From a virus: 64,000 bases of DNA. The first letter of the stretch is position 1; every line of letters starts with the position of its first letter. The position numbers were made by a program, and so were the translations under genes. This document shows positions 1 to 64,000 of this stretch, piece after piece. Below the pieces are notes generated by a model, which worked only from the letters and a program-made list of their open reading frames with translations, had not been told where the DNA came from and searched no databases. The stretch is from IMG/VR virus record IMGVR_UViG_3300023181_000029, positions 1 through 64,000 of that record. One strand, given 5' to 3'.

Positions 1-93
1 GCTGAAACCGAGCAAGGTTATGATTATTGGGAAGCTATTGCGTCCACTATGCTTCAATCTAACACCCCAACCGAATTAACCCCTACAGTATGA
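1..93 (+). CDS. Partial (3' end) hypothetical protein, identical to the C-terminus of 46568..46807
   Basis: Frame 1 reads AETEQGYDYWEAIASTMLQSNTPTELTPTV*. Confidence 0.75.
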   Translation, partial: AETEQGYDYWEAIASTMLQSNTPTELTPTV

Positions 94-97
94 GCAC
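1..97. repeat. Exact inverted repeat of 46564..46660
   Basis: Base-by-base comparison: 1..97 is the reverse complement of 46564..46660; identity ends after ATGAGCAC. Confidence 0.95.
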
Positions 98-144
98 CGA
101 GATAAGCCGATAACAAAATAACGATTGACTAAACCCACATAGAT

Positions 145-336
145 ATGACAGTAAGAGAAGTTATTGAAAAATTACAGCAACACCCACCTACAATGGAAGT
201 AATGGTGCGTAGTGTATTTGGAGAGTTTGACTTAGCGCCAGTTGAAAGGGTGCATTTAAAATCAGTCCGCTTCCATGATGATACGGAAGGTGGCCCCGAG
301 GCCTATGATGATTGTATAATTATTAATGAGGAATAA
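145..336 (+). CDS. Small phage hypothetical protein
   Basis: MTVREVIEKLQQHPPTMEV N-terminus resembles a common small phage protein family; A-rich leader. Confidence 0.7.
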   Translation: MTVREVIEKLQQHPPTMEVMVRSVFGEFDLAPVERVHLKSVRFHDDTEGGPEAYDDCIIINEE

Positions 337-346
337 ATAACTACTC

Positions 347-505
347 ATGCTAACATGGAATATAAACAACAAAGACTTGCTGATATTAATTAAACAAGTT
401 GAAGATTACGTGCTCAAAACAGAGGATGTGGTAAACATAAACATTATAAAAACCAAAGGTGGGTTTAAGGCTATCATAAGAAGCGAAGACCCTGAAGATA
501 AATAA
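347..505 (+). CDS. Hypothetical protein, 52 aa (below ORF-track cut-off)
   Basis: Manual translation MLTWNINNKD...EDPEDK*; fills the gap between co-oriented genes. Confidence 0.55.
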   Translation: MLTWNINNKDLLILIKQVEDYVLKTEDVVNINIIKTKGGFKAIIRSEDPEDK

Positions 506-509
506 AGCC

Positions 510-749
510 ATGACCGACAAACTACGCTCCGACCTGACAACCGCAATTGAGGCGGCAACGAAACCCATTAAATGGGAATTGTATAATGAATCGGAAGACC
601 ATTATACATTTATCGATATTGCAGATGGGGTGCATCAATCCGATGTACTTAAAGACAATATTTATGTGATATGCATGGAATTTGAAGAAAACGGTATGCC
701 ATTCAACACGGCTGCCTACGTCGACACTTTACGCAAATTAGGGTATTAA
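510..749 (+). CDS. Hypothetical protein
   Basis: ORF tightly packed in + strand unit. Confidence 0.6.
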   Translation: MTDKLRSDLTTAIEAATKPIKWELYNESEDHYTFIDIADGVHQSDVLKDNIYVICMEFEENGMPFNTAAYVDTLRKLGY

Positions 750-784
750 TCTTGGCACTACTCTTGCACCACAACCAATAAACT

Positions 785-970
785 ATGCCAGTAATCTCAA
801 TAATCCTCGTAATAGCCGTTTTAGGTGTGTTGGTGTGGCTGATAACTACAAGAATACCAATGCCTCCTCTGTATAAGAACATAATCTACATCGTTGCGCT
901 TATAGCCATTATCCTATACTTATTCAGGGCACTCGGTTTATGGGAGTATGTTAGTGCTGTGAGAATTTAG
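785..970 (+). CDS. Two-TM membrane protein, Thivi_2564-like
   Basis: Two hydrophobic helices around W-L-I-x-x-x-I-P-M-P-P. Confidence 0.7.
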   Translation: MPVISIILVIAVLGVLVWLITTRIPMPPLYKNIIYIVALIAIILYLFRALGLWEYVSAVRI

Positions 971-1025
971 TATATTTGAGTATGAAAAAGAAGTTCGATA
1001 GGCATTAGGTACTAAAACCTAATGT

Positions 1026-1295
1026 ATGCATTACAGAGTAGCAGAGGCTAAGGCTGAAAATAATGCCAGATGCCATAGACTTCTAACAACTATCAATCCA
1101 GACCCATATCCTTGGGCAGAAGAATCAGGCAGTTTATATAGATACCGAACTTGTAAAAGAGGCACGGTTGGGTACTGGAAACGAAAAGAGATCACATTGC
1201 AGCAAGTAAGGGAATATCGCTCATGGAAACACAATCGCAATACTCAATTTAAAACAACAAAACCCCAACGGTTAAGTCAGGGTTTTGAAGTATAG
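1026..1295 (+). CDS. Basic hypothetical protein (RSWKxxRxTQ-type)
   Basis: ORF downstream of TATATTTG box at 971..978; start uncertain. Confidence 0.55.
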   Translation: MHYRVAEAKAENNARCHRLLTTINPDPYPWAEESGSLYRYRTCKRGTVGYWKRKEITLQQVREYRSWKHNRNTQFKTTKPQRLSQGFEV

Positions 1296-1489
1296 GCCAG
1301 TTTTGCGTGTACACATTAAGCTGGTAATATTGGAATCAATTTCGTTACCTTATATGATTCCTAAATATCTTTCGATATGAACCCATAATTACTCATTATG
1401 GGGGTGTTATACAAACATAACACTATAATTCCTGCTGTGCAATACCTCTCTTTCCTATGAACAAAGCAATCATGGGGGTGCCTATAGTA

Positions 1490-1834
1490 TCAATATAAAT
1501 CTTCGCTAAATAATTTATTGCCGCGCACTTCTTTAGTGTCAATGGTTTGATTGGCGGCAATCGCTATCTGTAACCCTTCTTCTCTGCTAACGAATCTATC
1601 AAGGTTAGTAATAAATCCTTGCTCATGTGGGATTAAGGCGTGAAGCATCACCTTTCTATCGGCTTTATATTTATCTTGCGCAACACCCATCAATAGCGAT
1701 AGCGTAGCAAAACAGTTGTGATGCCTTCTGCCGGTTACAACAAATCCTGTTTCTATATTCTTTGGTTGGTGCGGGTAGTTTGGGTTGCAGTCGTTAAACC
1801 AAATCGCAGCACAAAGTATTTTCTCGCTTTTCAT
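1490..1834 (-). CDS. Conserved phage protein of unknown function
   Basis: Motifs CAAIW, GRRH, QGF..FVSREE, LFSEDLY. Confidence 0.75.
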   Translation of the reverse strand: MKSEKILCAAIWFNDCNPNYPHQPKNIETGFVVTGRRHHNCFATLSLLMGVAQDKYKADRKVMLHALIPHEQGFITNLDRFVSREEGLQIAIAANQTIDTKEVRGNKLFSEDLY

Positions 1835-2112
1835 ATCCCTCTCACAAGTTTATCAAATTCGTCATAATGTATATCCAGTACATACGTAGAGCCGTCGATA
1901 CTTACTTCCGTGGTGTCAACGTCGTCGAGCCATTGGTGTTTATTCTCAAAGTACGCTACTACGCTATCCAAATCTAATGTGACGCGCGTTCTAACTAAAT
2001 CGTCTTCGTCCGGTTCTGTTAGACTACGTAATAAATCATCGTCTATCTGCACTACCCGTTTGTGATAGTCTGATAGTACCCATGTAGCGGTAAATTCGTG
2101 GTATCTAGGCAT
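1831..2112 (-). CDS. Hypothetical protein
   Basis: Overlapping start/stop with neighbours. Confidence 0.65.
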   Translation of the reverse strand: MPRYHEFTATWVLSDYHKRVVQIDDDLLRSLTEPDEDDLVRTRVTLDLDSVVAYFENKHQWLDDVDTTEVSIDGSTYVLDIHYDEFDKLVRGI

Positions 2113-2423
2113 TATTTGTATTTATCTTTATTGAGTGGGCGAACCCTATTTTTAGCTGTTATTTCTCGTTTATGCTTTATGAGTGCCTTCTTACTTAGAG
2201 AACCCCCGACTGGTGTAACTGTTAACGGAGATTTATCTTTGCAAGTGCAGCCCTCTTTACCATACACTGCCGCGCCTATGCACATAGGTATTTCGTGACC
2301 TTTATACATGTGACAGACTTGTTTTATCGGCTTATCTCGAACCTTTAAGACTTTGCCCCAAAATATATCATCAATAGGCTCAAGCGACTGCATAGCGTGG
2401 ACATTCTTTTTTGCAATAAACAC
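2112..2423 (-). CDS. Hypothetical Cys-containing basic protein (start may be 2393)
   Basis: ORF in minus-strand operon. Confidence 0.55.
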   Translation of the reverse strand: MFIAKKNVHAMQSLEPIDDIFWGKVLKVRDKPIKQVCHMYKGHEIPMCIGAAVYGKEGCTCKDKSPLTVTPVGGSLSKKALIKHKREITAKNRVRPLNKDKYK

Positions 2424-2589
2424 AAGCAGCGGTATCTAATGCTTTATCCTTGTGGACTTGAATTAGCCCATGTTCACCACAGCGGAAATTAACGTAAGTG
2501 CCGTCATTATTCAATCCTAGCATTACTTTCTCTACTTTACTTAGTTTCTTTGGCTTCATATTAGTTATGGGATTTTTCTTGTGGTTCAA
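2380..2589 (-). CDS. Small zinc-ribbon-like protein (start likely 2559)
   Basis: CxxH...CxxC pattern. Confidence 0.55.
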   Translation of the reverse strand: MNHKKNPITNMKPKKLSKVEKVMLGLNNDGTYVNFRCGEHGLIQVHKDKALDTAACVYCKKECPRYAVA

Positions 2590-2758
2590 TATGCTCCTCT
2601 AGCCAATTCTCTATATCGGCATGATTCACTTGTGTTAGTCTTTCTTTTAGTAGTGTATGGCTAACGGCGGCATATTTCTTGCGCCTTTTAGCCGACAACA
2701 AGTACTGCCCAAAAGTCAATAAATCCGCTCTTGTAAATAATTGGGTATCTATATTCAT
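2561..2758 (-). CDS. Hypothetical protein
   Basis: ATGA overlap with upstream gene. Confidence 0.65.
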   Translation of the reverse strand: MNIDTQLFTRADLLTFGQYLLSAKRRKKYAAVSHTLLKERLTQVNHADIENWLEEHIEPQEKSHN

Positions 2759-2964
2759 ACGTCATCCTTACCTAAAGCGTTATTAGAATCATCCTCTGTT
2801 GATAGAAGAATAAAATTAGTTATAACATTCGCCCCGCAATCCTTCTCTGTTTCAGCCTCTATTTCCGAAAGCTGCTCATGCGTGGTTAATGCAGCCTGTA
2901 GCGTTACTATTTTGCGTCCAGTCATTGATTTTGCAACATAGGATATAAAATATCTGTAAGTCAT
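2755..2964 (-). CDS. Hypothetical protein
   Basis: ATGA overlap. Confidence 0.65.
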   Translation of the reverse strand: MTYRYFISYVAKSMTGRKIVTLQAALTTHEQLSEIEAETEKDCGANVITNFILLSTEDDSNNALGKDDV

Positions 2965-3617
2965 ACGTTGTCTTTTTCTTCGTTATAAATTTCCCAATCG
3001 GTTGCCTCAAGGTCACTAAGTGTAATAAGATAATCAGACTTGCTAAATGTTGTAAACGGGGAGCACACTAAAAACCTTCCATTATCAATGGTAATGCTCC
3101 ATTTTGGGAGCTGTTCTTTTCTCCTAACCCTCCAACCAGCCTTCATTTGTTCCAGCGCCCATTGAAAGTTGTTGCCTTTCGTTTCAGGCTCGTATAGCTG
3201 CCAGTCTGTAGCGGAAGTCAACAGGTCGCCAAACTCTGATATGATTGACGGCTTGCCATTATCTATCATTCCGTAATAAATTCCAAGTGTTTCGAAATAA
3301 GAAATATCAGGACGAGAACTTACGCACACTCGCTTCCCTTCCGCCATCATTTCAACCGCCCACTCCCAACTTCCAGCCGCAACAACCTTTTGTTCAGGCG
3401 GCGTGTATCCCTTATTGATTGCTTCCTTGATTTGTTGACGCGCATTAGTGTCGGCGGTATTAACTGGATTATTGACTATCCACTCATAAATCTTACGTGC
3501 CTCAACAAATAACCTATCGCCGTTATAGCTTTTAACTGCAATGTCTATACAGTATTTGCGTAGTTCTGTTTCGTTGTCTTTCATGTCAGTTGTTTCATTT
3601 CCTACTGGTGCGCTCAT
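2961..3617 (-). CDS. Tandem DUF2829 (Tad2-like) domain protein
   Basis: Two copies of pattern (F/W)xWAxExMxxGxRV ... ATDWxxY. Confidence 0.6.
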   Translation of the reverse strand: MSAPVGNETTDMKDNETELRKYCIDIAVKSYNGDRLFVEARKIYEWIVNNPVNTADTNARQQIKEAINKGYTPPEQKVVAAGSWEWAVEMMAEGKRVCVSSRPDISYFETLGIYYGMIDNGKPSIISEFGDLLTSATDWQLYEPETKGNNFQWALEQMKAGWRVRRKEQLPKWSITIDNGRFLVCSPFTTFSKSDYLITLSDLEATDWEIYNEEKDNV

Positions 3618-3811
3618 AATCTTGGGGTTAACTTTTCAATCAAAGCATCTATTTTTTCTACCTGTGCTTCAATAGTAGTTCGCCGTGCTGCGAAGTCGTC
3701 ATTAGATAGCTTAAAGAAATTATCAACTATTTCCTTGCGCTGTTTTATCAGTTCAGTTATTGCTTCGTTCATATCTTCTCTGTTTGTGGAAGTGGTGGTG
3801 CAAACATCCAT
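3614..3811 (-). CDS. Small coiled-coil hypothetical protein (start likely 3772)
   Basis: ATGA overlap at 3769..3772. Confidence 0.55.
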   Translation of the reverse strand: MDVCTTTSTNREDMNEAITELIKQRKEIVDNFFKLSNDDFAARRTTIEAQVEKIDALIEKLTPRL

Positions 3812-4113
3812 ACAGGGTATTCATTTTTATGAACCGGCAACCTTCCGCATGATGGTTCCCATGTTTCGGTTTCATCATCAAATTTAGCCATGCCTGCAAA
3901 CCCTTCTTTGTTTCTAACGTAGACCCATATGCCATAAGGCGCTGATTTATACTTGGTAATATTCCACGGGGATTGTTCTGCCTTAGCCTCGTAACCAGCT
4001 AGGAACATCTTTTCAAATAGGGCAGTCCTATGCTTTGATAATTCAAAATCAGAAGTGTTTTCAGTAAGTATCTCGGCGGCTTCTTTTGCGGCTTTGGCTT
4101 GTTCTTGGTTCAT
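3769..4113 (-). CDS. DUF551-like phage protein
   Basis: FLAGYE..SPW and C-terminal WMxxPxLP motif. Confidence 0.55.
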   Translation of the reverse strand: MNQEQAKAAKEAAEILTENTSDFELSKHRTALFEKMFLAGYEAKAEQSPWNITKYKSAPYGIWVYVRNKEGFAGMAKFDDETETWEPSCGRLPVHKNEYPVWMFAPPLPQTEKI

Positions 4114-4517
4114 GTTGTGGTGGTTTTTAGTTTATAGGTTCCTTCAGGTAATAACCCTAAATCGTAACCTTTGGATAATAGGTAGGCGGTGGTGGCGGGC
4201 GTTATTGCATCAAGAATAACTATTCCAGAGTATTTCCCATGCTGATAAAGAATGCCGCCTTTAAGGTGCCTTAGCTGCGTACGTTCCACTTCGGATACCC
4301 CAAATTGAATATTTATCACCTCCCTCATATGCTCCTCGGTCATGGCTGATAGTGGGATAAGGATAGGGGTAAACCTCGCTCGAATTAATGAGTATCTACT
4401 ACCGTCTGAATCGAGCATAAACCATTCTTCCCGCATATGTTCGTACCCAGTTAACTTACATGTACCATATGGTGTTTCGCACTCAATAGCGCCGATATAC
4501 AGTTGTAGATTATCCAT
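4110..4517 (-). CDS. Hypothetical protein, paralogue of 58939..59334
   Basis: YIGAxxE and PILxPLSxMTEE motifs. Confidence 0.65.
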   Translation of the reverse strand: MDNLQLYIGAIECETPYGTCKLTGYEHMREEWFMLDSDGSRYSLIRARFTPILIPLSAMTEEHMREVINIQFGVSEVERTQLRHLKGGILYQHGKYSGIVILDAITPATTAYLLSKGYDLGLLPEGTYKLKTTTT

Positions 4518-4528
4518 TTGTAATATTT

Positions 4529-5026
4529 TCAGAGGTCCATGAATTTACTATGTGGTGTTGTGGATTTTAGGTACAAAGGGTGTTTCGGCGAGCCCCCCTT
4601 ATTCTTACCAAAACACATTGCATCAGCACCATACAGATCCGTAAAGTATTTGGTACGCCATTGTAATTGTGGCCGGTCCGCTATGTTAGACCAACAAAAT
4701 ACAACTACCTTACAACTTCTCCTTTGAGAGGCTAGTAAATCGGCATATTCTGGATGCACTAATTCACTAATTTCTTTATCGTACAGCACCTCCGGATGAG
4801 CTGAAACCAGCGTGAATAGGTTATGCATAAAGAAGCCACCTCCGCCATTGTTAGCTGTGAGGGTGTATAGCCGTCTTATTGTTGGGTCGTCCCCTGTTTC
4901 ATTTGCTGTGCTGGGATTAAGTCCCACATACATAAACAAGGGCTTACTGTCATCCCAAATTCGCCACAGCGCGAGCCTATGGCGATTATCATCTTTGAAT
5001 ACGGCTCCATTAATGCAGTTATCCAT
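4529..5026 (-). CDS. DUF1643 family protein
   Basis: LWRIWD, GLNPSTA, DDPTIRR, PKHPLY motifs. Confidence 0.85.
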   Translation of the reverse strand: MDNCINGAVFKDDNRHRLALWRIWDDSKPLFMYVGLNPSTANETGDDPTIRRLYTLTANNGGGGFFMHNLFTLVSAHPEVLYDKEISELVHPEYADLLASQRRSCKVVVFCWSNIADRPQLQWRTKYFTDLYGADAMCFGKNKGGSPKHPLYLKSTTPHSKFMDL

Positions 5027-5756
5027 TGCTTTGTCCCTCCTCCTTAATTACCGCGTAACCGGCCTCAACTACCTTATCTGCCTCGTTGTATGACTTTCTG
5101 TAAATGAGCATATATATTTGTTTACGAGTTATATTGTATTTTTTAGCCAGTGATACTTGGGTTATCCCACCTGATTTAAATTCATTCCTTATAGCTTCTG
5201 CTTCCAAATTAGTAAACTTAGCATTGCTATTCTTCTCGCCCCACGCTTGCTTTGTGTTGCCCAAAACCTCCCTTGAGTGTAAATTATTCTCAGCATAGGT
5301 GCACCATTCTAGGTTGCTTACCTTATTATTTAATTTATCCCCATCTATATGATTAACGCAAGGCTTGTTTTTGGGATTTTCTATAAAAGCAATGGCCACT
5401 AGTCTATGGACATGCTTAGTTAATGCAGTGTAATTACTAGTAAGTGTAACCCCGTAATATCCGTTTGTGATATGCGTTTTACGGTAAGTAAACCCAACCT
5501 TATTTTTCTTTCTTACCCTACCTTCTGAACTGACTTGATATTTTTCATACCCCTCAATAGGCAGAATAATCCACGTCTCATCCTCTAATGGCGTATCTAG
5601 TGCGTTATGCAAACATGATGATATTGGATTGTTTATTGCTACTCTGCGTCGGCAATTAGATTTTACCGTAGCGCCACATAGGCAAGGTTTGTCTTTTTTA
5701 GAGCCAATAACCTTACCTCTCATTCCAATCACCTGCGGTATAGTTAATGTGCTCAT
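5019..5756 (-). CDS. NUMOD4-HNH homing endonuclease
   Basis: IEGYEKYQVSSEGRV; VHRLVA..VNHIDGDKLNNKVSNLEW; C-terminal HTH. Confidence 0.9.
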   Translation of the reverse strand: MSTLTIPQVIGMRGKVIGSKKDKPCLCGATVKSNCRRRVAINNPISSCLHNALDTPLEDETWIILPIEGYEKYQVSSEGRVRKKNKVGFTYRKTHITNGYYGVTLTSNYTALTKHVHRLVAIAFIENPKNKPCVNHIDGDKLNNKVSNLEWCTYAENNLHSREVLGNTKQAWGEKNSNAKFTNLEAEAIRNEFKSGGITQVSLAKKYNITRKQIYMLIYRKSYNEADKVVEAGYAVIKEEGQSNG

Positions 5757-5917
5757 TTATTTTCTTTTACGGGGTATTTCTCGTCCATTGTATCTCTAAC
5801 AACCTCCGATAGCGACTTATCATTTTTTACAGCAATCTTTTCCCAATGATTCTTTTGGCCTTCTGTTGTTCTAACCTCAAATCTTTCTGTGAGGTCTTTT
5901 TTATATTTTCGCTTCAT
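5753..5917 (-). CDS. Ribbon-helix-helix DNA-binding protein, 54 aa (not in ORF track)
   Basis: Manual translation MKRKYKKDLTERFEVRTTEGQKNHWEKIAVKNDKSLSEVVRDTMDEKYPVKENK; ATGA overlap with HNH gene; first gene after promoter. Confidence 0.7.
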   Translation of the reverse strand: MKRKYKKDLTERFEVRTTEGQKNHWEKIAVKNDKSLSEVVRDTMDEKYPVKENK

Positions 5918-5923
5918 ACCGTA

Positions 5924-5986
5924 CAAAGATAAGTAAAGTTATTACGTACGCAAATTTGTTTAACAATTTTCTTTATCCTACCTTTG
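5924..5986. promoter_or_regulatory. Divergent Bacteroidota-type promoters
   Basis: Minus TATCTTTG 5924..5931; plus TACCTTTG 5979..5986 (TAnnTTTG -7 box). Confidence 0.7.
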
Positions 5987-6002
5987 GAGCAAATAATAAG
6001 AC

Positions 6003-6203
6003 ATGGAAGGAATATCAGTATCAATCCCGTATTTGCAGAACGAAGAAAATGGTCAACTAAAGTTATCGCTAACTAATATAGGCGAAGGGGAGTACTCTAT
6101 AAACTTTGAGCTGGAATTCGAAGCGTCGGATATAATTTCAATAGACGAGAAACAGTTACGCAAAGCACTCGAAATTCTTGACGGGCTAAAGGGGTCACAA
6201 TGA
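6003..6203 (+). CDS. Hypothetical protein
   Basis: First ORF after promoter. Confidence 0.6.
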   Translation: MEGISVSIPYLQNEENGQLKLSLTNIGEGEYSINFELEFEASDIISIDEKQLRKALEILDGLKGSQ

Positions 6204-6445
6204 CAATCACACACGACATGGAGCCGCATAGTAGCGACATGATAAGCAAAGCTGAGTTACTGGCTTATTTAGAGAAGCGATGTGTGATTCACAAAAGAAT
6301 TGAGTTGAATGCCAAGATTAGAACAGAAAAGCGAGTGAATCGAGCCATAGCTGTGGAACTGCTAAGAATGTATAGCGAAATTGGCGGCAATAAAACCGAA
6401 ATAGAGAATAAATTAAAGGAATTATATAAAACAACAATAAAATGA
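6200..6445 (+). CDS. Hypothetical protein
   Basis: ATGA overlaps. Confidence 0.6.
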   Translation: MTITHDMEPHSSDMISKAELLAYLEKRCVIHKRIELNAKIRTEKRVNRAIAVELLRMYSEIGGNKTEIENKLKELYKTTIK

Positions 6446-6753
6446 GAATCCAAGCATCAGGCACAATAACTAAAGTAACAGTTGACGGCGAGAAGGGTCA
6501 ATTAGTAATTACCGACAAGGACGATAGGCTATATGCCTTTGAGTTCTATAAGAAGGCCGAACTAATCCAAAACCTTAAAGAAGGCACCAGTGTAGAAGTA
6601 ACAGCTTTTATAAATACTCGCGAATGGAATAACAAGTATTTCGTCAACCTCAACGGCACCGAAGTAAAGGTAGTTGGCGATGTATTGAAAAATGCAAGAC
6701 CGGCAGAAGATAATAATAAAGAGGATGAACTGGACGATTCGCTACCCTTCTAG
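6442..6753 (+). CDS. DUF3127-like OB-fold ssDNA-binding protein
   Basis: INTREWNNKYF motif and acidic DDSLPF SSB-type tail. Confidence 0.75.
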   Translation: MRIQASGTITKVTVDGEKGQLVITDKDDRLYAFEFYKKAELIQNLKEGTSVEVTAFINTREWNNKYFVNLNGTEVKVVGDVLKNARPAEDNNKEDELDDSLPF

Positions 6754-6792
6754 TATTTTTAGTTTCCATTCTAATTGCGTATATTTACAAAT

Positions 6793-7314
6793 ATGAAGAA
6801 CTGTAGAAGATGCAACATAGAAAAACCGTTGACAGATTATTACAAACACGCCCAAATGGGCGATGGACACTTGAATATTTGTATTGATTGCACAAAAGCA
6901 AGAATTAACGAGCGGTTTAATAAGAAAATACAAGACCCCAGCTTCAAAGAAAGCGAGAAGCATAGGTCGAGAGAGAAATACCATAGATTATATGCAGGAA
7001 CAATAACCGTAGACCCTGAGTATAAAAAGAAAACAACGGCTAAGTATAATGAAAGATACCCAGAAAAAGCTAAAGCTCAATTATTATCACAACACGTCAA
7101 GCCTCTAATAAAAGGCAATCAGATGCACCATTGGAGTTATAATATTGAACACGCAAAATCTGTTATTGAAATGTCGCCAATGGAACACGCAAAGCTCCAC
7201 CGATACATAAAATACGACCAAGAGCGTATGATGTACCGTGGACTTGGTGGCGTATTGCTTGATACTAGAGAAGCGCATATTGCTTATTACGAAAGTTTAA
7301 AGGATAAGCCGTAG
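6793..7314 (+). CDS. Zn-binding HNH-like endonuclease
   Basis: CxxC...CxxC N-terminus, HHWSY..H; ATG 6793 follows TATATTTA 6780..6787. Confidence 0.6.
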   Translation: MKNCRRCNIEKPLTDYYKHAQMGDGHLNICIDCTKARINERFNKKIQDPSFKESEKHRSREKYHRLYAGTITVDPEYKKKTTAKYNERYPEKAKAQLLSQHVKPLIKGNQMHHWSYNIEHAKSVIEMSPMEHAKLHRYIKYDQERMMYRGLGGVLLDTREAHIAYYESLKDKP

Positions 7315-7317
7315 TGT

Positions 7318-7359
7318 TGCAAATAATTCTTGCACATATCATTTTTAGCACTATCTTTG
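7318..7359 (+). promoter_or_regulatory. Promoter with TGCAA-N7-TTGCA palindrome
   Basis: TGCAAATAATTCTTGCA 7318..7334; TATCTTTG 7352..7359. Confidence 0.7.
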
Positions 7360-7390
7360 AACTAACGACCAAAACAATCGTTCAAGACGT

Positions 7391-8170
7391 ATGCCGATTT
7401 CTCAATTAATTCCTGTTACCTGTCTGAAAATCAACGGTAACACAGCAAGCCCTACTAACATAGGCATCAACCCTTACAACATTACGTTTGTTTCTCCAAT
7501 AGGAGTGACGGGCAATAACCAAATCATGCTTGACGGCAATGATTCGGCTTACAGAACGCTTGTTGTTAGTGACAATTTGCAAGACATAATCCAAGCATGT
7601 AGCGCTGCTGGTGCTTATGAAGCAGGATTAACCACTTGTACCTGTATAGCGAAGGACGGCAATACGCTTGTTGCCCCGCTATCAATCATAGTAAACACTA
7701 GGTACGTGTCGGAATACATCCCATTGTATAATGAGGATGGTTCTTTCTATGGTACTAAGATGATTTATGTGCAGAAAATGAAGATTCGCGAATGGCGTAG
7801 ACCGATAATTGTGTCGGAAGACCTTATTGGCGTAACTTCTGCCGATACTTACACCTACAGAGGCGAACCAAACAACCCTGCTGGTCAACAACCGGGCAAT
7901 AAGTTTATCGTTAATATGCCACAAGGCGTATTTAAAACCACTCCCCTTACTACCGCTGCTGGTTCGTTCACTACATTTACATTGGAGAACTCATTTATCA
8001 CCCCAACATCGGTGGTTATGTTTGAGATTGACGACTACGCTGGCACAACTGGTACTCCGGTTATCGAGGAAGCAGTTCCGCTTAACGGCTCAATTAGCTT
8101 CCGCGTAAACAACACGGGCGCTGCGGTACTGAATGGTGTGCTTACAATATCGTTTGCGGTAGAATTGTAA
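7391..8170 (+). CDS. Putative virion decoration/fibre protein
   Basis: Two N-terminal repeats and a Thr-rich beta C-terminal domain (LTTAAGS..FTLENS..GTP..LNGVLTISF). Confidence 0.5.
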   Translation: MPISQLIPVTCLKINGNTASPTNIGINPYNITFVSPIGVTGNNQIMLDGNDSAYRTLVVSDNLQDIIQACSAAGAYEAGLTTCTCIAKDGNTLVAPLSIIVNTRYVSEYIPLYNEDGSFYGTKMIYVQKMKIREWRRPIIVSEDLIGVTSADTYTYRGEPNNPAGQQPGNKFIVNMPQGVFKTTPLTTAAGSFTTFTLENSFITPTSVVMFEIDDYAGTTGTPVIEEAVPLNGSISFRVNNTGAAVLNGVLTISFAVEL

Positions 8171-8176
8171 CCGCTT

Positions 8177-8782
8177 ATGATAGGAAAGGTGAGAGTGATT
8201 AATTTAAAAAGGAGAAAAGACCGTATGTTGAAAATGCAGCAAAGACTAGATGGGCGAAATATCCCGTTTGAAGTACTGGAAGCAGTAGATTTTCAGCAAA
8301 CACCTATCTCTCAGGATAAATTATCACACACCGAGTACTGTTGCTTACAATCACATAAAAAGGCACTTGTGGGAAACCATGAGTGCCTTACTATTTTAGA
8401 GGACGATGTGATATTCCACCATGATTTCACCAATAGATTTAAGTCATTCATGTGTAAAGTGCCTGACTGGGACGGGATAATGTGGGGTTGCGTTCACATG
8501 ACGCTACCAAAGTTCGTTAACCCGCAAGTAGTTCAGTGCACTTACACATTAGGGGCATATGCTTTCACAGTTAAACCTCATGTAGCCGCTGAGTTAATCG
8601 CTATGTACGAAGTAGGCGACAAACAATCAGACGTATGTATCGGCGAGTTACAATCCAAGTACAAATTCTATGCACCAACAGAAGGGTTAATAGGTGTAGA
8701 AAAAGATTGGTCTGATGTGAAGCAGATGGTTTACAATCCAAAGACATTTTATTTACGAGATAATTTTCGCTATCGTGATTAA
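8177..8782 (+). CDS. Glycosyltransferase family 25
   Basis: VINLKRRKDR, EAVD, CxxSH, ILEDD motifs. Confidence 0.85.
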   Translation: MIGKVRVINLKRRKDRMLKMQQRLDGRNIPFEVLEAVDFQQTPISQDKLSHTEYCCLQSHKKALVGNHECLTILEDDVIFHHDFTNRFKSFMCKVPDWDGIMWGCVHMTLPKFVNPQVVQCTYTLGAYAFTVKPHVAAELIAMYEVGDKQSDVCIGELQSKYKFYAPTEGLIGVEKDWSDVKQMVYNPKTFYLRDNFRYRD

Positions 8783-9404
8783 TCTATTTACCACATATTA
8801 CAGGGATAAGAACGTTGAGCGCGACTGCGAGAATAGAGATGCCTTATTCGCTAATATCGCGAACCGTAGGATTGACGGTGTATGGATAATGAGTGAAGTT
8901 GAGCCGCCATATAAAGACATATGGTCGCCGATACCACATAGACCTACATTTCAAGACTTCTTTAACAAGGCTAATGAGGTGGTTGAAATATGGAAAGACG
9001 AAACTGTATACTCTATAATCTGCAACACCGACATTTATTTCAAAGACCTCGACCTATCACAACTAGGCGAAAATGAATGTTGGGCACTAACTAGGTGGGA
9101 TATTCAAGAGAGTGGACGCGCAAGGTTCTTAAATAGACCGGATTCGCAAGACGCATGGATATTCAAAGGCAAAATAAAGAAAGGCAACTATAATTTCTGT
9201 AACGGAATTATGGGCTGCGATAACAGGTTAGCTCACGAATTAGAGGTTGCGGGATATAAAGTGCGAAACGTAAGCCTCGATGTTAAAGCATATCACTTAC
9301 ATTTGACGGGCGTTCGTAACTATAAAGAAACAGACAAGAAAGTGCCGCCGCCATATAAAACGTTGTGGCCTGAATTTATTGACCCTGAAAAGAATATGAA
9401 ATGA
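8775..9404 (+). CDS. Putative GT-A-like glycosyltransferase
   Basis: CNTDIYF, ALTRW, DSQDAWIF, GCDNRL motifs; operon context. Confidence 0.55.
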   Translation: MINLFTTYYRDKNVERDCENRDALFANIANRRIDGVWIMSEVEPPYKDIWSPIPHRPTFQDFFNKANEVVEIWKDETVYSIICNTDIYFKDLDLSQLGENECWALTRWDIQESGRARFLNRPDSQDAWIFKGKIKKGNYNFCNGIMGCDNRLAHELEVAGYKVRNVSLDVKAYHLHLTGVRNYKETDKKVPPPYKTLWPEFIDPEKNMK

Positions 9405-9628
9405 ATGCTAAAGAGGCAAAGGAATTAACTGATAAAATACGTAAATACGAATGTAGTAGCTTGGGCATTTACACTCGTATAGAAGCAGCCGCAAGAGATG
9501 GTCAATCTTGCATATATACAGGGATGCAATTTGGCAACCTAAATAGGGAGGTGCTAACCCAATTGAGTAAAGATGGTTTTATCGTAGAGCCGGGACATTC
9601 TGCGGGTGCTCACATAATTCGTTGGTAA
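9401..9628 (+). CDS. Hypothetical protein
   Basis: Overlapping ORF inside operon. Confidence 0.6.
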   Translation: MNAKEAKELTDKIRKYECSSLGIYTRIEAAARDGQSCIYTGMQFGNLNREVLTQLSKDGFIVEPGHSAGAHIIRW

Positions 9629-10540
9629 ATGAAAATATATCATATTGGACTAGCGGCAGGGACAAACGACGGGCTTTGCAGGGAACTGCAAAAGCTAGGT
9701 GAATACTATGAAATAAACACGTCAGTTAAAGGCTTAAAACACCAATGTGTAAATGAAGCCCGTGCGATAAAGCCTGATTTTATATTCATGCAGATACAGT
9801 CACCGGATATTATTGACGCGAGGACTGTGTACCAATTAAAACAAACAGGCGCAAAGATAGTTAACTGGACGGGTGATGTTAGACAGCCTATTCCGCAATG
9901 GTACGTAGAAGTGGGCGCTCATATTGACTACACGTTATTCTCGAATGAGCACGATGTAATTGAATTTACAAGGCTAGGACTACCAGCTAAATTTGTACAG
10001 ATAGGCTACGACCCTGAAATATTTACTCCAAAAGGAATACCGACCAAAGTAGCGGACATAATATTTGCTGGAAATCATTATGGCGAACATTTCCCCTTAG
10101 GTAAATTTAGAGAGAATATTGCTCACACACTAAAGAGAAGTTATAGTTCAGTAGCGGTATTTGGTTCAGGATGGAATCCGACTGGCTGGAAGGACAACGG
10201 CATAGTGTCAGACCTTGAATTGCAATCCGCATTATATCGCGGCTGTAAAATAGGCGTGAATTGCTCACACTTCGATATTGAGCGCTATTCTAGTGATAGG
10301 ATATTGCGAATAATGGGTTCCGGCGCATTTTGTTTAACCCACCACTATAAAGGAATTGAGAAAGATTATGTGGTTGGCGAACATTTAGCGACATTCACTG
10401 ATATGAAAGACCTGATTAATAAGGTTGAGTATTATTTGAACAACGATACTGAACGCGAACGAATAGCTAAAGCAGGGCACGAGCACACTTTGAATAATTT
10501 TACATGGGCACACATGGTTAAAAACATAATGGCTATATGA
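9629..10540 (+). CDS. GT-B glycosyltransferase, CgeB/Glyco_trans_1_2-like
   Basis: GYDPEIF, FAGN, SDRILRIMGSGAFCLT, YYLNNDTERERIAKAG. Confidence 0.85.
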   Translation: MKIYHIGLAAGTNDGLCRELQKLGEYYEINTSVKGLKHQCVNEARAIKPDFIFMQIQSPDIIDARTVYQLKQTGAKIVNWTGDVRQPIPQWYVEVGAHIDYTLFSNEHDVIEFTRLGLPAKFVQIGYDPEIFTPKGIPTKVADIIFAGNHYGEHFPLGKFRENIAHTLKRSYSSVAVFGSGWNPTGWKDNGIVSDLELQSALYRGCKIGVNCSHFDIERYSSDRILRIMGSGAFCLTHHYKGIEKDYVVGEHLATFTDMKDLINKVEYYLNNDTERERIAKAGHEHTLNNFTWAHMVKNIMAI

Positions 10541-11250
10541 AAACACTAGCCTACTACCCGCTACACTACGGCAAGGAGTATCTTGATATTTCCCTGCAAT
10601 CTATTTTGCCCCACGTAGACAAAGTGATTATACTGTTTAGTTCGCGTCCTTCATACGGACACGAAACAGTAGACCGAAATCCTGATACGCCCCGTGAAAT
10701 GATGGAGATATGCCTAAAATACCCCAAAGTACAATGGGTAGACATAACCGGAATACGTGGCGAGGGTAATCATCGCGACAGAATACTTAGATACGCGCAA
10801 GACTACGACTTAATACTAGCGGTGGACGCTGATGAGGTTTGGGGCGAAGATTTGCCACAAGCGCTTAAAATGGCTTACGAGGGAACGTCAAGGAATTACA
10901 TGATTAGGGGATATGTAAATTTTTGGCGTTCCTTTAACCATATCTGCAAAGACCACTTCACGCCAGTACGGATAATAAATCTGAAACATGGCGTTGGTGA
11001 AGTAATAATCGAGGGTACGATTTATCATTTCGGAACCGCGCAATCGGAAGCTGTAATGAGATACAAGTATCCTATTCATGGGCACAAAGATGAAATCCGT
11101 CCGAATTGGCTGGAAGAAAAGTACTTCGCAGGCGCAATAAATGATTTACACCCCACATCAATAGGATTGTGGAACGCAGAACCATACGACAAAAAACAAT
11201 TGCCTGATTTAATAAAGGGGCATGTAAATTACAAGAAAGCCGTAATATGA
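10537..11250 (+). CDS. GT2-like glycosyltransferase
   Basis: SLQSILPHVDKVII and LAVDADE DxD motif. Confidence 0.75.
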   Translation: MKTLAYYPLHYGKEYLDISLQSILPHVDKVIILFSSRPSYGHETVDRNPDTPREMMEICLKYPKVQWVDITGIRGEGNHRDRILRYAQDYDLILAVDADEVWGEDLPQALKMAYEGTSRNYMIRGYVNFWRSFNHICKDHFTPVRIINLKHGVGEVIIEGTIYHFGTAQSEAVMRYKYPIHGHKDEIRPNWLEEKYFAGAINDLHPTSIGLWNAEPYDKKQLPDLIKGHVNYKKAVI

Positions 11251-11780
11251 CCCTAGGAGCCGTAATAGTAGAGAACCGTTTAAATGGCGCGTTCTCGTTA
11301 GCATGGAAGTCAGTTGAGAAACTAGGCATACCAATGGTGCATTTCGATAATCCCGATATTAAATCGCTGGAAGACTACAATAAACTATTAACCACGCCTG
11401 ATTTTTGGGAGAACATAGCGTTTGATAAAATACTGATATTTCAAAGTGATTGTCGTGTGTTACGCACCAATATTCAAGACTTCATTCAGTATGATTACGT
11501 TGGTGCACCGTGGGACTTTCAGCAAGACGGCGGTAATGGCGGATTATCGCTCAGAACCAAATCCGTTATGTTGGATGTTATTAAAAACCACCCACGCGCA
11601 AAAGGCATGAATGAGGATATTTATTTCTCAAAGTATATACCTGAACATGGTAAATTAGCGCCGCGTGACGTGTGTATGAGATTCTCCGTTGAAACAGTTT
11701 ATTATCCGACACCATTTGGAATACATGCGCCGTGGAAATGGCTACCAGTTGAACAGGTTAAAAAGTTAATGGTATCGTGA
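11247..11780 (+). CDS. DUF5672-like putative glycosyltransferase
   Basis: LIFQSD, YDYVGAPW, GNGGLSLR, EDIYF, FSVE, PFGIH. Confidence 0.8.
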   Translation: MTLGAVIVENRLNGAFSLAWKSVEKLGIPMVHFDNPDIKSLEDYNKLLTTPDFWENIAFDKILIFQSDCRVLRTNIQDFIQYDYVGAPWDFQQDGGNGGLSLRTKSVMLDVIKNHPRAKGMNEDIYFSKYIPEHGKLAPRDVCMRFSVETVYYPTPFGIHAPWKWLPVEQVKKLMVS

Positions 11781-12619
11781 ACGGCGTAGCTATTATAGCA
11801 CTAGGCAATAAGGTCTACGGACAGTATGCTTTCAATCTTGCATTGTCAATCAAATGGAACGACAACGCGCCTATCGCTGTGATACACGATAATACTTCGC
11901 TTGAATCATTGTCACATGAGCAATTAGCTTATTTCGACCACCTCATTGAGTGTAAAGAGGATTTTAAAGGCGAATATCAGAAATGCAAGTTTCTTTTGCA
12001 CAAACTAAGTCCATTCAATAGAACCCTGTATATAGACGCAGACAGCCTTTGGTGTCCACATCATACTTTAGACCCGTTTTTAACACATGATATACCATTG
12101 CAAAATAACTTTGCAATATCAACTTGCGGGTACTATAACATAAAAGAGGATAAATCCACGTCAGACAAGTATATGTATTGGGGTAGCCCTTATGAAACTG
12201 CAAAATATTTTAACATTATTGAGGGCAAAATGCCAAAAACATTTGCAGGGTTCTTTATCTTTGATAAGTGCGAGGCGGTAGATAGGGTATTTGAACGGGC
12301 ATTAGAGGTTTATGAATCGAATGCTCCATGTTCAGAATGGAATAATGGTAAGCCTGACGAATACTGTTTTAATGTTGCGCTGATAGATTATCCTTTAGAT
12401 TACGATTGGTGTCCTCAGTATTTTGACCACTTTATAGGATTCAAAACGCACCACCAAATAAAGAAAGAGTTTTGTTCTTTCGGTATGGCGGGACATAAAT
12501 CACATCAGTATATAAAAGACCTGTATAATTCGCTGATAAAACAGTACGGCAACAAGAGAATTGAAACATTTGAATACGTAGATAAAAACACAGTGCTAAA
12601 AAGTAGAGAAGTATGGTGA
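11777..12619 (+). CDS. GT8-like nucleotide-diphospho-sugar transferase
   Basis: SPFNRTLYIDAD DxD motif, AGFFIF, DE. Confidence 0.7.
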   Translation: MNGVAIIALGNKVYGQYAFNLALSIKWNDNAPIAVIHDNTSLESLSHEQLAYFDHLIECKEDFKGEYQKCKFLLHKLSPFNRTLYIDADSLWCPHHTLDPFLTHDIPLQNNFAISTCGYYNIKEDKSTSDKYMYWGSPYETAKYFNIIEGKMPKTFAGFFIFDKCEAVDRVFERALEVYESNAPCSEWNNGKPDEYCFNVALIDYPLDYDWCPQYFDHFIGFKTHHQIKKEFCSFGMAGHKSHQYIKDLYNSLIKQYGNKRIETFEYVDKNTVLKSREVW

Positions 12620-12840
12620 ACCCACAAGACTATAAGTACGGATTCCATTGCCAGAGAGGCGCAAAGACAAGACCGGTTATTGAAAGCCTTACCTTTATCT
12701 CAAAAGAAGGCAACCATTTCGTAAAAATCAGACCACTCGAAGAAACATTTGAGTACACTACAGATTACAGCGACAGTTACTTGCCGATGGAAACGAGATT
12801 AGCCAACGATTTCTTGGCGCTTAAAACCAGTAAAAGATGA
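12613..12840 (+). CDS. Hypothetical protein
   Basis: Overlapping ORF. Confidence 0.55.
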   Translation: MVNPQDYKYGFHCQRGAKTRPVIESLTFISKEGNHFVKIRPLEETFEYTTDYSDSYLPMETRLANDFLALKTSKR

Positions 12841-13157
12841 TTACGGAAGACCAATGGACAACCGGCAAAGGTCGGAGAATGGAATGGGACGTTGAAATTC
12901 TTGAACTAGGCGTAGTGAAGCAGGTTCACGACAATCTAAGGACACGCGATATAAAGGTCGTAACCATAGAGCAATATCCGCAGCACTTCACTATTACCGC
13001 TATTAACAGGATTATACCGCATACCGAAAAATTAGTTGTAGGTACACGCCAATACATAGAGGTAAATCTTGAGGGTAAAAAAACAATGAAGGGTGAATTT
13101 AAAAACATAATGTTAAGACAAATAGGAAGGACAGATGCTAAAACCAACGTTCAATAA
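12837..13157 (+). CDS. Second DUF3127-like OB-fold protein
   Basis: EQYPQ and VNLEGK motifs; no acidic tail. Confidence 0.55.
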   Translation: MITEDQWTTGKGRRMEWDVEILELGVVKQVHDNLRTRDIKVVTIEQYPQHFTITAINRIIPHTEKLVVGTRQYIEVNLEGKKTMKGEFKNIMLRQIGRTDAKTNVQ

Positions 13158-13650
13158 TATCAAGATACGCCCATATTTGTGGGGTGAAAAGACCAATGGT
13201 GGGTTATTTATACCAGAGCCATCGCAAAAAAGACTACAGCCATTCGGCGAGATAACAGCCGTAGGCGACGGTTCGACCGAAAAGCCAATGACGTTTAAGG
13301 TTGGCGACATAGTATTGCTTCCTGCAAAAAAGAACAACTACTACGACGAAGACAAGGTGAAGCACCTGATTTGCTCGCAGTACGATATTTACCTCAGCAA
13401 GAACGACAAATTACAAGCTAGACAGGCGTGGGTATTAATCACGCCTGAAAAAGAGTACGATGGCCCTATTGTAATGATAGAAGAAACTCTACGTCACATG
13501 GGTAAAGTTATATCAGTAGGCGAACAGTGCGAAGTTATAAAAGAGGGTGACAGGGTTTATTATGAGGGCGCAAGGACTATTTATTACCATGACGAAGATG
13601 GAACTACTTACGAGCTGGTTCATTACTTGGACGTAAAGGCGATTCTATGA
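13135..13650 (+). CDS. Co-chaperonin GroES-like protein, two domains
   Basis: LKP..EKTNGGLFIPE..GEITAVGDG..KVGDIV; second unit GKVISVG..IKEGDRV..DVKAIL. Confidence 0.8.
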   Translation: MLKPTFNNIKIRPYLWGEKTNGGLFIPEPSQKRLQPFGEITAVGDGSTEKPMTFKVGDIVLLPAKKNNYYDEDKVKHLICSQYDIYLSKNDKLQARQAWVLITPEKEYDGPIVMIEETLRHMGKVISVGEQCEVIKEGDRVYYEGARTIYYHDEDGTTYELVHYLDVKAIL

Positions 13651-14327
13651 AAGCCAACCATAACCACGTAATAGTTAAGGTTGACGAGGACTACGACCAA
13701 GTGCGCGGCATATACGTTGGACTAACCAATAACAATAAGGGCTACAATGCACCACGCACAGGAACAGTAATAGCAGCGCCAGACGAAATAGTATTTAGGG
13801 GCAAGCAAATACGCGCAATCCGTAAGCACCATGAAGATGTAGGTGAAACTAATATCCGATTGATTCAGTACTATACTAAGATTTCTAACCACTACGGCAC
13901 AACGGCTGAATTAAAAGAAGGCGACAAAGTATGGTTTCCTTCGTCAGTGATGATGAATGACCTTAATGATTGCGGTGAATACAAGTCTATTCCATACCAC
14001 TACATTTATTGCGCCAGTCGTGAAGACGAAGTGGTGATGTGTAACGGATACTTATTGGTAGAGCCTGTTATTGAGCAAAAGAATATGTTCTCTATTGACG
14101 GCAACGATAAAGTAACTGAAATGTGGGGCGTGATTAAATATCTCGGCTCGTTAAATAAAGGCTATATCGGCTACCCTGATATTGAAGACGTAGACGAATT
14201 AAAGGCAGGAATGAAAATCGTATTCAATAAAGCATTTCAGACACCATTGGAGAATGACTTGCATAAGCGATTTGACAAAAATTATTTTATCATGCACCGT
14301 AAAGATGTTTTAGGCTATGAAGACTGA
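13647..14327 (+). CDS. Divergent GroES-like protein, two domains
   Basis: GTVIAAP..LKEGDKV and YLLVEP..GVIKY..LKAGMKIVF..DVLG. Confidence 0.65.
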   Translation: MKANHNHVIVKVDEDYDQVRGIYVGLTNNNKGYNAPRTGTVIAAPDEIVFRGKQIRAIRKHHEDVGETNIRLIQYYTKISNHYGTTAELKEGDKVWFPSSVMMNDLNDCGEYKSIPYHYIYCASREDEVVMCNGYLLVEPVIEQKNMFSIDGNDKVTEMWGVIKYLGSLNKGYIGYPDIEDVDELKAGMKIVFNKAFQTPLENDLHKRFDKNYFIMHRKDVLGYED

Positions 14328-14481
14328 AATAGAAGTGTTAATAACAAGAAAAACAACCGAACCTCATAGTAGTGTTCGGGCAGAGATTATTGTCACTAAA
14401 GAATTATTTACCATTACAGGTGAATTGGCTAATAATTTTGAAATTGACAAAACCTACAAAATAACTATTAGTGAAGTTTAA
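14317..14481 (+). CDS. Hypothetical protein, 54 aa (not in ORF track)
   Basis: Manual translation MKTEIEVLIT...KITISEV*; fills gap. Confidence 0.55.
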   Translation: MKTEIEVLITRKTTEPHSSVRAEIIVTKELFTITGELANNFEIDKTYKITISEV

Positions 14482-15079
14482 GCAGGAAGACTTCAAGAAG
14501 ATGCGCTATAACCCAATGGAAGTTCCAAAGGGCACTAGTCTATTAGACCACTATCCGACGCTTAAACTTTATAAGGAGCTTGACAAAAAGGTAGTAGGGT
14601 TTGACGCTGATAAAATACTATCCTACGTTATATTCCTAATAGATGACAATTCGCCGTTCTTTAAAGTAGAGGATTTCGCGCAAAGGCACCGATTGGCCGC
14701 GCAGCAAGCCGGACTAAAGGAAACCGACATTGAAAAGCTGGATATAAAGAGTAACGTTGCCCTTAATTCGATATTCTCAGGCTATCTGCGGGTAGTAAAC
14801 AGCGATGACTTTACGTTGTGGTTTTCTTTAAAGCAGAACTTCTACAACAACACTGAAATGATACGCGATGCTACACTTGAGGGCAACGACCCCGTAATGG
14901 CGGTAAAGCGTAAACAGGAAATAGGCATAGCGCTTAAAGATTCCCTGAACACAATCCGCGACCTAGAGGCTAGATTGTTTAAGGACGAAAGAATAAAGGA
15001 TAGGGTTACGCAATCAGCAATGATAGAAATGGTTAACTGGACAGAACGTTTGGCTGACCCATCAGGCACAGTACATTGA
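14471..15079 (+). CDS. Helical protein upstream of terminase (possible small terminase)
   Basis: Position only. Confidence 0.4.
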   Translation: MKFKQEDFKKMRYNPMEVPKGTSLLDHYPTLKLYKELDKKVVGFDADKILSYVIFLIDDNSPFFKVEDFAQRHRLAAQQAGLKETDIEKLDIKSNVALNSIFSGYLRVVNSDDFTLWFSLKQNFYNNTEMIRDATLEGNDPVMAVKRKQEIGIALKDSLNTIRDLEARLFKDERIKDRVTQSAMIEMVNWTERLADPSGTVH

Positions 15080-17199
15080 GAGAATACACGATTAGTTGGC
15101 ACCAAGGCTTAACAAAGCAAATCGGCGAGTTTCAGGTTCCTATACCTGACATGCCGGAGCCTAAAGATATTATCAACTACGGACTACCGGCGCATAAGCA
15201 GTTCTTTGTTCGCACTATTATCCCAGAGGATATAATCACACGCACCTGTTCGCTACAAGTTGAAGAAAAGTTTGTTGAGCGAGAATGGCACCGTAGGCGT
15301 AACGGCGTATGGATGTATATTAAGGGTGAAGCACATTGGCTCCCCGGCAAGTTCTACTACTTTATGAATTACTGGACGTGCGAGTATGGCGGGTTGCCGC
15401 ACTTCCGTTTAGTGCAATTAAACGTAGCTCAGTTCTGGGAAATGTGCGTAGCTGATAAAGATTGTTTTGGAATGCTACTCATAAAGCCACGTAGGGTAGG
15501 CGGAACAGAATATGCGCTATGTGATACAGCCGAACATACTACTAGGGTAGATGAGGCTAGGGCAGGTATGCAAAATATGACTGACGACGACGCGAAAGCA
15601 GATGTCACGCGTATTAACAAGGCGCTAAAGAAGATGCCTCACTACTTTTTGCCGGTAATGGCAACTCCGTTTACCTCAAAAGATAAAGTGGTGTTCGACA
15701 TACCTAGCGAGCGTCAAACTAAAGCAAAATCACAAGAGAAGTTTAAGAGAAGCGCTGAGAATAAGGGTATTAAGGTGCTAGGGTCTGAAATAATCATCGA
15801 GGCAACAAAAATATCAGGCTTCGACGGTAAACGTTTAACGCGCCACAGGTTAGGTGAGTGCCTAAAAATAGACCCCGCGCGGATGAACATTAAGACGCAA
15901 TGGAATAACGTGCGTATGTGTATCTCGTTAAATAACGGGCAAGATTTAGTAGGTAAGGGCTATTGGGAATCTACAGTAGAGCAGGCGGAGGGCGGTAAAA
16001 ACAAAGAACTAACCAACTTAAAGCAGGTTCAAGAATTATGGGAAGAATCAGACCCTATGATTCGCGATAGGAACGGGCGCACATTATCTGGCATGTACCG
16101 TCTGTTTATTGATGCATCACAAGCCGCCAAAGTGGATGAATACGGATATCCTGAATCAGAGAAAACGGTTAAATTCCTATTGCAGCAATGGGAAGACTGG
16201 ACTAAGAAAGGAAAGTTTGACGATGTTTTGATTGACCAGCGCAAAAACCCGCTCACAATAGAACACGCGCTTACTCCAAGTAACGAGCAATGCCCATTCT
16301 TACCTCAGATACTAAAAGAAAGACTAGGCAAGATATTCCAAGGATTAGACTATAGAGGCGAAACTACCGATGTATTTGGGCGCGAAGTAAAAGATAAGGT
16401 AGGGAAATTTAATCTTATCCGCGAAGGCGGTCAGCAGGATGGTCGGGTTATCGCGGTTCCTGACCCTGAGAATGGACGGTGGGAAATGCTACTAGGACAC
16501 CCAGAAGAAACCAACAAATCGACGTTCTCAAACAACGCCAAATATCCTACCAATACCGATAAGTATTGTATGGGCGTTGACCCTTACGATGACGCTACTA
16601 CTGCCTCAGTCTATCATAGGTCAAAGGGAGCCTGTGTAGTATTTAGGAAGTTTGATTCATTATTAGATGGCAACAAATACGATGTAGTTCAAACTACAGA
16701 AGGCGAAATACAAAAACCACTTGCAGGACAGTATGCGTCGTTTATGCCCGTAGCAGTCTATGTGCACAGGCACGACAACCCTAAGCATTTCTATGAAGAC
16801 ATGGTAATGACGGCTCAATTCTTTGGATGTGAAATGCTACCTGAAACTAATAAGAAACAAATCATACCATACTTCCAAGAGCGAGGTTACGGTAGTTACA
16901 TAATGTATCCACCGGGCTATATGTTAGACGGCAAAACAGTTCGACAGCCGGGGCTTGCATCTTCTACCAACGTAATAGAGGACTACATGCAAAAAATTCA
17001 AGCATACGTATCCGAATATGGCGACGCTATACATTTTGCAACGCTACTGAAAGATTTATTAATGTTCACTCCCGCCACACGTAAAAAGCGGGATTTATCA
17101 GTAGCATTCGGCTTTGCATTGATAGCCAACTCAAATCTATTTGTTCAGGAACTAGACGACGATATATCAACGTTCACCCTAGACTTCCATACTTTGTGA
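15076..17199 (+). CDS. terL: Terminase large subunit
   Basis: KPRRVGGT P-loop region, EST motif, GVDPYD nuclease Asp, ETNK, RDLSVAFG; precedes portal. Confidence 0.9.
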   Translation: MREYTISWHQGLTKQIGEFQVPIPDMPEPKDIINYGLPAHKQFFVRTIIPEDIITRTCSLQVEEKFVEREWHRRRNGVWMYIKGEAHWLPGKFYYFMNYWTCEYGGLPHFRLVQLNVAQFWEMCVADKDCFGMLLIKPRRVGGTEYALCDTAEHTTRVDEARAGMQNMTDDDAKADVTRINKALKKMPHYFLPVMATPFTSKDKVVFDIPSERQTKAKSQEKFKRSAENKGIKVLGSEIIIEATKISGFDGKRLTRHRLGECLKIDPARMNIKTQWNNVRMCISLNNGQDLVGKGYWESTVEQAEGGKNKELTNLKQVQELWEESDPMIRDRNGRTLSGMYRLFIDASQAAKVDEYGYPESEKTVKFLLQQWEDWTKKGKFDDVLIDQRKNPLTIEHALTPSNEQCPFLPQILKERLGKIFQGLDYRGETTDVFGREVKDKVGKFNLIREGGQQDGRVIAVPDPENGRWEMLLGHPEETNKSTFSNNAKYPTNTDKYCMGVDPYDDATTASVYHRSKGACVVFRKFDSLLDGNKYDVVQTTEGEIQKPLAGQYASFMPVAVYVHRHDNPKHFYEDMVMTAQFFGCEMLPETNKKQIIPYFQERGYGSYIMYPPGYMLDGKTVRQPGLASSTNVIEDYMQKIQAYVSEYGDAIHFATLLKDLLMFTPATRKKRDLSVAFGFALIANSNLFVQELDDDISTFTLDFHTL

Positions 17200-17240
17200 T
17201 GCAATAATATTTTGCATTTATAAAAATATCATTACCTTTA
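17200..17240 (+). promoter_or_regulatory. Promoter with TGCAA-N7-TTGCA palindrome
   Basis: TGCAATAATATTTTGCA 17200..17216; TACCTTTA 17233..17240. Confidence 0.65.
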
Positions 17241-17256
17241 CTGAAATACCTTTAGC

Positions 17257-19764
17257 TTGCCGGATTATTTAGCCAATCAGTTTCTCAATACGTCTGATTT
17301 TATGGGAGGGAACCACCCCTTTCCAGACGAGAATATTGACCCCAAAAAGAAAGGCAAGGATTACTGGTTAAAAGTAGTCTACGCTACTTGGCACCTATAC
17401 CTGAACAACAGGTGCATTGTGCCGTATAATTTCCCGTCAACAGGGTTTGATGATTCGGAATATTCTATAGACGAGCAACGCGCATATGCAACCGGCAAAA
17501 TAAACGTCAACAAATACAAGCCATTATTAGCGCAACTATCTAAATCAACGCACCCTGTATTGGCTGGCAAGACCATGATGAATATTTCATGGAGGCAGGT
17601 TCCTATCATTCCTAAGTTCGTAGACATTGCCAAGGGAATGTTTATGCAGATGGATTACGACTTCGACGTTAATTCTGTTGACGCGCGCGACGTAGAAGAA
17701 AAGGAATTGCAAAAGGCGTTCTATAAAGTAGAGCACAATATAGAGTACCGCAAGTTCGTAGCGGGCATGGAAGCATTGGGTGTTCAGGTAAATAAAGAGG
17801 CCAAGGATAAGTTTGAGAGTGAAGCCCAAGTAGACCTAGCAGCAATGATGGGCATGTTTAAGGTAGCTCACGAAGCCGAACTATACACAGCGCTTAAAGC
17901 TACTATGGACGCTAGTTCATGGGACATTATTAAGGATAAGCTGTTTGAGGATTTAATATCTGTTTCCAAGACTGCTACTTGCACATACGTAGAGCCTAGT
18001 ACCCAAACAGTAAAAACCCGTTGGGCTGATATACGCAATGTCATCAGCAGGAAGTCTCCGTATGAAGACGGTCGTACTATTGACTGGATAGGCGAAATAA
18101 GATACAATGTAACTATCTCAGAACTTCGTGAGCAATTCAAGGTCGAGGAAACTACATTGCGTAAAATAGTGAAGGACTATTCGCAGATGCGGAACTGGAA
18201 CGCCACCAATATATACAATACAGTATATCAGGGGCAGTCATACGCGCAGAACGGATTCTATAGTTACGATGGATTTGGTGTTGACTTGCTTGAACTATAC
18301 TATATATCCGGTGATACCGAAAAGTACACCGAGGTATACAATAAGAAAAAAGCCAGAACCTCATTCAATAAAGTAGGTAACGATTATCAGGAAAGCGAGG
18401 AAGGCAAGAAAGACGGCAAGAAACTGAGTACCGTTCGCGAGGAAAGACTATATAAGATAGTATGGGTTGTAGGCACTGACATATTAGTAGAATGCGGATT
18501 AGCGCACGATGTACCATATCAGGACGGCAAACCAATGTTGCCTATTCAGGTCTATGATACAAAAACCGTTTCCCTAGTTTCCAGAATGATAGGGTTTCAG
18601 GACGACATAAACCTTGCTACTTATAAATTTAGAAATGCACTAGCTAAAGTGCCGCCACCGCCACGCATGCAAGTAGAGCAACGTTCTATATCGAATGTTA
18701 CGCTTGGCGGCACTAAGATGAAGGAAACGGACGTTATTAATCTGTTCGGAGAATCGGGCTTATTCCTTATGAATAGCCTGAATGACCACCGCCAACCGAA
18801 TAGCGCGACACCCGGCAGACCTGTTACATACTTACAATCAGGTATAGCAGAAGACTTCGGAATGTTTATTCAGACCATAGACCACAACATCAATATGATG
18901 CGACTGGTAATAGGCATGAATGAAACCGCTGACGGTTCTACTCAGGGCGAAAGAAAAGCAGTAAGGGTAGCGCAAATGGAAATGAATAGCACTAATAATG
19001 CTTTGTTTCCTATACAGCGTGGCTATATATCAATCTTTGAGCGCACAATGGACGTTGCTATGTGCAAGTGGCAGATAGTAGCAAGCGGCGGCAAAGAAAT
19101 AAAATACAAGGGGCTTAATCAGTCTACTTACGATATTATTAAATTAGGCGCAACACATAGTGCGCGTAATTTCGGCTTAAAGGTTAAAATCCTGCCGACC
19201 AAAGAAGAACTGAAACAATTCTTGGTGAATATCGAGAACATGTACGCAGGTCGCCAACAGACAGGACAAGGCGGTATTAGCTACGAAAAATACATCATCC
19301 TCACTAGAATAATTCAAACCGGCAACCTAGACCTTGCTCAGTTGATGGCTGTTCAATTGGTCAACAAGCAACGCCAAGAAGACGCAGAAACCAAAGCGCA
19401 GGATGTACAACTAAATGCTGACCAGCAAATACAATCAGCACAAGCCGCCAACGAAATGAAGATGGGCGAAATCCAGATGGAAATCGACCTGCAACTCAAG
19501 GCTGATATGCAGATGAAAGATTTGGATTTCCAAATGAAAGAACTGGAATCGCAACTTAGAATGCAGGAAATGATTTTGCAAAGTAAACTTGCAAAAGGCG
19601 AAATAGAAACTGTAGAGCAGTTTGAAACTATGCGCACCACTATGAAGTTAGCTATTCAGGAACAGAAGGACGCTTTAATGGCGGCAACTCAAATAAAGAT
19701 AGCTGAAATATCCGCAGCAGCTAAGAAACAAACTGCTAACAAATCGAGCAAGAAAGTTGCGTAA
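17257..19764 (+). CDS. Portal protein
   Basis: VPIIPKFVDI, SLVSRMIGFQD, IGMNETADGS motifs; long coiled-coil barrel; follows terL. Confidence 0.85.
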   Translation: MPDYLANQFLNTSDFMGGNHPFPDENIDPKKKGKDYWLKVVYATWHLYLNNRCIVPYNFPSTGFDDSEYSIDEQRAYATGKINVNKYKPLLAQLSKSTHPVLAGKTMMNISWRQVPIIPKFVDIAKGMFMQMDYDFDVNSVDARDVEEKELQKAFYKVEHNIEYRKFVAGMEALGVQVNKEAKDKFESEAQVDLAAMMGMFKVAHEAELYTALKATMDASSWDIIKDKLFEDLISVSKTATCTYVEPSTQTVKTRWADIRNVISRKSPYEDGRTIDWIGEIRYNVTISELREQFKVEETTLRKIVKDYSQMRNWNATNIYNTVYQGQSYAQNGFYSYDGFGVDLLELYYISGDTEKYTEVYNKKKARTSFNKVGNDYQESEEGKKDGKKLSTVREERLYKIVWVVGTDILVECGLAHDVPYQDGKPMLPIQVYDTKTVSLVSRMIGFQDDINLATYKFRNALAKVPPPPRMQVEQRSISNVTLGGTKMKETDVINLFGESGLFLMNSLNDHRQPNSATPGRPVTYLQSGIAEDFGMFIQTIDHNINMMRLVIGMNETADGSTQGERKAVRVAQMEMNSTNNALFPIQRGYISIFERTMDVAMCKWQIVASGGKEIKYKGLNQSTYDIIKLGATHSARNFGLKVKILPTKEELKQFLVNIENMYAGRQQTGQGGISYEKYIILTRIIQTGNLDLAQLMAVQLVNKQRQEDAETKAQDVQLNADQQIQSAQAANEMKMGEIQMEIDLQLKADMQMKDLDFQMKELESQLRMQEMILQSKLAKGEIETVEQFETMRTTMKLAIQEQKDALMAATQIKIAEISAAAKKQTANKSSKKVA

Positions 19765-19780
19765 TTCAGAAATTTAAATA

Positions 19781-19788
19781 TACATTTG
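19781..19788 (+). promoter_or_regulatory. -7 promoter box, near-leaderless
   Basis: TACATTTG 4 nt before ATG; TTGC at 19757..19760. Confidence 0.6.
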
Positions 19789-19792
19789 TATC

Positions 19793-20803
19793 ATGGGAGA
19801 AAATAGTGCCACAATGGATTTAGTTGCCGCAGCCGTTCAACGCGCTAGTGGGCAAGAACAATCAGTTCAACAAGAACAGCAGGCTCAAGAAACCACGCAA
19901 GAACAGTCAGCTACAGAGCAGGCGCAAGAGCAACAAACTACTACTGTTACAGAAAAACAATGGTGGGAATCAGTAGAGAATCCAACAGAGTTCCTTGAAA
20001 ACGCTAACAAGTACAAAGAGATAGCCCCAAAGGTTACTGAGTACGAAGAAAAGTTAAAGGGCTACGAAGGGTACGTTAAACCAGCCAACGATTATGTAAA
20101 AGGATTAAACGACCTTTTATCGAGTGGCGCTGACGAAGGTAAGATACGTGCTTTTCAAAAGGTAAACACGGTAGCTTTCGACAAACTCAACCCCATAGAT
20201 AAGGTTTCGCTTCAATTGCAACTTGATAAAGGTTGGGATGAAGACCGCGTTCAGTATGAGTTGGGCAAAAAATACAGACTTGATCCTGACGTATATACAG
20301 AGGATGAAGTAAGTGATTCAAAGCGCCAATTACAATATGACGCTCAGGACGCTGAAAAATTCCTAGGTGACTACAAGAAAAATTTTGAGATACCAAATCC
20401 TGCCAAAGAACAAGAACAACTTGAACTAAGGGCGCAGGAAAATCTCAGGGAACTGGATAAAATAGTGCCGCAGTTTAAGTTTGAAGGAGTAAAAGTTGGC
20501 GACTTAGAATTTAAGCCAACTGACGAATTCAGCCGACAACTGCCGGAAATGACTAAGAATTTAATGATACAGTTTGGGATACCGCCGACCACGGAGGGTC
20601 TTGAAAAGGTTAGACCTGCTGTAGAAGCTGCTTACAAGGCAGCGAGCTTTGAGAATGCCGTAAAACATGCTGCTGACGAAAGGGAAAAAGCTGTACGCGC
20701 TGAATATAACAACCCGTCTAGGGACAGACGCGGTGAAGAGCAAGGACAGATAACTACCGATAATCAGAAAATAGCACAAGCGATATTGTCAATGCGTAAG
20801 TAG
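19793..20803 (+). CDS. Putative scaffolding protein
   Basis: Acidic Q/E-rich helical protein between portal and capsid. Confidence 0.6.
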   Translation: MGENSATMDLVAAAVQRASGQEQSVQQEQQAQETTQEQSATEQAQEQQTTTVTEKQWWESVENPTEFLENANKYKEIAPKVTEYEEKLKGYEGYVKPANDYVKGLNDLLSSGADEGKIRAFQKVNTVAFDKLNPIDKVSLQLQLDKGWDEDRVQYELGKKYRLDPDVYTEDEVSDSKRQLQYDAQDAEKFLGDYKKNFEIPNPAKEQEQLELRAQENLRELDKIVPQFKFEGVKVGDLEFKPTDEFSRQLPEMTKNLMIQFGIPPTTEGLEKVRPAVEAAYKAASFENAVKHAADEREKAVRAEYNNPSRDRRGEEQGQITTDNQKIAQAILSMRK

Positions 20804-20834
20804 GTAATAAGCCAAAACGGGATATTCCCAGATT

Positions 20835-20861
20835 TTGGGTTTTTAACACATAAAAACCCAA
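20835..20861 (+). promoter_or_regulatory. Hairpin in capsid gene leader
   Basis: TTGGGTTTTTA-ACACA-TAAAAACCCAA, perfect 11-bp stem 7 nt before ATG. Confidence 0.6.
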
Positions 20862-20868
20862 CAAAACA

Positions 20869-22323
20869 ATGCCTTATAGTAACAACGTAAACCCTAACCC
20901 CGCAAACTCGCAAGGTGTTAGGCTTCCCGTGGGCACAGTAGGCGGCGGTGCAAACTCCGGCGCGATACTAGATGCTTACGATGAATCAATTTTCCCTCTT
21001 GACAACTTACTACAGTTGTTCCAGCAACACGGCGTAAAGCCCGGCTACCGCATGGCGCTAAAATCAGTAGGGTTCAACCTGCCGGTAAACACGCTTGGCA
21101 CAAGTCACTTTGAAACCTCATGGTACAAAAACAACGTAACCGTAGGCTCAATAGTAACCCCTGCCGCCGGTGCTGGTAATGACATGGTAATTGCTATTGA
21201 CCCTGATGATATGTGGTCTGTGCCGGTTGCCGGTAATACCCTGAGGTCTTCTTATCCAAAAGAAGGCGATGTGCTAGTATTTGACGCAGGTATAAACGCC
21301 CGTGTTCAATCTAAGAACACATCTGTTAACCCTCACCAACTGACACTTACCCCTGTACTTGCGTCTACTGACCTTGACAGCTACGTGGTTTCTGGTGGTA
21401 CTTATTTCATAAGTCACAACTCGAACCCAGAAGGCGCTCAAATGGGTAAAGGCCGTCAAACCCGCGTATTCAAATACACCAACTCTCTAGTAGAGATACG
21501 CGAAGCAGCTTTCACCTCTGGTACTGCGCTAACACTTGGCACTGCGTTCCAGCCTGTGCCGGGTCAGGATGGCACTTTCTTTATGCTAGTACAGCAACAA
21601 ACTACCCAACGCTTCGAGGATTCATGCTCGAACGCATTGCTGTTTGGTACTAACTCAAACAACGTGCAAACCGTATCTCCGGGTCTTGGATACACCGTTA
21701 ATGTACCGGATACCGAAGGTCTTGTAACATGGGCTTCATTATATGGTCATGGCGTTCAAACCAATCCGGGTTTCACCACCTTTGCAGATTGGAAAGAATC
21801 GCAGCAAACTATCGTGAACGAGCAAGTACCTACCGATACTTACTTCGCATGGCAAGGAAACAGGGCTTACACAGACGTTATAGACGTTTTGCGTGATTAC
21901 CTAGGCGACGTTGACAGGTTCGCAGAAGGCACAGGAAATGACATCGCAGTTAAAGTAGGTTTCAAGTCTATTGAGTACGGCGGCATCAAGTTCATGTTCA
22001 AGAAACTGCACGAATTTGATGATATTAAAGGTGCAGGTGGCCCCGGCTATCAGTTCACTAACTGGTCAATACTTACACCTAACTATATGGTGGAGGGACG
22101 CGACCAAGCAGGTGCAGCTAAAGCAATGCCGTCTATAGGTTACGTATACCGTTCTTACCAAGGCTACAACCGTGAAAACATCGTAAGGATGCAAGACGGT
22201 ACTGGTCTATCTGGCAAAATGGTTAACACTGACCTTGACATGCAGAAAGTAGAGTACAGCGCGAACATCGGCGCTCACTTCGGTTGCCCTAACCAAGTAA
22301 TTGTAATGGCACCAAATATTTAA
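20869..22323 (+). CDS. Major capsid protein
   Basis: 484 aa, position after portal/scaffold, NALLFG and TEGL motifs, GC hairpin downstream. Confidence 0.8.
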   Translation: MPYSNNVNPNPANSQGVRLPVGTVGGGANSGAILDAYDESIFPLDNLLQLFQQHGVKPGYRMALKSVGFNLPVNTLGTSHFETSWYKNNVTVGSIVTPAAGAGNDMVIAIDPDDMWSVPVAGNTLRSSYPKEGDVLVFDAGINARVQSKNTSVNPHQLTLTPVLASTDLDSYVVSGGTYFISHNSNPEGAQMGKGRQTRVFKYTNSLVEIREAAFTSGTALTLGTAFQPVPGQDGTFFMLVQQQTTQRFEDSCSNALLFGTNSNNVQTVSPGLGYTVNVPDTEGLVTWASLYGHGVQTNPGFTTFADWKESQQTIVNEQVPTDTYFAWQGNRAYTDVIDVLRDYLGDVDRFAEGTGNDIAVKVGFKSIEYGGIKFMFKKLHEFDDIKGAGGPGYQFTNWSILTPNYMVEGRDQAGAAKAMPSIGYVYRSYQGYNRENIVRMQDGTGLSGKMVNTDLDMQKVEYSANIGAHFGCPNQVIVMAPNI

Positions 22324-22335
22324 TCAACCAAGGAC

Positions 22336-22357
22336 GGGGCGGCGTAACAACCGCCCC
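22336..22357 (+). terminator. GC-rich hairpin after capsid gene (no U-tract)
   Basis: GGGGCGG-N8-CCGCCCC. Confidence 0.55.
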
Positions 22358-22377
22358 TAACCCTTAAAACAAGGACA

Positions 22378-23535
22378 ATGCTATACGTAGATAATGTAAA
22401 AGTATCAGCTAAAGAGCTGGAAGACAGGTTTAAAGTTACCTTGCCAAAAGCAGAGGTATTGACTTTTGAATTAACTCCAAGAAAGAGGAAATTCAGCTAT
22501 GACAACAACGTAGAGGTTCACCCGCCATCAATAAAGATAAGGAGTTATTTTTCTGCTTCTGATAACACGGGTCAATCATGCGAGATTCGTTTTGCTACTG
22601 GTTCACCGGTTCGCAAAAAAGACAGGAATGGTAACGTTGATATGGAGTTCCCAGAGAACTTTATTACGTGGTCTGGAAAGACAATGATATTCGACCCTAT
22701 CCGCGATAGAGAAAGAGTTCTATACTTGTATTTGAATGAGGCTTGCGGTAATAGCCCGTTCTGTGCTAAAAAAGACAAAGCTACTTATGCGATTAAAGAC
22801 TTTAACGCAGAGGCAGAACAAGAAAACCTAAAAGACGACTACCTGCTTGACGCACTTACTATTGTTTCTCAATTGAGCGACGAAGACTTGCGTTTCAGGG
22901 CTAAAGGCCTTGATATACATAGCGTGGACAAAATGACCACCGAACAAGTTAAAAGAGAACTTAATACCCGCGCTAAAACTAATCCGTATGAGTTTATACG
23001 ATTAATGAAAGGTAAGGAAATAAAAGTTACCGGAATTATCAGGAACGCTATCGACAAGCAAATAGTAATTGTCAAGAAAGTAGACCTGAATGATTCATGG
23101 GTGTGGAATCACGGGATACAGAAAGGAACGTTTATGTGCGTGGTTAAACCACAACACAGAGGCAAGCCTAGCGTATCACTGATAGAGTTCTTGCAAACAT
23201 CTGGCAACGAGGACTGGTACGGTAATATTATGACCGCCAATGCAGAAACTAATACCAGTTCCAATATATCGAAACTGGCTGACATGACACCTGATGATGA
23301 TATTGGCGGTGTTGCTGAGAATATAAGCGACAAAGACCATTACTCTATAGGTATAGCCAAAGGGGTGCTCCAATTGGACGGCAACACGGTATATACCAAA
23401 AACAAAGGTAACGGCGAGCGTAAAGATATAATGACGTTCAGCGAAAACGCAAAGACTGAATTTAACAACTTCATCGTTAAGCCTGAAAACGGTAAAATGA
23501 TGCGTGAAATAAACCTTAAAATAAGCAAAGCCTAA
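22378..23535 (+). CDS. Hypothetical protein following capsid gene
   Basis: 385-aa ORF; position only. Confidence 0.6.
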   Translation: MLYVDNVKVSAKELEDRFKVTLPKAEVLTFELTPRKRKFSYDNNVEVHPPSIKIRSYFSASDNTGQSCEIRFATGSPVRKKDRNGNVDMEFPENFITWSGKTMIFDPIRDRERVLYLYLNEACGNSPFCAKKDKATYAIKDFNAEAEQENLKDDYLLDALTIVSQLSDEDLRFRAKGLDIHSVDKMTTEQVKRELNTRAKTNPYEFIRLMKGKEIKVTGIIRNAIDKQIVIVKKVDLNDSWVWNHGIQKGTFMCVVKPQHRGKPSVSLIEFLQTSGNEDWYGNIMTANAETNTSSNISKLADMTPDDDIGGVAENISDKDHYSIGIAKGVLQLDGNTVYTKNKGNGERKDIMTFSENAKTEFNNFIVKPENGKMMREINLKISKA

Positions 23536-25013
23536 TGGCAAACATAATCAGTCTGGATTTTACTGTCACGTTTGACCTCGATACTAACTCAGCCACAGTA
23601 GGCAAGTTTCTTATCGAGGACATAACGGGTTACGCTGGATTAGGTATAAATACCAACAACGTAATAGGATACTTCGACATAGTGTATCCTGACGGCACAA
23701 TAAGGACTGGTTCTTTTGGCTCGCCTGATATTTTAGGCTCTGCTTCATTGGAGTTTAACACCCTTGATATTCCAACGGATATTAACGGGGATTATCTTCA
23801 AGGGGATTACAGGTTTACATACTACGAGAGAACATCGGGCGGCGTACTGCCCGGTGATTCTCAATTAGCTCAGTCGTTTAAGTTCTGTCCACCAATACCT
23901 GTGAATGCTAATATATCTGTTACTACGGATTGTATACTGCATAAGATGTCTGTAGTGGATTTAACTATGTACCCGGCAACATCCGTTCAAAGTAAACTAA
24001 TAACGCTTACACCGCCGTTAAACACGGGTCAAACTACCGCTACTACTACGGGTTCAAATATTGTTTACCAATTCACGCATACAGGCGTGTATACGGTAAC
24101 GATTCAAAACCAAGTAACCGTAGTAAGTGGTAATTTCACTGTTGTAGGATTATGTGTAGCTACCAAGATGGTACAGGTTGACTGCAACGTCAATATGTGT
24201 AAGCTGGTTAACTGCTACAACGATTACATAACGGATGCAGAAGCAGCTATTGCTCAGTACGGCTCGTTAAACAAAATACCTAATAACACTTACTCTAAGT
24301 ACGAATTGATAGTAGGCTGGTATATAGGGTTTATTCAATCCTATAATTGCCAGTTATACGACGAAACTACGGCTTACTACAAGAAGCTAATTAAGGCGCT
24401 GAAATGTAATTGCGGTTGTTCTGGAAATGGCACACCTCAGTTGATTAACCCGTTCGGCCAAATCAATACTGGCCCCCCTGGCCCTCAAGGAGCAACTGGT
24501 GCTACCGGTGCTCAGGGCGCAGCAGGAGCACAAGGACAAGCGGGCGTATCTATTCTTTATAATTCTAACACGGATTCAGGGACAGGGGCTAACACCACTA
24601 ATACGGTGCTCAAAACATATACGCTGCCAGCCGATACTTTGAGTGATAATGGCGATGAGTTGCACATCCGCGCTATATTTAAAGTTGGCCTTAATGCCAG
24701 CGCTAAAACGATGCAGATATTCTTTGGCGACCTGTTATCTTCTGTAGGAAATCTTAGCGTTAATAACAACAATCTTTTCACTTATCGTTTTGAATTTAAT
24801 TGTGTTGTTTCGCGTCGCGGTGCAGCAACTCAAACGATATTTACGCAGACTATCCTTTATGGACTACCGACAAACACGGTACTGAATCAGTATACTGCTA
24901 CTAACGATTTTACCACTGCTTTAGTAATAAGAGCAACAGGACAGAATGGAACAGCTACAGCAAATGACGTTGTGTGCGAGCAATTAATGGTTGAATTACA
25001 CAAAACAGTATAG
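23535..25013 (+). CDS. Virion structural protein with Cys motifs and short collagen segment
   Basis: CNCGC motif, about 9 Gly-X-Y triplets, beta-rich C-terminal head. Confidence 0.65.
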   Translation: MANIISLDFTVTFDLDTNSATVGKFLIEDITGYAGLGINTNNVIGYFDIVYPDGTIRTGSFGSPDILGSASLEFNTLDIPTDINGDYLQGDYRFTYYERTSGGVLPGDSQLAQSFKFCPPIPVNANISVTTDCILHKMSVVDLTMYPATSVQSKLITLTPPLNTGQTTATTTGSNIVYQFTHTGVYTVTIQNQVTVVSGNFTVVGLCVATKMVQVDCNVNMCKLVNCYNDYITDAEAAIAQYGSLNKIPNNTYSKYELIVGWYIGFIQSYNCQLYDETTAYYKKLIKALKCNCGCSGNGTPQLINPFGQINTGPPGPQGATGATGAQGAAGAQGQAGVSILYNSNTDSGTGANTTNTVLKTYTLPADTLSDNGDELHIRAIFKVGLNASAKTMQIFFGDLLSSVGNLSVNNNNLFTYRFEFNCVVSRRGAATQTIFTQTILYGLPTNTVLNQYTATNDFTTALVIRATGQNGTATANDVVCEQLMVELHKTV

Positions 25014-26165
25014 ATGCCCCAGATACTACCTTATGAGTACATAGAGATAACCGCAGGTGGTGGCACTCTTAATCTTACCAACGATGATTATAAGTCTATA
25101 TACATCGCTTTTGGGGATACTACTTTAACTTCATCATGGACGGTACAATTGAATGGCGAGGAAACGCCTACTGTTGGAACTGTCTTTCAGTTTATATATA
25201 ACGCCACTATAGTTCTTAATGGCAACTCAATAACTTTCTTTGGCAAGGATATAGATAACTTCGCTGATAAAGTTTGTAAGATTACCTGCGTGTATGGGTT
25301 TGACGCTGATTTCGGCGACAATAAATGGAACGTAATAGTTAGCCCTGATTTTGAGGGCGTAGGGTTTATTGAAACAGAGGATATTGCTGATTCGGCGGTC
25401 ACCACTGCGAAGCTAGCAGCTAATGCAGTAACCACAGTTAAAATAACAGACGCAAACGTCACAGTATCAAAACTTGCTACCGATTCTGTTACTACTGTTA
25501 AAATCGTTGACGCAAACGTAACCGCTGCGAAACTAGCAAGTGACGCGGTAACAACAGTTAAGATACTTGATGCGAATGTAACGACAACTAAGATTGCTGA
25601 TTCCAATGTCACTACCGCAAAAATAGCTGACAGTAATATAACTACTGCGAAGATTAATGATTCAGCTGTAACTACAGGCAAGGTGGCTGATTTGGCTATT
25701 ACTGGCGCTAAACTAGCAGATACGACAATTACAGTAGGTAAAATTGCATCGAACGCAGTAACCAATGTAAAGGTATTAGCGGATACATTGCAGCCATCCA
25801 AGTCAACCCAATTGGCGAGAACCGAAGTAATCACAGCCTTTGTAAGTTTCGAAACAGCAGAACAAGGCACTTACAAAGTGTATTGTCCGTATAAAGGCAA
25901 CGTGACAAGCGCTGCATTTAGCGTAACAAAAGCGTTATCCAACACAGATGACGGCTCAATAATATTAAGGAATGACGCAGGAACCGTAATGACTGGCGGA
26001 ACTCTGACAGTTCCATTATCTAGTGCAATAGGAACCAACATAGAGGTATCGCCAAGCGCCAATAACGCAGTTGACCCCGGCGACTATATTCAGATGGTTA
26101 TTTCAAAAACCACAGTAGGCGGCAAAGGAACAATATTCATAGGTATAGAAAGACAAGATAGCTAA
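25014..26165 (+). CDS. Fibre-like structural protein with 10-aa repeats
   Basis: About 13 copies of (I/L)ADxxVTxxK. Confidence 0.7.
   Translation: MPQILPYEYIEITAGGGTLNLTNDDYKSIYIAFGDTTLTSSWTVQLNGEETPTVGTVFQFIYNATIVLNGNSITFFGKDIDNFADKVCKITCVYGFDADFGDNKWNVIVSPDFEGVGFIETEDIADSAVTTAKLAANAVTTVKITDANVTVSKLATDSVTTVKIVDANVTAAKLASDAVTTVKILDANVTTTKIADSNVTTAKIADSNITTAKINDSAVTTGKVADLAITGAKLADTTITVGKIASNAVTNVKVLADTLQPSKSTQLARTEVITAFVSFETAEQGTYKVYCPYKGNVTSAAFSVTKALSNTDDGSIILRNDAGTVMTGGTLTVPLSSAIGTNIEVSPSANNAVDPGDYIQMVISKTTVGGKGTIFIGIERQDS
25383..25790 (+). repeat. 30-bp-period coding repeat
   Basis: Degenerate decapeptide repeats. Confidence 0.75.
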
Positions 26166-26171
26166 TGTACT

Positions 26172-26858
26172 ATGATAGATGTAAACAGCGTAAAACTCCA
26201 AATAGATAATCTTTCTAAGAAAGACCAAGCTGGCTATTCTACTAAGGATGAATTTAACCTTGACCTAAACGCTGCGCAGACTTTCTTATTCCAATACTTT
26301 TACAAGCAGTATCAGGATAGCCAAAATGTCGTTGATGCGCTTGAGCCATTTCTTTTAGACGTTCAATTACCGGTTGCTATAGATGGGCGTGTTGATTACC
26401 CAGTAGATTACGCGCATTGGGCAGGCATGTATTTTAGGATGGTTAAAAATAACCCATGTAAAGACCCTACGGTATCATGGTTGCCTATTGACCTAATGAT
26501 GGCAAATGAGTTTGCGTACACGATGTCTAACTCAATTCGTAAGCCTAGCATTGAAAACGAGATACTTCGCTACAGAGCGGTTAATAACGCCATGTTTGTG
26601 TACCCGAATAACCTTAAGAATATTAAGTTGGTGTATTTTAGGAAGCCAATTGACGCGCTATGGAATACTATTACAGTAGTTACACCAACAGAGGACATAG
26701 AAGAATACGACCCTGCGACATCTATTCAATTAGAATGGAACAAAGAGCAGGAGCAGGATTTCGTGGATATAATGCTATTCTTACGAGGCATAGAAATACG
26801 CGAAACAGCATTGATACAGTTTGTTAAGCTAAAACAGAAAGAGGGTATCGTTAATTAA
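26172..26858 (+). CDS. Tail ring/adaptor protein 1
   Basis: KDQAGY..EFN, YFRKP..W motifs; position. Confidence 0.65.
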   Translation: MIDVNSVKLQIDNLSKKDQAGYSTKDEFNLDLNAAQTFLFQYFYKQYQDSQNVVDALEPFLLDVQLPVAIDGRVDYPVDYAHWAGMYFRMVKNNPCKDPTVSWLPIDLMMANEFAYTMSNSIRKPSIENEILRYRAVNNAMFVYPNNLKNIKLVYFRKPIDALWNTITVVTPTEDIEEYDPATSIQLEWNKEQEQDFVDIMLFLRGIEIRETALIQFVKLKQKEGIVN

Positions 26859-26860
26859 TT

Positions 26861-27478
26861 ATGGGCTACACTAAGCGCGAACTGGCAGACCAGATACTAT
26901 TAAAGGTCAACGGCGGCAAACCGTCGCAGGATACCCGTGTGCGCCGTGAAGACATCTACAAGTATGTTCCGGCAGCAGTTAATTACGCGATGACTAAGCA
27001 GTACTACATCAATAGTCAAGATGGGTACAAGCAATTACCCGATGATTTCATAGCTACTTATGAATCAGTGCCAGTTCAATTTAATGCCGCGCGTGAACTA
27101 TACTACGTGCAGTTACCAGCGCGAATAATATCATTACCTAGGAATATTGGGTTAGATACTATTAGCCCAATGAAAGGGTTTACTAACTTCGTTGAAACGT
27201 CATTTTCATCACGTCAATTAGATTCATATTCACTAAAACACATGGCTGACCAAGTGTTGTATTGGATAGAGTTTGATAAGGTTTACTTTGAACAGTTGTC
27301 GGATTTGGTTACTGAGTTACTTGTTCGAATGATTGCAAGTGTTGATGACCTAAGCCCTGACGACCAATTACCGATACCGCCGGGTATGGAGGTAGAAGTG
27401 CTGAAAATAGTAGAGGAATTTTTCCTTGAGCAGAGAAAGATACCAGCGGATACATTGGATAACAATAATAACAACTAA
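26861..27478 (+). CDS. Tail ring/adaptor protein 2
   Basis: Size and position; LPIP..PAD..NN end. Confidence 0.6.
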   Translation: MGYTKRELADQILLKVNGGKPSQDTRVRREDIYKYVPAAVNYAMTKQYYINSQDGYKQLPDDFIATYESVPVQFNAARELYYVQLPARIISLPRNIGLDTISPMKGFTNFVETSFSSRQLDSYSLKHMADQVLYWIEFDKVYFEQLSDLVTELLVRMIASVDDLSPDDQLPIPPGMEVEVLKIVEEFFLEQRKIPADTLDNNNNN

Positions 27479-28227
27479 TGCTGACGCTAGACGAATTGGT
27501 GCGAAATGTATGCGAGGAATCGGGGGATACTAAGTTTAAAATGTATCCTAAGTTTCTCAGGTTAGCGATACGCTGCTATCGTGACTTAGGGCTATTTGTG
27601 ATACCTACCATAAAATCCGTAGAGTTACCAATAAATAACAATAATACTGTAGACCTTCCGGCTGATTTTATATACCTAAATAAGGTAGGTATTTGCTGTG
27701 GTGGGCGCATTGTGACGTTATCGGTAGACGACTCGTTGTGTATCCCAGAAGAATTATGTTCGTGTGCTGATATAAACGAAGAAATTTCACACGTTAACGG
27801 GTGCTGTACTGGCGCAATCAACCCTAGTGGCACCACTGCCTTTTACGGGTGGAATGGTGGCTACGGCGAGCTATATGGACTAGGCGCAGGATACAACTGT
27901 TTAGGGTATTATCGTTTTGATAAAGAGAACCAAAGATTAATACTTAATTCGGGCTATCCAAATCAGCTGAAGCCCACTATAATTGTAGAGTATAAGGCTG
28001 ACGGAACCGCGAATGGGGTAAGATACGTACCAGCGGAGGCGCAGGAAACAATAATTGCTTGGATAAACTATAAACACTTTCTGCAAAGCAACAGGGGTGT
28101 ATCTGAATCGGAGTGGTACAAATACACCATTAACTACGATAAACTCATTAAGCTATACGGCTCAATGAATATGGAGGACTGGCATCATACAGTATTGCAA
28201 ACCATCAAATCCTCACCTAAAAGGTAA
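27478..28227 (+). CDS. Tail ring/adaptor protein 3
   Basis: IKSVEL..LPADFI..KVG, IVEYKADG motifs. Confidence 0.65.
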   Translation: MLTLDELVRNVCEESGDTKFKMYPKFLRLAIRCYRDLGLFVIPTIKSVELPINNNNTVDLPADFIYLNKVGICCGGRIVTLSVDDSLCIPEELCSCADINEEISHVNGCCTGAINPSGTTAFYGWNGGYGELYGLGAGYNCLGYYRFDKENQRLILNSGYPNQLKPTIIVEYKADGTANGVRYVPAEAQETIIAWINYKHFLQSNRGVSESEWYKYTINYDKLIKLYGSMNMEDWHHTVLQTIKSSPKR

Positions 28228-31200
28228 TGGCTAAAGAACACCAATCAAGTAAAAATGAGTTCAAGGGTGGACTGGATTACGATAGCGACAAGCTAACTAT
28301 AAGTCCAGACAACTATACTTATGGGCTTAATATCCGCAATGGTGTAGCAGGTAAAGGAAAATTCGGAAGAATAACCAATGTCAAGGGTAATGCTAAGGTT
28401 AATTACTTATTGCCGGGCGGTATAAATAAATGTATCGGCTCGTATGAATACACCCCTACTGACCAAGTATTTTACTTCGTTTACAATTCTAATGCAAATC
28501 ACACGATATTAAGATACGATGGTGCTTCTATAATTGAGGTAATGCGTTTTGATTTTGGCTGGACGGAAGACCAAAAGATAACCCATATTGATTTAGTTGA
28601 TGGCAAGCTATTGTATTGGGTAGACCCCAAACCGCGTAAAATAAACATCGAGAAAGCCATCAATGTCGGCAAGAAGAAAAAGTGGAATTGGTACCTAATA
28701 GGCGACATAGTTAGATTACAAATAACCGACGAACAAGGTACAGTTTCTGATTTGGATTTTAATGTACCGGCGACTACATTAGAATCCATAGTAGATACCT
28801 TAAATTTTATTCCGGTATTTAACCGTGGACTTGCCGCAACTCTATGTAGCGGCAAAGTAGAAATCGAGCAACTGACCGCTGACAACGGGTACAATATAGA
28901 GGGGCAGTTAGAGTCTATTGTTGTTGCCCAGAACTTTTACTCAGAGATATTTGAAGAAACTGTTTATCGCGGCAAGTACCCGTTTCCATGTTTTCCCAAC
29001 GTAGCGTTACGAAGAAACAACGATGTTACCTATAATTATATTGAGCAGCGAATATTCCAATTCAGAACCTCTATAGTTTATGACGATTATGACTACTCTG
29101 TAATGAGTGCCATATCTGATATAACCGTTGATAGCTGCAAAACAGGACACAATTATATTGAGGTCGATTTCACAATAGGTAAACTTAACGACCCGGCTCA
29201 ATTAGAAATAGTGCGCGCAGTCAAATTATATGTTCGCGAAATAGCCGACATGGACACTACCTATGCTAATGCACCGTGGAAACTTGTTAAAGAAATAACC
29301 CAAGGCGAATTATGGGACTATTCAAATCAATTAGGTACAAATACTTTTGACTTCTATAACGATTCCACTTACACCGTTATAGATGAAGCGTACTCCACTA
29401 AACAGTATGATGCACTCGGTATAGAAATTCAATGCTCTGAATTTACCGACAATAGGTTAGTTGACGCTAATTTTACAGAAAACTATGAGCAACCGTGTAA
29501 TAACGATACTATTGACGTAGAGTTTCTCCCGAAAGAAAACCCGAATCGCTTTAATATAGAGGGCGTAATAAGAGTAGCAAGCGCGGCTCAATTTAGGGGG
29601 CCAGTAATATCGAATAGTGGTCGCATAGGGGCTATATACAGGACTGGTGAAAACCTATTTAATGAGGTTGATATTCCGGTTTTTGGCGGCGCTGATTCGC
29701 ATAACATACTTGAATGGACTGGCGCTGGCGCTTATCAATATTTACCAGAGGGCGGATGGCCTATATATGTAGCCGGAACTGACTTGCTTACTATTAGTAA
29801 ACAGAGAAAAATAACCAATCTCTCATACCTGCCTAACGGAGTTATTGACGCTACGGCCGCTGGCTCTCAGGATGAATTAAAGGGGTGGTATAGCGATTAC
29901 GAGGATGGCATTCAGACTGGCAATATGCTTTCTGACTTTAAATTAGAAGGAGTGCCGTCTGGTCGATATGTTATACGGCTTGGTTCTCACAATTGTTCTT
30001 TTGGCGACAAGCTAGGATTTGGGCGGTTATACGACCTCAATAACAATTTAGGGTACCAAAGAACCAGTACACATGTTTACGGCATTTTCGACCCTGATAA
30101 CAATTACAACCAGATAGGCGATACCGAAATGGTAATCCAAATAGCCGACAATGGTGATTACGAGTTAAGCTCTCCGGGGTATGGTGCTATAAGAACAGGC
30201 AATATTCCTTCTGGCGGCTCTGTGTTTATCGGCGACTATATAGTTATGGATTTAACGGAGCCTGCAAATTATTACGATTCAGCGGATGACGATAAGCAAA
30301 ACTATATCACTGGGTACTTGTATGATGGCGGCGGCGTAGGAACCTTACAGGAAGTGGCGGCAGGCACACCAATAGAGCGACAAGTAATTCAGTTGGATGC
30401 CGGAACCAATCAGGCAAGCGAGGGCGTAATACAGCCGCTAAGACGGCTAATAACAGACCATAACGGGTTCTTCTTCTTTGGTACTTTTTATGGCGGTAAG
30501 AAAACGTCTGATTCTAATTTGTTTTCTTATATCCAGTTACGGGCTTATGGGGCGTCACAAATCAATATCAAAACGGCACTTGACGGGCATATCGTTGGTA
30601 ACCTTGACCAATTATTTAATCTAACCGCCGTTCCTGATAATAGTGGCTTTATAGAGGTTCAAGATAAAATTCACACCTCTTCTGTAATATATAACGCAAA
30701 CCAAAGTTTTTATAACCAACAAAGAACCGTTGTCCAAGGGACTATTATTGACAACACGGGTAACGGTGTAGATGGTGTTTCTGTCGTGTTAACCAGAACG
30801 TCGCGCTCACAGGATACAGACATGAATGGCGACTATTCTATAGTGGCTTACTCTCAGGCTTATTCCCCTAATGCCGGCGGGTATTTATTCGGTGAGCCTC
30901 AATTTTCACCTAATAACACTGGCGGTAATTTTCCCGGCCCCGGTATTCCTGTTCCTGCAATAGATGGTATATTTAAAAGGACTTTGGATTACCTGATATT
31001 TAATACAGGCATTGATTGTCCAGTAGTTTATACTAACGGCGATAATTACTTTGTTTACGAGGTTGATATTACATACCCACTTTATAACAATACTACGCCG
31101 TACCCTATTTCCGATATAGTGTTCAACCGCCCTGTTTCTTATTTAAAGAAATATTTAAAGAGTGGCGGAAGCTATTCTTTCGCAGAGTTATGGGTGGACG

Positions 31201-33080
31201 ACATGAATAGGCGTTGTTCAATCAGCACCAAGACTGACTTTGACAAATATATCCCATTTATTACTGAGGACGTAAATAAATACTACCCGAATATACCGTC
31301 GCAGCAGGCAGAAGGGTCGTTTAAATTAACGCTTAACCTTAACGGCTCGCCGCCTGATTGGGCAGTAAAGCTATATATTCTAAGAACCAAGAACGCCAAC
31401 TATAATGCGTATCTGCAATTTCCAGTTACGCAAATAAAGTATGCCTACGGATACGATTCAGATGATGATTCTATATTCGAAACTACTTATCAGAACAGGG
31501 ATGCGAACCTAATATTTATTGATTTACTGGGTGCGCTTAAGAATTACAAAGAGTATAACGCGGGTTCTAATAAGAATTGGGTATTTGAGGAAGGCGACAG
31601 AATTCGATTCATAAGAACCTCTGATGGGCAATTGTTTGACAGGCTTATTGATTTGCCTATACGCCAGCAAGTAGGCGATTACTATGTCATAGAGGCCGTA
31701 GATGACTTGCCGGAGTTAAAGCCGGGCACCCTAATAGAAATATTCAACCCTAAACTAAAGACGGATACCGATTTATTCTTTGAAATACCTATTTGCGTAG
31801 ACATAGTAAATGGTCAATACGCCGTAAATTCAGTTGAATTAATTACTGGCGACACCTACCGCAGAGGACGGAGCGTTACAGTTGATGGCGTTGGTGGTAT
31901 AAGAAGCGCTATAGAAGACGCTGCGCTATCAGATTTTTATGCATCTACTGTGCAGGATATAGGGCGCATCAACTTTGAAGACGATTCATTTGGCAGGTTA
32001 AATAGAACACAAGCATTACGTTACTCGAATCAATACGTATCCGATACTAAGATTAATGGATTATCTTCATTTGAAGGCGCAAACGTTATTCAGTTAGAGT
32101 ATCAATACGGCGCGATAAATTTCTTAACTAACACTTCTGATAATAATTATCGAGAGGTTCTGTTAGCTATTTGCTCAAACAGGGTAGCTAGTATTTATGT
32201 TGGTGAGGTATTGTATTCTGATGTGCAAGGTGACGCCTTTATCGCTACTTCTGATAAAGTACTAGGTACTAATAGGATGATGCTAGGGGAGTATGGCACA
32301 GTAAATCCAGAATCAGTAGTAGTGCTAGATGGCAACGTTTGGTTTTGGGACGGGATAAGAGGCAGATTTATAAAATACTCAGTAAACGGGCTTAATCCTA
32401 TTTCCGATTACTTCATGGCTTCATACGCACAGGAAAAGTTACGTCAATACACAGGGCTTAATTATAAAGTAGACGGCGTATATGATAGGTATTATCGTGA
32501 TGTGATTTGGACATTCTCAGCAACAGAAGAAATACCGGCAGAAACCTTAGCGTTCAACGAGATTAAAAACCTATGGACTTCATTCTTTTCATTTACGCCG
32601 GAAGAATATTCTACTTTGAACGACAAAGTGATTTCATTCCTGAATGGAGAATTATGGGTGCATGATACCAATGAAACGCGCGATAACTTTTACGGTATAC
32701 AATACACTTCACAGGTTAAATTCGTGCATAATCTTAACCCGTACCAATTGAAATTATTCTACTCATTCAGAGAGAATGCGAATAAGAAATGGTACCTACC
32801 TGACATTACCACTATACCAAATAGTTCGTATCCGGTGGGCATGAAGTCGAGGGTTAAAAAGAACAACATAGGGTTGTATGAAGGTGACTTCTGGGCTGAA
32901 TTTTTACGCGATATGAACGACCCTGCATTCTACAATCAGCCACAAGTAAATGCTTTACTAAGAGGCAGGATGTTGCGAGGCGGGATGCTAGAAATACTAT
33001 TGGAGAACGACGACACTACTGATGCTGATTTGAAATACTTTGAGGTCTACAGTTATCCATCAGACCAAACTAATCCGTAA
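28227..33080 (+). CDS. Tail nozzle/stabilisation protein (beta-propeller) with large insertion
   Basis: FKGGLDYDSD N-terminus; YSNQY..KINGLSSF, GEYG..NPES, WTSFFSF..PE C-terminal motifs. Confidence 0.75.
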   Translation: MAKEHQSSKNEFKGGLDYDSDKLTISPDNYTYGLNIRNGVAGKGKFGRITNVKGNAKVNYLLPGGINKCIGSYEYTPTDQVFYFVYNSNANHTILRYDGASIIEVMRFDFGWTEDQKITHIDLVDGKLLYWVDPKPRKINIEKAINVGKKKKWNWYLIGDIVRLQITDEQGTVSDLDFNVPATTLESIVDTLNFIPVFNRGLAATLCSGKVEIEQLTADNGYNIEGQLESIVVAQNFYSEIFEETVYRGKYPFPCFPNVALRRNNDVTYNYIEQRIFQFRTSIVYDDYDYSVMSAISDITVDSCKTGHNYIEVDFTIGKLNDPAQLEIVRAVKLYVREIADMDTTYANAPWKLVKEITQGELWDYSNQLGTNTFDFYNDSTYTVIDEAYSTKQYDALGIEIQCSEFTDNRLVDANFTENYEQPCNNDTIDVEFLPKENPNRFNIEGVIRVASAAQFRGPVISNSGRIGAIYRTGENLFNEVDIPVFGGADSHNILEWTGAGAYQYLPEGGWPIYVAGTDLLTISKQRKITNLSYLPNGVIDATAAGSQDELKGWYSDYEDGIQTGNMLSDFKLEGVPSGRYVIRLGSHNCSFGDKLGFGRLYDLNNNLGYQRTSTHVYGIFDPDNNYNQIGDTEMVIQIADNGDYELSSPGYGAIRTGNIPSGGSVFIGDYIVMDLTEPANYYDSADDDKQNYITGYLYDGGGVGTLQEVAAGTPIERQVIQLDAGTNQASEGVIQPLRRLITDHNGFFFFGTFYGGKKTSDSNLFSYIQLRAYGASQINIKTALDGHIVGNLDQLFNLTAVPDNSGFIEVQDKIHTSSVIYNANQSFYNQQRTVVQGTIIDNTGNGVDGVSVVLTRTSRSQDTDMNGDYSIVAYSQAYSPNAGGYLFGEPQFSPNNTGGNFPGPGIPVPAIDGIFKRTLDYLIFNTGIDCPVVYTNGDNYFVYEVDITYPLYNNTTPYPISDIVFNRPVSYLKKYLKSGGSYSFAELWVDDMNRRCSISTKTDFDKYIPFITEDVNKYYPNIPSQQAEGSFKLTLNLNGSPPDWAVKLYILRTKNANYNAYLQFPVTQIKYAYGYDSDDDSIFETTYQNRDANLIFIDLLGALKNYKEYNAGSNKNWVFEEGDRIRFIRTSDGQLFDRLIDLPIRQQVGDYYVIEAVDDLPELKPGTLIEIFNPKLKTDTDLFFEIPICVDIVNGQYAVNSVELITGDTYRRGRSVTVDGVGGIRSAIEDAALSDFYASTVQDIGRINFEDDSFGRLNRTQALRYSNQYVSDTKINGLSSFEGANVIQLEYQYGAINFLTNTSDNNYREVLLAICSNRVASIYVGEVLYSDVQGDAFIATSDKVLGTNRMMLGEYGTVNPESVVVLDGNVWFWDGIRGRFIKYSVNGLNPISDYFMASYAQEKLRQYTGLNYKVDGVYDRYYRDVIWTFSATEEIPAETLAFNEIKNLWTSFFSFTPEEYSTLNDKVISFLNGELWVHDTNETRDNFYGIQYTSQVKFVHNLNPYQLKLFYSFRENANKKWYLPDITTIPNSSYPVGMKSRVKKNNIGLYEGDFWAEFLRDMNDPAFYNQPQVNALLRGRMLRGGMLEILLENDDTTDADLKYFEVYSYPSDQTNP

Positions 33081-33100
33081 AATAACTATATTTACAGTGT

Positions 33101-33910
33101 ATGATTCCTATCATGGCAATAATGGGCGCTGCTCAAGGCGCAATGCAACTTATACAGGGCGTTAAGCAAGGTAACCAAGCTGATGCTTTAAAAGCAGGCA
33201 ATAAGCGTCCTGTAATGGGTATTCCTAAAGGCATAAAGCAGGCGGAGAACATCTACCAGAATAACGCCTATGGTACAAGATTGCCGGGTCAAGGCTATTT
33301 AGAGAATCAGCTACAGCAATCTACCGCTAACGGAATGAGGGCTATAAGTGAAACAGCACAAGACCCTGCGTCTAAACTGGCGGCAATATCCTCACTATAC
33401 GGCAATCAAATGGCGGCTCAGGATAAAATAGGTTTTGAGGCAGCAAATAACTACTATGGTAATCAACAGAACCTTGCTCAGTTTCTAGGCGGCACAAAGG
33501 CTAATGCTGAAAGAGAGGTGTTTGATTACAACGCGATAAAGCCTTACGAAGAAACAGCAGCAGCAGCAAGCGCATTGGAAGGTGCAAGTCTACAGAATAA
33601 ATACAAGGGAACGTCGGGACTACTGGGTTCTATAGGGGGTGTAGCGGGATTAGGTATTAATAACGCAGTAGATAAAAATGTTTACGGCGCGATGTATAGG
33701 AAGCAAAACCCTAACGCTACTCAGCAAGACATTAATCAGGCATTCATGTCAAGCAAAAGATATGGCACTAACACCCTAAGTTCACAGAGAGCAAGCGGTG
33801 GTGGCGACAGGTCAATATACGATAAGTATTTTGGTAAGAAAGACGACGGATTTAGCTTTGAGGACATGTACAATACAAATTATCAATCCGCAACCCCATA
33901 CATACGCTAA
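33101..33910 (+). CDS. Ejection/pilot protein 1
   Basis: Gly/Ala/Gln-rich with hydrophobic N-terminus; follows nozzle. Confidence 0.6.
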   Translation: MIPIMAIMGAAQGAMQLIQGVKQGNQADALKAGNKRPVMGIPKGIKQAENIYQNNAYGTRLPGQGYLENQLQQSTANGMRAISETAQDPASKLAAISSLYGNQMAAQDKIGFEAANNYYGNQQNLAQFLGGTKANAEREVFDYNAIKPYEETAAAASALEGASLQNKYKGTSGLLGSIGGVAGLGINNAVDKNVYGAMYRKQNPNATQQDINQAFMSSKRYGTNTLSSQRASGGGDRSIYDKYFGKKDDGFSFEDMYNTNYQSATPYIR

Positions 33911-35346
33911 TGGCAGACGGAAAAGAAATAGTGTATAGAGGGCTTGAGGGCACAGGCGCAGCTCAGATATACGACAACAACCTTGTCGATAGAGGGCTTG
34001 ACGAAATCGCTAAGGAAGATGCGCGTAATAATGCGTGGCGACAGAAAGTAGGTCAGGAAATGAAACCTAAGCCCGTAGGTAAACTACCTAATTATAAGAT
34101 AGATTACACAGCCAAAGACCAGCAATTCCTGCTTGGTGTAGACAATGATATTAAAACCCATCTGGCTAAAAACATCAATCTTGTTACTGACCCGAACAAT
34201 CAGGAATATTGGGATGGGCAGAAGCTAATGCAACTAGGCATATCATATGGAGCCAAAGCAAAGGAAAATGAAGCCACGTATAATGCAATGGTCAATGATG
34301 TAAGCGCTAATCCAACTAAATTTAAAGACGGCGCAATCGACGAACTTAATGCGTGGTATGATGTGCCGCTTGACCAACGTCCGGCTAAACCACCTGTATT
34401 GTATAAGGGTGCTACATACGACCCTATAGAGTTCTCAAAAAAGATGAATACCATTATCACTAACCCTGATGTGGTAGATTCTTATGGGATGGATAATAAC
34501 CTAGGGGCAATAGTTACCAATAAATCCACCGAATATTCATTGCCACGAAAGATAGCATACGGCGCAATAGCGGGAAAGGATAAAATGTTCCGCGATACTT
34601 ACGAGCCTATCTATGAGGCGCTGCCGGACGATAAAAAACAATCGCTTCAAAAGAAAGCTGATGAAGCTAATAAAAAGGCAGGCGTAGATACATTTACGCC
34701 GTTTGACGTGTTCGCTGCTCAACAAACAGAAGTTGCGTCACAATTCAATAAGACACAGGATAAGGGTGTCCAATTCCTGCCTAAAGATATGCGAGGCGGC
34801 GGTTCTGGTAACAAGGAAGCAGCACAAACTTTTGCTATGAGGGTTAAGCAGATGATGACTGGTTCGCCTGAAATGTACGGGCAGATGGGTACCCCAAGCG
34901 TGGTATCTCCTACTTTAATGGGCGGTGCGCCTACTGTTACTGAAAGAGGAGAAACCCTTGAGTTCCTTAATGGTATGACCATAGGCGAAAAAGCTGATAG
35001 TGAAGGTAAGATTGTCAAAGAGGTCATTACTAAAATTGAGTACAAGAATGGGAAGCCTTATGTTTATACTAACAGGGACACAGACGGCAAGCCAATATCA
35101 AACCCGCTTGACCTATTACAGAACCTACGAGTTAAAAACAGCGGCTCAAAGGATATGATAGATGAAACTATTAAAATCCTGAAAGAAGACGGCTCACTGG
35201 ATAGTAATGATACATGGAATAGCGGCGATACAAAATCAGTTCCTAAATCAACTATCAAGAACCTAGTCGGCAAGAAAGGCTACGAAGGGTACACTGAACA
35301 AGAATTAATCGAATATTACAAGTCACAAGGATATAACGTAGAATAA
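33910..35346 (+). CDS. Ejection protein 2
   Basis: Position and size. Confidence 0.5.
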   Translation: MADGKEIVYRGLEGTGAAQIYDNNLVDRGLDEIAKEDARNNAWRQKVGQEMKPKPVGKLPNYKIDYTAKDQQFLLGVDNDIKTHLAKNINLVTDPNNQEYWDGQKLMQLGISYGAKAKENEATYNAMVNDVSANPTKFKDGAIDELNAWYDVPLDQRPAKPPVLYKGATYDPIEFSKKMNTIITNPDVVDSYGMDNNLGAIVTNKSTEYSLPRKIAYGAIAGKDKMFRDTYEPIYEALPDDKKQSLQKKADEANKKAGVDTFTPFDVFAAQQTEVASQFNKTQDKGVQFLPKDMRGGGSGNKEAAQTFAMRVKQMMTGSPEMYGQMGTPSVVSPTLMGGAPTVTERGETLEFLNGMTIGEKADSEGKIVKEVITKIEYKNGKPYVYTNRDTDGKPISNPLDLLQNLRVKNSGSKDMIDETIKILKEDGSLDSNDTWNSGDTKSVPKSTIKNLVGKKGYEGYTEQELIEYYKSQGYNVE

Positions 35347-38300
35347 TGCTGCCACCTCCACCGCCTAAGAGAAGTACTAATAACGGAGATAGCGGAATTT
35401 TACCGCCGCCTCCAAAAAAAAAAGATGTCTCCGATGGTATAGAACCTCAGACGGATGGCAGCTCATTATCTGGAACTGGTCAATCACTTTCGCCAGAATA
35501 TAATAGCGATTTAGCAAATCAAGGTTATCAGTGGGGTGGCGAACCAACGACCACTGTGGGCGTAGTAAGCCCAACAATAGGCAATCAGGCAGAAACTCAA
35601 CAAGCGGTAAATCCTAGTACTGCAAAAGAAATAGAAAACGTTGTTTATCCTGAATATTCTGGCACTCCAAAGACCGATAGCCCAACGTATGTGTGGGGGG
35701 ATAGAGAATTAACCCGCGACCAGTTTACGGCCAATATCTCTGACGAAAAAACCATGCAGGATATTTTGCAAGGCAAGCAGGATTTCCAGATACACAACGA
35801 CCCTAAATTACAAGAATACCTAGCCAAAGCAAAAGACAAGTACGATTCAGACTTGAACTACATGCAATGGAAAGAAAAAGAGTTAGGCATTCCAATAGCA
35901 GTATCGCAAGCTGAGAATGCTTTTGTAAAAAGAGCGTCAGAAGTAGTTAGCGGTGCGTTAAAATCTATTTCCATTGGTGGCAGAGAGGTTGATAAGATTT
36001 GGGACGGCGAAAAGCCTATCGAGGATTACACCATGTTTAAATTAGGCAAAAAGGTCGATGAAATAATAGACATTGGATTTCCTGAATTGCCTGAATATAA
36101 AGACGATGTATTAACGAACGTAGCCGGTATGGCTGGAACCATAACAGGACTAGCCGCTGGTGGTGCTGTTACCCGTTCTTACTCATTACCCGCGGGTATA
36201 TCTGAGAAAATAGCCGCCAATACTATTACAGCAGGGTTAATTCCTACCGAGATAAGCAGTGGCGCAATGATATTTGGTGGAACTACTGTTGCTGCCCCTG
36301 AATATGAAGCAGCGCTAGAGGCCACTGGCGACCCTGATAAAGCATTTAAGGTGTGGATGGCTAACATGGCTATCGGCGCTACTGAAACTGTGCCTATTAA
36401 TAACTTTCTAAAACGATTAAACGGCGTATCAGGCGGTAAATTCGCCAACATTTTAGCCGAAGGATTTAAAGGTTCGGCAGAAAGCGCAACTCAAGAGGTA
36501 TTTCAACAACTCGCCAGTAACCTTACCGCGCAACAAACCTATGATTTAACGCGCGAACTCACAGAAGGATTAGCTGAAAGTGCTATGTATGGTGGATTAA
36601 TGGGCGGTGTGTTTAGTGGAGCAGCAGTTGCTTTGCAATCTAAAGTAGACCAATTGCCACCAAGCCCTGAAAAAGAGCAACTACAAGCAGTAGTGCAGAC
36701 TTACGAAGAAAAAGCACAAGAAGCATCTACTAAAGATGTAACCGACATAAACGATTACGCTAATACGCCACAGGTTCAAGAATTATTGAAACAAAAGTCT
36801 GAGGTAGATGCTGATTTACAAAAACCAAATCCACCAGAAGTAAAAGCAACCCTAGAGCAACAATCAACACAAATTGACGCTCAATTAAAAGAAGCACAGG
36901 CGCAAGGACTAAAAGAGAATATTGAAACCGAAGCAGCGCATAAAGTAGCTGACAAAAAACAAATAGAGGTCGAACAGCTAGATACAGCCTTACAGAACGA
37001 AACGCTGTCAGAAGCCTCAAAACAGGCATTAATCGGCAAGAAAGAAGCATTAACGCAAGAAGTAGAACAAATACGCTCACAAATACCAGAAAGAACAGTA
37101 GTTGAAACAGAAACCATTAATACAAGTGACGGTACGGCAAGTGAAACTATCGGAGTTGCCGCCACCAATGAGCCGGCAGGAGATACAGAAGCAGCTAGAC
37201 AAGTTAAAGAAGTAAGTGCAGAAATTGCACCAACTGAACCAACAGTCAAAGAAAATGTGACAGTTGAGCCGATTACTTTTAAAACAGGTCGTGGCAGCGC
37301 ATATCAATTAATCAAAGGCGAAAATGGATACCAAACTATTCGCGATAAAGTAGTTGATGCGGCGCATCCTGACGGCGGCATTCAAGATAAATCCGAACGA
37401 ACTATTTTTATAGACCCTAAAGATATTGGCGCTGCTACAGAGTTAAGCGCTCAAGGCCACATAAGTTCCGAAGAAGTAGATGCAGGGGATAAGCTAATTA
37501 TAACCAGAACATTCGAGAATGGGCGCAAGAAGGTTATAGAAATCCCATATCACACTGAACCAACAGTAGGCGACCATCCACTCGAATTATGGAGTGACGC
37601 GAAACACTTAGGCAGCAAAATAACTGAGATAAATTCGCCTAATGCTACTTTAGAGCCTGAAAGTAAATTAACCGAACCCGTAAATGTAGTTTCGGATACC
37701 GAAAGCAACACCAATAACGTACAAACAACGGAAGTCACAGAAACCGAAGTAATACCCCCTGCAAAAGAATCTGATGTTCCAGAGGGTATGCGTCGCAGGA
37801 AATTAGCGGAACGTATTAAAGACAGCACTGAAATATCGCAGGATTTAAAGGACTCGCTAAAGCCTGATGCTGAATTTTACGTGCCAAAATCATTGAATGC
37901 AACTGACGCAGAAGTTAAAGCATTGGTTGATTTCTATGGCTTAGAGGCTGCTACTGAATCGGCATTAGACCCGCAATCCAAAATGACTGGCGATACGCGC
38001 TCTAGGTTAATGCAATATGGTATTAAAGAATTGGATAAGCAGGCCGCTAAAACCGAAGACCCTATAGAGAAAAACAGGCTGCAAGATAAAGCCAACAAAA
38101 TAGCTGACGCTTACACTAAGTTTGGAACCGAAGCCGGTCAAACCGTCAACTCATTCAAGGGATGGTCTATTAACTCGGGACGTGGCATAGTAAGGCAGTA
38201 TGAGAAGACTATTGAAAAAGCCAAACAAAAAGCAGAAGAAAAACTAGAGCCAGTAGTTAAAAAGGTTCGCAAGGCGGTTGATAGCGGGAATAAAAAAGCT

Positions 38301-40937
38301 GCCGAGAAAGCCGTTGATTCTTTTATGAAAAAGAAAGGTATCAAAGTAGATACGGTATTCGGCTTAACTAAAACGCAAGCCCAAAAAATACAGAAAGACG
38401 CACTGTCTGATTTCCGTAAAGCAATGACTACAACCAATAGCGGCGTTAACCCGGAGGCTTTAAAGGCTATGGTTAAATACGGGTACGGGTTAGCAGCGGA
38501 AGGCATCATAGATTTCAAACAATGGGCTAGAAGGATGCGCTCAGATTTAGGTGTTGACTTTAAAGATGAAGACTTACTGACTGCATGGAAAGATAACGCA
38601 GATGGCAAATCTATTGAGGACAGAATAAATGACAATATTAAGGTTAAGGATATTGTTATCAACCACCTGAAAAATGGCAAGGTAGATGGGCTAAGCGATA
38701 AAATTCAATCAGAAATAGGTATTGAGAAAACGATTGCTGATGCTATCGAAACAGAAATAGGCAAAGAATTTACTGTTGCTCAAAAGCAAGAGTTAGATGT
38801 AGAGGCTAAAAAGAGTGGTAAAAGAGAGTCCATTCAGGAAGCTATAAGAAGTGGTTCTGCAAGACCAGAAGAAATAATCAATTCATTAAAGAAAGAGTTT
38901 AAGATTCCAGAAGTATCGCCAGAGGTAGTTGCCGAACTCATGGAGATGGATGCTAAAAGGCAGCAATTACCAGAAGGTAAAATACAGGACGAGCAAACTA
39001 TTAAGATGCTTGACCTCATAGCCAGCAAAACCAAAATACCAAAAGCTGACTTAATAATGTCGATATGGTATGCCTCTATACTTTCTGGCCCAGGAACACA
39101 TATGGTCAACGTTGCAGGTAACTTAGTAAACTCTACTATGGAGGGCGGTATTGACGCAATGGAGCAATTGGCTAAAGGCGACCCTACTTATTTGTTACGT
39201 TTAGCGCCATATTTATTCCAGCAAACCAATAAGGCATTCTCTGAATCTAAAGCGGTATGGACAAAAGGTTTAGATTCAAGCAGGAGTGCAGCAATGAATC
39301 AAATGCCTAACCCTTTAGAGCAAGTTAAATTCAAAGGCGGCAAAGCAAATCCATTCAATTACTATAAGTATGTTGGGCGTGGACTATCGGCAGTGGATGC
39401 TTTTTTCTATTCTATGGCTACAGATTCGCGTTCATTCCTTGAGGCAAACAGAATTGCGCGTGAAGAAGGGTTAAAGGGTCAAAAATTAGTAGACCGAACC
39501 AACGAGATACTATATAACAATAAAGAAATAGCAGAAGAAGCCGGGATACAGGCGAGAACAGAACTTGAATTAGCCAGCGAAAAAACGGGTATAAAATTTA
39601 CAGAGAACGATATTAAGCGTCGCAAGTTCGAGATACTTGAGCAGAAGCGCTTAGACAGGGTATCGAACGCTGCTAAAACGTTTGCTCAACAGGTAACCTA
39701 TAATTACACCCCTCAAGGTGTATTGGGCATGTTTGCGAAAGTATTTCAATACGCAGGTGACAATTTTAAGCCATTTAAGGCTATTATACCGTTTACCAGA
39801 ATCGTAGCTAACGTTCTTAACCAGCAGCTAGATTATACGCCATATGGGTACGCAAGGGCATTTGATAAAAGTTTAAGCGGTATATTTTTCCCAGAGGATT
39901 TTCAAATAGGTTCTACTGGTGCAAAAACCGTTGAAGAACGAAACAGAAAACTAATAAAAGCATCTATAGGATTGTCTACAATGGCGGGATTATACGCTAT
40001 GGCAGCTTATTATGACGGACTAGAAGATGACGACCCTAGAAAGAATTACTTTGACATTATTGGACGTGGGCCATCTGACCCGAATAAGAAAGGCCAACTA
40101 ATGACACAAGGGGTAAAATTCAATTCCCTTAAAATTGGTGACAAGTATATTAACTTCCAATATACCCCTCTAGGATTAATACTAGGACTAACTGGAAACT
40201 ACAGGGACGCGGTCAAGTATAAAGAGCTGGATAAAAAGGCTATCGACCAAAGATTAGCGTATGCGGCAATGAATATTCCCGGCGCTATACTTGATATGTC
40301 ATTCTTATCATCGTTATCAGACATGTTATCGTCATTAGGGCGCGAAACAAGCCCCGAAACAGCACAAAACATAGCAACTGGCATGATAGCCCGTAATGCT
40401 ACTTCTTTTGTGCCAGCAATGTTTAAACAGATAGACAAATGGTTCGACCCAACTATTTATGACGCTACAGATTTTCAGTCAGCTATCCTTAAGGAGATAC
40501 CGTTTGTTGACGACCAATCAGGACTAAAGCCTAAGCTAAATATATTAGGACAACCAATCTCAAAACAAGGTCGTTTTACTTCGCCACAGAATACAGAGCC
40601 AGTTTGGAGATTCTTAGCTAAGAAAGAGATATTCATATCAGCAGCCGGTAGAACCACAACACTAAATGGTCAAGTAATGACACCTGAGCAATACTATGAG
40701 TACGTAGAAAAATCAGGCAAAAGAAGCTACGACCAAATTGAATCAATTATTTCTGAGTTAGAATCAATGCCTAAATCAGAGGCTAAGAAGCTAATAGATA
40801 AGCTGGTTAAGAAAAACAGAAAGAAAGTCAAGGCTGAAATGGCAGGCGTACAACCAGAATCAGAAGAACAAGAAGAATCTAGCGATAACGGTTATTCTGA
40901 CGCATATTATAAAGCGTTAGAGAAAGTGTCGAAATAA
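35346..40937 (+). CDS. Large internal virion/ejection protein
   Basis: 1863 aa; Gly/Ala amphipathic segments; IIPFTRIVANV..YTP motif typical of podovirus internal proteins. Confidence 0.65.
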   Translation: MLPPPPPKRSTNNGDSGILPPPPKKKDVSDGIEPQTDGSSLSGTGQSLSPEYNSDLANQGYQWGGEPTTTVGVVSPTIGNQAETQQAVNPSTAKEIENVVYPEYSGTPKTDSPTYVWGDRELTRDQFTANISDEKTMQDILQGKQDFQIHNDPKLQEYLAKAKDKYDSDLNYMQWKEKELGIPIAVSQAENAFVKRASEVVSGALKSISIGGREVDKIWDGEKPIEDYTMFKLGKKVDEIIDIGFPELPEYKDDVLTNVAGMAGTITGLAAGGAVTRSYSLPAGISEKIAANTITAGLIPTEISSGAMIFGGTTVAAPEYEAALEATGDPDKAFKVWMANMAIGATETVPINNFLKRLNGVSGGKFANILAEGFKGSAESATQEVFQQLASNLTAQQTYDLTRELTEGLAESAMYGGLMGGVFSGAAVALQSKVDQLPPSPEKEQLQAVVQTYEEKAQEASTKDVTDINDYANTPQVQELLKQKSEVDADLQKPNPPEVKATLEQQSTQIDAQLKEAQAQGLKENIETEAAHKVADKKQIEVEQLDTALQNETLSEASKQALIGKKEALTQEVEQIRSQIPERTVVETETINTSDGTASETIGVAATNEPAGDTEAARQVKEVSAEIAPTEPTVKENVTVEPITFKTGRGSAYQLIKGENGYQTIRDKVVDAAHPDGGIQDKSERTIFIDPKDIGAATELSAQGHISSEEVDAGDKLIITRTFENGRKKVIEIPYHTEPTVGDHPLELWSDAKHLGSKITEINSPNATLEPESKLTEPVNVVSDTESNTNNVQTTEVTETEVIPPAKESDVPEGMRRRKLAERIKDSTEISQDLKDSLKPDAEFYVPKSLNATDAEVKALVDFYGLEAATESALDPQSKMTGDTRSRLMQYGIKELDKQAAKTEDPIEKNRLQDKANKIADAYTKFGTEAGQTVNSFKGWSINSGRGIVRQYEKTIEKAKQKAEEKLEPVVKKVRKAVDSGNKKAAEKAVDSFMKKKGIKVDTVFGLTKTQAQKIQKDALSDFRKAMTTTNSGVNPEALKAMVKYGYGLAAEGIIDFKQWARRMRSDLGVDFKDEDLLTAWKDNADGKSIEDRINDNIKVKDIVINHLKNGKVDGLSDKIQSEIGIEKTIADAIETEIGKEFTVAQKQELDVEAKKSGKRESIQEAIRSGSARPEEIINSLKKEFKIPEVSPEVVAELMEMDAKRQQLPEGKIQDEQTIKMLDLIASKTKIPKADLIMSIWYASILSGPGTHMVNVAGNLVNSTMEGGIDAMEQLAKGDPTYLLRLAPYLFQQTNKAFSESKAVWTKGLDSSRSAAMNQMPNPLEQVKFKGGKANPFNYYKYVGRGLSAVDAFFYSMATDSRSFLEANRIAREEGLKGQKLVDRTNEILYNNKEIAEEAGIQARTELELASEKTGIKFTENDIKRRKFEILEQKRLDRVSNAAKTFAQQVTYNYTPQGVLGMFAKVFQYAGDNFKPFKAIIPFTRIVANVLNQQLDYTPYGYARAFDKSLSGIFFPEDFQIGSTGAKTVEERNRKLIKASIGLSTMAGLYAMAAYYDGLEDDDPRKNYFDIIGRGPSDPNKKGQLMTQGVKFNSLKIGDKYINFQYTPLGLILGLTGNYRDAVKYKELDKKAIDQRLAYAAMNIPGAILDMSFLSSLSDMLSSLGRETSPETAQNIATGMIARNATSFVPAMFKQIDKWFDPTIYDATDFQSAILKEIPFVDDQSGLKPKLNILGQPISKQGRFTSPQNTEPVWRFLAKKEIFISAAGRTTTLNGQVMTPEQYYEYVEKSGKRSYDQIESIISELESMPKSEAKKLIDKLVKKNRKKVKAEMAGVQPESEEQEESSDNGYSDAYYKALEKVSK

Positions 40938-40950
40938 TTCACATACATTT

Positions 40951-40992
40951 TGCAAAATAATTTTGCACTTTTAAATATTCCGCATATCTTTA
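40951..40992 (+). promoter_or_regulatory. Promoter with perfect TGCAAAAT-A-ATTTTGCA palindrome
   Basis: Palindrome 40951..40967; TATCTTTA 40985..40992; ATG 4 nt later. Confidence 0.7.
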
Positions 40993-40996
40993 CGAT

Positions 40997-41464
40997 ATGG
41001 CTATTACTACCACTCGTAACGTAACAGGAATAAGCACTATCCCATTAGGTACTGCTAAAGCTGGAACCGTGACGGGCGAAACAGTAGGCGGCAGATTCTA
41101 CCTACGTGGCACTGGAACTGATTTTAATTCATTTCTAAGTATAGCCCGTGATAACGATTACATTTTTGTTGAGTCTGATTACTTGCTATTTCAGGTAAAA
41201 TCCGTATTCAAAGACGTTATCGAGGTAGACCAAGACCCTACAGCAGTAAGTGGGGCAACATTCACATACGTATATGCTAATCTAGCAAGCTACACTTGCA
41301 CAAATCAAGGTTCAGCCGATGCTGACTTTGATGGAGCCGTAATGGAAGCGGGAGTAACGGAACAAGACGAAAGGACTGACTACAATCAAGTAAGGCAATC
41401 ACTTTGCCAAGCTGTTAAGATTGATGGTAGTGGTACTGACTTGTTAATCCGCGAAAGCCTGTAA
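40997..41464 (+). CDS. Putative tail fibre adaptor
   Basis: GTVT..LRGTGTDF fibre-type motif. Confidence 0.5.
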   Translation: MAITTTRNVTGISTIPLGTAKAGTVTGETVGGRFYLRGTGTDFNSFLSIARDNDYIFVESDYLLFQVKSVFKDVIEVDQDPTAVSGATFTYVYANLASYTCTNQGSADADFDGAVMEAGVTEQDERTDYNQVRQSLCQAVKIDGSGTDLLIRESL

Positions 41465-41719
41465 ATGAGTGTAAGAAGTTCAATCTCTAAAAGTTCAGGT
41501 GGTGGTGGCGGTCTCCCAACAGGCGGCGAACCAAACGATATTCTATCAATAGACGAGAACGGCGACCCGATTTGGCTATCCTATGTTCCGATTGGTAGCG
41601 ACTGGCGTTTACGCGAAACCGACGTATCTGATGCAGAAGGCGCAGGCAACCTAATCACAGAGAACAATAATCCCGGCGACTGGACTGAAAAATCTATTGA
41701 CTACAAGATTGAACCATAG
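41465..41719 (+). CDS. Small fibre-associated protein
   Basis: GGGGGLPTGG..DILS..W fibre-type motif. Confidence 0.5.
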   Translation: MSVRSSISKSSGGGGGLPTGGEPNDILSIDENGDPIWLSYVPIGSDWRLRETDVSDAEGAGNLITENNNPGDWTEKSIDYKIEP

Positions 41720-41726
41720 TTAACAT

Positions 41727-41744
41727 CCCTTCTTAGGGCTTTTT
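41727..41744 (+). terminator. Weak terminator-like hairpin
   Basis: CCCT-TCTT-AGGG followed by CTTTTT. Confidence 0.3.
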
Positions 41745-41749
41745 AAAAA

Positions 41750-43441
41750 ATGAAACACATTAAAACTAGCCTTATATTATACCTAGTGTTAGGTATATTC
41801 GTTGCTCATTCCCAAAACGTACCACCGGGCACACAATCAGCTTGGTCATATGACATATCAGGAAACACTACTACTGGCGTAGGGACATACATGGGCAACA
41901 GAACTTATAATGTCAACGGCATGGTTGGCTGGAAAAACCTTGTACAAAGCGCACCGACTACACCGACAGACAGTAATGGATTATTTTTGTCAAAAGACAC
42001 TAGCTACCTTTGGAGTAATAATATATGGCGCATACTGGGGCCAAGTGTGAGCATCGGTTGCTTAGCGGGTACCGGAACGCGGGTAGTTACGACGAATGCT
42101 ACAGGTGGGCTGGGGTTTAATAAATTAGAGAATATGGCTTGGGGGTTAACAGGCAACGACGGTACAGACCCTACCATTAATTTTATAGGAACCACTGACG
42201 CAGTGGATTTTGTCTTTAAAGCAGACAATACGGATTTCGGTCGGGTTACAAGCATGGGCAGCTGGCAGTTTGGGCAAGACAATGATGTGTCAGGCATTTC
42301 TACTTCTATGGCTATAGGAAATGGAGATACCGTATTGGGTAGGGCTTCTGTAGCAACCGGAACGGGGCTATATCTGAATGACATTTACACTTACGCCACG
42401 GGTGAATACAATGAACGCAATGTGCCTAATTTACTTTGGGCGCTAGGTAATGGAACGACCTTTGACGACGCGTCGCGTAAAAACGCCATTACAGTACTAA
42501 AAAATGGAAACGTAGGCATAGGCACATCAACGCCAAATTATAAATTAGATATACAAGGAGATTTAGGCGTTTACGCTAGTTTGGCGGGGGATGAAACAAG
42601 TGTAGTTGTTGTTCCTGGGAGAAGTGAAACACAAATTACCACCTCGCTAGGTGGGTTAAGTTTATTTCAACAAACAGAAGGATTGCAATTTACTGGTTCT
42701 GGGGATGTCATTTTGCAATACTCTGTCGGTAATGGTAACGTAGGCATAGGGATGTCTAGTCCGCTAGCCAAACTTGATGTAACGGGCACATTCAGACAAC
42801 AGTTTGATAACGGCACCACTACAGCAGTAATTACTAATGATGGTAATAATATAAGGCTTACTACTTCTAACAACACATCGGGTGAGCGTACAATATTAAA
42901 CGTGTATTCTGACGGGATTGGACTTGATTATGACCAAGATAACACCGGAACGCTTACGCAATCTATATTAGCTAATTCTAGTGGATTGTTGTTAAATAGC
43001 GGTTCCAATGATAAAAATGTAGGTATAGGTACGACCACACCGATAACAAAACTAGATGTAGCAGGAATTGTTGGAAACGAGGGTTTGCGATTTAAAAGCA
43101 CTAACTATGGTACGGATAGCGTAGAATTAGAACCACAAGTATATGGATGCGGTTGTGATTGGGACACTTATAAGTCATTAGCTTTTACTGACTATAATAA
43201 TGACGAAGTAGTATTATCAGTGCCGTATCTAAGTAACGGGGGTGGTGCGTATCTAGGATTAAGCGATAACGTAGGTATTGGAACAACAACCCCTGCCAGT
43301 AAATTAACCGTAACCGATGGGGACGTGTATATAACTGACATTGGTAGCGGCGTAATAACTAAAGACGATGATGGCTTTTGCTGGCGTTGTCGCGCGTCTA
43401 CCGTAGGAGCATTTGAATGCGTAAGTATAACCTGTCCATAA
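41750..43441 (+). CDS. Fibre-like protein with Sec signal peptide and NVGIG repeats
   Basis: [21 protein letters not shown]|Q; four NVGIGxxxP..KL repeats; Cys-containing C-terminus. Confidence 0.75.
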
Positions 43442-43451
43442 ATTAAGAACC

Positions 43452-44600
43452 ATGAAACGTGTATTGCTTGCGCTTTTGTTCCTGATGCCTTTTGCGGCTT
43501 TCGCACAAGGCACACTAGCCTACCCGCTCGTAGATATTTTGAAGCTAAAGCGTGTCGCAATAGATGGCTTTTCCGGTGACAGTACCATGTATTTAAACGC
43601 CCCAAAGACACGGGTAAACAACTTCCAGATACATATAGGTTCAGCGTGTGCCGGCTGCATATTGCTAGGTACTGATAATAACGGTAATGTTGTTTGGGCG
43701 GCTCCATCGACTATGGATATAAGCGCATTTAATAACGATGCCAGTTATATGTCATACAACGACACTGTACCGATGGGTAAGGTGATGACAAGGAGTTCAG
43801 CAGAAAACTCAATAGGCATTCTTGAAGATAGTATAGCGGCATTGCGTAATTCAATAAACACTATAAGCCTTACGCCCGGCGCAACCGGTTCTACCGGCGC
43901 TACAGGATTGCAAGGCGCTACAGGTTCTAACGGGCTTACCGGAGCCACCGGAACGGCCGGAGTAACTGGTAGTACCGGAACCGTTGGAGCCACGGGCGCA
44001 ACCGGTGTTATAGGCATAACGGGCAGTACAGGCTTAACAGGCAGTATAGGGGCTACAGGTTTGCAAGGTAGCACCGGCGCGACTGGTAGCACGGGTAGCA
44101 CTGGCCTCACCGGAGCCAATGGCGTAACAGGCATTACGGGCGCTACCGGCCTCGCTGGTACTACTGGGGCGACTGGAAGTACCGGCACAGCGGGCACAAA
44201 CGGAACGAATGGGGCTACGGGTGCGACAGGAGCCACGGGTGGAACTGATGGCACATATACACCAACGTTCACCCCTGTAACGAACATTCTTAGTGGTAGT
44301 ATTACGGGGACGCTAGCAATGTACACCCGCATAGGTAATACAGTGGAGGTATCAGGTACATTCACCTGTACGCCTACATTGATAGGTAATACCACGTTCA
44401 CTATATCATTACCTGTAGCCTCCAATATGACGGTATCGTATGACCTATCGGGTCAATATGCAAGTGCTAATCTTGTAAGTGTTGGCAACGTTGGCATTAC
44501 TGGCAATCCAACTACTGACTTAGCAACAGTATCTTTTAGTTCCTTGCTGGCATTAGGCACCGCTACCGTTCCGTATAACTTCACATATCGAGTTAAATAA
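43452..44600 (+). CDS. Collagen-like protein with Sec signal peptide
   Basis: [18 protein letters not shown]|Q; about 40 Gly-X-Y triplets, mostly G-X-T; beta C-terminal head. Confidence 0.85.
43878..44237 (+). repeat. Collagen Gly-X-Thr coding repeat
   Basis: 40 consecutive triplets. Confidence 0.9.
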
Positions 44601-44601
44601 C

Positions 44602-44862
44602 ATGAAACTACTATCTGTACTATTCTTATTGCTGCCGGCAGCGCTGTTTGCACAATGTTCAAGTGGTGGTGGACACGACTTAGCGGGCATCTTATCCATA
44701 ACCGATGAGCCATGTGAGCAGCAGGTGACAGAAACAAAAGACAGCATCGTAGTAGTACAAAGGTACTGCCTGATGCAAACTGGTGAGTGTATTAAATGCC
44801 ATCAAGTAATCACACAGCCAAGGAAAGAACAGTATAGGTACGCATTTAAACGGAAGGAATAA
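44602..44862 (+). CDS. Small secreted Cys-rich protein
   Basis: MKLLSVLFLLLPAALFA|Q; C..C..CxxC. Confidence 0.7.
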   Translation: MKLLSVLFLLLPAALFAQCSSGGGHDLAGILSITDEPCEQQVTETKDSIVVVQRYCLMQTGECIKCHQVITQPRKEQYRYAFKRKE

Positions 44863-44875
44863 GTATATTTAGCAA

Positions 44876-44983
44876 ATGAAAAAGATAATAAAAGCCATAG
44901 CGTTTATTTTCCCTACTACAATATGCTACCCTTTGTTTCATCCATATATTGAACCTGTAACACGGTACGAATTTAAAAAGTAA
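44876..44983 (+). CDS. 35-aa peptide ahead of endolysin (not in ORF track)
   Basis: MKKIIKAIAFIFPTTICYPLFHPYIEPVTRYEFKK*; TATATTTA box 44864..44871. Confidence 0.45.
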   Translation: MKKIIKAIAFIFPTTICYPLFHPYIEPVTRYEFKK

Positions 44984-44985
44984 TA

Positions 44986-45459
44986 ATGGATAAGGTAACA
45001 CTAGATAGAATCCAATTGCTTCACCCCAAATTGCGGGTTGAGGCTTTGGCTATTTATACTGAAATATGCGCTGCATTAACAGGTACCGTTATTTGCCGCT
45101 TTACCCATACGCTTAGGACGATAAAGGAGCAAAACGACTTGTACGCTATTGGGCGCACTAAGCCGGGTAAAATTGTGACTAATGCTAAAGGCGGCACATC
45201 GTACCATAACTACGGACTGGCGATAGATATTTGCTTAATTATCAACGGCAAAGAAGCATCATGGGACACAGTTAAGGATTTTGATGCTGATGGAACTGCT
45301 GATTGGATGGAAATAGTACTTATATTTAAGAAGCATGGTTTTGAGTGGGGCGGTGACTGGAAGTTTAAAGACTATCCGCATTTCCAAAAGACTTTCGGAT
45401 TAACTATAAAGCAATGTCAGGCTTTGGTAACTAAAGAACCTTATATACAGATAGTATGA
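44986..45459 (+). CDS. Endolysin, peptidase M15 (L-Ala-D-Glu type)
   Basis: RTxxEQxxLY, SYHNYGLAID, WGGDW, DYPHFQ. Confidence 0.92.
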   Translation: MDKVTLDRIQLLHPKLRVEALAIYTEICAALTGTVICRFTHTLRTIKEQNDLYAIGRTKPGKIVTNAKGGTSYHNYGLAIDICLIINGKEASWDTVKDFDADGTADWMEIVLIFKKHGFEWGGDWKFKDYPHFQKTFGLTIKQCQALVTKEPYIQIV

Positions 45460-45662
45460 GCATAAAGAAACCTAAAAGTTGGAGAACGACAGTTTTAGGC
45501 TGTATAGGAGCCGTTATAATGGCTGCGGTTCCGTTTTTACAGCAAGACAGCTTTGAAATTTCAAAGGATTGGAAGTATCTTGCCGCTGCTGTATTAATAG
45601 CCCTTTATGGTGCTGTGTCAAAAGACGCTCAGGTATCTGGAAATGGAACTAAGCCGCAATAA
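45456..45662 (+). CDS. Holin (2 TM)
   Basis: SWRTT..G, two TM helices, SKD end; adjacent to endolysin. Confidence 0.7.
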   Translation: MSIKKPKSWRTTVLGCIGAVIMAAVPFLQQDSFEISKDWKYLAAAVLIALYGAVSKDAQVSGNGTKPQ

Positions 45663-46197
45663 CGATAGAGTGGTAAAGATAGCTATGTGGGTTTTACGGC
45701 AATATAACATGACAGAAATAATCTGTGCGGAAAATCTTCAATATCTGCTAAAGAATACTATACTGGTGTCTATTGGGTTCTTTGCTATCGTGGAACTAAT
45801 AATAGATTATCCTGTACGGCTTATGGCTGTATTTGTTATATTGGGTATATTTTGCGACCTAACTTGTGGAATATGGGCGAATTGCTGGAAGGGTGACGAA
45901 AAAATTAGCCCTAAGAAAATAGCAACCTCGATAGGCTATGGAATATACCTAATATCACTGATAGTGCTGCTTTCTTACTTCAAATACATCATTAGCGTGG
46001 TGGAACTGAAATGGGGACACGATTTGTTAGTATTCAGCGTAGACGCGCTTTTTATAACGAGTATTAGTATTTTTTTTATATCCCTTGTATTAAACATAGT
46101 ATCAAATGGCGCAAAAGTTGGAGTATATGGGTGTAGAAGGCTTGCTAAAGTACTAAAATTGAAATTAGACCGAATAAGTGATGACAACGGTAATTAA
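45607..46197 (+). CDS. Multi-TM holin-like membrane protein (start uncertain)
   Basis: Four hydrophobic segments, DLTCGIW motif. Confidence 0.55.
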   Translation: MVLCQKTLRYLEMELSRNNDRVVKIAMWVLRQYNMTEIICAENLQYLLKNTILVSIGFFAIVELIIDYPVRLMAVFVILGIFCDLTCGIWANCWKGDEKISPKKIATSIGYGIYLISLIVLLSYFKYIISVVELKWGHDLLVFSVDALFITSISIFFISLVLNIVSNGAKVGVYGCRRLAKVLKLKLDRISDDNGN

Positions 46198-46339
46198 TAC
46201 ATTTTTTGCTCTTTCGCTACTAGGCATAGGTGTGGTGGCTTGTGCGCCTGCTTTCCTTTATGGCAAAAAGCGCCTACAGCCGATGTGGCTGGAGATTAAG
46301 CATTTTGTGATGTCGTTGTTTTATCGAACGCATCCATAA
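46181..46339 (+). CDS. Small membrane or lipoprotein-like peptide, 52 aa
   Basis: MTTVINTFFALSLLGIGVVACAP...; possible lipobox, no basic n-region. Confidence 0.4.
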   Translation: MTTVINTFFALSLLGIGVVACAPAFLYGKKRLQPMWLEIKHFVMSLFYRTHP

Positions 46340-46367
46340 ATCAGAGTGTATTTTTATCGGTCATAGG

Positions 46368-46571
46368 TTATTTATCTTTGTGCCAGTCATATATTTCGCC
46401 ATCTGCGCTTCGGTAGGCGAAGTCGCCAGTGAAGTCATCCAAAAAGTAGTAGCTCAAAGCAACAAAGAAATCTTTAATTGCTGGCGTCATTTCGGAATCT
46501 GGAATGCTTAAAGCCTTATTCTGCAATACACGGTACCTTAATGCTTGCTCTGTTTTTATTTCTGTGCTCAT
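46368..46571 (-). CDS. Hypothetical protein
   Basis: ATGA overlap. Confidence 0.6.
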   Translation of the reverse strand: MSTEIKTEQALRYRVLQNKALSIPDSEMTPAIKDFFVALSYYFLDDFTGDFAYRSADGEIYDWHKDK

Positions 46572-46660
46572 ACTGTAGGGGTTAATTCGGTTGGGGTGTT
46601 AGATTGAAGCATAGTGGACGCAATAGCTTCCCAATAATCATAACCTTGCTCGGTTTCAGC
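46564..46660. repeat. Inverted repeat partner of 1..97
   Basis: Exact reverse complement. Confidence 0.95.
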
Positions 46661-46807
46661 CCATCCAAATGCAGATTTTAACGCCAAATAAAACGTACTA
46701 TACGACATTAGGTTACTATGCTTATCATCGCTATCTAGCCCGTAATAATATAATGCCTGCTCCCTTATAGGCTCTGGCAATCTATCTAACCATTGTGCTA
46801 TTGTCAT
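46568..46807 (-). CDS. Hypothetical protein, paralogue of 59887..60099
   Basis: LPEPxRxQAL..AFxW..(Y/F)DYW shared. Confidence 0.75.
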   Translation of the reverse strand: MTIAQWLDRLPEPIREQALYYYGLDSDDKHSNLMSYSTFYLALKSAFGWAETEQGYDYWEAIASTMLQSNTPTELTPTV

Positions 46808-47028
46808 TTCTTGGTGGTTTCAAGTTCAATTATAAAATCAGGCTTGCTTAGCTGTAGGGTGTAGCCGTAGTGGTTGAATAGCTTTACCATGTCGGGGAAC
46901 TTAGGTACCCATAAGCCTTTCTCATACTTGCGGTAGGCTACCGTGGATACCCCCATGCCTGATGCTGCTTCGCTTTGTTTTTGCTTGTGTAGCTTACGAT
47001 AGTGGGTTAATAGTTCGGGTGTGGTCAT
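46804..47028 (-). CDS. XRE-family HTH regulator
   Basis: QSEAASGMGVSTVAYRKYEKG..P. Confidence 0.85.
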   Translation of the reverse strand: MTTPELLTHYRKLHKQKQSEAASGMGVSTVAYRKYEKGLWVPKFPDMVKLFNHYGYTLQLSKPDFIIELETTKK

Positions 47029-47091
47029 TTTAGTAATAATAATCCCTTAAATGCGCAGGAAATACGTTTCCAATAATTTCGCTTTCAAATT

Positions 47092-47319
47092 TCATAATAC
47101 TCTGTTTATTTCCTTTAGAAAGGCATTCCATTCAGACATGTTGCCAATGGTTCCAGTGCAAGCCATACGTTCTATGTGTTCAGCTAAAAGAGGGTATTTT
47201 TCAAATGGCTGCTTATTTGCTTCTTCTGCCCCTTTTACTTCCCACCCAACACCAAAAATAGCATCCATTAACTTTTGCTCCTGTGGTGTATATCCATTCT
47301 TATTTGTCTCGGTGCTCAT
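47092..47319 (-). CDS. Hypothetical protein
   Basis: ORF in minus operon. Confidence 0.6.
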   Translation of the reverse strand: MSTETNKNGYTPQEQKLMDAIFGVGWEVKGAEEANKQPFEKYPLLAEHIERMACTGTIGNMSEWNAFLKEINRVL

Positions 47320-47336
47320 ATCTATGAGGTTTTAGT

Positions 47337-47627
47337 CTATCCATTAGTTAATAATACTCTACAATTGTTAACCGCCACTTCAAAGTCAGAGGTTATATCG
47401 TAGCGGCTTGATTGCAACATTACCTCAACCGCTTCGCTACCTGTAGAGCATGGGTTAAATTCCCATCCCAAGTTGTTTTCATAGAAATTATACCCGCGCT
47501 GCTTCTCTTTACTGTCAATCCAGCAGACGGCTATTGTTTCATGCTCTTTTTTGTCAAGAATAAAATACTTGGCGTTTACTTTAAGCCATTCAAGGGTTAA
47601 TATTCTTTCTTCTGTTTCTGGTGTCAT
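47337..47627 (-). CDS. Hypothetical protein
   Basis: ORF in minus operon. Confidence 0.6.
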   Translation of the reverse strand: MTPETEERILTLEWLKVNAKYFILDKKEHETIAVCWIDSKEKQRGYNFYENNLGWEFNPCSTGSEAVEVMLQSSRYDITSDFEVAVNNCRVLLTNG

Positions 47628-47797
47628 ATGGTTTCTTTTACGTAATCTTCAATTGATAATTCACTGCAAAAACTTTCGTACACATCACCACGTGTTGGTA
47701 GCCGGTATTTATACCCCGCAACCTCTAGGGCTTCACATATTGCGCTCCAATACTTATCAAGGTCTTCGTTGTACCAGTTATCTGTTTGTGTGCTCAT
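47624..47797 (-). CDS. Hypothetical protein, 57 aa (not in ORF track)
   Basis: MSTQTDNWYN...; overlaps both neighbours. Confidence 0.6.
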   Translation of the reverse strand: MSTQTDNWYNEDLDKYWSAICEALEVAGYKYRLPTRGDVYESFCSELSIEDYVKETI

Positions 47798-47937
47798 TAT
47801 CTATCTAATTGGCTTTCGTTAATGTAAAAGTACATTCCATATTCATGTGAGTTAATAAACTTTTCAGCTTTCTCTCTTGTGCTAAAGCCCTGAATATAAC
47901 TATCCGTAATTTCTCTAAAAACTAAGTACACTATCAT
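47797..47937 (-). CDS. Hypothetical protein, 46 aa (not in ORF track)
   Basis: MIVYLVF..GFSTREKAEKFI; follows promoter. Confidence 0.6.
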   Translation of the reverse strand: MIVYLVFREITDSYIQGFSTREKAEKFINSHEYGMYFYINESQLDR

Positions 47938-47942
47938 GTTTG

Positions 47943-47987
47943 TGGTTTTTGTCTTACAAATATAACACAAAGGTTTTGATTTAGCAA
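47943..47987 (-). promoter_or_regulatory. Promoter and leader, copy 1
   Basis: TTGC..TATATTTG-TAAGACAAAAACCAC on minus strand. Confidence 0.7.
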
Positions 47988-48023
47988 GTCTAAAGACGCT
48001 ATTATATGAAGTAACGTTTCCTT

Positions 48024-48737
48024 TTACCGCTTCTGCTTCTCGATGAAGTTGGCAAAGTAGGTATTATCCATGTAGCGGAGCGTGTCAAGCAAGTGGGTGC
48101 GCTTTAAATCCGTTTTCACCATGCGCCCTTCCTCTATAGCGTCTTTCATCAACTTGCCTGATTCCCAGCGCACTAGCCTCATGTCCTCAATAAGGTTATA
48201 GCAGCTGGAATGAAACTTCCTGTTAGGGTGGCGGCCAAGTATCGTATTTGATAAAGTCCGGCTCTCGCTTACATTGGGGTTGGAGCGGGTTACATCAATC
48301 TTTGCGGGCTTTAGCACTTGCTGTACTATTTCCCAATCCCGGAACCTGGATGAGGTCTTACGTGCCCAGCCGCTACTATCACCGGTGCATCTTATGTGGC
48401 AATGCCCTAACTCGGCTTTAATCCTTTCGCATAGCTTTTCAGTGTTGCTATCGTTCAAATTATATTCCTTGAGCGTATAGTACCAGCCATCCCCGTACTG
48501 ATGCACAGAGCATGTTATAGGATCTACGTTAAAGTCAAATGACAAGTAAACGGTAAGCCGTGGGTTGATAGTTATTGAATCGTCAATAAAGGATTCATCC
48601 CAGCAGTACATAAATGGATTCGTAACCTCTGTATGGCCCCATTCGCCTTTAAAGTATATCCGGTAGTAGTCATAGATGAACACAAAAGTAATCATCGTAA
48701 TTGGAATTATAAACAAGAGCCTGTCAAGCAACATCAT
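48024..48737 (-). CDS. TM helix fused to terminase-type RNase H nuclease domain
   Basis: YRIYFKGEWG, SFDFNVDP, GDSSG, NP..ESR, HLLDTLRY; no ATPase domain. Confidence 0.75.
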   Translation of the reverse strand: MMLLDRLLFIIPITMITFVFIYDYYRIYFKGEWGHTEVTNPFMYCWDESFIDDSITINPRLTVYLSFDFNVDPITCSVHQYGDGWYYTLKEYNLNDSNTEKLCERIKAELGHCHIRCTGDSSGWARKTSSRFRDWEIVQQVLKPAKIDVTRSNPNVSESRTLSNTILGRHPNRKFHSSCYNLIEDMRLVRWESGKLMKDAIEEGRMVKTDLKRTHLLDTLRYMDNTYFANFIEKQKR

Positions 48738-48892
48738 TGTAAAACACTTAAGCAGGTTACCATAAGGACTATTAAAGACAGTATAAGCGTAAAACTAGTA
48801 AAGGCAATAGTATAAACATGAGCCTCAAATTTGCGTCGCCCGCCATAGCTTGCTAAATACCTATTATTCCAGAGTGTAATAAATTCCCTCAT
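48734..48892 (-). CDS. Small membrane protein, 52 aa (not in ORF track)
   Basis: C-terminal hydrophobic helix; ATGA overlaps on both sides. Confidence 0.55.
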   Translation of the reverse strand: MREFITLWNNRYLASYGGRRKFEAHVYTIAFTSFTLILSLIVLMVTCLSVLQ

Positions 48893-49119
48893 AAGGTGCG
48901 GTTTTTAGCTTTCATATCAAGCAAACCGTTCAATACAGTCAAGATATAATTAGCACCAATTAGGTTAACGATAGGAATAAATGCAACTATCAGTAATGGT
49001 TTCTTCTTAAAATTCTCATCCTGCCGGGCTGCCCAAAACGTAAAGCATACAATAACAAGCAATGGGAATACGTATGCAAATACACTAATCCATAAATACT
49101 CCTCGTTAGTAAACTCCAT
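48889..49119 (-). CDS. Two-TM membrane protein
   Basis: Hydrophobic helices, FIPIVN motif. Confidence 0.65.
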   Translation of the reverse strand: MEFTNEEYLWISVFAYVFPLLVIVCFTFWAARQDENFKKKPLLIVAFIPIVNLIGANYILTVLNGLLDMKAKNRTL

Positions 49120-49123
49120 AGCC

Positions 49124-49168
49124 GTGGTTTTGTCCTACAAATATACACCTTGCTTTCTATTGTGCAAA
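49124..49168 (-). promoter_or_regulatory. Promoter and leader, copy 2
   Basis: TTTGCA..TATATTTG-TAGGACAAAACCAC on minus strand. Confidence 0.7.
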
Positions 49169-49187
49169 TTTTTGTCGTACAAATATT

Positions 49188-49631
49188 TTACTTCTTTACG
49201 TCAATGCGAGTTTTAGCCTTATGACATGACTTGCATAGTCCTTGAAAATTCCACAAACCCATTCCGCCACCGCCTTTATGAACCGGCAATATGTGGTCAA
49301 CATCATCAAAGCCTTCTACGCCGCAATGTTTACAGAAATCCCCTTGAGTAATATACAACATACGCCGTATAGACGAACTATCAGAGGAGCATAACCGCCA
49401 TAACCACTCTAATGTAGAAGCACATTCGCTAGAAGACCAGCGCGTTTGACGACCTGTAATCGGTGTTCCGCAGCCACAATCGCATAATCCATCGTTCTTA
49501 GGCGGCAATAATCTAGTAAAGAAATTAGATGTCTTTTGTCTGCGGCTGTATGGATTAATAATACCATCAGCAACCAACTTATTAAATCGGGCTAAATCAT
49601 AATTGGCTACTATTTGTGGTATTGTATCCAT
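49188..49631 (-). CDS. HNH endonuclease
   Basis: CxxC..DVDHILPVHKGGG..NFQGLCKSCHKAKT; TAGCTTTG box 49640..49647. Confidence 0.85.
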   Translation of the reverse strand: MDTIPQIVANYDLARFNKLVADGIINPYSRRQKTSNFFTRLLPPKNDGLCDCGCGTPITGRQTRWSSSECASTLEWLWRLCSSDSSSIRRMLYITQGDFCKHCGVEGFDDVDHILPVHKGGGGMGLWNFQGLCKSCHKAKTRIDVKK

Positions 49632-49665
49632 GTGTAGAACAAAGCTAAATAGAATTTCCTGTAAT

Positions 49666-49673
49666 GGGCAGGG
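49666..49673 (+). other. KOPS-like octamer GGGCAGGG pointing toward dif
   Basis: Matches GGGNAGGG. Confidence 0.55.
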
Positions 49674-49740
49674 AGTATTAATACTATAAATGGTAAAAGG
49701 TAATTGCTATAGGGTACCTGTGATATAATGAGAGGTGACC

Positions 49741-49908
49741 TGCGGAAATGTTTCGGGAATACTAATATTGACTATCTCTGCTTGATAACAATCTTGCTTG
49801 ACAGAGTATATGTGTACTTCGTGCATGTATACCGGGCATTTAATCCGCGAGGGCAAGTCGCTCAATCTCGACCGGGTACATCAACCTCACGAAATCCTAA
49901 CTTGCCCA
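49741..49908 (+). ncRNA. Candidate structured ncRNA
   Basis: Nested stems with G-U pairs favouring the + strand. Confidence 0.4.
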
Positions 49909-50273
49909 CCAATTTCAAAACCAAAGCACAAAAGCCAGTCCATACTATAGAACTAAGCTAAAACATGGTTATGACGTAGCGATACATCAATTAATCATGT
50001 GTGCTAATGGGAATGACTTACTGTGTGGTATGTGCTAGGCTGTGGTGCTAATGCGAATTATCTCATTAGGTTGCAATACGTCTATGGTTAAGTTATCATA
50101 CACGCCAGTTAAACGACTAGGTGAATATAACGACTGCTCATACATTGTATGTATTTCAATTAAGTATCTTGTTTGGTTGCTCATAGGGCTAAGGTAATAA
50201 TATTGCAGTTAACTATATTAGCGATGATAGTTTACAATGCGCCTAATTACATGTTATTTCTGGATTATCGGTG

Positions 50274-50286
50274 GGGTAGGGGAGGG
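50274..50286 (+). other. Two overlapping KOPS-like octamers
   Basis: GGGTAGGG 50274..50281 and GGGGAGGG 50279..50286. Confidence 0.6.
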
Positions 50287-50311
50287 GCTGAGGCACACTG
50301 ACATAATGGCT

Positions 50312-50339
50312 ATTTAACATAAACGTGGTTATCGTGGGA
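50312..50339 (-). other. dif: dif-like XerC/XerD recombination site
   Basis: Minus strand TCCCACGATAA-CCACGT-TTATGTTAAAT; XerD arm identical to the canonical dif arm; 11-6-11 layout; intergenic. Confidence 0.8.
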
Positions 50340-50353
50340 TTTTGGTAAACGCT

Positions 50354-50381
50354 GGAAACTTTAAATGTTCCCGCAGTTTCC
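50354..50381. promoter_or_regulatory. 28-bp imperfect palindrome, copy 1
   Basis: GGAAACTTTAA-ATGTTC-CCGCAGTTTCC. Confidence 0.6.
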
Positions 50382-50433
50382 TATTGCAATCCTCATACCT
50401 ATGTATTATCTTTGTTGACATAAGTCGCTGCAA

Positions 50434-50658
50434 ATGATTAGTAAAAGCCCACTTTTGGCAAAAGACATACTTAAGGAAGCACGTAAAAGGCGTAAATTGA
50501 CGCTATCGCAGGCCGCAATAGTTACTAAAATTAAGGCATCGACACTATCAAGGTATGAAAACGGCAACAGAAAGATATCAGCAGATGACTTTATAAGTAT
50601 TTTGGGTTATTATAGTGCTCATATTGCCATTATTGAGGCAGATTTTCTATTAACTTGA
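50434..50658 (+). CDS. XRE-family HTH regulator
   Basis: LKEARKRRKLTLSQAA..STLSRYENGNR; promoter TATCTTTG 50407..50414. Confidence 0.88.
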   Translation: MISKSPLLAKDILKEARKRRKLTLSQAAIVTKIKASTLSRYENGNRKISADDFISILGYYSAHIAIIEADFLLT

Positions 50659-50748
50659 CATTACCTGCTGGAATATGCACACAAAAGGCATGTTTTGGCA
50701 ATTATTATGAGTGAAAACAGGTGCAAGAAACAGTCAAAATCCCTTAAC

Positions 50749-50776
50749 GGAAACTTTAAACACACTGAAAGTTTCC
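50749..50776. promoter_or_regulatory. 28-bp imperfect palindrome, copy 2
   Basis: GGAAACTTTAA-ACACAC-TGAAAGTTTCC. Confidence 0.6.
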
Positions 50777-50818
50777 ATAGTTCCTATATTTTAGCGGTAA
50801 ATAGTTGATATTCACAGC

Positions 50819-51304
50819 GTGAGCAATGCGAAGTCATACGCCTATAAGACTAGCGGATATAATACTCCTGAGCGTGATACACAGAAGTCTGTCCCTGCTA
50901 TCACTGCTTATCTTCATGAGCGTAGGCGCATCTATACACTTGTCCTGCATGAATTATGCCCTCCCCGCCCTTCGGGGTCTACTGATAGACGTAAACGTAT
51001 CTTAGATGATATTGTACACTCTGACTTAGATACACTTCTTTACTGTGTTGGTCTGGATATGCGTGAGATAGTCATTATTATAGGCTGTGATTTACTCGAT
51101 AATACTGGCCTGCCTTTAGTTGAAGGCCTTTCAAAGCGTGAGTTTAACCGCATGGATAAATTAGGTCTATTAGGTATCCGCAAGCGTGGGCGTGTTGAGG
51201 TCGAAGGCAAATACTATGATACAGCACGAATATCTGATAAAGGCTTAAAGCTATGCGCACGTATTGGTGAGCTTGTGCGCAAGGTTGCGCAAGATTACCG
51301 ATAA
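50819..51304 (+). CDS. Hypothetical protein, possible winged helix
   Basis: MDKLGLL..ARISDKG wing-like motif. Confidence 0.5.
   Translation: MSNAKSYAYKTSGYNTPERDTQKSVPAITAYLHERRRIYTLVLHELCPPRPSGSTDRRKRILDDIVHSDLDTLLYCVGLDMREIVIIIGCDLLDNTGLPLVEGLSKREFNRMDKLGLLGIRKRGRVEVEGKYYDTARISDKGLKLCARIGELVRKVAQDYR
50959..50966 (-). other. KOPS-like octamer pointing toward dif from the right
   Basis: CCCTCCCC on plus = GGGGAGGG on minus. Confidence 0.45.
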
Positions 51305-51305
51305 T

Positions 51306-51338
51306 AACAAAGCCCCGCATTACTGCAAGGGCTTTGTT
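51306..51338. terminator. Bidirectional terminator
   Basis: AACAAAGCCC-N13-GGGCTTTGTT between convergent genes. Confidence 0.75.
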
Positions 51339-51356
51339 TAATTGTTGTTACTGGTG

Positions 51357-51518
51357 TTAGCTCTTAACTAATATCCGTAACGCTATAGATAGGGCTTCGT
51401 ATGCATCTCCTATTAATTTGTCTTTGTTGTGGCGGTCAGGATGTGCGCCTACTAGCCCCATTGCTTGCGCTATGTGTAATATTGCATCCTTTCTGCTCTT
51501 ATCTTCTTGCTCTTTCAT
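51357..51518 (-). CDS. Hypothetical protein, 53 aa (not in ORF track)
   Basis: MKEQEDKSRK...ILVKS*. Confidence 0.5.
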   Translation of the reverse strand: MKEQEDKSRKDAILHIAQAMGLVGAHPDRHNKDKLIGDAYEALSIALRILVKS

Positions 51519-51562
51519 TCTGTTATGTTTAGTGGCTAGTTATTTGATTTTCTTTCTAAAGC

Positions 51563-51679
51563 TAGCGGTTACTACATAATCACATAGTTCACTACCATAA
51601 GCCTCAATCCAATTTTGGGCTTGTGCGCTTTATATCCTGCTTATTATTACAATAATGAACCTCGCAATACTTCCCGCTA
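51563..51679 (-). ncRNA. Candidate structured RNA
   Basis: Nested stems UAGCGG/CCGCUA, GUUCAUUAU/GUAGUGAAC, AAGCC/GGCUU. Confidence 0.4.
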
Positions 51680-51737
51680 CTTATTACTAATTGGTGCCCT
51701 CCGGTGCTGTGTTATAGGCTTGATGTCTTTATAGTGC

Positions 51738-51932
51738 TCATATAATTTCCCTTGTGGTTATTGTAGTTACTTTTACTATGCGGGTTTGGTATGCCTCAAA
51801 TAGTTCGCTTGCTGCTGTCTTTGCCGCTTCACTTAATGTATCTTCAAGTATGGTGCATTGCGCCCAATTCTCATGCTTTGGGCTTTTGTATTCAATTTGG
51901 TAGTATTCCGTTGTTTCTGTCTTTGTGCTCAT
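51738..51932 (-). CDS. Hypothetical protein
   Basis: ORF in minus unit. Confidence 0.6.
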   Translation of the reverse strand: MSTKTETTEYYQIEYKSPKHENWAQCTILEDTLSEAAKTAASELFEAYQTRIVKVTTITTREII

Positions 51933-51935
51933 GGG

Positions 51936-52187
51936 TTAGATTTCTGTGATTATTATTTTAGGCATGTCATACGCTACATAGTAAGACCCTTTTATTTTCG
52001 TCTCTCCTATTTCCTGCAACTTATTAAATACTTCGCTGTGCTTACCCTTGTGCGCTGCGGTATTAGCGCCAACTTCACAAATAAATTTAGGGATGTTCTT
52101 TTCTACCCTGTAAACAAGTAGTGTGTAATTCGTGCCGCCCGTCTTTAGCCGCCTTTCTGATACTGTGGTGAATATGTAGCTTTTCAT
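51936..52187 (-). CDS. Hypothetical protein
   Basis: First ORF after promoter. Confidence 0.6.
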   Translation of the reverse strand: MKSYIFTTVSERRLKTGGTNYTLLVYRVEKNIPKFICEVGANTAAHKGKHSEVFNKLQEIGETKIKGSYYVAYDMPKIIITEI

Positions 52188-52219
52188 AAGTCCGTTTTTT
52201 GTTTCGATTATTAATACGT

Positions 52220-52383
52220 CAAACCTACATAAATGTTTTCATTTCTGCAAATTTATTTTTGCATGAAATTTATTTTTAGTGCTCAAATACAGTCGTAGTG
52301 CAGATTTATTGCTGAAAGAAAATTTATTTTGAATTATTTTCTGTAAAACATTTGGATTTATGGTTCCGATTGTATTATGTTTG
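52220..52383. promoter_or_regulatory. AT-rich divergent early promoter region
   Basis: Minus TAGGTTTG 52220..52227; plus TATGTTTG 52376..52383; three AAATTTATTTT tracts. Confidence 0.7.
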
Positions 52384-52442
52384 TGGAGAAGAAAATAACA
52401 ACTAATCAATCACAATTACGTAAACAGATAAAACGCAACTTT

Positions 52443-52613
52443 ATGACACCTACCAAATTAAACTTCTCAGGCGTGAAACATGATGTATACGATTTCCACA
52501 ATATACACGTAAAAAGAAACAATAAATTACTTTTCGTAAGGGCAAGCGAGGTTAATATAAATGAAAGCGTATATACAATAGATGGCTACCTAATGGGTCA
52601 AAGACTTAATTAA
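52443..52613 (+). CDS. Small early protein (ATG 52377 lies inside the promoter box)
   Basis: MTPTKLNF... after A-rich leader. Confidence 0.5.
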   Translation: MTPTKLNFSGVKHDVYDFHNIHVKRNNKLLFVRASEVNINESVYTIDGYLMGQRLN

Positions 52614-52678
52614 CCGAAACGGGTTTAGTCCCGTCTATGTCTACCCCATAAAGGACATACTGAGGAGAAGGGAATTAA
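52606..52678 (+). ncRNA. Type II hammerhead ribozyme
   Basis: C-GAAA, stem III ACGGG/CCCGU, GUC cleavage triplet (C52635), stem I UAUGUC/GACAUA, CUGAGGA-G core. Confidence 0.85.
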
Positions 52679-52704
52679 CTAATAAACTAAAAAAAATTGC
52701 ACCA

Positions 52705-53220
52705 ATGAAAGACAAGAAAGAAGTATTCAACCTGGCTAATGGCAATATACTAATTGTTGAATATGGTTTATTAACCACTAATTCGTCCCCATATTTTTCT
52801 ATTACCGGCAGTCTGTACGAAAAACAACCGCTAACAGATAGAAACATGATTTCGTGCAGTTGTATACATGATGATATACTAGACAATGCGCCACAATTTA
52901 CTGACCTTGTAGCATTGCACCTATCAGGCATTGACGGCACACCAATGTATGTAGTAGAGAATGGTTTTTATCACTTTCAAACTGCTATTGGAACAGCACA
53001 ATATCATACTAAAGAGGACGGAGATAGGGAGAAGTACACCAAAGTAGTAGCCGACCATTTACGTATCTCATTAGTAGATGCAACGGCACTAATTGAACGA
53101 CTGGAAAAACTTACACCAAGCCAGCAAAAAATGGAGTTTACGGAATTTGTAGTAAAACAGCGTGAGCGCTGGAATAAAGAAGCACAGGACGCAGTATCTA
53201 AATACGGCTTAACAGCTTAA
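52705..53220 (+). CDS. Early phage protein
   Basis: YFSITG, SCIHDDI, LHLSGIDGTPMY motifs. Confidence 0.7.
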   Translation: MKDKKEVFNLANGNILIVEYGLLTTNSSPYFSITGSLYEKQPLTDRNMISCSCIHDDILDNAPQFTDLVALHLSGIDGTPMYVVENGFYHFQTAIGTAQYHTKEDGDREKYTKVVADHLRISLVDATALIERLEKLTPSQQKMEFTEFVVKQRERWNKEAQDAVSKYGLTA

Positions 53221-53267
53221 CAACTTCCAATCCCTGCAATAATTCATAACACGTAAAAACTAAACCC

Positions 53268-53516
53268 ATGAATAAATCAAAACAATTGCGTCAGCTACTT
53301 AAGGAATTAGGCTATATAGACAATACGCTTATTAATGAATCTATGCAAGCATTTGAAAACAGTAAACCAATAGCGCATCCCTTAATAAACCTCATAGCGG
53401 ACAGGCTGCGTGTTAGCGCATGGGAAAATACAGCAGACAAGATAAAGAGCGATTTAAACACTTTAAAGAAGGCCAGTAAGCTAATCCAGCAATTACATGC
53501 CGATACTAACGCATAA
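53268..53516 (+). CDS. Hypothetical protein
   Basis: A-rich leader. Confidence 0.6.
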   Translation: MNKSKQLRQLLKELGYIDNTLINESMQAFENSKPIAHPLINLIADRLRVSAWENTADKIKSDLNTLKKASKLIQQLHADTNA

Positions 53517-53558
53517 GAAAGGACGATACAGATTAGAGCATATTTAAAAAAACTAACG

Positions 53559-53831
53559 ATGAAAAACAAGGAAATACTAACGGCGGCATTAAATGCGCTA
53601 GGCTACCCTGAAAAGCAACATTCTGCCATAATCGAAAAGTGTAATACTGGCGATTTTGGCAACCCGCTAACACTGTACATTGTAGCCACCATAAACAGCA
53701 GCGATGATACCGGCATGATAGAGGCAGACTTTGAAGATGTGCGGGAGATACTGCAAAACGTTATTGACGCAATACAAAACCTAACCCATGAAAAAGGACA
53801 CAACAATAACCGAAGTGCAATTTCTAGTTAA
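53559..53831 (+). CDS. Hypothetical protein
   Basis: A-rich leader. Confidence 0.6.
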   Translation: MKNKEILTAALNALGYPEKQHSAIIEKCNTGDFGNPLTLYIVATINSSDDTGMIEADFEDVREILQNVIDAIQNLTHEKGHNNNRSAISS

Positions 53832-54054
53832 TGACAAAGAACACGGATTCGATGATGTCTTTGCTTTTTTCCCAAAAGAAAACTATAACGATTTTTCAGA
53901 CCAAACGAAAAACTCGTACACCCATATCGGTCAACATGGGCCATGTCACGTAGACTATGCAGCAGAAAGCAGACCAGCGACACCGGAAGAATACAAAGAC
54001 CTGAAAAGTGAACTTGAATCATTGGGGTATAACTTGAAAATTGTGCAGCTATGA
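53788..54054 (+). CDS. Early phage protein
   Basis: VFAFFP, SYTHIGQH, PATPEEY..LESLGY motifs. Confidence 0.7.
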   Translation: MKKDTTITEVQFLVNDKEHGFDDVFAFFPKENYNDFSDQTKNSYTHIGQHGPCHVDYAAESRPATPEEYKDLKSELESLGYNLKIVQL

Positions 54055-54239
54055 ATATAAGGCAAAGATACCGCCTATCAGATATAGCGCTTGCTATTCA
54101 AAAAGTGCGAGATAATTGGGAGCGACTAACGTTAAGCGAAGACCCTATTTATGAAGTGGCGAAACTCAATCTTATGTGCCAAAGTGATGCGCAGATAGTA
54201 CTAACCATTGTTAAAAGCGAAAAACTAACCACAGCATGA
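54051..54239 (+). CDS. Hypothetical protein
   Basis: ATGA overlap. Confidence 0.55.
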   Translation: MNIRQRYRLSDIALAIQKVRDNWERLTLSEDPIYEVAKLNLMCQSDAQIVLTIVKSEKLTTA

Positions 54240-54372
54240 AGATAAAATACACCGACTGGCTTAATCTTGACAAAAGCAAGAAAGACGAGCTAAGAAGTAA
54301 AAACGAAGTTGTTTACCCGAAATCAATAGGCGCAAAACTCACTTTGGTGCCAAAACAAATAAAACTAGGATT

Positions 54373-54597
54373 GTGAAATACGCAAAAACTCACCCTGCTT
54401 TTAATTGGCGGGAATATGTCGAGAAAATACCACAAGGCGAAACTAATTGCATTTCGTGGGCATGGAGGCTAAACGGAGAGCGTATTAAATTTGACAAACT
54501 AGTAAAACTAGGGTATTACCAAAAACGTAGCTCAAAAGGCATTGACGCATTTACAAGAACCGGTAAAAGTTGGGCAGAACCACATTATACATTATAA
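54373..54597 (+). CDS. Hypothetical protein
   Basis: GTG start, co-oriented. Confidence 0.5.
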   Translation: MKYAKTHPAFNWREYVEKIPQGETNCISWAWRLNGERIKFDKLVKLGYYQKRSSKGIDAFTRTGKSWAEPHYTL

Positions 54598-54629
54598 CAA
54601 TGGAATTTACTAACGATAAAAAGTAGGCC

Positions 54630-54980
54630 ATGAGCGATAGTAAGAAAAGAACAATAACCCGCATGCTAGGTATTGCCTCAATGATGGGCGCAACTGGATT
54701 ATTTACGGAAGATAGGATACCAAAGAAGGGCGAAGAAAAGCCGTTTGAAGACTCATATTTACCATATGCAATAGAATTAAAACCGCATCATGGAGGCGAA
54801 CGATATTTAGGAAAACCAAAAACTAAGCAACCATACGGCACAAAATGGTTAGGGGATACTGAAAACTTAACCGTGCGCCCATTTCAGACTGGCAAACTGA
54901 ATCGGGAAATATTAGTTTATGGTGAAACCGAAGCAAAAGCACTAAAGAATTTAAAACTGAAACTAAAACACGAGAAATGA
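54630..54980 (+). CDS. Hypothetical protein
   Basis: Co-oriented ORF. Confidence 0.55.
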   Translation: MSDSKKRTITRMLGIASMMGATGLFTEDRIPKKGEEKPFEDSYLPYAIELKPHHGGERYLGKPKTKQPYGTKWLGDTENLTVRPFQTGKLNREILVYGETEAKALKNLKLKLKHEK

Positions 54981-55026
54981 GGCCACGTCAATACTATATC
55001 GCATTTTATTCCAATAAGCTAGAATC

Positions 55027-55314
55027 TTGGGTTTACCATTCTCGATAGCTAATACGGACGGCTGGAATAAAACATTAGAAGCAAATACTGACGGTTATGG
55101 GGCCGCAGGACTAAGATACGCGGCACGTTGGGCTAACTACATGGAGAAAGAAATAGCAAATGGCAATCAACTGTCAGACATAGCCGAACAAACAAGCAGT
55201 GAAGCAGATAAAGAAGGTATAACTGGCTTTCAATACGGATGTGCGTTATCTATTCTTACGCAAGTTTGGGCACACGGGGCAGAACTTAAAAAATGGAAGG
55301 AGGCTCAAAGATGA
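55027..55314 (+). CDS. Conserved phage protein
   Basis: YAARWA..ME, GITGFQYGCA..W.HG.EL motifs. Confidence 0.65.
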   Translation: MGLPFSIANTDGWNKTLEANTDGYGAAGLRYAARWANYMEKEIANGNQLSDIAEQTSSEADKEGITGFQYGCALSILTQVWAHGAELKKWKEAQR

Positions 55315-55450
55315 AAGCCATCCTGCAACTAATCCGTGGCGAAATCAGAGAGGAGCCGCCATATTATAGTCCCTTGAGGTGCTATAAAGCCAAAGATGCA
55401 AAATTTAATGACTGGGCTTTACATATTTCACAACAACTAAAACTCAAAAA

Positions 55451-55630
55451 ATGAAAAGAATATCACTATCAGATTTACAGGCAGTAATGCAATACGCCAA
55501 AGAAAAAAGCGAAAAAGCAGTAGGCTATTCTCATAAAATACAGGATTTTTGGGATGGCGTTTATCAAGACGCAAATGATGAATTTATCACTCGATTGCGT
55601 GAAATAGGATATAATGAATACGAATATTAA
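55451..55630 (+). CDS. Hypothetical protein, 59 aa (not in ORF track)
   Basis: MKRISLSDLQ...EYEY*. Confidence 0.5.
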   Translation: MKRISLSDLQAVMQYAKEKSEKAVGYSHKIQDFWDGVYQDANDEFITRLREIGYNEYEY

Positions 55631-55934
55631 AACCAATAAAATTATGAAGAAGCAGAAATTAGGCGACATCACCAGAAAAGTAAAAGACGCGTTATTAAAC
55701 CCTAGCGAAATCCTAGTGATTGAAACACTTAGCAACAGGGCTATGACGGCAGCGGAATTATCAGCTATTCTAAAACGTGCACCAGGGTCGATAAGCACTA
55801 CCTGTGTTAGCCTGAAATCTAAAGGCTACCTAACCAGCGAAAGAAATGGCACAGACTATCGCACCAACGTCTATAAAGTAGACCACGAGAAAGTAGCCGC
55901 ATTAACTGAACGCTTGCAAAACGCTGTAGAGTAA
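55614..55934 (+). CDS. Winged-helix (MarR/ArsR-like) regulator (start likely 55643)
   Basis: MTAAELSAIL..SISTTCVSLKSKGYL..DYRTNVY. Confidence 0.75.
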   Translation: MNTNIKTNKIMKKQKLGDITRKVKDALLNPSEILVIETLSNRAMTAAELSAILKRAPGSISTTCVSLKSKGYLTSERNGTDYRTNVYKVDHEKVAALTERLQNAVE

Positions 55935-55964
55935 TTTCAAATAACCGCTTAAAACTAAACGACA

Positions 55965-56357
55965 ATGGACACAATGACATTTATGGATATGGTTCGCCAC
56001 GAAGTTGAGCAACTGAAAATCCACCTAACAGACGAGCAAAAAGGGAAACTGGATAAAGCCACGTTTAAGCCCACTCATTCAGAACATTGCGTATATGGGC
56101 AAATAACAGGGGATTGCTTTTCACATGAGGCTGCCAAATTGGTAGATGCTTGTGCGGTAAGTATTGGTGTTGCCGATTGTCCTCTTGATGTTAAATCGTT
56201 TGATTTGCCACCTAGCGAAAGGGGGTTTTTTGACGGGTACGCGCCTATAGGATTCACCCCACTAGAAAAATACATCTACGGCTCTCCTAAACACAACATC
56301 CTAGAATATCTGAAAGGCGAGGCTGATACACTACAACTTGAAAAAATTACCCCTTGA
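55965..56357 (+). CDS. Hypothetical protein
   Basis: CVYGQITG.C motif. Confidence 0.6.
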   Translation: MDTMTFMDMVRHEVEQLKIHLTDEQKGKLDKATFKPTHSEHCVYGQITGDCFSHEAAKLVDACAVSIGVADCPLDVKSFDLPPSERGFFDGYAPIGFTPLEKYIYGSPKHNILEYLKGEADTLQLEKITP

Positions 56358-56498
56358 CCCCATCGGAGCGCACCTACTGGCAGCTACGACAATAAAGTAC
56401 ACTGCCTTTTTATCCCACTACGCAAGGGAAAGTGATAGTAGGGCGGTACAGTACAAAGAGTATTTAAATAATGCAAACAACAAGCTAAAACCACAGAG

Positions 56499-56885
56499 AT
56501 GAAATACGCAATAATTAGTGAATTATATGAAGAAATTGCACACTTGAAAAGCTTATGCAGTACGGGGCCCTACCCAATGGAGGCGCACGACTTTGACAGT
56601 ATTGAGACGGTATATAAGATGCTTTTAAGCTCACACGAGCCCGATGAAGTGTACGAGGTAAAGCGCATACACAACGCTACCACAATAGAGCCATCACGTA
56701 CTATGATTGCGGCAATGGCTATGCAGGGTATGATAGCTTCATTTGAGCGTAACCTACAGTTAGTGATTTCAAACTCTAAAAGCTCAGGTTGGAAAGTAAT
56801 ATATCCGCCTGAAACAGTTGCTGAGCATTCAGCTAAATACGCTGATGCCCTTTTATTGGAGCTTGCTAAACCTGTGGCGCAATGA
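56499..56885 (+). CDS. Phage protein (AAMAMQG..ADALL type)
   Basis: C-terminal motif common in phage early genes. Confidence 0.65.
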   Translation: MKYAIISELYEEIAHLKSLCSTGPYPMEAHDFDSIETVYKMLLSSHEPDEVYEVKRIHNATTIEPSRTMIAAMAMQGMIASFERNLQLVISNSKSSGWKVIYPPETVAEHSAKYADALLLELAKPVAQ

Positions 56886-57163
56886 TAGACTTCAATAATA
56901 TAACGGTAGAAAAGGCAAATGAATACAACAATCTACTTACTAGGTTACAGCCTCAACTGGAAGATTTCCTGCCGAATTGGGAAGAAGCCGATGCGCTAAC
57001 AATATACTCTGTGTGCCCAGGATACATAGAAGAAATTGTATCCTTTTGGATGGATTGGGATGCGAGAAAGCAAAAAGACTTCTGCCTTGTGATTGGAGTA
57101 TTTGTATGGATTAGAGATAGCGAAGAACTTAAAAACGCTTTGCAAAGGCATTACAAAGCCTAA
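56882..57163 (+). CDS. Hypothetical protein
   Basis: ATGA overlap. Confidence 0.55.
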   Translation: MIDFNNITVEKANEYNNLLTRLQPQLEDFLPNWEEADALTIYSVCPGYIEEIVSFWMDWDARKQKDFCLVIGVFVWIRDSEELKNALQRHYKA

Positions 57164-57214
57164 AGCCATGAAGCCACACCCACTAGATAACGCCGGGCTT
57201 AAAAACTAAATAAA

Positions 57215-57550
57215 ATGATAGGGATAAATCTAAATAAACAAGGTCAATTCTCAATAAAAGGGACAAAGCACTTTAACTCTGTATCAGCAATAGGTAGCTA
57301 CGAAATTATTAACGGTAAGCCGGTAATTCAGAAACTAGAGATTGAAATTGACCGAGATACTATGAATTGCGGGTTAACAATTGAGAGCAACAAGGTTACG
57401 GGCTATTGGGGTAGAAATGAATCATTTGCCATAAAGAATGATAGATGGCTTGTGTATTTCGGACTATATACCGACCCGCCAAATATCAAGGTGGACTTTA
57501 ATCAAAAGGTGGTCAATATTAAACTTCAACCAGTAAAAATTACACAATGA
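57215..57550 (+). CDS. Hypothetical protein
   Basis: A-rich leader. Confidence 0.55.
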   Translation: MIGINLNKQGQFSIKGTKHFNSVSAIGSYEIINGKPVIQKLEIEIDRDTMNCGLTIESNKVTGYWGRNESFAIKNDRWLVYFGLYTDPPNIKVDFNQKVVNIKLQPVKITQ

Positions 57551-57732
57551 AACAGGACAACGAAACGCTAAATACCGGCTTCTACGACGATGTAGTGCCA
57601 AAATGGAGAGAAATGCAAGACTTTATCAACCTATGGGCACCGTTCATGGTAGATAGAGAAACTGGATACATCTGCTTATCCGACTTTTTGATAGGCGAAC
57701 TTGAAAAGAAATACAACTTAAGTAAAAAATAG
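57547..57732 (+). CDS. Hypothetical protein
   Basis: ATGA overlap. Confidence 0.55.
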   Translation: MKQDNETLNTGFYDDVVPKWREMQDFINLWAPFMVDRETGYICLSDFLIGELEKKYNLSKK

Positions 57733-57787
57733 TCCAACTTTAATTTGGCAGTTGCATTTTATTGCCGATATTTGGTGTAGAATATAT

Positions 57788-57877
57788 GACGTATGGAACA
57801 CGTCTTTCTAAAATACTACAGCCCTATTAACTTGACGCAAGTTCCATTTGCCGACTAGTTTCTAGGGCTTCTTTTTT
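57788..57877 (+). promoter_or_regulatory. Structured leader/attenuator before HNH gene
   Basis: AGCCCTA/TAGGGCT stem plus T-tract abutting ATG; alternative ATGGAAC/GTTCCAT pairing. Confidence 0.5.
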
Positions 57878-58384
57878 ATGCCTGAGCAAAATATAATATG
57901 GCGACCAATAGTTGGTTTCAATGGAAAATACTTGGTAAGCAATACAGGTCAAGTAAAATCTACAATCAGGGGCAATATCTTTAAAAACCAAGTTCAACAA
58001 CCTGGATATTGCAGAATAGTTCTGTACTTAGATAAAAAGCCTTACACCTCTCAAGTACACCGCTTGGTCGCACAAGCGTTTATATCAAACCCCGAAAACA
58101 AGAAAGAAGTTAACCATAAAAATGGTTGCAAAACAGACAACAGGGTTGAAAACTTAGAGTGGTGTACTGCAAGCGAGAATCAGAAACATGCATATAAATA
58201 TTTGGGAAGAATCCCTCAAACAGGAGAGAAGTGTGGACACGCTAAATTTACTAACAACCAAGTAGCTTTAATTAGAAAAGAACATGCCCCGGGTAATTTT
58301 TCGATAAAAGACTTGTGTCTTAAATATCCTATATCCTACTGCGGGATGCGTAATATTGTTAATTACACTACATATAGATTTTAA
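57878..58384 (+). CDS. NUMOD4-HNH homing endonuclease
   Basis: WRPIVGFNGKYLVSNTGQVKS; VHRLVA..VNHKNG.KTDNRVENLEW. Confidence 0.92.
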   Translation: MPEQNIIWRPIVGFNGKYLVSNTGQVKSTIRGNIFKNQVQQPGYCRIVLYLDKKPYTSQVHRLVAQAFISNPENKKEVNHKNGCKTDNRVENLEWCTASENQKHAYKYLGRIPQTGEKCGHAKFTNNQVALIRKEHAPGNFSIKDLCLKYPISYCGMRNIVNYTTYRF

Positions 58385-58447
58385 TACAACCACGACCACA
58401 AGAAAGATTGCACCGGGATTTTTATTTTACAAAACTTAAAGAGCATA

Positions 58448-58942
58448 ATGAAATTCAAGATACTAAAAGGAACACCAACGTTTGAGAAACTGCAAGGCTT
58501 GTATCAGTTAATAATAAGCATTAACAAAAAGACAAAAGCCTTGGTTGAACGACTGGGCGCTGAACAATTTTTAAGAAACGACAATTATCTAGCAGGTGCG
58601 CCAATAGGATTCCAGTTTGACAAATGCCCTGACGGCTGGAAAAGCGAAGGTCAAGGTTGCTATTTTCCTAAAGCAAACCTTAAAGCCAACAAACCACTAC
58701 TTGCTGAGATAAAGGCACTCCCGAAATTAGATAAACAAGAACTTTTAACTATACTAGGTTACAAGCCGATGCAACGAGGTAAGGGTAATATTATTTACTT
58801 TTCACCATCTTTCAGGTGGGGTAACGAGTTTTGCTTACTTGAAGTCCAAGAGGATATTAAATTTACCCCTAACGCTGACATGATAGAAATTCTTAGCAGC
58901 GAGTATAAGACATTATCTAACCAAATAGACTTAGAGCCATGA
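58448..58942 (+). CDS. Hypothetical protein
   Basis: Co-oriented ORF. Confidence 0.6.
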   Translation: MKFKILKGTPTFEKLQGLYQLIISINKKTKALVERLGAEQFLRNDNYLAGAPIGFQFDKCPDGWKSEGQGCYFPKANLKANKPLLAEIKALPKLDKQELLTILGYKPMQRGKGNIIYFSPSFRWGNEFCLLEVQEDIKFTPNADMIEILSSEYKTLSNQIDLEP

Positions 58943-59334
58943 ATACCGACACATTACGTAAACTCGCAGCCTACATCGGCGCAAAATGCGAATACACAAA
59001 ACGCGCAATATCTTACAGTGGAGAGTTTGGATTTGATGAATTGTCGCTATTACAGTTTAATCCCCCTTCCGATTTCAAAGTCCACCTGAGAACAATTGAT
59101 AGTATCACAGAAGGCGAATTGGCAGATATTTATGATGAATTTATTGATAAGGTATCCGATTTTACAGCAAAATTCTCATACAGCGCTGAATCGAAAGCAA
59201 GTATTGTTTCTAGCTACTTAAATGGCGGTAGACAGCTTTATTTAGACCAAGCCAATATTTTGCTTAATATTTGCCGTAACCACTTTATCCTAGTAGACGA
59301 CATTCCCCTTGAACTTGTAAAAATTATTAACTAA
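58939..59334 (+). CDS. Hypothetical protein, paralogue of 4110..4517
   Basis: YIGAKCE, LRTIDSITE. Confidence 0.6.
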   Translation: MNTDTLRKLAAYIGAKCEYTKRAISYSGEFGFDELSLLQFNPPSDFKVHLRTIDSITEGELADIYDEFIDKVSDFTAKFSYSAESKASIVSSYLNGGRQLYLDQANILLNICRNHFILVDDIPLELVKIIN

Positions 59335-59678
59335 TGGGAGCGCACAAGAACATCAAACAACTAGCCGAAGAATGGTACGATAACAATTCTGACAGCCTAG
59401 TTATAGAACACACTTACAGCGATATAATCACAACATTCGAAGCAGGTTACAAAGCCGCTTCTGAGGGAATGTATTCGCTTGACCAAGTAATTCAGATGAT
59501 TTCCGATGAACGCGATAGGTGCATGGAGATATGTCAGACCCATATAATAAAACCAAACGACATACGAGCGCTAACAGTTGCAATGGAAATCAATAATAAA
59601 ATAGCAAACCGCACACAAGAAGGTTCGCAGCCATTAACTGATAGGATTCGCCAAGAACTACTAAATGCTGGAATATGA
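59334..59678 (+). CDS. Hypothetical protein
   Basis: FEAGYKAA motif. Confidence 0.6.
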   Translation: MGAHKNIKQLAEEWYDNNSDSLVIEHTYSDIITTFEAGYKAASEGMYSLDQVIQMISDERDRCMEICQTHIIKPNDIRALTVAMEINNKIANRTQEGSQPLTDRIRQELLNAGI

Positions 59679-59854
59679 TAATCACAAAAGGAACAATCAA
59701 CGATAACGCATGGGTAAATAACACATGGTTGGCACCATACTTTAAATACCCTGTAACGCTGCGAAAGTTTATTACTGGCAGGATTGACTTACTTCTTGAT
59801 GGTGAATGGTATGAACGTGTTGATGGTGAGTATTTAACGTCTAATGGTTATTAA
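59675..59854 (+). CDS. Hypothetical protein, 59 aa (not in ORF track)
   Basis: MIITKGTIND...SNGY*. Confidence 0.5.
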   Translation: MIITKGTINDNAWVNNTWLAPYFKYPVTLRKFITGRIDLLLDGEWYERVDGEYLTSNGY

Positions 59855-59886
59855 TATACTATTGAAAAACTTATAACGACCACACC

Positions 59887-60099
59887 ATGAAAACGATACG
59901 CGAACATTTGGAAACTTTGCCGGAGCCATACCGCGCTCAGGCGTTAGAGAATCATGCTGCCTATCCGATGCCTAATGCTCCTGAATCATTTGAAAGCCTT
60001 TTAGAGGCATTTTATTGGGCTTTTGATTGGGATGGCTCAACTGAGAGATTTGATTACTGGTGCGAACTTTCTGACCGCATCGAATCCAACACACTTTAA
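59887..60099 (+). CDS. Hypothetical protein, paralogue of 46568..46807
   Basis: Shared motifs. Confidence 0.7.
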   Translation: MKTIREHLETLPEPYRAQALENHAAYPMPNAPESFESLLEAFYWAFDWDGSTERFDYWCELSDRIESNTL

Positions 60100-60131
60100 C
60101 TACAGTTTTAACCAGTAAAGAGAGAAGTAAT

Positions 60132-60920
60132 ATGCAGTACAGTATTTCCTTTAACCAAAAAGCAGCCGTTGATAGCAAGTTGCCACTGGATGTTATAGAT
60201 TTATCAATCCTTGCTTTCATTAAGGATTTTACGCATACTGGAAACTGTAACCATGTAAATTTTGGCGGTAAATCATATTACTGGATTAGCCATAAGCTAA
60301 TAATCGATAACATGCCGTGTTTAGGTATAACTTCTAAGAGCGGTATCTTTAAAAGAGTTAAAAAACTATGCGAATTAAAGGTACTTACGGCGCATCCAGA
60401 CAATCAAATACTATCATCGTCTTACTATACTTTTGGCGACAATTATTCAGCATTATTTTTCTCAACATCTACCGAACAAAAAAACGACTTGTCACCTACG
60501 CCTGAAAGTATGCACCCTACGCCTGAAAAGCCGAAGGGCTACTCCCGAAAAGGCATAGCCCCTACGCCTGAAAAGGTAGAGTACTATAAATACTACTTAG
60601 ATAATGGGAATAAAGAACAAACTATTAAGGTTCCAAGTGATTTTTTGAAATCTTCTGAGGCAGAAAAAGAACGGTACTTAATTTTCCAAAGGCAGATTGA
60701 AGAAGAATATCAAAAGGTTTATCAGTTAGAACCGATAAGTATTAAAATATTAACCAACTGTTGTGTGATTTACGGCAAAGAAACAGTTATGGATAAAATA
60801 GGGGCTATGGAAAATTGCGCTGATTTGCTGAAAAAATATAGTAGCGCAGGGCTTACTCTTAAAACTTGGCTAAAAAGAGAATTAACGCTGGAACAAAAAC
60901 GGGCACAGAAAAAGGGATGA
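60132..60920 (+). CDS. Replication initiator (wHTH, lambda O-like architecture)
   Basis: N-terminal YYWIS..LGI.SK..KL wHTH; internal iterons; directly upstream of primase-helicase. Confidence 0.7.
   Translation: MQYSISFNQKAAVDSKLPLDVIDLSILAFIKDFTHTGNCNHVNFGGKSYYWISHKLIIDNMPCLGITSKSGIFKRVKKLCELKVLTAHPDNQILSSSYYTFGDNYSALFFSTSTEQKNDLSPTPESMHPTPEKPKGYSRKGIAPTPEKVEYYKYYLDNGNKEQTIKVPSDFLKSSEAEKERYLIFQRQIEEEYQKVYQLEPISIKILTNCCVIYGKETVMDKIGAMENCADLLKKYSSAGLTLKTWLKRELTLEQKRAQKKG
60495..60573 (+). repeat. Four iterons, putative replication origin
   Basis: CCTACGCCTGAAA at 60495, 60516, 60561; variant GCTACTCCCGAAA at 60538. Confidence 0.75.
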
Positions 60921-62677
60921 TACGCAATATTTGGAACGAGATAGATTTCAAGGGGCGCGCAAGTGGACAGCACAAATTTATTTGCCCCAATTGCAGCCAC
61001 ACTCGCAAGGATAAGAAAGACCCTTGCTTGTCAGTGAACCTCAATGAGCAAACATACAATTGTCATAACTGCGGCGCTACCGGCTGCAAACTAAGACCAG
61101 TGAGAGAGAAAAAAGAACCTGTTATTTTACCAAAATTAAACACCTCCGATTTGAGCGATAAAACGTTCAAGTATCTGAACGAGGTTCGTATGATTTCTAA
61201 TACAACAATCAAGCGCAACAGGATTACCGAAGGTCAGTATTTTATGCGAGGTGAGAATATGAATTGCATTTGGTTTAATTACTATGTGGATGGGCAGCAC
61301 ACGAATACTAAATTCAGGAGCGGAAAGAAGCAGTTCGCACAAGTATCTAATGCTGATAAGCACTTTTATAAGGTTGATGATTTAGTAGGGCAAACCGAGG
61401 CGCTGATTTCGGAAGGTGAATTTGACGCCTTGTCATGGGAAGAAGCAGGATTCTTAAATTGCGTATCGGTTCCTGATGGAGCATTGCAGCCTACCCAAAA
61501 TCATAGTGATAAGAAGTTTGAGTATATCGACAATGATATTGATAAGTTTGCCACTATTGAACGGATTTACTTAACTACGGATAATGATGCGCCGGGTATT
61601 GCTTTGCAGAAAGAGTTATCGCGTAGGTTTGGTAGAGAGCGTTGTTATATCATTGATTTAGGTGAATACAAGGACGCTAACGAAGTTTTGCAGAAGCTAG
61701 GCCGCTTTGATGGTTGCGAGTATTTGAAAGCCGCTAAAGAAGCCGCAAAGCCTTACCCACTGGAAGGGGTGCAAACAGTGGATGATTTAGCCGCCTCTGT
61801 GTTTGAGATTTATGTAAATGGCATTGATAATGGCGCAGGTATAGGATTTGGCTCACTGGATGAGCATGTTCGATGGCTAGTTGGGTGGTTTTATTTAATT
61901 ACTGGCGTGCCATCACATGGGAAAAGCTCGTGGTTAGACCAAGTGCTTTGTAAGCTAATGGAAAGGGAATGGAAGTTTGCTATATTTTCTCCCGAACATG
62001 CCCCTGAGTTACACCTACATAGAATGGCTAAAATAATATCTGGTAAAGCGTTTTGGGGCACTGAAAGAATGTCTTCTGACGAGTTAGAGGATATTTTATA
62101 TCAGCTAAATAAGAGGTTGTTTTTTATACGCCCAGACGACGAGGACTTTTCACTAGATAATATCCTAAAACTATCCCGTCAGTTAGTGGCGCGGCATGGT
62201 ATTAAGGGTTTAGTTATCGACCCGTGGAATACACTAGACCACCAGGGAGCAGGAAGGGATAAGGGCGATTATATAAGCAATGCCCTTAGTAAGATTAATG
62301 TATTTAAGCTACGTAATGATTGCTCCGTATTTCTAGTGGCGCATCCGACTAAAATGCAGAAGAATGATGACGGTACATATAAGGTTCCAACCGGTTATAA
62401 CATTAGTGATAGCGCTCACTTCTATAACAAATGCGATATAGGGATTACCGTTTACCGAAACGATAATAATATCGTTGACGTAGAGATGTGGAAGGTAAAA
62501 TTTGAAGGACTAATAGGCAAGAAAGGAACCGTCCAGTTTACATACGATAAGATTAATAATCGTTACACAGAGTATAGTGAGTTCCAGCAAGTTCAAGACA
62601 CTCGATACGAAGTCGAGAACAACCGAAAGATAGCAAGACTCACAGAGGAGCCTAAAATTTCAAACGTACCTTTTTGA
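60917..62677 (+). CDS. DNA primase-helicase (Zn finger, TOPRIM, SF4 helicase)
   Basis: CPNC..CHNC, EGEFDA, DND, KDANE, GVPSHGKS, VIDPWN, LVAHP; ATG 60917 overlaps upstream stop. Confidence 0.93.
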   Translation: MIRNIWNEIDFKGRASGQHKFICPNCSHTRKDKKDPCLSVNLNEQTYNCHNCGATGCKLRPVREKKEPVILPKLNTSDLSDKTFKYLNEVRMISNTTIKRNRITEGQYFMRGENMNCIWFNYYVDGQHTNTKFRSGKKQFAQVSNADKHFYKVDDLVGQTEALISEGEFDALSWEEAGFLNCVSVPDGALQPTQNHSDKKFEYIDNDIDKFATIERIYLTTDNDAPGIALQKELSRRFGRERCYIIDLGEYKDANEVLQKLGRFDGCEYLKAAKEAAKPYPLEGVQTVDDLAASVFEIYVNGIDNGAGIGFGSLDEHVRWLVGWFYLITGVPSHGKSSWLDQVLCKLMEREWKFAIFSPEHAPELHLHRMAKIISGKAFWGTERMSSDELEDILYQLNKRLFFIRPDDEDFSLDNILKLSRQLVARHGIKGLVIDPWNTLDHQGAGRDKGDYISNALSKINVFKLRNDCSVFLVAHPTKMQKNDDGTYKVPTGYNISDSAHFYNKCDIGITVYRNDNNIVDVEMWKVKFEGLIGKKGTVQFTYDKINNRYTEYSEFQQVQDTRYEVENNRKIARLTEEPKISNVPF

Positions 62678-62678
62678 T

Positions 62679-63194
62679 ATGATAAAAGCAATCAACACAT
62701 TTTATAACGGACATTATTTTCGTAGCCGCACAGAAGCTAGGTGGGCTGTATATTTTGACACGTTAGGTGTAAAATGGCTCTATGAAGTAGAGGGGTATGA
62801 ATTAGGCGATGGCGTTAGATATTTGCCTGATTTTTATTTTCCAGACTTTGACTTTTACCTAGAAGTGAAGCGAGAGAATTTTGGTGATTCTGACCTACCA
62901 AGATGGAAGGAGTTTGTTATGCAATCACAGAAGTCGCTAGTGATAATGGAGGGGTTACCGATGGTAGATAAACTAGGCGCGTTATTAGAAATACAATACG
63001 GGCAAGTGCTCCACACAGAAGGTATATTTATATTTGGGCATATAACAGGGAAAGACGTATTCTACGCTGGTAATCTTTATGATTACTCCGAAATTTATCA
63101 AGAAGCTGTTATCGCTGCTAGATGTGCAAGATTTGAATTTTTAGATAATCAACAAACCAAATCACAACATGAGAACAATCAAATTCAGAGGTAA
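62679..63194 (+). CDS. PD-(D/E)XK nuclease
   Basis: FRSRTEARWA, YLPDF, EVK. Confidence 0.8.
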   Translation: MIKAINTFYNGHYFRSRTEARWAVYFDTLGVKWLYEVEGYELGDGVRYLPDFYFPDFDFYLEVKRENFGDSDLPRWKEFVMQSQKSLVIMEGLPMVDKLGALLEIQYGQVLHTEGIFIFGHITGKDVFYAGNLYDYSEIYQEAVIAARCARFEFLDNQQTKSQHENNQIQR

Positions 63195-63567
63195 AAAATT
63201 AGACAACAAAGAATGGGTCTATGGCGACTTAGTTCACGGTCAGGGCTATAAGGAAGGTAAGATGTTTATTTTGCCGCAAACACAATATTACCCACAAGGT
63301 TGCCATAGTCTTGATGGATGGGATGTTGACCCTGATACCGTTGGGCAGTTTAGTGACTTAGTAGACATTAACAGGAAAGAAATTTACGAAGGACATCGCG
63401 TTAATTGCAATAATGTAGTTGTGACCGAAAGTGTATTGGACGCAGAAGTGGTATTTGTTATGGGTGCATTCAGGGATAACTACAATGGATATGTGCTTGC
63501 TGACGCTTACCGTAATATTGAAATCATCGGCGACATTTACTCACAACCCATATCCACAAACCCATGA
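63169..63567 (+). CDS. YopX family protein
   Basis: IKFRGK..WVYGDL..VGQF..EIYEG..EIIGDIY. Confidence 0.9.
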   Translation: MRTIKFRGKKLDNKEWVYGDLVHGQGYKEGKMFILPQTQYYPQGCHSLDGWDVDPDTVGQFSDLVDINRKEIYEGHRVNCNNVVVTESVLDAEVVFVMGAFRDNYNGYVLADAYRNIEIIGDIYSQPISTNP

Positions 63568-63842
63568 TAACCGATATAATAAAAGACCTGAAAGAGAAAC
63601 GGGATAATTGTGAAATATCAGACCGAGAAATGGCCTACGATTACGCCATAACCAAACTTGAAGAACTTATTGCGGCCAATACGGTGGTAACATACGAGGT
63701 AAAAGAAGTGAAGGGACATTATGGAAACCCGCTAGAATACGATACGCTTTCTCATGCTGAGAAAATACAGATAGTAGAAGGGGGTAAAATATTCGAGCGC
63801 ACCACCATATCAATAACCGAAACCCACGATAAAGAGCTATGA
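63564..63842 (+). CDS. Hypothetical protein
   Basis: ATGA overlap. Confidence 0.55.
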   Translation: MITDIIKDLKEKRDNCEISDREMAYDYAITKLEELIAANTVVTYEVKEVKGHYGNPLEYDTLSHAEKIQIVEGGKIFERTTISITETHDKEL

Positions 63843-64000
63843 GACAGACAAAAATAAGGAAAGAAGTAGAGCTATTGTTCGAACTTAATTTTGGCGACTA
63901 TTCATGCTTTAAGTGGAAATATATAGACGAAGATGAAGATTCTTGTACCCTTCAATTTGTCTATGAGGGCTATAGCGAGTATGTATCATTGGAGTTAATG

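Follow-up and report, generated by a model that had tools for sequence, protein, structure and literature searches.

The 78.6-kb IMG/VR virus contig IMGVR_UViG_3300023181_000029, the first 64 kb of which (64,000 nucleotides) form the window analysed here, encodes its own large terminase (TerL) of 707 amino acids (15076-17199, plus strand; phrog_6681, E 2e-64; T4 gp17-like), adjoined by the portal gene (17257-19764, 835 amino acids). This TerL is approximately 25% identical to the TerLs of Flavobacterium and Cellulophaga podoviruses, a kinship that, along with promoters of the form TTTG-N19-21-TAnnTTTG, marks the genome as that of a Bacteroidota phage. A public leaf-litter metagenome run contains the locus described below. 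The structural model of the phage's TerL has two domains. Its alignment with T4 gp17 spans 685 columns, and its C-terminal part finds matches in the nuclease domains of RB49 and G20c. Residues D502, E590 and D673 are invariant in its family and presumably correspond to the acidic triad of gp17.

Small minus-strand genes form a cluster at about 46.4-50.2 kb, with the structural/lysis arm on one side and the replication arm on the other, both of them on the plus strand. In this cluster, a promoter of the Bacteroidota-type consensus (TTTG-N19-TATATTTG, 49138-49168, minus strand) stands ahead of a unit of three ORFs, and a free-standing HNH endonuclease gene (49188-49631, minus strand, 147 amino acids), atypical for the phage in its codon usage, lies directly upstream of the promoter region. 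The promoter motif has 6 matches in the window versus 1.8 expected. An extended 18-nt motif (ATATTTGTAnGACAAAA) is found at 49169-49186 and again at 47946-47963, where it precedes the next operon. That operon consists of four small AT-rich ORFs (47092-47970, minus strand; 57, 57, 96 and 75 amino acids) with their own copy of the promoter motif, the first of them DUF7336-like, and is followed by an HTH_3 gene (46804-47028, 74 amino acids) 1 kb downstream of the three-ORF unit on the same strand.

The three-ORF unit begins with a 76-residue ORF (48889-49119, minus strand) that has two TM-like segments and a modest in-frame codon signal, and for which homologs were looked for and none found. It shares an ATGA overlap with a 52-residue ORF (48734-48892, minus strand) that has one C-terminal TM-like segment, neither homologs nor a codon-usage signal, and a doubtful claim to be a gene. 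A second ATGA overlap joins the stop of the 52-residue ORF to the start of the third, an ORF of 237 codons (48024-48737, minus strand) that is the subject of this report. The initial annotation had described an operon composed entirely of membrane proteins with its own promoter; the promoter, the overlaps and the TM-like segments are there, but the 52-residue ORF lacks a codon signal and the T-rich DNA yields such segments readily by chance. The coding strand of 48675-49119 is 36-44% T, and 10-28% of random open stretches of this local composition pass the TM-like threshold, with the observed values reached in 2-7%.

A terminase nuclease domain without its ATPase half

Comparison of the 237-residue product with 1.8e9 representative proteins by HMMER yields 961 matches, 294 of them with E<=1e-10. 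The top match is a full-length TerL of 422 residues (62% identical, E 2.4e-81), residues 215-421 of which align with residues 22-237 of the product; nearly all of the other relatives are 400-475 residues long, are assigned by Pfam to Terminase_3 (PF04466) or Terminase_6 (PF03237), and yield a profile that matches Sf6 gp2 and the D6E TerL. The product belongs with Terminase_3/Terminase_6 by sequence similarity, that is, by homology only; it falls under the Pfam thresholds itself, and PHROGs returns only a weak match to phrog_10250, a short 'terminase large subunit' family (E 0.0019). In the family alignment the homology starts at YYRIYFKGEWG, the last helix ahead of the nuclease domain. The TerL-derived part, as delimited by alignment, AF2 and Foldseek (residues ~22-237; 48024-48674, minus strand), comprises this last helix of the ATPase lid/linker and the complete RNase H-like domain, and is the nuclease half of a Terminase_3/6-type TerL.

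Three acidic residues are retained: D68 in the motif SFDFN (codon 48536-48534, minus strand) and D120 in GDSSG (codon 48380-48378, minus strand), both invariant in a 99-sequence family alignment, and D218 in HLLDTLRY (codon 48086-48084, minus strand), at a position at least 90% conserved in the same alignment. The ORF keeps all 16 family positions conserved at 90% or more and 39 of the 44 conserved at 70% or more, on a par with a typical bona fide member of the family. The AF2 model is confident (mean pLDDT 89.6; 97-98 across residues 41-190), and its top Foldseek matches are the D6E TerL and the terminase nucleases of P22, SPP1 and G20c, with a further match to the Avs3-bound terminase 8DGC. 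The only lineage-specific indel is an in-frame insertion of 9 residues (27 nt) in the beta-hairpin at approximately residues 196-204, and the C-terminal tail (FIEKQ-R) is nearly identical in the ORF and in the closest full-length TerL.

With respect to the attributes of a functional TerL, the ORF has the RNase H-like domain with its three acidic residues, but has no ATPase domain bearing Walker A/B motifs and is not located in a packaging module beside TerS or portal genes. All frames of the 78.6-kb record lack an ATPase half of this family: when the entire record was searched with protein P0016, with nine N-terminal domains and with the family profile, only the C-terminal half was recovered. 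Extension of the alignment with one relative, in frame and non-significant, to 48773 had raised the possibility of a residual ATPase pseudogene upstream; the family profile ends at 48674, and this candidate was rejected.

The fragment and the phage's own TerL belong to different families, and profile-profile comparison of the two families gave no useful alignment. A role for the fragment in complementing a nuclease-less TerL was rejected, because the phage's own enzyme is modelled with both an ATPase and a nuclease domain and has the invariant D502, E590 and D673, so there is nothing to complement. Thus, what the initial annotation had read from the letters holds throughout for the protein itself: a hydrophobic N-terminus (19-residue Kyte-Doolittle window 2.17) joined to an RNase H-like TerL domain, which the database match and the predicted structure confirm; acidic positions retained in SFDFN, GDSSG and HLLDTLRY; no ATPase domain, here or elsewhere in the record; and a family other than that of the resident phrog_6681, T4 gp17-like terminase.

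The junction and the hydrophobic leader

The family alignment begins at approximately residue 22 of the ORF, which is equivalent to positions 210-216 of proteins of 422-430 residues, and places the junction at 48671-48674, next to the position (48670) that had been predicted for it. GC content, ~0.46 in the terL part, drops to ~0.33 exactly where the homology ends, so that terL DNA of foreign type gives way to AT-rich DNA of resident type (GC ~0.33-0.37) at the same point. The preceding 21 codons (residues 1-21; 48675-48737, minus strand; 44% T, GC 0.33) are not derived from TerL and are not aligned by the family profile. They encode a hydrophobic leader whose Kyte-Doolittle value of 2.17 in a 19-residue window contrasts with -0.44±0.39 in the equivalent stretch of 54 full-length relatives, and whose ATG lies in the ATGA overlap with the 52-residue ORF. 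A near-repeat of 15 nt between the LLDRL codons of the leader and the HLLDTL motif was considered and set aside, approximately 0.4 such pairs being expected by chance by our estimate.

The ORF could be something other than a stand-alone gene. It might be a chimera of assembly, or the 3' part of a split terL, the 5' part of which (joined by way of an intron or a split intein, or a separate gene) would lie in the unsequenced part of the genome. CheckV completeness of the record is 68%, terminal repeats are lacking, split terL genes are documented, and TerL C-terminal ORFs of 220-233 amino acids recur in metagenomes. The record is nevertheless probably near-complete, because complete relatives measure 62-75 kb; it contains no Terminase_3-type ATPase, and the phage already has a complete TerL beside its portal. 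By inspection the leader does not end like a split intein (no HN followed by C, S or T), and its 21 residues are far below the size of known intein halves. In an independent Logan assembly of a leaf-litter run, a single 31.7-kb contig (word depth about 14x) is identical to the record over 47000-50500. Because this run is probably the same sample as the source, the junction for which read support had been sought is upheld by a second assembler, rather than by a second sample. A split gene or an assembly chimera is accordingly very improbable.

The leader, which is present in no relative, invites the alternative that an ATPase-free TerL domain has been exapted as a nuclease tethered to the inner membrane, where, with one or two small partners, it would cut DNA non-specifically. 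It could act on the host chromosome, or on DNA of superinfecting phages that has stalled at the membrane or been misrouted from it. The intact catalytic triad and conserved positions, the confident fold, the ATGA coupling, the consensus promoter and the TM-like partners all agree with such a role, an accessory antisense cluster is a typical setting for functions of this kind, and TerL nuclease domains on their own show metal-dependent endonuclease activity in vitro, as reported for SPP1 gp2 (PMC3592435). As a membrane anchor the leader is ambiguous: its uninterrupted hydrophobic run is ~16 residues long with one proline inside, AF2 predicts a helix at residues 14-29 with pLDDT of 53-71, and its orientation is ambiguous by the positive-inside rule (flanks read by eye), an N-in topology placing the nuclease outside the cytoplasm. 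Among random open stretches of 22 codons with the local composition, 28% are TM-like and 7% reach the observed value. The 52-residue partner has no coding signal, and PADLOC, Pfam and PHROGs contain no exclusion or anti-defence profile that matches the nuclease ORF or its two small partners. A membrane-tethered nuclease is a tentative reading, to which the distribution and composition of the gene, described next, are also unfavourable.

Composition, occurrence and origin

The fragment has the highest GC3 (0.574) of 127 non-overlapping ORFs in a genome that averages 0.395±0.05, the HTH gene has the second highest (0.541), and terL genes of the donor type range from 0.53 to 0.58, although the contrast is partly gene-specific because the small neighbouring genes of the nearest relative are likewise low in GC3. 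The codon-usage score of the fragment is about 2 sd under that of resident genes. Both the fragment and the HTH gene are thus foreign in composition and unameliorated.

The nearest relative, the 422-residue TerL, is encoded on a 5.4-kb metagenome contig (Ga0247817_10007024, hereafter L083) in the order small membrane ORF, TerS-like gene, TerL and, directly thereafter, a 69-residue HTH gene. The window has the same order, from the 3' part of TerL to HTH, at 62% identity for TerL and 41% identity over the full length for the HTH protein of 74 residues. GC3 rank and likeness to L083 together suggest that the HTH gene belongs to the same imported material as the fragment. The other genes of the cluster have no match among about 100 fetched loci. 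Four resident-looking ORFs (47092-47970) separate the two imported genes, which calls for a second event unless the donor had an arrangement not yet sampled; these AT-rich ORFs may represent a later insertion or part of such an arrangement. The donor is best explained as a soil or leaf-litter phage lineage with small (~420-residue) terminases of the Terminase_3/6 type, of which L083 is the closest sampled member.

No second TM-tagged or truncated copy of this lineage occurs in about 15 billion proteins and IMG/VR, a scope that covers a phage collection, IMG/VR, JGI metagenomes, a word search of 5.8e9 clusters and the 1.8e9 representatives. All close relatives are full-length TerLs of 400-450 residues, and the 40 IMG/VR loci checked have frames of 409-457 residues save for one frame of 259 codons and another cut off by the end of its contig. 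In ten records of phages related by way of the resident TerL, of which three are complete and have terminal repeats, Terminase_3-type sequence is absent; the same profile recovers the fragment in its own genome with E 4e-85. Single-protein scans with the resident TerL, the HNH protein and the 76-residue ORF detected no close relatives of the phage, and its distant relatives (TerL 25-34% identical) have neither the HNH gene nor the fragment, have the endolysin in common in only one case, and show no readable synteny. The metagenomic TerL C-terminal ORFs of 220-233 residues form clusters (one of 11 members, six of them exactly 231 residues long, on contigs of up to 11 kb; others in the Atlas of 52-75 members) in which no hydrophobic leader is present, and are more readily accounted for by split genes or partial calls. 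A hydrophobic leader and a TerL nuclease domain beside another complete TerL are thus without parallel in the databases searched.

A Tajima-type relative-rate test against a full-length sister with six outgroups gives no indication that the fragment has accelerated (unique changes 16 vs 23, 25 vs 20, 18 vs 18 and 16 vs 16). Together with the conserved positions, this excludes long neutral decay and fits both purifying selection and recent capture. The initial annotation had proposed that the same TM fusion be collected from other phages and dN/dS computed; no such fusion was found, and in the pairwise comparison with the L083 terL (pS 0.75, dN 0.34) synonymous sites are saturated and dN/dS is uninformative. 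An unameliorated GC3 favours recent capture, and for this reason the intact frame and active site are uninformative with regard to function. Judged by composition, the fragment would be young.

The explanation that leads, with about an even chance of being correct, is that the chimera is a by-product of recombination: a young, unameliorated block of foreign DNA whose edge cut terL, leaving an in-frame chimera that is probably expressed and whose function is unselected. It leads because of the uniqueness of the fusion, its foreign composition and its collinearity with a locus of donor type. Illegitimate recombination would have placed the 3' half of a terL gene in the accessory minus-strand cluster, at the edge of an imported block to which the HTH gene at 46804-47028 also belonged, and the breakpoint at 48671-48674 would have severed terL just short of the end of the ATPase domain. 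The join must be illegitimate, because the recipient has no homologous terL at the site. Genes for HNH homing endonucleases are concentrated close to terminase genes and where genetic exchange has its boundaries (Barth, Dunham, Seed, bioRxiv 10.1101/2023.03.23.533998), and the free-standing HNH gene at 49188-49631 possibly stimulated recombination at this locus. T-rich resident DNA would have supplied in frame an ATG and 21 hydrophobic codons; the prior for an in-frame join is 1/3, to be taken with the 28% and 7% given above for a TM-like leader arising by chance and for the observed value. Transcription and translation of the chimera are probable, given the consensus promoter and the ATGA overlap with the upstream ORF, and the product is predicted to be a well-folded and catalytically competent RNase H-like domain with a greasy N-terminal tail. 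If little time has passed since capture, no decay is expected; the chimera, which bears no sign of shaping by selection, is most likely a by-product too young to have decayed.

Of the four possibilities that the initial annotation had listed without choosing (a membrane-tethered nuclease against superinfecting DNA, a decoy for terminase-sensing Avs defences, a dominant-negative against a competitor, and a recombination relic), the last is favoured by uniqueness, by GC3 and codon usage, by absence from the ten related phages and by collinearity. The initial annotation was to count as refuted by a fusion both unique and near-identical to a full-length terL from another phage; the fusion is unique, but the nearest full-length terL is only 62% identical.

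Counting against a by-product are the intact frame, three acidic residues and every highly conserved position, in a domain modelled at pLDDT 97-98. The coupling of the start through ATGA, the consensus promoter and the extended motif in common with the next operon count in the same direction, as do the in-frame nature of the sole lineage-specific indel (27 nt, in the beta-hairpin) and the distance to the nearest sampled donor, only 62% identical.

For the membrane-tethered nuclease, the unchanged evolutionary rate is a point in favour, but the gene is a singleton, with no second occurrence in the searched collections and none in related phages, and its donor-like composition means that its intactness weighs little. 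It is rather doubtful that the captured domain is at work, with its small membrane partners, either as a membrane-tethered endonuclease that destroys DNA at the cell envelope, such as the genome of a superinfecting phage blocked on entry, or as a saboteur that occupies the portals of donor-lineage phages.

Interference at the level of protein, by a fragment that binds and does not cut, is distinctly unlikely. The fragment could act as a dominant-negative on the portal or TerS of co-infecting phages of the L083 type by means of the conserved C-terminal arm, an arm for which the D6E structure paper proposes contact with the portal (PMC5727402); the near-identity of the FIEKQ-R tail to that of the closest full-length TerL is consistent with this. 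It could also act on the terminase sensors of the host (Avs1-3, Upx) as a decoy or sponge: SeAvs3 binds the natively folded nuclease domain, some nuclease domains by themselves can activate KpAvs2 (bioRxiv 10.64898/2026.04.30.721860), and the match of the model to the Avs3-bound terminase 8DGC points the same way. However, EcAvs2 and Upx read the ATPase domain (bioRxiv 10.64898/2026.04.30.721860), which is absent here, and a fragment consisting of the nuclease domain could trigger sensors as readily as block them. Catalytic residues would be useless to a decoy, and neither recurrence nor the accelerated evolution expected of a conflict gene is seen.

If the chimera is only a leftover, it is a clean and datable instance of new ORFs arising through phage mosaicism, its ingredients being half of a foreign gene, a resident promoter and a chance hydrophobic leader, and a warning against inferring function from intact catalytic motifs. 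A functional chimera would be the first case in which a terminase nuclease domain has been exapted to work alone as a membrane-bound enzyme, and the nuclease half would join the terminase-derived fragments, so far ATPase-like, that are suspected of roles in phage-host or phage-phage conflict; as a weapon, it would represent a new way for a core packaging enzyme to be reused by phage against phage.

Comparison with known terminases and exchange boundaries

Full-length small TerLs (the L083 TerL, Sf6 gp2 4IDH/4IFE and D6E 5OE8) have the same RNase H-like fold, acidic residues, beta-hairpin and C-terminal arm as the fragment, which differs from them in lacking the ASCE ATPase domain (~210 residues) and adjacent TerS and portal genes, and in possessing a 21-residue hydrophobic leader and a 9-residue insertion in the hairpin. 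The isolated nuclease domains that have been crystallised (SPP1 G2P 2WBN/2WC9, P22 gp2 4DKW, G20c 5M1F and P74-26 5TGE) resemble the fragment in domain boundaries and fold (TM-score by target 0.59-0.66, Foldseek probability 1.0), and such laboratory constructs fold and cut DNA alone, as reported for SPP1 gp2 (PMC3592435). They are, however, laboratory truncations of working terminases, whereas the fragment is a natural ORF with a hydrophobic leader in a phage that packages its DNA with another enzyme.

Split terL genes, such as the intron-split terL of ICP1 and possibly the metagenomic ORFs of 220-233 residues, likewise present a TerL C-terminal ORF with an HNH or homing-endonuclease gene nearby, but the genome described here has no 5' exon or ATPase piece and has a second, complete TerL of another family. 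The boundaries of HNH-associated exchange (Barth, Dunham, Seed 2023) are similar in that a foreign segment ends inside a conserved gene, with an adjoining HNH gene, in a variable region; unlike those, the remnant at this locus has gained a start codon and an operon context.

Recurrent motifs in the minus-strand accessory cluster

The small genes of the minus-strand accessory cluster (approximately 46.4-50.2 kb) are accompanied by an extended 18-nt motif, ATATTTGTAnGACAAAA, which comprises a Bacteroidota -7 box and the start region and is present in the window at 47946-47963, 49127-49144 and 49169-49186, all on the minus strand. Apart from a weaker copy at 1405-1419 (-), the motif is limited to this cluster. 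Two copies, spaced 42 nt apart, precede the 76-aa ORF (48889-49119, minus strand) that heads the three-ORF unit containing the terL fragment, and ATATTTGTAnGACAAAA might represent a class of promoter specific to this phage, or alternatively an operator. A second recurrent sequence is the gene start ATGAGCAC (Met-Ser-Thr), which opens many small genes both in the cluster (minus-strand window positions 46571, 47319, 47797, 50184 and 51932) and in the donor-type metagenome contig L083 (positions 1996, 2202 and 2788), which encodes the nearest full-length relative of the terL fragment. This common start could mean that the two sets of genes are initiated in a similar context, or that they derive from one gene pool. 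Just upstream of the cluster, at approximately 50250-50420, lie a G-rich tract, GGTGGGGTAGGGGAGGGG, and palindromes of the form GGAAACT-N14-AGTTTCC; when 45900-50500 was scanned for repeats, a second dif-like sequence did not stand out.

Genes of atypical composition

The free-standing HNH endonuclease gene (49188-49631, minus strand) is atypical for the phage in codon usage (0.05 bits per codon versus 0.26±0.09), and no homolog of it was found in the ten related phages that are linked to this one by the resident TerL; the gene is probably itself mobile. In the ranking of GC3 outliers, the terL fragment and the HTH gene (46804-47028, minus strand) are followed by two small minus-strand ORFs, both with a GC3 of 0.52 (74755-74952 of the genome and 386-568 of the window), which may be further recent imports.

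The terL fragment and short TerL C-terminal ORFs

Within the ORF that holds the terL fragment (48024-48737, minus strand), a 15-nt near-repeat with 14 of 15 bases alike (48078-48092 and 48717-48731) joins the LLDTL codons of the catalytic HLLDTLRY motif to the LLDRL codons of the new leader. Chance alone would give approximately 0.4 pairs of this kind in the region, so the resemblance is probably coincidental. Directly downstream, a 57-aa ORF (47797-47970, minus strand) matches DUF7336 with 24.2 bits, just under the Pfam threshold (25).

Short ORFs consisting of the C-terminal part of TerL alone were found repeatedly in metagenomes (proteins P0034 and P0183-P0192; Atlas clusters of 52-75 members). 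In one cluster of 11, on contigs of at most 11 kb, six are exactly 231 aa long. Such ORFs are probably the 3' exons of split terL genes.

The resident large terminase

The resident TerL (707 aa; 15076-17199, plus strand) had no match in Pfam or among PDB sequences. Its closest database relative, encoded on a 77-kb contig, is only 35% identical, and thus the lineage of this phage of Bacteroidota is poorly sampled. The predicted model of the resident TerL is two-domained and resembles gp17 of phage T4.

Follow-up and report, generated by a model that had tools for sequence, protein, structure and literature searches.

The dif/XerCD/FtsK-KOPS system of bacterial chromosomes, known from E. coli and from dif1 and dif2 of V. 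cholerae, combines an 11-6-11 recombination site with guiding octamers whose polarity extends over the whole replicon at the kilobase scale. The IMEX phages, such as CTXphi, VGJphi, TLCphi, the microviruses BMV1-7, and the PhiCjT23-like phages, are small ssDNA or filamentous phages that lack a recombinase of their own and offer a dif-like site to the host XerCD, and they are integrated at dif independently of FtsK. The cer site of ColE1 and the psi site of pSC101 are Xer core sites with private centres, one per extrachromosomal replicon, and utilize ~180 bp of accessory sequence with PepA and ArgR or ArcA, again independently of FtsK. In the case of P1, the single loxP site of the phage genome is served by Cre, a recombinase that the phage itself encodes.

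We analyzed a window of 64,000 nucleotides (positions 1 to 64,000 of IMG/VR record IMGVR_UViG_3300023181_000029) from a tailed phage of ~79 kb, represented by a contig of 78.6 kb, and found a dif-type site with a KOPS-like tract beside it. Like the chromosomal systems, the locus has an 11-6-11 site with an identical XerD arm and GGGNAGGG octamers in the permissive orientation toward the site, and the preference for the XerD side matches the way in which FtsK activates XerD through its gamma domain (PMC5052618); unlike them, it belongs to a tailed phage, has one tandem motif 24 bp away instead of a polarity over kilobases, and shows a non-canonical centre and XerC arm. Like the IMEX phages, it combines the lack of a recombinase with a putative site for the host XerCD, and its host phylum is shared by BMV and PhiCjT23 (PMC3091885, PMC9719478), but the carrier is a dsDNA phage with an XerD-aimed FtsK guide and a centre unlike host dif, and no integrated copy was found. 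Compared with cer and psi, the site is also a single Xer core with a private centre on an extrachromosomal replicon, whereas its accessory element is an XerD-side KOPS-like tract, which argues for FtsK dependence; a PepA or ArgR system is not known in this context. As with loxP, to which it is unrelated in sequence, a single site in a phage genome could serve to circularise redundant DNA or to resolve dimers.

Anatomy of the site, the G tract, and their surroundings

The dif-type 28-mer at 50312-50339 lies outside all ORFs of at least 40 amino acids and reads TCCCACGATAA CCACGT TTATGTTAAAT on the minus strand. No other site in the genome matches all 14 of the 14 core positions (11-bp arms, a 6-bp gap, and the inner palindrome ATAA...TTAT). 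The XerD arm (50312-50322, minus strand, TTATGTTAAAT; plus strand, ATTTAACATAA) has no other exact copy in the genome and matches TTATGTHAANT at 11 of 11 positions, so that the intergenic site with a canonical XerD arm described in the original prediction is indeed in place. The resemblance to a Bacteroidota dif holds for this arm, which is equal to the E. coli dif arm and to the predicted dif arms of Cytophaga, Dyadobacter, and Pedobacter (Kono 2011 supplement), but not for the six-bp centre (50323-50328, CCACGT on the minus strand and ACGTGG on the plus strand), which agrees with the predicted Bacteroidota centres TTTATA, TTTACA, and TTAATA at 0-1 positions, although the dif of this phage's own host may differ.

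The XerC-type arm (50329-50339, minus strand, TCCCACGATAA; plus strand, TTATCGTGGGA) is canonical in ATAA only. Together, the XerC arm and the centre carry A5, G7, C12, and T17; the usual C5 and T7 are absent and the centre is not of the TRTAYA type. Compared with 117 non-redundant IMG/VR sites among the matches listed in a search for dif-like sites, the score for the 13 free positions of the XerC arm and centre is -13.2 bits, lower than that of any of the 117 and of 95% of random sequence, with rare bases at positions 3, 4, 13, 16, and 17, and the centre CCACGT does not occur a second time among these matches. The ATAA-ending arm and non-canonical centre predicted earlier are thus present, and they are the least canonical that we have seen; with such a low score, XerC binding or cleavage may be poor. 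The identification of 50312-50339 as a genuine mimic of host dif is supported.

The G tract GGTGGGGTAGGGGAGGGG (50270-50287, plus strand) contains two overlapping KOPS-like GGGNAGGG octamers aimed at the XerD arm. The octamers at 50274 (GGGTAGGG) and 50279 (GGGGAGGG) overlap to form the 14-mer GGGTAGGGGAGGGG (50274-50287), which is situated on the XerD side in the permissive orientation and is separated from the arm by a variable 24-bp spacer (50288-50311) with a terminal CT, or AG on the minus strand. The whole genome has only two G/C tracts, and this is one of them. All five octamers listed in the original prediction exist (42337, 49666, 50274, 50279, and 50959), but the list lacks a sixth, located at 56568 (minus strand), and the proposed KOPS geometry holds for the pair within the 14-mer and not for the others, which are at chance density. 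We judged the octamers at 42337, 49666-49673 (GGGCAGGG, plus strand, 638 bp from the site), 50959-50966 (GGGGAGGG, minus strand), and 56568 to be chance occurrences outside the module. The octamer at 50959 is located inside the ORF 50819-51304, where it forms the Pro-Pro-Arg-Pro codons of a CPPRPSG segment that is kept as protein in P0001, a 94% identical protein on a 963-bp ENA contig and the only close protein relative found. All six octamers are oriented toward the site. Their number, six versus 3.6-4.0 expected, is not above chance, since at least six were reached in 13 of 100 shuffles, and the 7-mer family GGNAGGG on the circular map is distributed as 12 permissive versus 10 non-permissive copies without polarity. 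The notion of a terminus mimic with octamers converging over kilobases was therefore not borne out.

The module is flanked by two early promoters that read away from each other, and it adjoins two operators. The first rightward early gene (50434-50658, plus strand) encodes an XRE-family helix-turn-helix regulator (Pfam HTH_3, E 5.9e-9) and is preceded by the -7 box TATCTTTG at 50407, and the first leftward gene (49188-49631, minus strand) encodes an HNH endonuclease (Pfam HNH, E 1.6e-7) and is preceded by the -7 box TAGCTTTG at 49640 on the minus strand. A palindromic operator, GGAAACT-N14-AGTTTCC, is located on the XerC side at 50354-50381, with a second copy at 50749-50776. A repeat, AAACRTGGTTAT, with copies at 49961 and 50321 was judged to be a chance pair, and no tRNA or Rfam matches were found. 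The whole 78.6-kb contig encodes no tyrosine or serine recombinase (PF00589, PF00239), ParA, ParB, or FtsK, which extends the previously noted absence of an integrase beyond the window. The -7 boxes upstream of both flanking genes are of the TAnnTTTG type, the relatives of the large terminase subunit (TerL) infect Flavobacterium and Cellulophaga, and the XerD arm equals the published Bacteroidota dif arms; all of these support the proposed host phylum, Bacteroidota.

Recurrence in other viral genomes

The dif-like pattern was found in at least 120 IMG/VR contigs versus 57 for a reversed control pattern. Positions that had been left free in the search were strongly dif-like among the 117 matches listed, with C5 in 81, T7 in 73, and A17, the position at which the present site has T, in 110, which indicates that this family of sites is under selection. 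The loci of the 117 matches listed contain 93 GGGNAGGG octamers in 948 kb, of which 51 are no more than 100 bp from the site, 45 pointing toward it and 6 away, and 37 of the 45 toward-pointing octamers are located on the XerD side. Beyond 300 bp, the orientation in these loci is random (22 toward versus 15 away), which again speaks against convergence over long distances. The 57 control loci show 8 octamers in 563 kb, none of them closer than 400 bp to the control pattern. Coupled sites and octamers are distributed over at least 10 flank clusters. In addition, the 14-mer GGGTAGGGGAGGGG occurs 8-38 bp from the same XerD arm in 32 IMG/VR contigs, with spacers measured at 8-37 bp and no conservation of the spacer sequence, and all 32 run on into N6-TTAT, which the pattern did not require. 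These observations support the view that the dif-type site and the adjoining G-rich octamers constitute a conserved unit, and that the XerD-side octamers aimed at the site have the geometry that would be expected for FtsK activation of XerD.

We ranked the IMG/VR relatives by TerL. The pattern ATAA-N6-TTATGTTAA[AG]T is present in all four of the nearest long relatives (G001-G004, TerL 31-33% identical), in each case at a divergent intergenic switch as in this phage, and is absent from G005 and 15 more distant TerL relatives (0/16), so that the predicted conservation of dif in related phages applies to the nearest ones. The XerD arm is identical in G002-G004 and one base off in G001, the AG adjoining the arm is common to G001-G004, and a dif-type site also occurs in G021 and G026-G030. 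The predicted conservation of dif together with KOPS was partly recovered, in the 32 contigs with the 14-mer beside the arm, but the G/C tracts of G002-G004 are on the XerC side with mixed orientation. The 22-mer GGTGGGGTAGGGGAGGGGCTGA of the tract is identical in this phage and in L134, although their TerL proteins are 30% identical and the spacers differ; in this comparison, the module DNA appears more conserved than the proteins. Since many related phages have the same combination of site and tract, the module is very probably a genuine means of exploiting the recombination machinery of the host. No DNA similarity to any of 50,697 phage records was found, single-protein searches of IMG/VR and the JGI metagenomes yielded no close relatives, and an alignment of 11 TerL sequences was too divergent for seeding a scan.

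Candidate mechanism and competing readings

On balance, we read 50270-50339 as a compact module in which a dif-type XerC/XerD site and a tandem FtsK-orienting motif would serve FtsK-activated recombination of phage copies. The host XerD, and more weakly XerC, would bind the 28-mer, the gamma domains of the host FtsK would load at GGGTAGGGGAGGGG, and the FtsK motor would cover the short distance to XerD and set off strand exchange, initiated by XerD, between two such sites. This scheme is modeled on the E. coli system, including the activation of XerD by the FtsK gamma domain (PMC5052618): the sequence itself shows the anatomy of the module, its conservation, and the coupling of site and tract, and the binding, the dependence on FtsK, and the use are extrapolated. 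Since there is one site per genome, no recombinase or partition gene is encoded, and CCACGT is unlike the Bacteroidota centres, the recombination partner would most likely be another copy of the phage's own site. As an outcome, phage multimers or sister circles would be resolved or unlinked in cells that are still dividing, in a carrier or episomal state. FtsK acts at the closing septum and is a poor fit with a purely lytic cycle. Among the sequencing runs, the phage was found in one only, a leaf litter metagenome that is probably its source and is available as contigs, where a single contig passes through the site without joints; as a counterpoint to the scheme, this gives no sign of an episomal state. 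The literature searched contained no data on the KOPS of Bacteroidota FtsK, and the octamer consensus is that of E. coli and may not be that of the host.

We favour recombination between phage copies over integration, in which the phage genome, as a circle, would enter the chromosomal dif through the action of the host XerCD, so that lysogeny would need no integrase. A precedent for integration is set by ssDNA phages of Bacteroidota that lack an integrase and have flanking dif motifs (PMC3091885, PMC9719478), and an XRE regulator and operators adjoin the present site. Some features of the wider family point the same way: IMG/VR contigs end within 250 bp of such sites in 11 of 80 cases versus 3.7 expected (P 8e-4), five locus pairs have one site flank in common and the other different, and the G003 site and the dif predicted for Cytophaga are identical over 22 bases. 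However, strand exchange requires homology of the centres, and CCACGT shares nothing with the predicted Bacteroidota centres TTTATA and TTTACA. With a centre and an XerC arm that are both non-canonical, this phage would be a poor candidate for integration at a canonical dif. The 22 arm bases are absent from IMG/VR and from all 185,579 species genomes searched, and no TerL relative was found in these genomes with two peptide seeds of limited sensitivity. Furthermore, G001 and G026 possess the site alongside an integrase of their own. Known IMEXs are reported to integrate without FtsK (10.64898/2026.06.12.731946). An XerD-aimed FtsK guide should drive excision instead. Taken together, we regard integration as unlikely.

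It is improbable, in our estimate, that the module is a docking site without recombination, at which XerD, FtsK, or both would be recruited, for example for septum tethering, for titrating dimer resolution, or for early-promoter control, or that the G tract functions by forming a G-quadruplex instead of loading FtsK. The position of the module between the divergent early promoters and beside the two operators would suit such a role, as would the conserved core in this phage, which comprises the XerD arm and the tract without the XerC half, and quadruplexes classically form from tandem GGGTAGGG runs. In contrast, all 32 modules found with the 14-mer, although unconstrained in this respect, keep the full 11-6-11 organization, ATAA, and a centre ending in A, which suggests recombination rather than binding alone, and the secondary structure around the site showed no significant fold in this phage and three relatives (all z from -1.2 to +1.9).

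Slightly more improbable still is that the module is a relic of an ancestral dif and guide, which would have lost its XerC-side function in this phage and would no longer recombine. The score of the XerC arm and centre, the lowest in the comparison, and the rare bases in it are what a relic would show, but the XerD arm (11/11), the AG, the ATAA, and the 14-mer (14/14) are intact, and neutral decay should have struck these too. Other large phages also have private G/C-rich centres (GACGTA, CACGCA, and CGTGTA).

Analytic expectations from a first-order Markov model of the present genome are 0.0018 per genome for the XerD arm with ATAA at N6, 0.00011 with the flanking AG in addition, and 1.3e-4 for the 14-mer GGGTAGGGGAGGGG; the pairing of the dif-type site with the G tract is not chance. 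Although the model predicts 0.22 exact XerD arms per genome and the octamer total is at the chance level, the reading of the locus as an AT-rich intergenic match adjoining an unrelated G-rich tract is hardly credible, with a joint expectation far under 1e-6 for the arm, ATAA, AG, and 14-mer within 100 bp and with the same composite in relatives and 32 further contigs.

A possible portable cassette in Bacteroidota phages

A broader suggestion, which we put forward tentatively but as a serious possibility, is that a large group of tailed dsDNA phages and the small ssDNA phages of Bacteroidota share a portable cassette of an FtsK loading pad and a dif site, through which they would draw on the FtsK-dependent branch of the host's Xer recombination for their own genomes. 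Bacteroidota FtsK would then read GGGTAGGG-type KOPS, and in this phage the private centre CCACGT would insulate the site from the chromosome and restrict it to recombination between phage copies. Such a cassette, if real, would be unlike all described IMEXs, which avoid FtsK. It would represent a different way of borrowing Xer, in which tailed phages of 50-80 kb, mostly without an integrase, carry a copy of dif fused to an XerD-aimed FtsK guide. The type of the XerD arm may provide a marker for predicting the hosts of uncultured phages. The design suggests a septum-linked, FtsK-activated pathway, and apparently lytic phages would accordingly persist for a time as DNA circles while their host cells divide, in a carrier-like state.

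The dif-like site and its adjoining KOPS-like pair

The 28-mer at 50312-50339 reads TCCCACGATAA CCACGT TTATGTTAAAT on the minus strand, with the XerD arm at 50312-50322, the centre at 50323-50328 and the XerC-type arm at 50329-50339. The XerD arm, present as a single exact copy in the whole genome, is identical to that of the predicted dif sites of Cytophaga, Dyadobacter and Pedobacter (Kono et al. 2011, PMC3025954, supplement). The chance expectation per genome is 0.22 for this arm alone, 0.0018 for the arm with ATAA at N6, and 0.00011 for the arm with ATAA and the flanking AG. The XerD half, the AG, the ATAA and the G tract (50270-50287) are perfect in this copy, and the deviations are located in the outer XerC arm and the centre (C12, C13, G16 and T17). 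The 13 free positions score -13.2 bits, lower than each of the 117 comparison sites among the matches listed and also below 95% of random sequence; the module of this phage is an unusually divergent member of its type.

The octamers at 50274 and 50279 merge into a 14-mer, GGGTAGGGGAGGGG (50274-50287), which lies 24 bp away from the XerD arm, is oriented toward it, and is expected only 1.3e-4 times per genome. Apart from the tract containing it, the genome has just one further strong G/C tract. The original prediction of a chromosome-terminus mimic also included octamers converging on the site from farther away (42337, 49666 and 50959). We attribute these to chance, as the GGGNAGGG octamer occurs six times in the genome versus 3.6-4.0 expected, and no genome-wide octamer polarity was found. 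The copy at 50959 consists of Pro-Pro-Arg-Pro codons, and a further copy at 56568 on the minus strand, overlooked in the prediction, is likewise judged a chance occurrence. No published KOPS data for Bacteroidota were found in the literature searched.

Conservation in relatives and other viruses

An alignment of the four closest sequences of the large terminase subunit (TerL) retrieved 20 IMG/VR loci. The exact ATAA-N6-TTATGTNAANT is kept in all four nearest long relatives (G001-G004, TerL 31-33% identical), directly followed by AG in each and with the centres TAAACC, TTTGCA, TTTACA and TTTGTA, respectively. Three of the four sites sit between divergently transcribed gene blocks, and the site in G004 is 236 bp from the contig end. 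The pattern is absent from G005 and 15 more distant relatives (~400 kb of DNA), which provide an internal control. In this phage, G002 and G004, G/C tracts, which are rare across the genome, are found no more than ~130 bp from the site. On the XerC side, G002 (L033:16845-16990), G003 (L038:7150-7295) and G004 (L040:255-400) share a ~150-bp element composed of GGGGG, ~20 nt, AATCGnTTTTTTT and then a G or C tract, in mixed orientation and with no significant fold. G002 also encodes a 580-aa Cpn60/GroEL-type chaperonin (L033:14050-15792, minus strand) ~1.2 kb from its dif-like site.

Scanning IMG/VR for ATAA-N6-TTATGTTAAATAG yielded at least 120 contigs, versus 57 for the reversed control pattern. 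The unspecified positions are strongly dif-like in the 117 non-redundant sites among the matches listed (C5 in 81, T7 in 73, T12 in 74 and A17 in 110), so nearly all of these sites are genuine. The centres in large phages are highly varied (34 distinct sequences at 45 sites among the matches listed), and G/C-rich centres in other large phages include GACGTA, CACGCA and CGTGTA. Among the matches listed, the 948 kb around the 117 sites contain 93 GGGNAGGG octamers, 51 of them within 100 bp, and 45 of these 51 point toward the site (37 on the XerD side and 8 on the XerC side); farther than 300 bp from the site, octamers point in random directions (22 toward, 15 away). At the control loci, no octamer comes closer than 400 bp to the control pattern. 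The sites bearing the guide motif represent at least 10 flank clusters.

A second IMG/VR scan with only GGGTAGGGGAGGGG-N8-38-ATTTAACATAA yielded 32 contigs, all of which continue with N6-TTAT, which was not part of the query; the centre ends in A in 30. TerL is 26-30% identical to that of this phage in all five large second-scan contigs tested (47-74 kb), and a tyrosine recombinase is absent from four of five contigs tested (four large second-scan contigs and the IMG/VR locus L134). In L134, with a TerL 30% identical, GGTGGGGTAGGGGAGGGGCTGA is identical base for base to the window and the spacer is different. This tract identity at 30% TerL identity, together with the recurrence in IMG/VR, indicates that both blocks are far more conserved than the proteins of the phages. 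Taken with the arm expectation and the nearest relatives, these scans establish the dif mimic and the KOPS-like pair on its XerD side as real and conserved.

The phage genome and the intergenic locus

The window covers the first 64 kb of one IMG/VR virus contig of 78,594 bp (GC 40.8%), which encodes TerL, a portal, tail fibres, an M15 endolysin and a primase/helicase, and a leaf litter metagenome is the only public run containing the phage. TerL is 25% identical to the TerL of Flavobacterium 'elemo' and Cellulophaga podophages. No DNA-level relative was found among 50,697 phage records, and a search of 5.8 billion proteins gave a best TerL homologue of 35% identity; judged by this TerL search, close relatives appear to be lacking. 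The ORF at 50819-51304 (161 aa) has no family match, and only one homologue, with 94% identity and located on a 963-bp ENA contig, was found among the 5.8 billion proteins, which indicates the existence of a close sister phage. Both contig ends repeat, in inverted form, an internal segment of 287 bp (46556-46842): the left end (positions 1-105) corresponds to the reverse complement of 46556-46660 (98% identical), and the right end (78518-78594 of the contig) that of 46766-46842 (100% identical). The map therefore closes as a ~78.7 kb circle with a 287-bp inverted repeat pair, which could flip the two arcs (46.5 kb and 31.7 kb).

The module lies within the ~770 bp separating an HNH endonuclease gene (49188-49631, minus), which bounds the leftward genes, from an XRE regulator gene (50434-50658, plus), the first of the rightward early genes. 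Bacteroidota-type -7 boxes (TAnnTTTG) are located upstream of the HNH gene (TAGCTTTG, 49640-49647, minus) and 20 bp ahead of the XRE start codon (TATCTTTG, 50407-50414, plus), and these motifs support a putative Bacteroidota host. Two 28-bp palindromes, GGAAACT-N14-AGTTTCC (50354-50381) and GGAAACTTT-N10-AAAGTTTCC (50749-50776), lie on either side of the XRE gene, for which they are probable operators. Directly repeated copies at 50415-50461 and 50655-50701 (spacing 240 bp) suggest a duplicated promoter region.

Possible integration at host dif or recombination between phage copies

In E. coli, XerCD-dif synapses stay inactive until the FtsK gamma domain touches XerD, which performs the first strand exchange before XerC resolves the junction, and loading of FtsK on KOPS takes three gamma domains and leads to movement toward dif (PMC5052618). 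The double KOPS-like motif of this phage adjoins the XerD arm in the permissive orientation, with the same polarity as that directing FtsK to dif in E. coli; by analogy, this layout would be the minimal geometry for FtsK-activated recombination. In the literature searched, Xer-exploiting phages were only filamentous phages, microviruses and double jelly-roll phages, and no tailed phage with a KOPS and dif module was found. As predicted for the window, the phage has no integrase: tyrosine and serine recombinases are absent from its genome, and neither ParA, ParB nor FtsK is encoded, so any reaction must be run by host proteins. These proteins would bind the site and act in an FtsK-dependent manner.

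Host XerCD might integrate the phage at the chromosomal dif, as integrase-less ssDNA phages of Bacteroidota are integrated between dif motifs (PMC3091885, PMC9719478). Contig ends lie within 250 bp of the dif-like site at 11 of the 80 loci L048-L127 (3.7 expected), with an excess also in contigs of at least 15 kb (6 of 39 versus 0.6 expected); such ends could reflect an assembly branch, a provirus edge or a genome terminus. Two TerL relatives of the phage, G004 and L112, are among the contigs ending near the site. Furthermore, five locus pairs, mostly small elements of 5-7 kb, share similarity in only one of the two flanks of the site, the other being unrelated (L087 vs L136; L079 vs L136; L071 and L082 vs L120; L128 vs L151), as expected if recombination occurs exactly at the site. 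However, integration is less favoured than recombination between two phage copies, because the centre CCACGT resembles none of the predicted Bacteroidota dif centres, two relatives possess the site together with their own integrase, and species-genome searches revealed neither a prophage nor a matching chromosomal site. In addition, known integrative elements exploiting Xer (IMEXs) are reported to avoid FtsK (10.64898/2026.06.12.731946), whereas this phage carries a KOPS-like pair adjoining its XerD arm. We therefore favour recombination between two phage copies of the site, which would serve in multimer resolution or circle unlinking.
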